27,750 nucleotides of DNA from an uncultured bacterium (GTDB taxonomy: Bacteria; Hydrogenedentota; Hydrogenedentia; Hydrogenedentales; JAEUWI01): the NCBI GenBank assembly GCA_963977445.1, contig CAXBPH010000073.1, positions 1 through 27,750 on the forward strand. Reading direction: 5' to 3'. Of the stretch, positions 1 to 27,750 are shown in pieces. The notes beneath the pieces are model-generated. The model was not told where the DNA came from. It saw only the letters and a program-made list of their open reading frames with translations, and searched no databases. Each line of letters begins with the position of its first letter. Position 1 is the first letter of the stretch. The translations under genes were made by a program, and so were the position numbers.

Positions 1-130
1 AAGTCATTCGGGAGACATGCAACACCACGTCGTGCCATGCAGCTTGACGTATGTCATTCACCGGATGCGGTGTGTCGGTGGTCTTGAATTTACGCTGCGT
101 CAGGCAGGAATGCCCAACCCCCCTTTTCTT

Positions 131-164
131 AAAACGCCCCGCCGGAATTCCTCCAGCGGGGCGT
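131..164 (-). terminator. Probable intrinsic terminator after the thiolase gene
   Basis: Stem acgccccgc (134-142) / gcggggcgt (156-164), followed on the minus strand by TTTT; about 35 nt past the thiolase stop. Confidence 0.6.
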
Positions 165-198
165 CGTCTATCCATTGATACTTCATATTCAGCGCGTG

Positions 199-1362
199 CT
201 ACTCACACAGCTCAAAAATTCCCGCGCCGCCCATGCCGCCGCCGATGCACATGGTCACGAGGCCGTATTTAATCTTACTGCGTTTCATTTCGTGGAGCAG
301 GGTCGCCACCAACTTCGCGCCGGTGCAGCCGAGGGGGTGGCCCAGGGCGATGGCGCCGCCGTTGACGTTGACGATGTCCTCCGAAAAACCCATTTCGCGG
401 ACGACGTGAATCGTCTGGGTGGCAAAGGCTTCGTTGCATTCCACGAGGCCGATGTCTTCGGGTTTGATGCCGGCCATTTTGCAGGCGGCGTGGATGGCGG
501 GCACCTGGGGTGGCCCGAGGTATTTGGGATCGCCCGCTTTGACGACCCAGGCGCGCATTTTGCCCAGGGGCTTGAGGCCGAATTCTTTCACGGCTTCGCC
601 GCTGGCCAGGAGGCAGGCCGCGCCGCCGTCACTGGTCTGACTGGAGTTACCCGCCGTGCAGACGCCCATTTTGGGGTTGGCTGCGAAGGCGAGGCGCAGG
701 CCACCGAGGACCTCCGCCGTCGTTTCCGGTCGGGGGCCTTCGTCGGTGTCAAAGGTGAAAGTGCCGCCGCCGGGGAGTTTCACTTCCACGGGTACGATTT
801 CGTCTTTGAATTTACCGGCGGCGATGGCCGCACCGGCACGTTGCTGACTCCGGGCGCCCCATTTATCGGCGTCTTCCCGGGTGATGTTAAAATCGCGGCC
901 CACGTTGTCGCCACAGGTGCCCATGGCGATGTAGATCTCGGGGAGCTCTTCCACGAGGGTCGGGTTGGGACTGGGCTTGTTGCCGCCGGCCCCCACCATG
1001 CTCATGGATTCGGTGCCACCAGCGATGGCGACATTGAGCATGCCGCATTCGATTTTGGCACCGGCCACGGCAAGCGCTTCCGTGCCGGAGGAACAAAAAC
1101 GGTTGATGGTCATGCCGCTGACCGATTCGGGCAGACCGGCACGGAGGAGGGCGATGCGGGCTACGTTCATGCCTTGCTCGGCTTCGGGAGTGGCGCAGCC
1201 CATGACGACGTCGTCGATTTTCGACGGGTCGATACCAGCGGCTTCCACGGCACCTTTTATGGCCGCTGCGGCCAGGTCGTCGGGACGGGTCTGTTGGAGC
1301 GTCCCGCGGCCCGATTTACCCACTGCGGTTCGTTTGGCGGATACAACGTATACATTATCCAT
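199..1362 (-). CDS. fadA: Acetyl-CoA C-acyltransferase (3-ketoacyl-CoA thiolase)
   Basis: Thiolase motifs NRFCSSG (nucleophilic Cys), [16 protein letters not shown] and MCIGGGMG; 387 aa; downstream of the FadN-type gene on the same strand. Confidence 0.95.
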
Positions 1363-1422
1363 TATCCATTCCTTTCAGCGACGGCGACAGGGTGGCTGTC
1401 GGTGGCCGCAAGTGAAGATCTT

Positions 1423-1761
1423 AACCACGAATGAACACGAATTTACACGAATACGAACTGCCGTGAATTCCGCCCCAAAGGGGCCTGGCAGCCTAGCCCA
1501 GGGCAACGCCCTGGGTACGAGACAGCCATTTTCTAACAGCCCTGTAGGGGCGGCACAATGGGCAATTCCGGGCTCCGATACCGCCCTTTCAGGGCTGATA
1601 GTTATTAGGGATCCACTAACCCAGGGCGTCGCCCTGGGCTAGGCTGCGCTGGCCCTTCGGGCCGAATCCGATTGGTGGCCGGGTTGCCGTTTTTTTTAAA
1701 AATGGCTACGCTCCCAAATTCACCCAATCTAATTCGTGTTTATTCGTGTTCATTCGTGGTT
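1423..1761. repeat. Nested palindromic intergenic element (REP/MITE-like) between the two fad genes
   Basis: Outer arms 1423-1452 and 1732-1761 are reverse complements at 28/30. Middle arms about 1481-1516 / 1619-1655 (gcagcctagcccagggcaacgccctggg). Inner arms 1538-1553 / 1581-1596. Confidence 0.85.
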
Positions 1762-1792
1762 CAACTATTTATTTCCGTCTAACCGATCGCGC

Positions 1793-4192
1793 TCAATTGC
1801 GCAGGGGTTTGTTGTTCATCAGCATGTGTTGAATGCGCTCGACAGTTTTCTCGGTGCCGCAGAGGCTGAGGAAACCTTCGCATTCCAGGTCAAGCAGGTC
1901 CTGCTCGGTGATGGGCGTACCGGCGATGCGGTCGCCGCCCACCAACACGTTGATCACCTTACTGGCGATGAGGGCGTCGTGTTCGCTGGCCCAGCCATTT
2001 TGCTGCATGCTCCACACGGCGGCCTTGAAGGCGGCGGCGGGGCCGTCACCCAGGGCCTTGAGCTGGGGCGACACCGGCGGCGTATAACCCGCGACGACAA
2101 GTCCCTGACATACGGACTTGGCCTTAGCAATCTGGTGTTCGTAGTTGGGCAACACGATGTCGCTGGTGCGGAAGTAACCGAGTTCGATCACCTCAGCGCC
2201 GCTCGTGCCCACCTTTGCCTGACCAATGGCTTCAAAAGCCCGACGCAGGTAAGGGAATGGATCGACGCTCACCGAGTCGGGACAATATTCCATGGCGCGG
2301 ATGTGCATCTCTTTGCAGCCACCGCCGCCAGGCAACAGCCCTACGCCCATCTCAACGAGCCCGGCGTAGGTTTCACCGGCCAACACGACTTTGTCGGTAT
2401 GCTGACAGATTTCCACGCCACCGCCAAAGGTGTAGTGATGGGGTGCGGCGACGACAGGCTTGCGGCAATATTTCATGCGCATGTTGGTCGAATGGAGTCC
2501 GCGAACGGCCTTCTCCACGCCCGCCCAGTTTTGCTGCATGATTTCCCCAAGGATGAGGAAGATATTCGCGCCCGCGCAGAAGTGTGCCCCCTGGTTGGCG
2601 ACGATCATGCCGTCAAACTGGTCGGCTTCCAACAGGTCCACGCCCTTGTTGAGCATGGCCGTGAGGTCGGGGTCGATGGCGTTCATTTTGCAGTGGAATT
2701 CACAACAGACAATACCGTCGCCCAGGTCAATCAGGCTGGCACTGTCGTTGGTGGCGACCACGTTGGTCTTTTGGGTCTTGATGTTGGCGAGTTTAATCTC
2801 GCGGGGATTCTTGTCCACGGCCTTGTAGGTCTTGCTGGCCATGTCGAAATATTCATCGACCCCATTCTCCACCCGATAAAAGCTGGCGAAGCCCGCATCT
2901 TTCAGGGCCTTGGCTATGGGGGGCAGGTCGACGCCGATGGTGGCCATCTTTTCACAGACCGTGTCGAATCCGAGGATGTCCCACGTTTCGAAGACGCCCA
3001 CTTCCCAGGCAAAGCCCCACTTCACCGCGTTGTCGATATTAACGATGTCGTCGGCGATTTCGGGGATGCGATTCCCTGCATATTGGGCCAGGTTGGCGAA
3101 TTGCTTGAAGACAAACTGGGCACCCTTGTCGTCGCCCAGATTCATGATCTTGAGTTTGTCTTCGATGGTCTCGGCGTTGCGGACGGCACCGGTGCATTCA
3201 AAACGGGCCTTGATGGGCGGCCGGTATTCCAGGGTCTCCGGGTCGAGGCCGAGAATAATGCTCTTCCCTTTTTCGTCCCGTTCGTTCGTCTTCTTATAAA
3301 AGCCCGAGCCGCTCTTGTTGCCCAGGAGGCCTTTGGCCACCATCTTGTCGAACCACTCGGGGCCCTGCATGAGGTCCACACGTTCGTCATCGGGACAGCC
3401 GTTGCGCACATTGCCCACCACGAGATTGAGGGTGTCGAGTCCCACCAGGTCTGCCGTGCGGAAGGTGGCGGAAGAGGCATGGCCGATGGCCGGTCCCGTG
3501 AGGGCGTCCACCTCTTCCCAGCTGAGGCCGTCCTTCGTCATTTCATGCATGGTGTATTGCATGGCGAAGGTCAGGAGGCGGTTGGCCACAAAATTGGGCG
3601 TGTCCTTGGCATACACAATACCCTTGCCCAAAACGTTTTCGCAGAAGGACGCCATGGTGGCGATGACTTCGGGTTTCGTGTTGGGGCTGGGGATGATTTC
3701 CAGGAGTTTGAGGTAGCGCGGCGGGTTGAAGAAGTGGGTGCCGAGAAAGTGGGCACTCATTTCTTCGGTCATGCCGGCCGCCATGGCCTTGATGGGGATG
3801 CCGCTCGTATTGGAGCTCACGATGGTGCCCGGCGTGCGGTGTTTGGCGATATTCTCGTAGACCAGCTTCTTGATCTTCAGGTCTTCTTTCACGACCTCGA
3901 TGATCCAGTCGCAATCGGCGATCTTCGCCATGTCATCATCAAAATTTCCCGTCTCAATGCGACCAAGGACCGATTGGGTATAGATCGGTGAGGGTTTTGC
4001 TTTCATCAGGGCCGCTTTGGCCCCATCGACGATAGCGTTACGCTTCCCCTTCTTTTTCTGGTCGGCATCTGACAAGTTGGGGGTAACAATATCCAGCATG
4101 ATGCTGGGGATACCACAATTGGCAAGGTGGGCTGCAATGGCCGCACCCATGACGCCGGAGCCGAGGACGGCAACGCGTTTAATATCGCTCAT
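1793..4192 (-). CDS. 3-hydroxyacyl-CoA dehydrogenase / enoyl-CoA hydratase (FadN-type, about 799 aa)
   Basis: N-terminal Rossmann VAVLGSGVMG, SSNTSGIP, HFFNPPRY, PNFVANR; C-terminal crotonase domain (FCAGAN, GGGVE, GLLPGGGG). Start moved to ATG 4192, which has an AAGGAG RBS. Confidence 0.93.
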   Translation of the reverse strand: MSDIKRVAVLGSGVMGAAIAAHLANCGIPSIMLDIVTPNLSDADQKKKGKRNAIVDGAKAALMKAKPSPIYTQSVLGRIETGNFDDDMAKIADCDWIIEVVKEDLKIKKLVYENIAKHRTPGTIVSSNTSGIPIKAMAAGMTEEMSAHFLGTHFFNPPRYLKLLEIIPSPNTKPEVIATMASFCENVLGKGIVYAKDTPNFVANRLLTFAMQYTMHEMTKDGLSWEEVDALTGPAIGHASSATFRTADLVGLDTLNLVVGNVRNGCPDDERVDLMQGPEWFDKMVAKGLLGNKSGSGFYKKTNERDEKGKSIILGLDPETLEYRPPIKARFECTGAVRNAETIEDKLKIMNLGDDKGAQFVFKQFANLAQYAGNRIPEIADDIVNIDNAVKWGFAWEVGVFETWDILGFDTVCEKMATIGVDLPPIAKALKDAGFASFYRVENGVDEYFDMASKTYKAVDKNPREIKLANIKTQKTNVVATNDSASLIDLGDGIVCCEFHCKMNAIDPDLTAMLNKGVDLLEADQFDGMIVANQGAHFCAGANIFLILGEIMQQNWAGVEKAVRGLHSTNMRMKYCRKPVVAAPHHYTFGGGVEICQHTDKVVLAGETYAGLVEMGVGLLPGGGGCKEMHIRAMEYCPDSVSVDPFPYLRRAFEAIGQAKVGTSGAEVIELGYFRTSDIVLPNYEHQIAKAKSVCQGLVVAGYTPPVSPQLKALGDGPAAAFKAAVWSMQQNGWASEHDALIASKVINVLVGGDRIAGTPITEQDLLDLECEGFLSLCGTEKTVERIQHMLMNNKPLRN

Positions 4193-4505
4193 GGGGTTCA
4201 ATCTCCTTCGTGAGCTGCCCAAGACACACTTACTTAACGGTCGTTATACACGATTTCCCATCCTACAGAGGCGCATGGATGCGCGTCAAGGCCTGGGGAT
4301 TGGCGTCTCTCCATTGTTTCATGTCTGTATCTTAGCCTATAGACAGGGTTTATGCCTAGTAAGCGTCCCGAAACGAAATTGGATAATCAATATACGCCTG
4401 AGACCACGGTAAATTCGTCGCCAAACGGGCGGAAAACTACGATGTATGGTACGATTTACGTGTACCTAAACGTATCGTCAGGCGGGGCGCAGCAGGAGCA
4501 TTTGT

Positions 4506-4721
4506 ATGACAGCGGAAGACAAGCGGCGTATCGACCTGAGAGACCTACCGGAGTCGGCTATGGCGGACCTGAAGTCGGCTCCAATTTCGGAAGCACCTGT
4601 GGAGGATGCCGACGTAAAAGGCGGGATTCGCTACGGCATCCGGACGGGCAAGACGGGTGGCATCGCAGCGCCGGGAAGCGCGAAACGACTCACCCCTGCG
4701 GGCGGCGATTCCGGAATATGA
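4506..4721 (+). CDS. Putative RiPP precursor peptide A (double-glycine leader, 71 aa)
   Basis: AGGAG RBS at 4494-4498; leader DKRRIDLRDLP...EDADVKGG; basic Gly/Arg-rich core; paralogous to 4848-5072. Confidence 0.75.
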   Translation: MTAEDKRRIDLRDLPESAMADLKSAPISEAPVEDADVKGGIRYGIRTGKTGGIAAPGSAKRLTPAGGDSGI

Positions 4722-4759
4722 CCGCGTCGGGCGCTTAGGCAACACACCGTAAACTTCTG

Positions 4760-4768
4760 TGGTAGAAT
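4760..4768 (+). promoter_or_regulatory. Possible extended -10 promoter element upstream of peptide B
   Basis: TGGTAGAAT matches TGnTAnnnT about 80 nt before ATG 4848. Confidence 0.3.
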
Positions 4769-4847
4769 TGTAGCGTGCCTTTGCTGTGTATTCCCGACCT
4801 TCGCTTAGGATGGGCTCGTTGTACAGCAAAACTGAGGAGGATATTCC

Positions 4848-5072
4848 ATGAGTACGGACAAGCGTCGAATTTCCATTAGTGACCTGCCAGACAATGCGTC
4901 TGCTGCGTTGAAGGCGGAAGATGTACAGGATACAGAGGGCGTCACCGGTGGTGCTACCCGCATTGGCGCACGCACGAGCATTCGTGTGGGCAAACGCGCC
5001 GGCATTCGGAATATACGAAAACTGAACGGCATTCGAAAAATCGTCTCCGGGGACTCCTGGCTGCAAAAGTAA
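4848..5072 (+). CDS. Putative RiPP precursor peptide B (double-glycine leader, 74 aa)
   Basis: Strong GAGGAGG RBS at 4834-4840; leader DKRRISISDLP...DTEGVTGG; 39-aa core with 7 Arg and 4 Lys. Confidence 0.78.
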   Translation: MSTDKRRISISDLPDNASAALKAEDVQDTEGVTGGATRIGARTSIRVGKRAGIRNIRKLNGIRKIVSGDSWLQK

Positions 5073-5115
5073 CGAACCGGGCTCTCCCCGAATTTCCTGA
5101 AGAGCGGCAGCAACG

Positions 5116-6153
5116 ATGACCACCCAAAACGTCCCTATCTGGCTCGCAGGTATGCCGGAATACAATCTGCGCTTTGACGAGCGCCACGTGCCGAGTGTTC
5201 CGCTGGGCTGCCGGCAGCATGCGTTGGATGTCTTCCACAACTGTGGGGATGAAAGCAGTCTCCGCGGACGCCTGGACGCCGAGTATGTGGCGGTGCTGGA
5301 GGCACTCCTTGACGCAGGCATGCCCTTCCGTATATTGAATCTGAGCACCGCCCAATCCCCGCTGGCAGATCGCCTCCGGGCGGATGGATATCCCGAATTT
5401 CACATCGACGTCTCTGGCCAGGGCAGCACCTACACCTACCCCCGTGATCTGATGGTCTATCTCAATGACTATGAGATTGCCCTCGTTAGTGATAGCTGGC
5501 TTAAACCCGGCGTGGCCGATCTGGGTGGCGTGAATTGCTGGCCAACCTGTTGGTCTGAAGGCGGGCGGATTTTGATGTGCGACGACACGCTCGTTGTCTT
5601 TCGTCATCCCGAGAAAAAAATGGCCCGCGATCAGCCTACCCTGAATCGCCTCCGGGAACGGGGCTTGAAGGTCGTGGAGATTCCTGCGGGGATATTCTGT
5701 ACTATCGATCAAGAGGGTGCCACGACAAATTTATTCTTTGACCCCCACATTGATCGCCTCGGCGGATTGCTCCGGGGCAAGGATGGCCAGCTACACCTCA
5801 TTTTCGGACCGGGCTACCGCACCGGACCCCTGGACAATCCGCTGGACGCCATGGAATCCGCCGATTTGGTTCACCGCATCGCCGAGGCCTCGGGCATCAC
5901 ACTCCACCTGCTTCCGGACGGGGCGCTCCCCTATGGCGCCAGTCTGGTTCAATCGACCAACGGTGCCGTGGTCGTTACAGGCGGGGACCCTTCGGTGGCG
6001 GCCTTGCTGGAAATACTCCTGGGTGCCAACAACGTCGTTCCCACCAGAACGCCGATTACCCACTTCCCCATCTTTGCGAGCGCGGGAATCCACTGTCTGG
6101 TGACGGAAAGCCCCGATTTTCTGCTGTGTCCCCCAAGGGCAAAAAACTGCTGA
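5116..6153 (+). CDS. Pentein-superfamily guanidino-modifying enzyme (agmatine deiminase/peptidyl-arginine deiminase-like, or amidinotransferase)
   Basis: Ordered motifs YPRD (aa108-111), EGG (148-150), HID (211-213) and GIHC (Cys327), matching the WxRD / EGG / HID / IHC signature of AgDI/PPAD-type penteins; 345 aa. Confidence 0.75.
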   Translation: MTTQNVPIWLAGMPEYNLRFDERHVPSVPLGCRQHALDVFHNCGDESSLRGRLDAEYVAVLEALLDAGMPFRILNLSTAQSPLADRLRADGYPEFHIDVSGQGSTYTYPRDLMVYLNDYEIALVSDSWLKPGVADLGGVNCWPTCWSEGGRILMCDDTLVVFRHPEKKMARDQPTLNRLRERGLKVVEIPAGIFCTIDQEGATTNLFFDPHIDRLGGLLRGKDGQLHLIFGPGYRTGPLDNPLDAMESADLVHRIAEASGITLHLLPDGALPYGASLVQSTNGAVVVTGGDPSVAALLEILLGANNVVPTRTPITHFPIFASAGIHCLVTESPDFLLCPPRAKNC

Positions 6154-6393
6154 CGAATCGCTGTTCTTTGTATATACTGTAGGTAGGTAGGGTGCAGCTT
6201 TCAGCGCGTTGCGCAACAACATTGACTCCAAGGGACGCACCTGCAGTACGACGTGCAATGCATTTCGGTAACCCGTCTGGTTCTACTGTCACGGATTGAT
6301 ACCCGGGGCAATTCGATTGTCGGGGCTGCTTGTACAGGGCCATCGTTTCACCTCAGTGGCAGCAATCGCTGCCAGAAAAAGGAGCGTATACAC

Positions 6394-6597
6394 ATGCCCA
6401 TCAAAGACGACGCGTACAACAAAGCACGAGATATCCTCGCCAAAGCCGGCAGTAAATCGGCCAAGAAATCCCACATGAAACACACGGGTAAAAAGGGAAG
6501 TCCCGATGGTCACGGAAAATCTCTCATTGAGGAAGCCCGGGCCGATGGCGTGGATGAGGCAACCCTCGCCAAGGCGGAGAAGGCCATGGGAATCTAG
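6394..6597 (+). CDS. Small basic hypothetical protein (67 aa)
   Basis: AAGGAG RBS before ATG 6394 (MPIKDDAYNKARDILAK...); followed by a terminator. Confidence 0.7.
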   Translation: MPIKDDAYNKARDILAKAGSKSAKKSHMKHTGKKGSPDGHGKSLIEEARADGVDEATLAKAEKAMGI

Positions 6598-6646
6598 TAT
6601 TCACTTCGTCCAGGAAAACGATTTTAACATTGGGTTGAGCACCCTG

Positions 6647-6690
6647 AAGCCGACAACTCCCTCGCGCGGTGTTGTCGGCTTTCCTTTTTT
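6647..6690 (+). terminator. Intrinsic terminator
   Basis: aagccgacaac / gttgtcggctt stem followed by tcctttttt. Confidence 0.8.
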
Positions 6691-7241
6691 GGGTAGTGAC
6701 CCAATCAATCCGGGCGCAAATAACGTAGCCTTCCTATTCTTTATGCATTATGTTGCACCACGCGCGCTGAGACTATATTTCACTCGCCATTGTAATAGGA
6801 CTACACGCGTCATAAATTCATTCCATTAGTAGGGTTGCGGTTTCTCTGCTAACTTTGCTAACGTAACGCACCCTCTGATGCCATATCGGGGTTGGGACGA
6901 TGTGGTAGTTACCTGATATTTCCTGAGGTTATCGCGTAAGTAATCAACGCAGGATTCGGGCGCAAGCCTGGGGCAGCGACTTGCCAAAGGCAGGGTTTAT
7001 TCATACGCGGTAACAACGCCCCCAGGGAATCTCGACACCTTTTGACACGCCAGAACGTATTTCTGAAATTTCATTTTCGAAGGGCAGGATGCGGACAGAT
7101 GGGGCCAAAGTGCACCGTCGATATCCACAACCACGTCACGCTCCGGAACTGAAATGGATAGGGGGGCACTTCCCGCCCCCCGCTTCACGGAATCCTGGTC
7201 CAGTTAGTTTTCAGACAGCGCATGAAAGATGGTGATCACCT

Positions 7242-8393
7242 GTGCTGTATCCCGGCTTGAATGCGTACCGCGCATTCGCGTTTCTTGCTGTATTTCTTTG
7301 TCATGAGTTCAAGCTCCATGCGGGCTATCTTGGGGTGCAGGCGTTTTTCGTCCTGTCCGGATTTCTAATCACGCCCATATTGGTCGACATGAATAGAAAG
7401 CTCGCCGGAAAGACTTATTTCAGTCATTTTTACGGCCGCCGTGCCCTTCGTATTTTTCCCCTCTACTACTTCTATCTGGCCCTCGTCGGTGTAATCGGCT
7501 TCGTATTGCTCCAATTCAATGGTATCCCCGGAATGGGCCACTACGATGAGTTCGTCCGCCAGCTTCCCTGGTCTGCCCTCTTCCTGACGAACTTCTCCAG
7601 CGCCATCGGCCCCTTCGAAAACACCCGTCTCATAAGCCACTTCTGGTCGCTCGCGGTGGAAGAGCAGTTCTACCTATTCTGGCCCATTGTGATCTTCTTG
7701 GTGCCCTTTAAAAAACTACGCCCGGCCCTGCTCTTTTTCATTCTCACCGGGCCGCCCATCCGGTGGCTTATCGGTTCAGACTTTGTATCCCACAGCCTCC
7801 CCTTCCTCAACCAGGACATTGCGATGCGGGTATACGTGTTGCCCTTTTCCCATGTAGATGCCTTCGCTATCGGTGGGTACTTCGCGTTGTATGGCAAAAG
7901 TTTCCGCAGTGGGTCGGTCTGGGCATTGCTCGGATTCACCTACGTTATCGGCGTTGCCACTGCCTGGATGGCCACGGGACATTTTGTTCCCAGCGATCTC
8001 GGCTATGGCCCCTTCATGGTCGATGCGGGCAAACACATATGGGGTTACTCCCTGCTGAACTTCACCTTTGCCTATGTCCTCATACACGTCCGTGACCGGA
8101 AATTCCTACCCTGGCTCTTTGAATTCTCCCCGCTGAATTATCTGGGAAAAATCAGCTATGGGTTGTATGTGTATCACTTTGCCGTCATTCATGTGGTCAA
8201 TATCGCTTTTGCGGACCAACACGATTTAATACGCTATGCCCTTGCGCTTTTCGGGACATTTGTTATCAGCGCCGCGAGCTATGAGCTCATGGAAAAATGG
8301 TTCCTCAAATTTAAAGACGTCTACTTCAAACGCAATGACCCCGTCGATGAGAGCCCCCCTCTGGAAGCAATGAAACCCCTGGAACAGACGTAG
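7242..8393 (+). CDS. Acyltransferase family 3 (OafA/YrhL-like) membrane O-acyltransferase
   Basis: GLNAYRA, GVQAFFVLSGFLIT, RRALRIFPLY, HFWSLAVEEQFY, LGKISYGLYVYH, SYELMEK; multiple hydrophobic segments. Confidence 0.92.
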   Translation: MLYPGLNAYRAFAFLAVFLCHEFKLHAGYLGVQAFFVLSGFLITPILVDMNRKLAGKTYFSHFYGRRALRIFPLYYFYLALVGVIGFVLLQFNGIPGMGHYDEFVRQLPWSALFLTNFSSAIGPFENTRLISHFWSLAVEEQFYLFWPIVIFLVPFKKLRPALLFFILTGPPIRWLIGSDFVSHSLPFLNQDIAMRVYVLPFSHVDAFAIGGYFALYGKSFRSGSVWALLGFTYVIGVATAWMATGHFVPSDLGYGPFMVDAGKHIWGYSLLNFTFAYVLIHVRDRKFLPWLFEFSPLNYLGKISYGLYVYHFAVIHVVNIAFADQHDLIRYALALFGTFVISAASYELMEKWFLKFKDVYFKRNDPVDESPPLEAMKPLEQT

Positions 8394-8450
8394 CGCGAGA
8401 TTGGCGACAGACATAGCGATTGTGGACCGTCATGTGGCTCCTCAATGCAT

Positions 8451-8490
8451 AAAAAACCGCAGACCTGACCCGATACGGGCAGATCTGCGG
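8451..8490 (-). terminator. Intrinsic terminator for the 8519-8770 gene
   Basis: ccgcagacctg...cagatctgcgg hairpin with an adjacent A6 run (T6 on the minus strand). Confidence 0.65.
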
Positions 8491-8518
8491 CGTATAGTGA
8501 CTCAACCCCTTCGGGGGT

Positions 8519-8770
8519 TTACTTTTCCATTTTCCGCACGTTCAATTTCATTTCGTAATCCTGGGAAGCGGTACGAATCAGCTCGGCATTCTTGTTCGCA
8601 TTGCTATAGGTCTCCAGGAGGGCGGCTTCCAGTGCCTCGTCGGGGGTTTCTTCGAGGGCCATCTGAATGACGGCCATTTTCTGGTTCAACGCCGCTTGGC
8701 TGTTGTAGACGTCTTCCACTTTGGTGAGGATAGCCTGCATCGCTTCAATAGATTCGGTCAAGGTAGGCAT
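8519..8770 (-). CDS. Small helical/coiled-coil hypothetical protein (83 aa)
   Basis: AAAGGA RBS, Ala/Glu/Leu/Lys-rich amphipathic sequence, downstream terminator. Confidence 0.75.
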   Translation of the reverse strand: MPTLTESIEAMQAILTKVEDVYNSQAALNQKMAVIQMALEETPDEALEAALLETYSNANKNAELIRTASQDYEMKLNVRKMEK

Positions 8771-9044
8771 GTTGGGTTCCTTTCGTGGGTTAAACGGCCC
8801 CGGCGCGTAGCGCGGGGCACCGTCAGACCCGGACTGTGTCCGCTACCACCTTTGACGCAAGAAGGGTGCCATGGTCTTTTTGCCCATAATAGCCTCTTTT
8901 TGTATAGTTTCTACACAACTTTCCTCCTCCAACCGGGGCCTTACTACACGATTCCGGGGGAAAACGATGCCTTTTAGGATAGGCACGGTCCTTGCACCTA
9001 CCAGTTAATCGGCGCTTAGCTCGCCACAACCTGGAGGTTTGACC

Positions 9045-9410
9045 ATGAAAGTCACGGAAACTACATCACTCTTTACCGACGCCTTAGTCACGATGAACGC
9101 CGCCATGGAAGCCAACGAGAACAAGCTCCCCTACTCCCTCTTTGCCAAGGCGGTTAAGAAACTCGACTTTCAGGTGACGGTGGGCGTTGCCGTATATAAA
9201 GATGACCCCGCCACGCCCCACGATTACTACACCGTGTGTTATCACGAGAATTATATCGAGCTCGTAGCCCACGGCAAGGAAAAAGGCATCGATGTGGGCT
9301 GGAAAGTCTCCGAGGCCTATCTGCAGAAACTTCAGGATGACCCGCAGAAATATATCGACAGCCCGGCCCTCCTCGATTGGGACTGGCTCAAATCCCGCCT
9401 GGGCATGTAA
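9045..9410 (+). CDS. Hypothetical protein (121 aa)
   Basis: GGAGG RBS at 9033-9037 favours ATG 9045; globular composition; C-terminal LDWDWLKSRLG. Confidence 0.8.
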   Translation: MKVTETTSLFTDALVTMNAAMEANENKLPYSLFAKAVKKLDFQVTVGVAVYKDDPATPHDYYTVCYHENYIELVAHGKEKGIDVGWKVSEAYLQKLQDDPQKYIDSPALLDWDWLKSRLGM

Positions 9411-9670
9411 TCAGCGGATGGGTTTCTACTGTGTTAGATCTGGGCTGGGTCGGGCTGCTACGGTGACGGGGTTCGAGTTAGTCTCTGGGGAAGGAATGGT
9501 GCGATGCACGAAGAGGGAAAGTCGGCGGACTCTACCCAGTCGGTGTAGCGCACCAAGGCCTTTCGGTCGAGGGCCAATTCCGCGGGCGAGTCCACCTGTT
9601 TGGCGAAGGGACAATACCAGCAGCCGTAGTTGCAGCTTGCCGCGTTCGAAGCGACCTGAAATACTACGAA

Positions 9671-9703
9671 TCGGGCCCGTCGTCTCCGTGACGACGGGCC
9701 CGA
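9671..9703. terminator. Perfect 14-bp hairpin between convergent genes, probable terminator
   Basis: tcgggcccgtcgtc-tccgt-gacgacgggcccga; no strong U-tract. Confidence 0.5.
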
Positions 9704-9758
9704 GTATTGTACGTGCCGATAGGTCTTAGTTGACCCTGTTTTCAGTACTCGTAAAAAC

Positions 9759-11555
9759 TCAGTTTACGGGAATTGGCGTCGGTGAGCGTACACCACCGCG
9801 CTGAAGCACGAGCACTTCCATCGACCCGGATGGGAAACCGCCGTTTGCAGCGGTAAACGCTTCGTCCTCGGTTACCGCGTGGCAGTCCTGGCAGCTATTG
9901 CCCATCGTATTGATGAAGGGCGCACCCGCGTGGACTTGGTCGACGGCCGCATTGGTGACGGGATCAATGTAAACCACACCGTCGGTTGCGTTCTGACCTT
10001 TGAGGAAGTCATCACTCGTAATTCCCGGGAGGAACAAGTTCAGCGCCTTGGGCGGATAGGCCGTTGTGTCGCTGAAATCGGGAAGTGATGCGGCCCCAGT
10101 ACCGGTCATCTTGACCGCCTGAATGTCCGCGTCCCCGCCATCCAGGGAAAGCGAATAGGCGAAGGAAACATAGTGGTCCCGGACGGTGACCATCCCGGTG
10201 TGCACGGCGAAGGCGATGTTGTACATGCCTGCGTCGGCCAGCTGCGTGTCGTCGTCGTTACCGGTGGCGAGGGCACGTTGGATGTTGGAATTCCACCGAC
10301 CGAAGAGCGGGTCGTCCGCTGACGGGACAAACGTGGTGCCAGCGGCACCGATGTCGCCACGGCTACCGACCGTTTGGCGCAAGCGGCGGCGAGGAACGGT
10401 GTCGCCTTCTTGCGGCACATATCCCATCGCGATAGCGTCGGCATAATCGATGCCGACCGCGTTCGGTGCGTTGAGCCCGAGGAACTGTGCAGTTCCATCG
10501 GTGAAGTAACGAATGGGTGAGGTGAATAGATCCTTGAACTGGAAGGCAAATTCGCCGTTGGGCGTCGTCGCCGGATCAAAGACCCACTGGGGTGTATTGT
10601 CATCGAAGGCAGCGGTCGCATAGGGTCCCGTGCCGTCGTCTCCGTGACGGGAACCGCCACCGCTATCCGCTTCGCCATTAATGCGCTGGCCGACCCACTG
10701 GTCGTCCGAGAGTCCGATTGGATTTGCGCGCGCAAGGCGATGGTGCCACAGGTCGAGGCGTCCGCCCATGAACATGTCATCGTCGGGAAGATACTTGTGT
10801 ACTTCGCCGTCCGAGTTACGCCATGAGGGCATGGCTCGGCTATTGTCGTGGCAGGTCAGCATGCACCCGAGCTCTGCGAACATAGGTACGGCGTTGGGAC
10901 CCGTCGGGTCGTCCAACATGAACGTAACCCGCGACTCGTAGATCGTTGAATTGACACTGGTGGAACCCCGGGCGGAGTCATTGTCTATCGAGGCCTGGCC
11001 GTCGCGTCGCGGGCCGCCTTCGCGCTGCCATGCGCCATTGGTGTAGCGAAAGTAATCGTGGGTGTCGCCCTTGTCACCTTCCCAGCTCATCTGGAAGAAC
11101 ATGGTGTCGTCGTTGTAGGCCGCCTGAACGGTGAACGGCAGTGTCATGGCCTTTTCCGTGTCCAAGCCCTGAAGCGTTGGCGAAAGATCGGGGGCCGCCG
11201 CGACAACAACATAAGCGGTCTTGGTCTCGGCATCCGAACCAACCGACGTGGTGACCGTGAGGGCTACCGTATAGCTGCCCGCCGCAGCATAGGTATGGGA
11301 AGGATTACGGTCGGTGCTGGTTTCGCTGTCGCCGAAATTCCAAGCCCAAGCCGTGATGGCCTCGGTTCCCGAGGCGGAACTGTCGTTAAACTGCACGACG
11401 AGTGGCGCTGTTCCGGTTACAGGTGCCCCGCTGAAGGCCGCCGTGGGGCCGGTTTTCGTGGGCTCGGGTGTTACTGTCGGACAGCCGGTGAGCACGGCGG
11501 CAAACAACGCCACTGCACTCGCAGCCCCTATCCATTTCTTGAATCTGGTAAACAT
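9759..11555 (-). CDS. Lipoprotein with PKD domain and ethylbenzene-dehydrogenase-like (EB_dh) cytochrome domain
   Basis: Signal peptide with lipobox LTG-C25; PKD motif AWAWNFGD...NPSHTY; EB_dh-like VQAAYNDDTMFFQMSW, DLWHHR and AFAVH; heme motifs CMLTCH and CQDCH. Start moved to ATG 11555. Confidence 0.8.
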   Translation of the reverse strand: MFTRFKKWIGAASAVALFAAVLTGCPTVTPEPTKTGPTAAFSGAPVTGTAPLVVQFNDSSASGTEAITAWAWNFGDSETSTDRNPSHTYAAAGSYTVALTVTTSVGSDAETKTAYVVVAAAPDLSPTLQGLDTEKAMTLPFTVQAAYNDDTMFFQMSWEGDKGDTHDYFRYTNGAWQREGGPRRDGQASIDNDSARGSTSVNSTIYESRVTFMLDDPTGPNAVPMFAELGCMLTCHDNSRAMPSWRNSDGEVHKYLPDDDMFMGGRLDLWHHRLARANPIGLSDDQWVGQRINGEADSGGGSRHGDDGTGPYATAAFDDNTPQWVFDPATTPNGEFAFQFKDLFTSPIRYFTDGTAQFLGLNAPNAVGIDYADAIAMGYVPQEGDTVPRRRLRQTVGSRGDIGAAGTTFVPSADDPLFGRWNSNIQRALATGNDDDTQLADAGMYNIAFAVHTGMVTVRDHYVSFAYSLSLDGGDADIQAVKMTGTGAASLPDFSDTTAYPPKALNLFLPGITSDDFLKGQNATDGVVYIDPVTNAAVDQVHAGAPFINTMGNSCQDCHAVTEDEAFTAANGGFPSGSMEVLVLQRGGVRSPTPIPVN

Positions 11556-12328
11556 GATACTCACTTCCCTTTCTGTTGCCGCCCGCAGAGTCATTTCCGC
11601 AAGCAATCTATCCACAACTAGAAGGGAGCAAGAATCACTCCAAAACATGACAACAAATGAAAAAGAATACTGCACCAGACTTACGTCATATTTTACGAGC
11701 ATATTATTAGATTCGTTGGGGCACTTCGACCGGCACACAGGCCGGGGAGTTCAGCGGTCATATCTCTATTGTGGACATTAGTGTCCTGTTTTTATATCAA
11801 ATATGTTCAAAACCTCTCGGCGCACTCTGGATGATAATACTATCATTGCACCTGTCGCTGTCGTCGGTTGCTCACGGCCGCCCAAACTATTGGACAGTCC
11901 AGCACTCAGGATACCCCTTTACTCAGATAAAACCGAGTACAGGAAAATTGGCAGAACTCGCCATTGGATCCACCCCTGACGGTGAATGTGTGTAACTTGA
12001 AGACGCCTATCCCCGCCGGACCACCTGTCCTGCGCGCAAGACCTGATTGGCCATGGGCGCACTCGCGGCAGAAGGAACGTCTGTCTCAACCGGCGCATTG
12101 GGCGCTTGGCGCCTGCGAATACACTCCAGCCAATTGATGCGGTGTAATCGCCCCTCATTGGGATTGGTATAAACATCCGCGCCACGAGGCCCCTTCCCTA
12201 GGATATGGACACATCATCGCCCTAAAAATTTCGGATACCGAGCCCCGCCTGCGTGGCTTCACCCAAGTCGACCGAGGCATACACGACAACCAACCAGAAA
12301 CAAGTCTTCCGTAGCTTTCACCGAACTA

Positions 12329-12363
12329 CACGGGCGAGCCCCAACGGGCTTGACCGTGGCACC
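12329..12363. repeat. REP-like hairpin upstream of thrS
   Basis: cacgggcgagccc-caac-gggcttgaccgtg followed by gcaccc. Confidence 0.45.
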
Positions 12364-12583
12364 CAAAGATCAGTCTTCGATTCACATCGGTAACTTGAAG
12401 CGTAGGCAAAGCCCCATATTCTAAATTCACCATTCACCATTCAAAATGCGCATGGTCGATGGACATAAGAAGGCCAATCTTGCTATTCTAAGGCCTTACC
12501 AGACGCCCTTTTATCGCATGCCGTGCGCCCGTTGGCCCACCGTCATTGCGCACAGATTCAGACGACCCGACAGGACTTCCACC

Positions 12584-14410
12584 ATGTGCAGTCATCCCGT
12601 TGACGACCCGAAACAGACTTTTATCTATAAACTGCGCCACTCCCTGGCCCATATCATGGCCCAGGCCGTGTTGGAAATCCGCCCCAAGGCCAAAATGGCC
12701 TTCGGTCCCCCCGTGGAGTTCGGCTTCTACTATGATTTCGATTTTGGCGACCAGCCCATCGGCGAACGCGACCTGGAACAAATCGAAAATGGCATGCGCC
12801 GTATCATCAAGGAAAAGCAGCCCTTCGAGCAGTCCTATAAGACCCTCGACGAGGCCACTGCCCTCCTCACCGGCACGGACCAGAACTATAAGATCGAGTA
12901 TGCTCAGGAACTCGTGGAATCCGGGCGCGCGGGCGATGAAGGCCTCGGATTTTATGTGAACGGCCCCTTCATCGACATGTGCGAAGGTCCCCATCTGGAG
13001 CACACGGGCGAAGTGCCCAAGGCCTGCTTCAAGCTCGACCGCATCTCGGGCAGCTATTGGCGTGGCGATGAGAAAAACCCCATGCTCACCCGCATCTATG
13101 GCCTCGCCTTTGAGTCCAAGGGCGGCCTGAAGGAATTCATCGAGCGCCGTCAACTCGCCATGGAGCGGGATCACCGCAAACTGGGCGAAGAGCTCGACCT
13201 CTTCTTTATGGACGCCGAGGTCGGTGTGGGCCTGCCCATGTGGATGCCCAACGGTGCCGTCGTTCGCGATGAACTCGAATCCTGGGCCCGGGAAGTGGAA
13301 TTCAAAGCGGGCTTCAAACGGGTCAGTACCCCCGCCATCACCCGCAAAGAGCTCTACATCAAATCGGGCCACCTGCCCTACTATGCGGAAGACATGTATC
13401 CCCCCATGCAGGTGGATGAAAACGACGAATATTACCTCCGCCCCATGAACTGCCCCCACCACCACAAAATCTATGCCGCACGGCCCCGCTCCTACCGCGA
13501 GCTGCCCCTGCGCCTGGCGGAATATGGCAACACCTACCGCTATGAAAAACACGGCTCCCTGGCGGGACTGCTCCGCGTTCGCGCCATGTGCATGAACGAC
13601 GCCCACATCTATTGCACCCCCGAGCAGGTGGAGCAGGAATTCCGCTCGGTCATGGCCATGTATGACCTCTACTACAACCACCTCCGCATGGGCAGCTTCC
13701 GCGTCCGCCTTTCCCTCCACGATCCCGCTTCGGAAAAGTTCGTGGGTAAGACCGACGAATGGCTCAAGACCGAAGCCATCGTCCGCGAGGTGCTCAACAA
13801 CCTCGGCGTCGACTATGAAGAAGAAAAGGGCGAAGCCGCCTTCTACGGACCCAAAATCGACATCCAGGTGAAAAACCTCATGGGCCGCGAAGAGACCGTG
13901 TCCACCTGCCAGCTCGACTTCGTCGTCGCCGAACGCTTCGGCCTCGAATACGTCGACTCCGACGGCGAACGCAAGGTGCCCTTCATCATCCACCGGGCCC
14001 CCCTGAGCACCCACGAACGCATGATCAGCTTCCTCATTGAACTCTACGGTGGTGCCTTCCCCACCTGGATGGCTCCCCTCCAGGTCCAGCTCATCCCTGT
14101 GAACGACGACGTGGCCGACTACGCCGAAGAGATCGCCGACGAGCTCCGCGACAACCTCTTCCGCGCCGAAATCGACTACAGCAACGAGAGTTTTAATAAG
14201 AAGATCCGCAACGCCATCACCCACAAGATCCCCAACCTGTGGATCATCGGTGGCAAAGAAAAAGAAAACCGCACCATCACCTGGCGTCGCTATTGCAGCA
14301 AGCAGCAGAAGACGGTAGACATCGGCGACGCCCACATGGCCCTCGAGCGCCTGCGCGGTGAGCGGATGATGGATAACTTTGAAGATGTGGAGTTGCCGCT
14401 CGGGGAGTAG
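12584..14410 (+). CDS. thrS: Threonine--tRNA ligase (no N-terminal TGS domain)
   Basis: HSLAH editing motif, DMCEGPH, RDHRKLG, RPMNCPHH, YRYE, AFYGPKID, QLDF, IIHRA; anticodon-binding domain. Start at ATG 12584 with an AGGA RBS. Confidence 0.97.
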   Translation: MCSHPVDDPKQTFIYKLRHSLAHIMAQAVLEIRPKAKMAFGPPVEFGFYYDFDFGDQPIGERDLEQIENGMRRIIKEKQPFEQSYKTLDEATALLTGTDQNYKIEYAQELVESGRAGDEGLGFYVNGPFIDMCEGPHLEHTGEVPKACFKLDRISGSYWRGDEKNPMLTRIYGLAFESKGGLKEFIERRQLAMERDHRKLGEELDLFFMDAEVGVGLPMWMPNGAVVRDELESWAREVEFKAGFKRVSTPAITRKELYIKSGHLPYYAEDMYPPMQVDENDEYYLRPMNCPHHHKIYAARPRSYRELPLRLAEYGNTYRYEKHGSLAGLLRVRAMCMNDAHIYCTPEQVEQEFRSVMAMYDLYYNHLRMGSFRVRLSLHDPASEKFVGKTDEWLKTEAIVREVLNNLGVDYEEEKGEAAFYGPKIDIQVKNLMGREETVSTCQLDFVVAERFGLEYVDSDGERKVPFIIHRAPLSTHERMISFLIELYGGAFPTWMAPLQVQLIPVNDDVADYAEEIADELRDNLFRAEIDYSNESFNKKIRNAITHKIPNLWIIGGKEKENRTITWRRYCSKQQKTVDIGDAHMALERLRGERMMDNFEDVELPLGE

Positions 14411-14442
14411 GGAACGAATTAGAAGACAGTGTGCATACAACG

Positions 14443-14469
14443 AAGCCCGGCCATGCGCCGGGCTTTTTT
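14443..14469 (+). terminator. Intrinsic terminator of thrS
   Basis: aagcccggc-catgc-gccgggctt followed by a T-run. Confidence 0.85.
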
Positions 14470-14485
14470 CTTTGCGGGGACCAGA

Positions 14486-14850
14486 ACCACGAATGAACGT
14501 AGAGCAGCCGATGGCCGCAACGGAAAACAAATTCTAAACCACGAAGATACGAAGAGCACGAAGGGAAGAAAACGTTGGGCGTGTCCAACAGGGGGTTGAC
14601 CGTTCCCACGCTCTGCTTGGCGATTTGGCGAGAGGCCTACGCACACACCAAGGCCCACTCTATCCGCGCGAAGTCCATTCCGAAGCAGAGCTTCGAGGCA
14701 TGCATTCCCAAGCAGAGCTTGGGAACGAGAGGTAATAGGGTCGTGCCGCGCGATCACGGGGAACGAGGGAAGACGTAACGCGTTGGGACGCATTACGGCG
14801 CGCCCGACCAATCGCACCCCAATTCGTGACCAGTTGCGTTCATTCGTGGT
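14486..14850. repeat. Nested palindromic element (same outer arms as 1423-1761) enclosing a REP-like doublet
   Basis: accacgaatgaacg (14486-14499) has a perfect reverse complement at 14837-14850; inner arms cgttcccacgctctgcttgg (14601-14620) / ccaagcagagcttgggaacg (14708-14727). Confidence 0.7.
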
Positions 14851-15266
14851 CCAGTAATGCTACGTCCCAGACCGCGTGCCCCCCAAGATGGGGGATTCCC
14901 CCGTGTCGAGGCGCACTGATCTCCGGGTGCCCCTACCGCAGCCAAGACCGGCGTAGCGTGATGGGGGTAGATCTCCGGAAACTGGGCGAAGACGACCTCC
15001 CAGGCCTCCGGGATGGGGTCCGGCGAGGGAGCGCCCTGCGTCGCGGGTTCCGGGACTGGGACTTCCGCGATCGGGACCTCCCGGATCTCGGGTTGCGGGG
15101 TTGTAGCTTGCGGGGGAGGGGGAAGCACAGCGGGAGCGGTGGCTTCCGGCCGGGGGCGGCGGAGACTCTCCAGGGGCGTGGCCCGTGCGCGGCGCTGCGC
15201 CTCGGTCAGTTTGGGGACATAAAGTTTCGCGTTGTAGCGTGGGTCATAAGGGCGGTTGGCAGGCAT
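14793..15266 (-). CDS. Proline-rich hypothetical protein; C-terminus runs into a repeat element
   Basis: GGAGG RBS upstream of ATG 15266; low-complexity P/E/A/T linker; no recognisable domain. Confidence 0.45.
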   Translation of the reverse strand: MPANRPYDPRYNAKLYVPKLTEAQRRARATPLESLRRPRPEATAPAVLPPPPQATTPQPEIREVPIAEVPVPEPATQGAPSPDPIPEAWEVVFAQFPEIYPHHATPVLAAVGAPGDQCASTRGNPPSWGARGLGRSITGPRMNATGHELGCDWSGAP

Positions 15267-15444
15267 GGTGTTTTTCCTCCATTGGAATGAGTCCGGGTTC
15301 GGAGAGCGGTGATGAAGCTCCCTCTATTCATTGTGCGCGGACGTTGCCATTCTTTTTTGGGGGAAAGCATCGCGATGGGGGGATTTATGTGAATTTGAGG
15401 GGGAAGGTGGGTTGGGGCAGTGGGAGCTGAAGCCTCTCCTGGAG

Positions 15445-15510
15445 CTGGAGCACCTACGGGGCGAGCGGATGAAGGATAACTTTGAGGATGTGGCGTTGCC
15501 GCTGATGGAG
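15445..15510 (+). pseudogene. Diverged duplicate of the thrS 3' end
   Basis: 55/66 nt identical to 14342-14407; encodes LEHLRGERMKDNFEDVALPLME versus LERLRGERMMDNFEDVELPLGE. Confidence 0.85.
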
Positions 15511-15541
15511 CACCGTCAATCGAAAAGCATTGAATTATAGT

Positions 15542-15608
15542 GCCGCGAAAGAACGCAAAGAACACAAAGAAATAGGGCTTCTTTGTGCTCCATGCGCTCT
15601 TTTGCGGC
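15542..15608. repeat. Long imperfect hairpin unit, copy 1
   Basis: gccgcgaaagaacgcaaagaacacaaagaa...ttctttgtgctccatgcgctcttttgcggc. Confidence 0.85.
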
Positions 15609-15642
15609 CAAGATGTTTCTGGCGATGATGGTCGGGACCCGT

Positions 15643-16101
15643 CTATCGCCAAAGTGATGGAAGTAGCGCGGCAATCCCAAGGAGTAAGGAGGTTACGATG
15701 CCACCGGTACCCCAGCCGCCGCTTCGGTCTCCCCTACTCAATGCGTATTTCTTGATATAGAACTTATAGGAGCCAAAATTGATTAATACGCCGTGTTCCT
15801 TGCGCGACGATTTGAGGTAACCGAGAAGCTGGGCAATGTGCTCCGGTGCCGTCGTCCGCACCGCTTTTAATTCGACGATGAGTTCCCCTTCTACCAGGAG
15901 ATCGGCCATGTACTCCCCAATCACGGTGCCATCTTCGTCGTAGACCTTCATGGGATATTGCTGCTCCACCGCCAGCCCCGCATTGCGCAACCGATGGGCA
16001 AGCGCGTTCTCATAGACCTTTTCGAGATGGCCATGGCCGTGGTAAACATGGATGGCGTAGGCGGTTTGACGGACTTGGTCACACAGGGCGTTGATGTTCA
16101 C
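15643..16101 (-). CDS. GxxExxY protein (PD-(D/E)XK nuclease-like family)
   Basis: GHLEKVY signature, ADLLVEGELIVELKAV, AQLLGYLK, GVLINFG; GTG start with a GGGAG RBS. Confidence 0.92.
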   Translation of the reverse strand: MNINALCDQVRQTAYAIHVYHGHGHLEKVYENALAHRLRNAGLAVEQQYPMKVYDEDGTVIGEYMADLLVEGELIVELKAVRTTAPEHIAQLLGYLKSSRKEHGVLINFGSYKFYIKKYALSRGDRSGGWGTGGIVTSLLLGIAALLPSLWR

Positions 16102-16212
16102 GGTTCTTTCTCCCTCACGTTGCCAAATGTTCTATACGAGACGCACATAGTTGCTCCGTCCTATATTAGTGGTACTTGGCAATTTTGGCAACCCCTTACA
16201 CCGATTTTTATA

Positions 16213-16281
16213 GCCGCGAAAGAGCGCAAAGAACACAAAGAAAAAAATGGCTTTTTTGTGCTCTATGTGTTCTCTTGCGGC
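16213..16281. repeat. Long imperfect hairpin unit, copy 2 (within an approximately 130-bp repeat starting near 16162)
   Basis: gccgcgaaagagcgcaaagaacacaaagaa...ttttgtgctctatgtgttctcttgcggc; upstream flank ttagtggtacttg...tggcaacc is shared with copy 3. Confidence 0.85.
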
Positions 16282-16295
16282 CAACATGTTTCTCA

Positions 16296-16349
16296 CGACG
16301 ATGAGTTCCCCTTCGACCAGCAGAGCGGCCATATACTCCCCAATCACGG
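16296..16349 (-). pseudogene. Internal fragment of a GxxExxY gene
   Basis: 50/54 nt identical to 15873-15926; VIGEYMAALLVEGELIV versus VIGEYMADLLVEGELIV. Confidence 0.85.
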
Positions 16350-16441
16350 GGCCGAAGCCTGTCTATTCGATTTACCTTGGTGTTCCATCCAATGTTAGTG
16401 GTACTTGCTGGTTCTGGCAACCTCTTTGCCAACTTTTTATG

Positions 16442-16506
16442 GCCGCGAAAGAGCGCAAGGAACGCAAAAAAACGACTTCTTTGTGCTCTATGCGTTCTCT
16501 TGCGGC
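16442..16506. repeat. Long imperfect hairpin unit, copy 3
   Basis: gccgcgaaagagcgcaaggaacgcaaaaaa...ttctttgtgctctatgcgttctcttgcggc. Confidence 0.85.
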
Positions 16507-16903
16507 TCAAATGCTACTGCCAGCGATGGAGATCATGCCAAAATGCACGCTCTGCCTGTAAGATCACGGGCTCTCCAAGGCTCGGAAACAGGGGCGAGAA
16601 CCGGACACTCCCAAGTGACGCGCGTGCCCTGCGGGGTTGACGTGGGCCTTGCCTCGGACAGGAATGTCCAAGATCCTTATGTCGGCCTTGTCTCCGTGAT
16701 GCTAGGCTCCTCGTTCAATGCATGGGACGGACTTTCAGCCCTTGAATGAAAGAAGGACCATTTTCCTGGACCGCTGGCCCCGACTGTATTAATGTTGATA
16801 TCTATCATGTTGAAACGCAGGATTCGGCAGCGCTATGATTTGCTGTCGGGAATTGATGCGTTGAGACTCAGCCACCCCGAATCCAAGAGAAAGGAATCAC
16901 GCC

Positions 16904-17683
16904 ATGAATGCTACCCGGACAAAGTCACTCAATACACCCCAGGCGGTGGGCCATGCTTCGAAGGACCTTGCGCGTTATTTTTATTCCGGGGCGGCCCTCT
17001 TGCTTTTCTTGTTAATGTTTCTTGGGTTTCAGCAGTTCTATGTCCACGGCAAGGCTTACCCTGGCCGGGAGCTCACGCCACCCATACGCACGCTAATCAT
17101 CCTCCACGGTGTCGCCATGTCCACGTGGATGTTGTTGTTTGTGGCCCAGCCCCTGTTGATCGCGTCGGGTAACCGTCGTGTTCATATGACGTTGGGAAAA
17201 GTCGGTGCGGGCCTGACGGTGGTGGTGGTTTTTCTCGGTCTGCGGCTGGGTATCGAATCTGCCCGGGTAAACCCGCCGGACCTCTTGCTGTGGGGTTTGA
17301 CGCCCCCCCAGTTTATGGCCGTATCCGTCATCAGTATCACGATGTTTGGCACGCTGGTGGCCGTCGCCATCTGGAAACGGCGACAGCCGGAGCTCCACCG
17401 CCCCATGATGCTCTTGGCTGTGCTGGCCGCGATGCCGGCCGCGATGGATCGCATTGACCCCATAAAATCCCTCTATGCCGAGACGGTTTTTGGGACCATC
17501 TGGGGCCCCTTCTTCAGCACGCTGGTCGTCGGCCTGTTCCTCGTTGGGCTGCATTGGACGTTAACGCGCAAGTTAAGCCGTCCGCTGGCCATCGGATACG
17601 CAGGGCTTGTCCTCATGGGGGCCATCATCATGCGCCTGGCGCCAAGCGGGTTATGGGAAAGCTTCACGAATTTTCTGTTGTAG
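16904..17683 (+). CDS. Polytopic membrane protein of unknown function
   Basis: AAGGA RBS; about 7 hydrophobic segments; His residues in ILHG, VHMTLG and LHRPMMLLA. Confidence 0.85.
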   Translation: MNATRTKSLNTPQAVGHASKDLARYFYSGAALLLFLLMFLGFQQFYVHGKAYPGRELTPPIRTLIILHGVAMSTWMLLFVAQPLLIASGNRRVHMTLGKVGAGLTVVVVFLGLRLGIESARVNPPDLLLWGLTPPQFMAVSVISITMFGTLVAVAIWKRRQPELHRPMMLLAVLAAMPAAMDRIDPIKSLYAETVFGTIWGPFFSTLVVGLFLVGLHWTLTRKLSRPLAIGYAGLVLMGAIIMRLAPSGLWESFTNFLL

Positions 17684-17708
17684 ATTTGCGGCATCAAGGA
17701 TCTCGGTG

Positions 17709-20450
17709 TCAGGGTGCCAGCGGCGGTGCGGGTGCGGTGAAGTGGTAGGTCCCTGAACCCAGGGTACAGGCCACCCGTCCTCCCACGACTTGCACTTCGC
17801 TGGCCAGGGGGCTTTCCGTCAGTGGCGCGTCTTCCAGCATCACGACCGCCGGATCGGTGGCGGTGAGCATGATGGTTGCGGTTGTGTTTGGCGGAATGGT
17901 GACGGTGTAGGTGGCGATTTCGCCTTCGCGCTTCCAGTTGGATTCGATGCGGCCATAGAGTGTTTCGCGCGCGCCGTTCACCTGGCTGAGGTCGCCGACG
18001 AGGGCAGGCCGAATGAGGAAGTGCTGAAAGCCCGGTTTCGCCGGGTCGGGCTGGATGCCTGCCAAGCCCTGGACGAACCACATGCCCACGGAAATCAGGG
18101 TGTCGTGGATTTGTGAGTTGTCGCCGTTCCACTCTTCCCAGATGGTCGTGGCGCCGTTGTCCAACATGAAGCCCCAGCTTGGATAGGTCCGCTTCGAGGC
18201 GATGGTGTAGATGAGATCGTTGTGATCCTGGTCCGTCAAATAACGGGTCATGAAGTAGGTGCCGTGCATGCCCGTGTTGAGGTGGCCCTTTTGCTTCACA
18301 AGAATGGCATCGCGCAAGGCGTCCATCACTGCACCGCGCTTGTCTTCGGGGGTTACGCCGAAAAGGAGAGGCATGGCGAGATAGGGCTGTTCCCCATTGA
18401 CGTAAGTTGCGCCGTCCGGATTCAGGAAGCGGGCGTGTACCCGTGCGGCGAGGGCCTCGGCTTGCGCGGTGTAGCTTGCGGCTTCTTCTGTTTTTCCCAG
18501 CACCGTCGCGGTTTCGGCAGCGATCTGGAGGGCGTAGACGTAGAAGCAATTGTTGAAGAAAAGGGTGGAGTTATCGTCGACCCGGGTGCCTGCGCCCTGG
18601 CCGCGGTTGGGTGCGACCCAGTCGCCAAGAAAGGACCATTCCATATCGCCATAGCCCACACCGACATAGGGTGCGAGGATGCCATCCTGTTCTTTGGTTT
18701 GAACGAAGGCCAGCCAGCGTCGCATGGTGGGATAGGATTGCTCCAGCACGCGCTGGTCACCGTACTGCAGATAGACCTGCCAGGGCATGGTCACACAGAT
18801 GCCGCTCCAGGCGGGCCCACCACCGGCCGTTTGGGGACTGGGCGCCGTGTAGGGCAGGTCGCCGTCGGCAATCTGGCTATCCCGCCAGTCATAGAGCCAC
18901 TTGCTGTACAAGGGGGCCGTCTGGAAGTTGGTCATGCCCATTTCCATGGAGGTGCCCGAGTCGCCGCCGTATCCGAGGCGCTCGCGGTTTGGGCAGTCGA
19001 CCACATAGCTGCCCAGGGTCAGACAACGATAGGTCCAGTTCGCGGTGGTGTAGATTTGATTCAAGAGCTCATCGGAGCTCGTAAACTCCGAGGCCGGGGC
19101 GTAGTCGGTAGATATCCAGTGACCCGTTATATCTTCGGGACGGGGGGCGCTTTCCAGGCCCTTGACATGGACCCAGCGAAAGGCGTGGTAATTGAAGCGG
19201 GATTGAAAGGCCTGGGCTGTGGGGCCGTTGAAAACGTATTCGTCGTATTGGTTGTTGGTCTGGAGCGCGCCGTTGCTCAGGATCTTGTCGCCGTATTCGA
19301 ATCGCAGCTCCGCGCCTTCGTCTCCCCCTTCGGGAAAGCGGTATTCCATCCAGCCGGTGAAATTCTTACCCATATCCACCAGCCAGGTGCCGTCGTCTTG
19401 CTGCTGGACCGATTGCGCCGGTATATCGCCGAGGATGCGATTGGGCTCGGAGATTTGGGCCGCGATCACGGGCGTGGACGGCGTATAGATCACCGCATTA
19501 CCCCAACTGCCCTCGTCCAACGTGGGGCCCGCCCAATCGGCGCGTTCCAGCCGACTGTCGTAGCGTTCGCCGCCATAGTGATGGCTCTGCGATGGTCCCA
19601 GTGGCGTGATGGGGCTCGGGTGCGTTTTCCAACTGGTGTCGGTGCTCAGGAACAACGGCGTGGCGCTTTCCAATCCAATCTCAAACTGGGCCTTCACCAG
19701 GGGGCCATTCGTCGAGACCCGATCCAACATGGGTCTTGACCAACCCCGACCGAGCCAGAGTGCGATGGTATTGTCGCCTTCATGGAGATAGCCGCTGATA
19801 TCATGGGTAAGATACAGTCCGCGCTTGGCATAATCCGTCACGGCAGGCATCAACACATGGTCATCCACTTTTTTGCCGTTCACATAGAGCTCGTAATAGC
19901 CCAGAGCGCAGACATAGGCCATGGCCTTATCGGGCGCGGTGGCCAGAGAGAAAGACTTTCGCAGCCAGGGCAGTGGTCCGGCGTTGTCTGCCATCCAATC
20001 CACACCAATCCACGCACCCGACCAGTCATCCGCTGACAACAGGCCCATGGTCCAGCGGGCCGCCTCACTCCATTCGCTCGGCTGATCCAACTGGTTCCAG
20101 ATACGGACCTTCCAGTAGCAAAACTGACGGGAAGCAAGGGGGGTGCCCCCGTACTCGACGTGTACGGACTGATCGCTCTCGACTTTGCCACTGTCCCAGA
20201 GGTCGCCCTGATCGTTGTTTAATAGATCCTGGGACGAGGCAACGAGAACGTGGTAAGCGCGCTGCGTCACGCCCCGACCATCGCTCTGCAGTTTCCAGCT
20301 CAGGCGCGGCATTGCGGCATCAATCCCGAGGGGATTCTGGCGATATTCACACCGTAAATCGGTCCCCTCCAGGGCAGCGGCAGGGGCATGAAAAAGGGAA
20401 GTCGCGCAAAAAAGCAGGGCGAACACGACGGTGGTGAATTTGAGATACAT
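17709..20450 (-). CDS. Secreted alpha-L-rhamnosidase, glycoside hydrolase family 78
   Basis: Signal peptide; LRCEYRQNPLGID, WDSGKVES, LGYYELYVNG, DMGKNFTGW, DCPNRERLGYGGD, GATTIWEEW. Start moved to ATG 20450 (about 913 aa). Confidence 0.92.
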   Translation of the reverse strand: MYLKFTTVVFALLFCATSLFHAPAAALEGTDLRCEYRQNPLGIDAAMPRLSWKLQSDGRGVTQRAYHVLVASSQDLLNNDQGDLWDSGKVESDQSVHVEYGGTPLASRQFCYWKVRIWNQLDQPSEWSEAARWTMGLLSADDWSGAWIGVDWMADNAGPLPWLRKSFSLATAPDKAMAYVCALGYYELYVNGKKVDDHVLMPAVTDYAKRGLYLTHDISGYLHEGDNTIALWLGRGWSRPMLDRVSTNGPLVKAQFEIGLESATPLFLSTDTSWKTHPSPITPLGPSQSHHYGGERYDSRLERADWAGPTLDEGSWGNAVIYTPSTPVIAAQISEPNRILGDIPAQSVQQQDDGTWLVDMGKNFTGWMEYRFPEGGDEGAELRFEYGDKILSNGALQTNNQYDEYVFNGPTAQAFQSRFNYHAFRWVHVKGLESAPRPEDITGHWISTDYAPASEFTSSDELLNQIYTTANWTYRCLTLGSYVVDCPNRERLGYGGDSGTSMEMGMTNFQTAPLYSKWLYDWRDSQIADGDLPYTAPSPQTAGGGPAWSGICVTMPWQVYLQYGDQRVLEQSYPTMRRWLAFVQTKEQDGILAPYVGVGYGDMEWSFLGDWVAPNRGQGAGTRVDDNSTLFFNNCFYVYALQIAAETATVLGKTEEAASYTAQAEALAARVHARFLNPDGATYVNGEQPYLAMPLLFGVTPEDKRGAVMDALRDAILVKQKGHLNTGMHGTYFMTRYLTDQDHNDLIYTIASKRTYPSWGFMLDNGATTIWEEWNGDNSQIHDTLISVGMWFVQGLAGIQPDPAKPGFQHFLIRPALVGDLSQVNGARETLYGRIESNWKREGEIATYTVTIPPNTTATIMLTATDPAVVMLEDAPLTESPLASEVQVVGGRVACTLGSGTYHFTAPAPPLAP

Positions 20451-20746
20451 GGTACTTCTCTCTGGGCAGTAGTTGGTGTCTTCCAGCGTGCGAATGCCGC
20501 TCGGATCGGAAGCGTTAATCATAGGCCCAGACCGCATGTTGTGTCCAGTTTTTGGAGCACCTTCGCCTGCCCTGTGCGTTATCTTAACGCAAGGTGAAGC
20601 ATAGAACGAATCATATAAGGGCAGTGTATTTGGGTGCGCCAGAACCGCAGGTCTTGTCCGTCGCGGCAGGCTATGCTGCGCTGGCCGTCCGTCGGCGAAT
20701 GGCGGCACTATTCGAGGGGAGTCCATGGTAGATGTATACGAATTCG

Positions 20747-20841
20747 GCAAGCGGAGCTTGCAGGACTGCATTACCAAGCGGAGCTTGGGAACGAGGGAGA
20801 ACTTGCCATCCCCTTTTGTGTTCTCTGCGTTCTTTGTGGTT
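20747..20841. repeat. REP-like doublet plus a half hairpin-unit repeat
   Basis: gcaagcggagcttgc...cattaccaagcggagcttgggaacgag resembles 14681-14729; ttttgtgttctctgcgttctttgtggtt resembles the arms at 15542-16506. Confidence 0.7.
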
Positions 20842-20873
20842 AATACAGGGCGCATTCGTGGGTGAAGGGCACC

Positions 20874-21887
20874 CTATTCGGCTGGCAACCACTGGATGCC
20901 GATGATACGGTGCTCTACCAGACCCGTGGAGGGCTCCAGCGATCCGGGTTTCTTACCGGCGAAGGCGTCGGTCGTCAGCGTCCACACCACCTCCTTCTCC
21001 TCGTTCACCTCAAAAAGCTGGACGTGGTTTTGTCCCGCTTCCTTATAGTGCCAGTCGGAGTTGGCGATAAGGGTGTTGCCATTGGCGAAACGGTGGAAAC
21101 CCCCAACGATATTGACGTTGAAATCGCTAATCTCTTCGGCCTTCAGTTCCCACACCACCGTGTGGTCGGGTGCGGCCTCGATGAGACCGCCCCGCCAACT
21201 CATAAGGGTGTTGCCATTCGCCAGGCGCTCCGCCACGATGGGTAGATCGGGCACCGGGTGACGCCATCGTTCTCCCCCCGCTTCGTCCACCTCGACAAAG
21301 GCCTTATCGTGCCGCAGGGCCAAGAGGTAGGTGCCTTGGGGCGTGCGACGCAGCAGGTTATAGCGATCATGCTCTTTCGCTTCGGGGGGGGTGGGGACGC
21401 TGATGCGCTTTACTTCGGTGCGGCCCTGGTCGGTAATGTGGACCAGTTCCATGGGCGTGGCGTCTTCCGTCATGACGTCACCATTGGGCAGGGGCACGCA
21501 GGATTTGATTTCGCTGGGTGCCGCCACCCGATACTCCCAGAGCAACGCACCTTTCTCATCCAACTCCCGTACATAGCGGTGGGACGAACAAAGATAGTTT
21601 CCCGAGGGGAGCTTCCAGCCGTCATAGACCATGTCGTCCCATTCCACGGGCCCGGGCTTGCCGTCGACGACCTCCGTGACGAAGGAGCCAAACTCCATGG
21701 TGCCATCGCGGCCAAAGACACTGATGCCCTCCGCCGAGGCAATAAACACAGAACCCGATTCCAGCGCGGGGGTGGGTACCTTCGGCGCTTGCTCCTCAGC
21801 GGTCATCATCCTCGGCGTGAGAACCAGGGCCAGAAGCAGGGCCAAGCCCCGCAACAAAATCTTCGACGAAGGGGTGTAATACATCAC
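20874..21887 (-). CDS. Secreted beta-propeller repeat protein
   Basis: Signal peptide; repeated LP/ANGNTL and E-x-D/N-x-x-G/K-x-x-x-W blade motifs; AGGAG RBS. Confidence 0.8.
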   Translation of the reverse strand: MMYYTPSSKILLRGLALLLALVLTPRMMTAEEQAPKVPTPALESGSVFIASAEGISVFGRDGTMEFGSFVTEVVDGKPGPVEWDDMVYDGWKLPSGNYLCSSHRYVRELDEKGALLWEYRVAAPSEIKSCVPLPNGDVMTEDATPMELVHITDQGRTEVKRISVPTPPEAKEHDRYNLLRRTPQGTYLLALRHDKAFVEVDEAGGERWRHPVPDLPIVAERLANGNTLMSWRGGLIEAAPDHTVVWELKAEEISDFNVNIVGGFHRFANGNTLIANSDWHYKEAGQNHVQLFEVNEEKEVVWTLTTDAFAGKKPGSLEPSTGLVEHRIIGIQWLPAE

Positions 21888-22068
21888 GGAGTTGCTCCTG
21901 CATGGTTGGGTTCTTTGGAATTACTCTACAAGGGCGCTGGCGACAAACACAATGGGGCGGTGTTGTGTCTGGCCCATCGCGACCATCGCTGGAACTTGCG
22001 TACCTGGTGGGCACCATACATAATAGTCCTTACGCAGGTGCCATCAAGGTCACCTTGGAGGAAGATGT

Positions 22069-22986
22069 ATGAATGTTTCCCTGAAACGACACACCCTGTT
22101 GGTGCTTTTTCTTGTGCTGGGTATGTGCAACAGCTATGCCGGTATTGAGACGCTCGTCGTCCCCTATAGGGCCACGGAGGATGTGGTCTATGGACAAAAA
22201 GAAGGCATGGGCCTGACTTTCGATGTGCTACAGCCAACGGAAAAGGGCAATGGGAAGGGCATTGTCCTGGTATCCAGTGGCGGCTGGAATTCGAGCAAGT
22301 CTAACCTCATGGACGATGTGGAAGAGAAGCGCAAGGATCACTGGGGTATGGGCCTCCTCCACAACGGCTTTACCGTCTTTGTGGTACGTCATGGCAGTGG
22401 CCCCCGATTCTTCGTGCCCGAGATGGTGGAAGATATCCGTCGTTCCGTGCGCTTTGTGCGCCTTCATGCGGCGGACTATGGCATCGACCCCGATCATATC
22501 GGTATCACCAGCGGCTCCTCTGGCGGTCATCTTTCCCTCATGGTCGGCATGACGGGTGATGACGGAAATCCCGATGCGAAAGATCCCGTAGAGCGGGTGA
22601 GCAGCCGCATTCAGGCGATCGTTTCCTGGTTTCCCCCCACCGACCTGATCAATTGGGGCGAAAAAGACGGCTACAAAACCATAGAACAGTTCCGACCGGG
22701 CATGTTTACGGGCATGTTTGGCACGATCACCGACCTGACGAAACAACTGGAATCCATTTCACCGATTTACTTCACCACCCCCGATGATCCCCCCCTGCTG
22801 CTTATCCATGGTGACAGCGATCGCACGGTTCCCCTGCAGCAATCGGAAATCCTGAAGGCGAAATACGAGGAAGTGGGACTCCCCGTCAAACTTATCGTCG
22901 CCCCGGGCGGTGGTCACACCTATTGGGATGGTATCGAAGACCGCTATGTCGATGTGGGCGATTGGTTTACGACTTACTTGAAGTAA
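22069..22986 (+). CDS. Secreted alpha/beta hydrolase (esterase/lipase, BD-FAE-like)
   Basis: GGAGG RBS; oxyanion SGGW; nucleophile elbow GSSGGH; IHGDSDRTVP; GGGH. Confidence 0.9.
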   Translation: MNVSLKRHTLLVLFLVLGMCNSYAGIETLVVPYRATEDVVYGQKEGMGLTFDVLQPTEKGNGKGIVLVSSGGWNSSKSNLMDDVEEKRKDHWGMGLLHNGFTVFVVRHGSGPRFFVPEMVEDIRRSVRFVRLHAADYGIDPDHIGITSGSSGGHLSLMVGMTGDDGNPDAKDPVERVSSRIQAIVSWFPPTDLINWGEKDGYKTIEQFRPGMFTGMFGTITDLTKQLESISPIYFTTPDDPPLLLIHGDSDRTVPLQQSEILKAKYEEVGLPVKLIVAPGGGHTYWDGIEDRYVDVGDWFTTYLK

Positions 22987-23058
22987 CTGCCGTTGGGACG
23001 CAGCGTCGAGCATATTGATTCGACCCGTGGTAATTTCCGGATAAGGCACGTAGTCGTA

Positions 23059-23385
23059 CTACTCCGAAAGCAGACGTCGCTGGAGCAATGCGGCCATGTT
23101 CCGTCGGCCATCTGCAACCAGATATACATAGACGGCCGGGCCCTCAACTTCATAGATGATTCGATAGGGCTTGAAGAACGTTTCTCGAAAGCCGCTCACC
23201 CCGCTCTCCTTGAATTCCATGGGGCACACGCCCCGCTCAGGGAATTCACGAAGACCATGGATGACATTTTCTATGTTTTCGTAGACATAGTCTGCCGCTT
23301 CGGGAGAATCGTTCGCCGCAATGTAGTCGTAGATATCGATCAGGTCCCGCTGCGCCATCCCCGTGATGAAGACTTCATGGGTCAT
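23059..23385 (-). CDS. Type II toxin, RelE/ParE family
   Basis: AQRDLIDIYDYIA, LREFPERG, YRIIYEV, DGRRN; start overlaps the antitoxin stop (ATGA). Confidence 0.92.
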   Translation of the reverse strand: MTHEVFITGMAQRDLIDIYDYIAANDSPEAADYVYENIENVIHGLREFPERGVCPMEFKESGVSGFRETFFKPYRIIYEVEGPAVYVYLVADGRRNMAALLQRRLLSE

Positions 23386-23660
23386 TCGTCTTTATTTCGC
23401 CGGGCACGCATGGTCGCAAAGAACGCATCCGCAGGGACCAACCTGCCTTCTTCCACTTCTTTTCTCCCCATGGCGACAATCTTCAGGAGGGCCAGGGTCT
23501 CCTGGGTACGTTCATATTCCATGAGACTCTGCATGATAACCTTGGCCTCGCCATTCTGGGTTATCACTATGGGCTCTCCATCCTTGCCAAGTTCGCGGAC
23601 AATTTCCGCCGCGTGAGCCTTGAGATAGCTGATGGGCTTAATTTGAGTAGATAATCGCAA
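23382..23660 (-). CDS. Type II antitoxin, Phd/YefM family
   Basis: IKPISYLKAHAAEI...PIVITQNGEAK; probable TTG start at 23660 after an AAGGA RBS. Confidence 0.92.
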   Translation of the reverse strand: MRLSTQIKPISYLKAHAAEIVRELGKDGEPIVITQNGEAKVIMQSLMEYERTQETLALLKIVAMGRKEVEEGRLVPADAFFATMRARRNKDE

Positions 23661-23682
23661 AATAGTTCCTTTCTTCTTACAA

Positions 23683-23696
23683 GACTGAATATAGTC
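23683..23696. promoter_or_regulatory. Putative toxin-antitoxin autoregulatory operator
   Basis: Imperfect palindrome GACTgaatatAGTC immediately upstream of the antitoxin RBS. Confidence 0.45.
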
Positions 23697-23941
23697 CGAA
23701 AACAGGTCATCCGTCAAGAAGTTCTGTTAGATCTATCGGGTATTCACGGTTGCGGACAAGATTTCTGTGCATTCTGACGTTCCCTATGTCGAATTGTCCC
23801 CTTCCATAGCGGAAAGTCCGCTCCCAACAGGTATCCCCATGCCCACAAAGTGGGTCTTTCCCGGTATACTATCAGGCATACACGTATGGTGGACCAACCC
23901 GTGTCCCCCAGCTGAGTTTTTATGACCGTCCCAGGAAGCCC

Positions 23942-25558
23942 ATGAGCCAACTCTCACAGATAGTGCTGAACGCCCAAAATGGTGACACCAATGCCTTTAA
24001 TGCATTGGTCGCTCGCTTTGGTGGCGCGGCCCATGAGCGTGCTTTTTCGTGGCTGGGTGACCACCATCGGGCAGAAGAAGTGGTGCAAGAGGCCTTCCTG
24101 GAAGCGGCGCTCAAGATTCACCAGCTCCAGTCCCCCCTCGCCTTTTCTTCCTGGTTCAAGCGGATTCTGGTAAAGCAGTGTGACCGGGTTACGCGCAAAA
24201 AGTCCCTACCCACGGTGGAGTTGTTTCACGGGACCGATGTCGCCAATAGCCAGGAAACGCCCGCTACCTTGCTGGACGCCAAGGTATCGCAAGGCCAGTT
24301 GCAGCAGGCACTTCAGAAGCTCACGACTGCCCAGCGCGCCCTGATTCATGCGGCCTATTGGGAAAACACGCCCCAACGAGAAATCGCCAAAAACCTGGGC
24401 GTACCGCTCACAACCGTCAAAAAACGACTCTATGGTGCTCGGCAAAAGCTGGCCCAACTGGTTACGGCGCTCCAGACACCCGACGAGACCTCTACCGCAG
24501 AGCACACCGCATTTTCGACCGAGACACAGATTTTTATGGCCGCGTGGCACGGCCAGCGGTCCAAAGTGCATGCCTTGCTGAATGCCCAGCCGGAACTCCT
24601 CCAGGCGCGGAACAGCGAAGGCCTTTCGCTCTTACTCTTTGCCGCCCATGCGGCCCATTACAGCCGACAGGATGAAATCACCACCGCCCTGCTGAATGCG
24701 GGTGCCTTGCCCGACTATTTTGCTGCCGCCGCACTTGGGCACACCAATACGGTCTTACGTGCCTTGCTGGCCACGGCCGTCGACACCGTTGGGCCCTGGC
24801 AGCGGACGGCGCTCCATTGGGCCATCTGTGGGGGCCACGCTACCCTGGTAAGTGCGCTCCTCGACCGGGGTGCCGACCCGAACTGCACCGACCACTGGGG
24901 CTGCACGGCCGTTCATCTCGCGGTAGACTTTGGCCACGAGGCGCTCTTTGGCCTCTTGCTGGCCCGTGGCGGCGACCCACGGCGAATCATGAACAACGGC
25001 AAGAATCTGCTCCATCTGGCGGCCTGCAACGGCGACAACGGACTCATCGACCGGGTCCGACATGCGGGCCTTCCCCTGGATATTTTCACCGCGGCGGCCC
25101 TGGGCCACGTGGGGCTGGCCGACACGCTGCTCTGTCGGGACCCGTCGGTTATCGGCCAAAAACTCCGCATCGGCGCAACCCCCTTACAAATTGCCGCCGA
25201 ACGGGGTCACACGACCATGGCCCAATACCTGCTTGAGCGGGGCGCCACCCTCGACCCCATCAGCGCGATAGCCCTGAACGATGAGACGGCACTCTTTGAA
25301 TTGCTGGAGCGTCAACCCCGGGCCATCGATCGCAATGCGGGTTCCTTTGGCTTTACCCCACTCCACGCCGCCTCTGTCCGCGGGCGGGATGACCTCGTCC
25401 AACAATTATTGTTTCATGGCGCGGATGTAAATCGCAGTGACCGCATGTTTCGCAAAACCCCCATGGAGGAGGCCCTGTTTTTCGGAAAAGAAAGCGCGGC
25501 CCGGCTCCTCTTCCGCCACGGTGGCCGTCTCGCGGGCCCGATTATCTTACCCCGCTGA
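23942..25558 (+). CDS. ECF sigma-70 factor with C-terminal ankyrin-repeat extension
   Basis: Sigma2 region (AQNGDTNAFNALV, AEEVVQEAFL, FSSWFKRI); sigma4 region (EIAKNLGVPLTTVKKRLYGARQKL); ankyrin motifs TALHWA, GADPN, TAVHLA, TPLQIAA, TPLHAA, GADVN. Confidence 0.9.
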   Translation: MSQLSQIVLNAQNGDTNAFNALVARFGGAAHERAFSWLGDHHRAEEVVQEAFLEAALKIHQLQSPLAFSSWFKRILVKQCDRVTRKKSLPTVELFHGTDVANSQETPATLLDAKVSQGQLQQALQKLTTAQRALIHAAYWENTPQREIAKNLGVPLTTVKKRLYGARQKLAQLVTALQTPDETSTAEHTAFSTETQIFMAAWHGQRSKVHALLNAQPELLQARNSEGLSLLLFAAHAAHYSRQDEITTALLNAGALPDYFAAAALGHTNTVLRALLATAVDTVGPWQRTALHWAICGGHATLVSALLDRGADPNCTDHWGCTAVHLAVDFGHEALFGLLLARGGDPRRIMNNGKNLLHLAACNGDNGLIDRVRHAGLPLDIFTAAALGHVGLADTLLCRDPSVIGQKLRIGATPLQIAAERGHTTMAQYLLERGATLDPISAIALNDETALFELLERQPRAIDRNAGSFGFTPLHAASVRGRDDLVQQLLFHGADVNRSDRMFRKTPMEEALFFGKESAARLLFRHGGRLAGPIILPR

Positions 25559-25793
25559 CGCCCTGACAGGCCGACTACAGTTGAAAACACATCATTTTGC
25601 CCCATAACGTACGAACAAAATAATCGATTCCACTTGATAGAAATCGCCGACAGGCACTATACTGCTTCGCCGGTAACCTTTTTGTCCCCGCTGCAGGTTT
25701 TCTATGCGGTCCCTCCGTTTTTTTTCGGGACCCTGCATGTCCAGATACTACAACGTTTTTCCAAACGAACCCATTAAAATAAGGAGAATATCC

Positions 25794-27254
25794 ATGGCTG
25801 TTGCAACAACAGATACCATCCCCGACATCGATCACGACCTGCCCTTTAAGGTCGCCGATATGAGCCTCGCCGACTGGGGCCGCAAAGAACTCGACATCGC
25901 CGAGATCGAAATGCCCGGCCTGGTCGCCATCCGCGATCGCTACGCCGCCGACAAGCCCCTCAAGGGTGCTGTTATCATGGGCTCCCTCCACATGACCATC
26001 CAGACGGCCGTGTTGATTGAAACCCTTGTGGCCCTTGGCGCCGAAGTGCGCTGGGCAAGCTGCAACATCTACTCCACCCAGGATCACGCCGCTGCCGCCA
26101 TCGCCAAGACCGGCGTGCCGGTTTTCGCCTGGAAGGGCGAGTCCCTGGAAGAATACTGGTGGTGCACCTACCAAGCCATGCTCTTTTCCGATGGCCGCAC
26201 GCTCAACATGATCGTGGACGACGGCGGTGACGCCACCCTCCTCATCCACCGCGGTTATGACTTCGAAGAGCACTTCACCGCCCACGGCACGCTCCCCGAA
26301 ATCTCCACGGACAACGAAGAAATTCGCGTCGTCGACACGCTCCTCCACAAGGTTCATGGTGAAGACCCGAACCGCTGGCACAAGACGATTGAAAACTGGA
26401 TCGGCGTTTCGGAAGAAACCACCACCGGTGTGCACCGTCTTTACCAGATGATGGAAAAGGGCGAACTTCGCACCCGCGCCATGAACGTGAACGACTCGGT
26501 CACCAAGTCCAAGTTCGACAACCTCTATGGCTGCCGCGAATCCCTCGCTGACGGCATCAAGCGCGCCACCGACGTCATGATCGCCGGTAAAGTCGTGGTA
26601 GTTGCTGGTTATGGCGACGTGGGTAAGGGTTGTGCCGACGCCATGAAGGGCCTCGGTGCCCGCGTTATGGTCACGGAAATTGACCCCATCTGCGCCTTGC
26701 AGGCGTGCATGGAAGGCTATGAAGTTCTTCCCATGGTTGACGCTGCACCCCAGGGTGACATCTTCGTCACCACGACGGGCTGCGCCGACGTCATCACCCT
26801 CGACAACATGAAGGCGATGAAGAACAACGCCATCGTCTGTAACATCGGTCACTTCGATTCCGAAATTCAGATCGCCGCCCTCGAGAACATGCCCGGCATC
26901 GTCGAAATGGAAATCAAGCCCCAGGTCGACATGTTCACCTTCCCCGACGGCAAGTCCATCATCGTGCTCGCCAAGGGCCGCCTGGTGAACCTGGGTTGTG
27001 CCACGGGCCACCCCTCCTTCGTCATGTCCAACTCCTTCGCCAACCAGACCCTGGCGCAGATTGCGCTCTTCACCGAGACCGAGAAATACGAAATCGGCAA
27101 GGTCTACACCCTGCCCAAGTTGCTCGACGAAGAAGTGGCCCGCCTCCACCTGGAGAAGCTCGGTGCCCGTCTCGACGTCCTCACCGACGCCCAGTCCAAG
27201 TACATGAGCATCCCCAAAGAAGGCCCCTACAAGCCCGAACACTACCGCTACTAG
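25794..27254 (+). CDS. ahcY: Adenosylhomocysteinase (SAH hydrolase)
   Basis: [71 protein letters not shown] end; AAGGAG RBS before ATG 25794. Confidence 0.98.
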
Positions 27255-27289
27255 GCACTCGCTTAGTTTAGTTTAAATCGCTTGAATAC

Positions 27290-27323
27290 AACGCCCGGTG
27301 ACCCATGGTTGCCGGGCGTTTTT
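27290..27323 (+). terminator. Intrinsic terminator of ahcY
   Basis: aacgcccgg...ccgggcgtt followed by a T-run. Confidence 0.75.
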
Positions 27324-27750
27324 GGGGACTGCACCGACGTAGTAACCCATCCACTACCCACGTGTACCCCGTGATTGGCCTGCGTCGCTGACCCAACGGC
27401 ATTTACAATGACTTGGACGTCGGGGCCGTCCCCGGTGCGTCGGTACAGTCACCCATCCATTGCCCAAATGTACCCCGTGGTTGGCCCGCGTCGCTGACCC
27501 AACGGCATGTACGAGGACAGTCGGGGCCGTCCCCCTGAGGGCAGGTGACACTCAGGGGGACGGCCCCGACGTCCAAGTCATTGTCGCTCTCCGACGCTAC
27601 ACCGCTCGCCACCTGGAAAACTGCTTCTTGTCTCCGTCACTGCGTCGGTGCAGTCCCCGGTGCATCGGTACAGTCACCCATCCATTGCCCAAATGTACCC
27701 CGTGGTTGGCCTGCGTCGCTGACCCAACGGCATTTACAATGACAGTCGGG
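27324..27750. repeat. Mosaic REP/BIME-like repeat cluster with three 72-bp direct repeats; runs off the window end
   Basis: 72-nt unit at 27341-27412, 27447-27518 and 27672-27743, interleaved with inverted gggactgcaccgacg/cgtcggtgcagtccc and gggacggccccgac/gtcggggccgtccc motifs. Confidence 0.85.

Follow-up and report, generated by a model that had tools for sequence, protein, structure and literature searches.

In a window of 27,750 nucleotides, the whole stretch of DNA that we analysed, two small peptide genes and the gene of a 345-aa enzyme form a compact cassette that appears to be a modified-peptide gene cluster of a new kind, with a predicted chemistry. We give roughly even odds (about 0.5) to the reading that pepA, pepB and the enzyme gene make up a RiPP-like cassette of minimal size, whose cytoplasmic pentein would modify arginine residues of the peptide cores, most likely to citrulline. 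The three genes are co-directional and close-set on the forward strand. Read from the sequence, pepA (4506-4721) encodes 71 aa and pepB (4848-5072) 74 aa, and each is preceded, at a 7-nt spacer, by a Shine-Dalgarno sequence on the same strand, AGGAG at 4494-4498 for pepA and GAGGAGG at 4834-4840 for pepB. The enzyme gene (5116-6153), which sequence, family and fold searches place in an unannotated family of pentein fold, starts 43 nt past the pepB stop behind a weak ribosome-binding site (GAAGAG), and no terminator-like site was found between pepB and this gene. When we re-read the sequence, the ORFs, their coordinates, the 43-nt gap and both precursor ribosome-binding sites were all as the initial annotation had given them. 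A scan for sigma-70 promoters upstream of pepA gave no match, while sigma-54 promoter-like sites occurred in the window as often as expected by chance (15 found against 14.9 expected), none of them upstream of pepA. No Rfam family was detected in the window, and the intergenic RNA of the cassette is of ordinary stability (z 0.6 to 1.3).

The association between the enzyme and such peptides recurs elsewhere. Small ORFs with a double-glycine (GG) leader adjoin the enzyme gene in all four related loci examined, two from Hydrogenedentota (L001 and L002), one from Deltaproteobacteria (L003) and one from Thermodesulfovibrio (L004), which with the window makes 5/5 loci from three phyla, the gene context thus being drawn from five loci in a family that has about 200 clusters. 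The comparison of neighbourhoods that had been suggested in the initial annotation therefore found the homologues co-occurring with GG-leader small ORFs in 4/4 cases. In the window, L001 and L002 the enzyme gene follows the end of the peptide gene, in the same orientation, after 24-43 nt, and the L003 and L004 enzymes (35% identical) have GG-leader small ORFs within 25-230 nt. The L004 copy sits inside a radical-SAM RiPP cluster, which encodes, besides a third precursor, a RiPP radical-SAM C-methyltransferase (TIGR03975, 613 bits with a cutoff of 282) and a radical SAM/SPASM enzyme. Beside the Hydrogenedentota copies we found no other conserved modifying enzyme, in agreement with the earlier remark that none lies nearby. 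The flanks of the window and L001 are unrelated apart from the peptide-enzyme cassette. A membrane protein encoded downstream in the window (Acyl_transf_3) was considered as a member of the system and rejected because the window and L001 acyltransferases are not orthologous (E 0.2).

The genes pepA and pepB encode paralogous peptides (BLASTP E 5e-9), both with a leader/core boundary at a Gly-Gly pair with a hydrophobic residue at position -4. The pepA leader (4506-4625, forward strand) has 40 aa and a net charge of -4 and ends in VKGG, while that of pepB (4848-4952, forward strand) has 35 aa and a net charge of -3 and ends in VTGG. The motifs that had been proposed as common to them, DKRRI-x-[LI]-x-DLP (DKRRIDLRDLP in one, DKRRISISDLP in the other), A-x-A-x-LK and V-x-GG, were found in both peptides. 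The computed charges also bear out the acidic-to-basic switch that had been placed exactly at GG, since the -4 and -3 of the pepA and pepB leaders give way to +4 and +10 in their cores. Across 9/9 aligned peptides the GG is invariant. The leader pattern [KR][IV]x[ILV]xDL[PD]...GG, which in pepA matches 4527-4625, has 8 matches in 63,399 bp, all within these small ORFs, and none in 100 sets of shuffled controls, the pattern having been composed after the sequences were seen. No match to the double-glycine leader models TIGR01847, TIGR04149 and NF047798 was obtained for pepA and pepB, nor did the L001 and L002 peptides match the leader models; the L003 and L004 leaders gave weak matches (E 8e-4 to 0.06), every one of them below cutoff.

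The cores are less uniform than the leaders. That of pepB (4953-5072 with the stop codon, forward strand; 39 aa, net charge +10) contains 7 Arg, four Ile-Arg dipeptides and a C-terminal SWLQK, and this core is conserved in five full-length relatives. The pepA core (4626-4721 with the stop codon, forward strand; 31 aa, net charge +4) is shorter, has 3 Arg and does not carry the C-terminal SW[LI][KQ]K. Against a background of 6.5% Arg, the 7-8 Arg in 39-43 residues of the pepB, L001 and L002 cores have binomial probabilities of 0.006-0.012, whereas 3 Arg among 31 residues in pepA are not a significant enrichment (P 0.33); the ten large ORFs of the window contain 5.1% Arg. In the L004 precursors, one of three has no core Arg and another has two, indicating that Arg-richness is a trait of the Hydrogenedentota peptides and not of all the peptides associated with the enzyme. 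Two Arg positions immediately C-terminal to the GG are invariant in 7/7 peptides.

When 257 candidates were searched with pepB, 8 clusters matched at E<=0.01, a count that includes two belonging to the window itself, and no relatives of pepA were found other than pepB-type peptides. Comparison of the L001 and L002 peptide genes revealed 19 synonymous and 22 non-synonymous codon differences among 81 codons; within the core alone, 13 synonymous and 9 non-synonymous differences among 43 codons give the pattern of coding sequence under selection. As a separate observation, pepB scored 0.84-0.86 in an Atlas search, in every case below the meaningful level, and the type-A lantibiotic precursor cluster that ranked 14th is a lead only.

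At the sequence level the enzyme has no named kin. Neither the 345-aa enzyme nor the peptides matched any family in Pfam, NCBIfam, PADLOC or PHROGs, and the enzyme gave no match to the pentein family models PF04371, PF02274, PF03068 and PF19420, to which none of 25 distant relatives of the enzyme matched either. Searches of PDB sequences by phmmer and with profiles A1 and A3 returned only spurious matches (a disulfide isomerase, designed helical repeats and HAUS6). With 29 residues around Cys327 as the query, the PDB gave no match at E<=10, and alignment of the family profile with E. coli AstB by hhalign gave a probability of 0.4%. Thus no sequence-level tie to a characterised pentein was found in Pfam, NCBIfam, the PDB or AstB. 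The family comprises about 200 clusters at 50% identity, none of them annotated, and a search of 5.8 billion proteins with profile A3 added a single protein (P0163) to 18 earlier finds and brought no names. The window enzyme had no tblastn match in plasmids, nor had the distant relative P0040 in plasmids and phages.

The fold searches gave a different picture. The AlphaFold model of the enzyme, built with 131 relatives (pLDDT 94.7, pTM 0.93), is that of a pentein, a single 345-aa five-bladed alpha/beta propeller. All 36 PDB matches listed by Foldseek were penteins (best E 1.8e-7, TM 0.54), among them agmatine deiminases, PPAD-type proteins, DDAH, amidinotransferases and ArgZ, and 77 matches were obtained at E<=0.001; a fold search with an earlier, shallower model led to the same picture, and the Atlas's own model of the enzyme matched DDAH_eukar, PAD_porph and ADI clusters (TM 0.55-0.61). 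The fold comparison suggested in the initial annotation thus came out on the side of a pentein. Together with the co-occurrence of GG-leader ORFs, it means that two of the grounds on which that annotation would have given up its proposal, an enzyme of another fold and homologues never found with such peptides, do not speak against it. We suggest that the enzyme represents a hitherto unannotated branch of the pentein superfamily, whose members modify guanidino groups.

Since most characterised penteins among the fold matches have small-molecule substrates, the model has no extra domain for peptide recognition and the window has no exporter or peptidase, the enzyme might instead work on a free small guanidine such as arginine, agmatine or a derivative, with the small ORFs as unmodified bacteriocin-like or other neighbours. 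We consider this unlikely, although it deserves attention, because the adjacency to GG-leader ORFs persists in all five loci and three phyla while the flanks differ, because one enzyme copy lies between genes of a radical-SAM RiPP cluster, and because no gene of arginine or polyamine metabolism was found near the cassette in the window.

The motifs YPRD, EGG, HID and GIHC, which had been noted in the order of pentein catalytic residues, were read in that order at residues 108-111, 148-150, 211-213 and 324-327. The Asp/His/Asp/Cys set proposed from them is conserved family-wide, each residue being kept in 133-137 of the 137 relatives with lengths of 300-420 aa. On the forward strand, the codon of Asp111 in YPRD, a predicted guanidinium-binding acid, lies at 5446-5448 (kept in 134/137 relatives), those of His211-Ile212-Asp213, the H-x-D with the predicted general acid/base and second acid, at 5746-5754 (His in 136/137, Asp in 137/137), and that of Cys327 in GIHC, the predicted nucleophile, at 6094-6096 (133/137). 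Arg110 (133/137), Gly149 (132/137) and Gly150 (135/137) are also conserved. The H-x-D spacing equals that of His224/Asp226 in the Medicago agmatine iminohydrolase, which has Asp94, His224/Asp226 and Cys366 (PMC6447857). By order, spacing and invariance rather than by superposition, Asp111, His211, Asp213 and Cys327 are predicted to be the pentein catalytic set, in which Cys327 would act as nucleophile and His211 as acid/base while Asp111 and Asp213 would hold the guanidinium.

Under the reading that we prefer, the precursors would be made with an acidic N-terminal leader that closes with Gly-Gly, followed by a cationic core in which Arg, Gly and Ile are abundant. Lacking a signal peptide, the enzyme should be cytoplasmic, and it would act on the core Arg side chains ahead of export. 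The likeliest reaction would be hydrolytic deimination to citrulline (+0.984 Da per site), with ornithine by full hydrolysis or an amidino transfer less likely. As an amidinotransferase, the enzyme would take an amidino group off free arginine or a peptide Arg and place it on Lys or on the core N-terminus, leaving homoarginine-type residues (+42.02 Da). SxtG, AGAT, StrB1 and HsvA do occur among the Foldseek matches (E 7e-6 to 1e-4), amidinotransferases share the same Cys/His/Asp set, and the cores contain conserved Lys (GKR, plus a C-terminal KK or QK). However, agmatine deiminases and DDAH rank higher in both fold searches, if only by about 1-2 orders of magnitude in E-value, and it is Arg, not Lys, that is enriched and stays invariant beside GG, so that we regard such a transfer as improbable. 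We see a similarly small chance of peptidyl-arginine dihydrolase activity, by which the enzyme would convert core Arg to ornithine (-42.02 Da) and would be, within the pentein fold, the equivalent of the peptide arginases with their arginase fold. The pentein arginine dihydrolase ArgZ is among the matches (6jv1 and 6jv0, target-normalised TM 0.61-0.63), AstB was present in the first fold search, the peptide would stay cationic, and conversion of Arg to Orn is an established RiPP modification according to the consulted parts of two sources (PMC12703449, PMC10028609), but the best fold matches are single-step deiminases and DDAH, and AstB has no sequence link to the enzyme.

No C39 or ABC transporter was found among the large ORFs of the window. 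We infer that a transporter encoded elsewhere would remove the leader at GG and export the modified core. In both L001 and L002, an ABC ATPase and an HlyD protein are encoded about 4 kb upstream, the N-terminal part of the ABC protein, where a peptidase domain would sit, lying beyond the DNA examined. The lack of a C39/ABC transporter in the window would also suit a pentein recruited as the leader peptidase, whose Cys-His-Asp centre would take over the role of a C39 domain and cut after Gly-Gly. We find this far-fetched, since conservation is as high for Asp111 and Asp213, which would hold a guanidinium and for which a peptidase would have no use, as it is for the Cys and the His, and since L001 and L002 have the upstream ABC transporter and HlyD genes. 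Moreover, we know of no pentein that acts as a peptidase.

If arginine modification by the enzyme is correct, the cassette would be the first genetically self-contained peptide-Arg modification system of the pentein superfamily, and a function would be assigned to a family that has gone without a name in the databases searched. As a two-gene system it would be easily tested in E. coli, and it could install citrulline or ornithine at several sites of a peptide. We also propose, tentatively and a little short of an even chance, that the window holds the first representative of a new RiPP class, in which a cluster-encoded pentein of an unrecognised family edits several Arg in linear GG-leader peptides, to citrulline, ornithine or an amidino-transfer product, and that the family also serves for tailoring in further RiPP clusters of different phyla, the radical-SAM clusters of Thermodesulfovibrio among them. 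Our literature search brought up no report of a cluster-encoded pentein that works on a ribosomal peptide, and the papers it gave dealt with citrulassin, pheganomycin, peptide arginases or unrelated subjects. Nor did it return a paper describing a characterised RiPP from Hydrogenedentota, the phylum of the window. In the literature searched, Arg editing in ribosomal natural products appears in two forms, by a remote PF03068 PAD that yields citrulline or by an arginase-fold enzyme that yields ornithine, and a preprint of May 2026 still names the PF03068 PAD as the source of citrulline-containing RiPPs.

Several known systems resemble the cassette in part. The precursors are like those of double-glycine bacteriocins and RiPPs (TIGR01847, TIGR04149 and leader_Chryseo types) in their GG leader, hydrophobic -4 residue and cationic core, although they have longer, more acidic leaders in the window, L001 and L002. 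Among enzymes, the best structural matches are agmatine deiminases and Porphyromonas-type PADs of PF04371 (6b10, 6nic, 1zbr and 2ewo; E 2e-7 to 5e-7, TM 0.49-0.54), which share with the window enzyme the residue order Asp ... His-x-Asp ... Cys. However, identity in these structural alignments is 12-16%, no HMM or PDB-profile match links them to it and, unlike the window enzyme, they have no linkage to precursor peptides. The OspR-type peptide arginases of landornamide and related RiPPs are described as cluster-encoded Arg editors that often act at several sites; they have an arginase fold and release ornithine and urea, whereas the window enzyme has a pentein fold and matched no arginase family in Pfam. 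A further such system is the lasso peptide citrulassin, whose Arg is converted to citrulline by a PF03068 PAD of the pentein superfamily with a Cys/His/Asp/Asp centre. The initial annotation had placed this PAD outside the citrulassin cluster, and the preprint bears this out: the enzyme, a homologue of human PADs, is encoded far from the cluster and does not occur in any RiPP operon (bioRxiv 10.1101/2020.07.16.207027). In both systems a ribosomal peptide is thus paired with a pentein-superfamily enzyme bearing the Cys/His/Asp/Asp set, deimination being a prediction in ours. The window enzyme differs from the citrulassin PAD in that it is a single 345-aa domain with no PF03068/PAD match (Pfam, E<=1) and is encoded 43 nt after a precursor gene. 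The substrates differ as well, citrulassin being a lasso peptide with one modified Arg and the window peptides being linear, with a GG leader and many Arg.

The tandem genes pepA (71 aa, 4506-4721) and pepB (74 aa, 4848-5072), both read from the sequence on the plus strand, start 7 nt behind AGGAG (4494-4498, +) and GAGGAGG (4834-4840, +), respectively. Their products are paralogues (BLASTP E 5e-9) sharing DKRRIx[LI]xDLP, AxAxLK and VxGG, and the net charge switches from -4 (pepA) and -3 (pepB) in the leader, the part up to GG, to +4 and +10 in the core past it, the shared leader elements and the acidic-to-basic switch being those that the initial annotation had described. The enzyme ORF (5116-6153, +; 345 aa), likewise read from the sequence, begins 43 nt past the pepB stop and is preceded by GAAGAG, weaker than the ribosome-binding sites of the peptide genes. 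Both precursors had also been called Arg-rich. This holds for pepB, whose core, like those of the related Hydrogenedentota loci L001 and L002, contains 7-8 Arg per 39-43 residues (P 0.006-0.012 at 6.5% Arg; the ten large window ORFs contain 5.1%), but not for pepA, where 3 core Arg are not significant (P 0.33). The pepA core is also shorter than that of pepB and lacks its C-terminal motif SW[LI][KQ]K, and a peptide profile search found no relatives of pepA other than the pepB type; pepA may be a diverging copy.

The window peptides did not match general GG-leader models. Of 257 candidates retrieved with a profile of four such peptides, 8 protein clusters passed E<=0.01; two of these come from the window itself and another is a truncated form of 57 aa. 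Common to the five full-length relatives are the leader [KR][KR]IS[IV]xDLP ... V/I-K/T-GG, a core composed of R-x-G and G-I-R units and the C-terminal SW[LI][KQ]K, and the two Arg positions directly past GG are invariant in 7/7 peptides. When we compared the L001 and L002 peptide genes, we found 19 synonymous and 22 non-synonymous codon differences in 81 codons; since the ratio is 13:9 in the core (43 codons) and 6:13 in the leader (37 codons), the core is the better conserved part. The leader pattern [KR][IV]x[ILV]xDL[PD]-(8-30)-GG occurs 8 times in 63,399 bp, always within these small ORFs, and 0 times in 100 shuffled sets, counts that describe specificity within the data rather than an independent test, the pattern having been composed after viewing the sequences. 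An exporter, rather than the pentein, may be what recognises this motif.

A scan of species-representative genomes yielded four loci with homologues of the enzyme out of 27 pattern matches. L001 and L002 (Hydrogenedentota MAGs, 63% identity) each carry a single pepB-type gene ending 24-36 nt before the enzyme gene. In L003 (Deltaproteobacteria MAG, 35% identity), where the contig stops at the 5' end of the enzyme, the opposite strand carries a GG-leader ORF (MARIKIKDLDPKINISKEEMKKVFGG...) 22 nt downstream. L004 (Thermodesulfovibrio, 35% identity) is a recognisable RiPP cluster by itself: two divergent GG-leader ORFs (MAKIKIRDLPKNKKINKKDMKNIQGG..., MAKIRIKDLPRGQEITKKDMKMVKGG...) are found about 230-460 nt upstream of the enzyme gene. 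Directly adjoining the enzyme gene is one for a TIGR03975 'RiPP maturation radical SAM C-methyltransferase' (613 bits, cutoff 282), after which come genes for a radical SAM/SPASM enzyme, matching the PapB family best but under its cutoff at 157 bits, and for two SAM-dependent methyltransferases (6034-6711 and 6708-7769, -). A third GG-leader precursor (5644-5886, -), with a MAKIKIKDLPK leader and a Tyr/Ser/Cys-rich core, immediately precedes the radical SAM/SPASM gene. None of the three L004 cores is rich in Arg (0, 2 and 1 residues), and the L003 and L004 leaders gave weak, sub-threshold matches to general GG-leader models. Since GG-leader small ORFs adjoin the enzyme in L001-L004 as in the window, adjacency holds in 5/5 loci from three phyla, and the expected co-occurrence of such ORFs with enzyme homologues was thus observed in this neighbourhood check.

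The enzyme contains the pentein-type motifs first noted in it, YPRD (108-111), EGG (148-150), HID (211-213) and GIHC (324-327), and yet matches no family in Pfam or NCBIfam (E<=1), PADLOC or PHROGs. We found 18 clusters of relatives, including the window's own, in a set of 5.8 billion proteins, none with a Pfam domain and the sole name being 'hypothetical protein' from a Candidatus Hydrogenedentes MAG; exhaustive phmmer against 1.84 billion representatives gave 200 matches at E<=1e-3, 144 at <=1e-10 and 17 at <=1e-30. Searches of the enzyme against PDB sequences gave no meaningful match, neither profile searches of the same sequences nor hhalign against E. coli AstB linked the enzyme to penteins by sequence, and 25 distant relatives matched no pentein family in Pfam (E<=0.1), two giving unrelated matches.

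The predicted fold points to penteins. An AlphaFold model from 18 relatives had pLDDT 80.3, the segment around Cys327 being poorly defined, while one from 131 relatives reached pLDDT 94.7 and pTM 0.93; with both, Foldseek returned only penteins among the PDB matches listed. For the latter model, with 77 matches at E<=0.001, all 36 of those listed were agmatine deiminases/iminohydrolases, Porphyromonas-type putative deiminases, DDAH, amidinotransferases (SxtG, AGAT, HsvA) and the arginine dihydrolase ArgZ, the best at E 1.8e-7 and query TM 0.54, with target-normalised TM up to 0.64 and identity of 8-16%. The independent model in the Atlas, a resource of predicted structure clusters, matched DDAH_eukar, PAD_porph and ADI clusters (TM 0.55-0.61). 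The pentein assignment made at the outset is thereby upheld, and by these models the enzyme represents a branch of the superfamily that is highly divergent and carries no annotation. The fourth row of the Atlas structure search was a group of 87 hypothetical proteins, 96% viral (Uroviricota), at TM 0.55 to the enzyme model; judging by predicted structure, some phages may carry unannotated penteins. A tblastn search of phage genomes with an enzyme-family member found nothing.

Conservation was counted in 137 relatives of 300-420 aa, taken from 166 proteins. Pro109 is kept in 132, Arg110 in 133, Asp111 in 134, Glu148 in 104 (Gln in 18), Gly149 in 132, Gly150 in 135, His211 in 136, Asp213 in all 137 and Cys327 in 133. 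In A3, an alignment of 131 relatives, the sequences were pre-filtered for Asp111, His211 and Cys327, which leaves the invariant Asp213 and Gly150 as its informative positions. The catalytic residues of Medicago agmatine iminohydrolase are Asp94, His224, Asp226 and Cys366 according to an excerpt of PMC6447857, and the window enzyme has the same residue order and H-x-D spacing. Asp111, His211, Asp213 and Cys327 are thus the putative equivalents of the pentein catalytic set, and the residues originally proposed are borne out by their retention in 133-137 of 137 relatives in canonical order. The family is split at position 326, just before Cys327 (Arg in 79/137, His in 51/137). This position is His in every enzyme of known peptide context (window and L001-L004).

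The flanks of the window and L001 do not match; in the window, genes of fatty-acid oxidation precede the peptide-enzyme genes and an acyltransferase gene follows them. In both loci, the enzyme gene is followed at a distance of 1-1.5 kb by a gene for an Acyl_transf_3 membrane protein (window 7242-8393, +; L001 7596-8891, +); the copies are not orthologous (BLASTP E 0.2) and their presence is probably a coincidence. Right after the enzyme gene, a small window ORF (6253-6597, +) with a Lys-rich C-terminal part (…KSAKKSHMKHTGKKGSPDGHGK…) had no Pfam or NCBIfam match and no counterpart noticed in L001. Long window ORFs at 1736-3991 (+), 12488-14530 (-) and 25575-27242 (-), antisense to FadB-like, threonyl-tRNA synthetase and AdoHcy hydrolase genes, are probably not genes (57% G+C); the latter two had no family matches. 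Elsewhere in the window, a 538-aa protein (23942-25558, +) combines N-terminal ECF-type sigma-70 regions 2 and 4 with several C-terminal ankyrin repeats, an unusual fusion.

We found no C39/ABC exporter in the window. L001 (5-589 and 593-1789, +) and L002 (1-300 and 307-1503, +) encode, some 4 kb before the peptide and enzyme genes, an ABC transporter ATPase and an HlyD-family protein, which could be the exporter; the examined DNA covers the C-terminal part of the ATPase, and the N-terminal part, where a peptidase domain would sit, lies beyond it. Between the HlyD gene and a sigma-54 activator, L002 has three more small GG-leader ORFs (1687-1917, 2027-2230 and 2277-2447, -) of a different leader type (MSKINNEDLNEKK...EQVKGG, MSTIKNNDLNVEE...AVKGG) with repetitive, Lys/Gly/Asp-rich cores, weakly matched by tblastn in L001 at about 2100-2415; because of this trio we regard the Hydrogenedentota locus as an island of GG-leader peptides. 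Yet another type of GG-leader ORF, the fourth (…KKRVIRLDDLDSLDDVVGGSQGKLLFGEE…; L001 5081-5284, L002 5101-5307, -), is oriented divergently to the Arg-rich peptide gene, and after it comes a gene for a Cys-rich protein of 379 aa (L001 3774-4913, L002 3793-4884, -) without Pfam or NCBIfam match. The two may form a separate peptide-modifying pair, and the window has a counterpart of neither. In L001, two sites that resemble sigma-54 promoters, each with a single mismatch (2540-2555 and 5325-5340, -), lie just upstream of minus-strand GG-leader ORFs, beside the activator gene (2690-4144, -); such sites are not above chance in this locus (9 vs 6.1 expected), and none precedes its Arg-rich peptide gene.

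pepA, pepB and the enzyme gene most likely form a minimal RiPP-like cassette, in which the acidic leader would mask the cationic core. In the cytoplasm, Cys327 of the pentein would attack guanidino carbons of Arg with the assistance of His211, while Asp111 and Asp213 would hold the guanidinium; export of the modified product and its cleavage at GG would then fall to machinery whose genes lie elsewhere. We put the probability that the enzyme modifies peptide Arg in some way at about one half. A small-molecule substrate would agree with the predicted model, which has no extra leader-binding domain; a peptidase role is a further rival. For Arg modification itself, our first choice from the model is hydrolytic deimination to citrulline, because single-step hydrolases are its closest folds, ahead of ornithine formation and of amidino transfer, the activity of some of the enzymes matched.

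The proposal of a new RiPP system therefore gains from the pentein fold, the catalytic residues and the peptide-enzyme linkage, and we rate the cassette as a candidate RiPP-type system with a putative new tailoring-enzyme family. Open-access papers and bioRxiv yielded no description of a pentein that is encoded in a cluster and acts on a ribosomal peptide. The citrulassins are known citrulline-bearing RiPPs, whose PAD is encoded outside the cluster, as the initial annotation had said (excerpt of bioRxiv 10.1101/2020.07.16.207027), and their route is still the sole one cited for citrulline in RiPPs in the available portion of a May 2026 preprint. Peptide arginases, as far as the accessible accounts describe them, yield ornithine and have an arginase fold, whereas the window enzyme has a predicted pentein fold.
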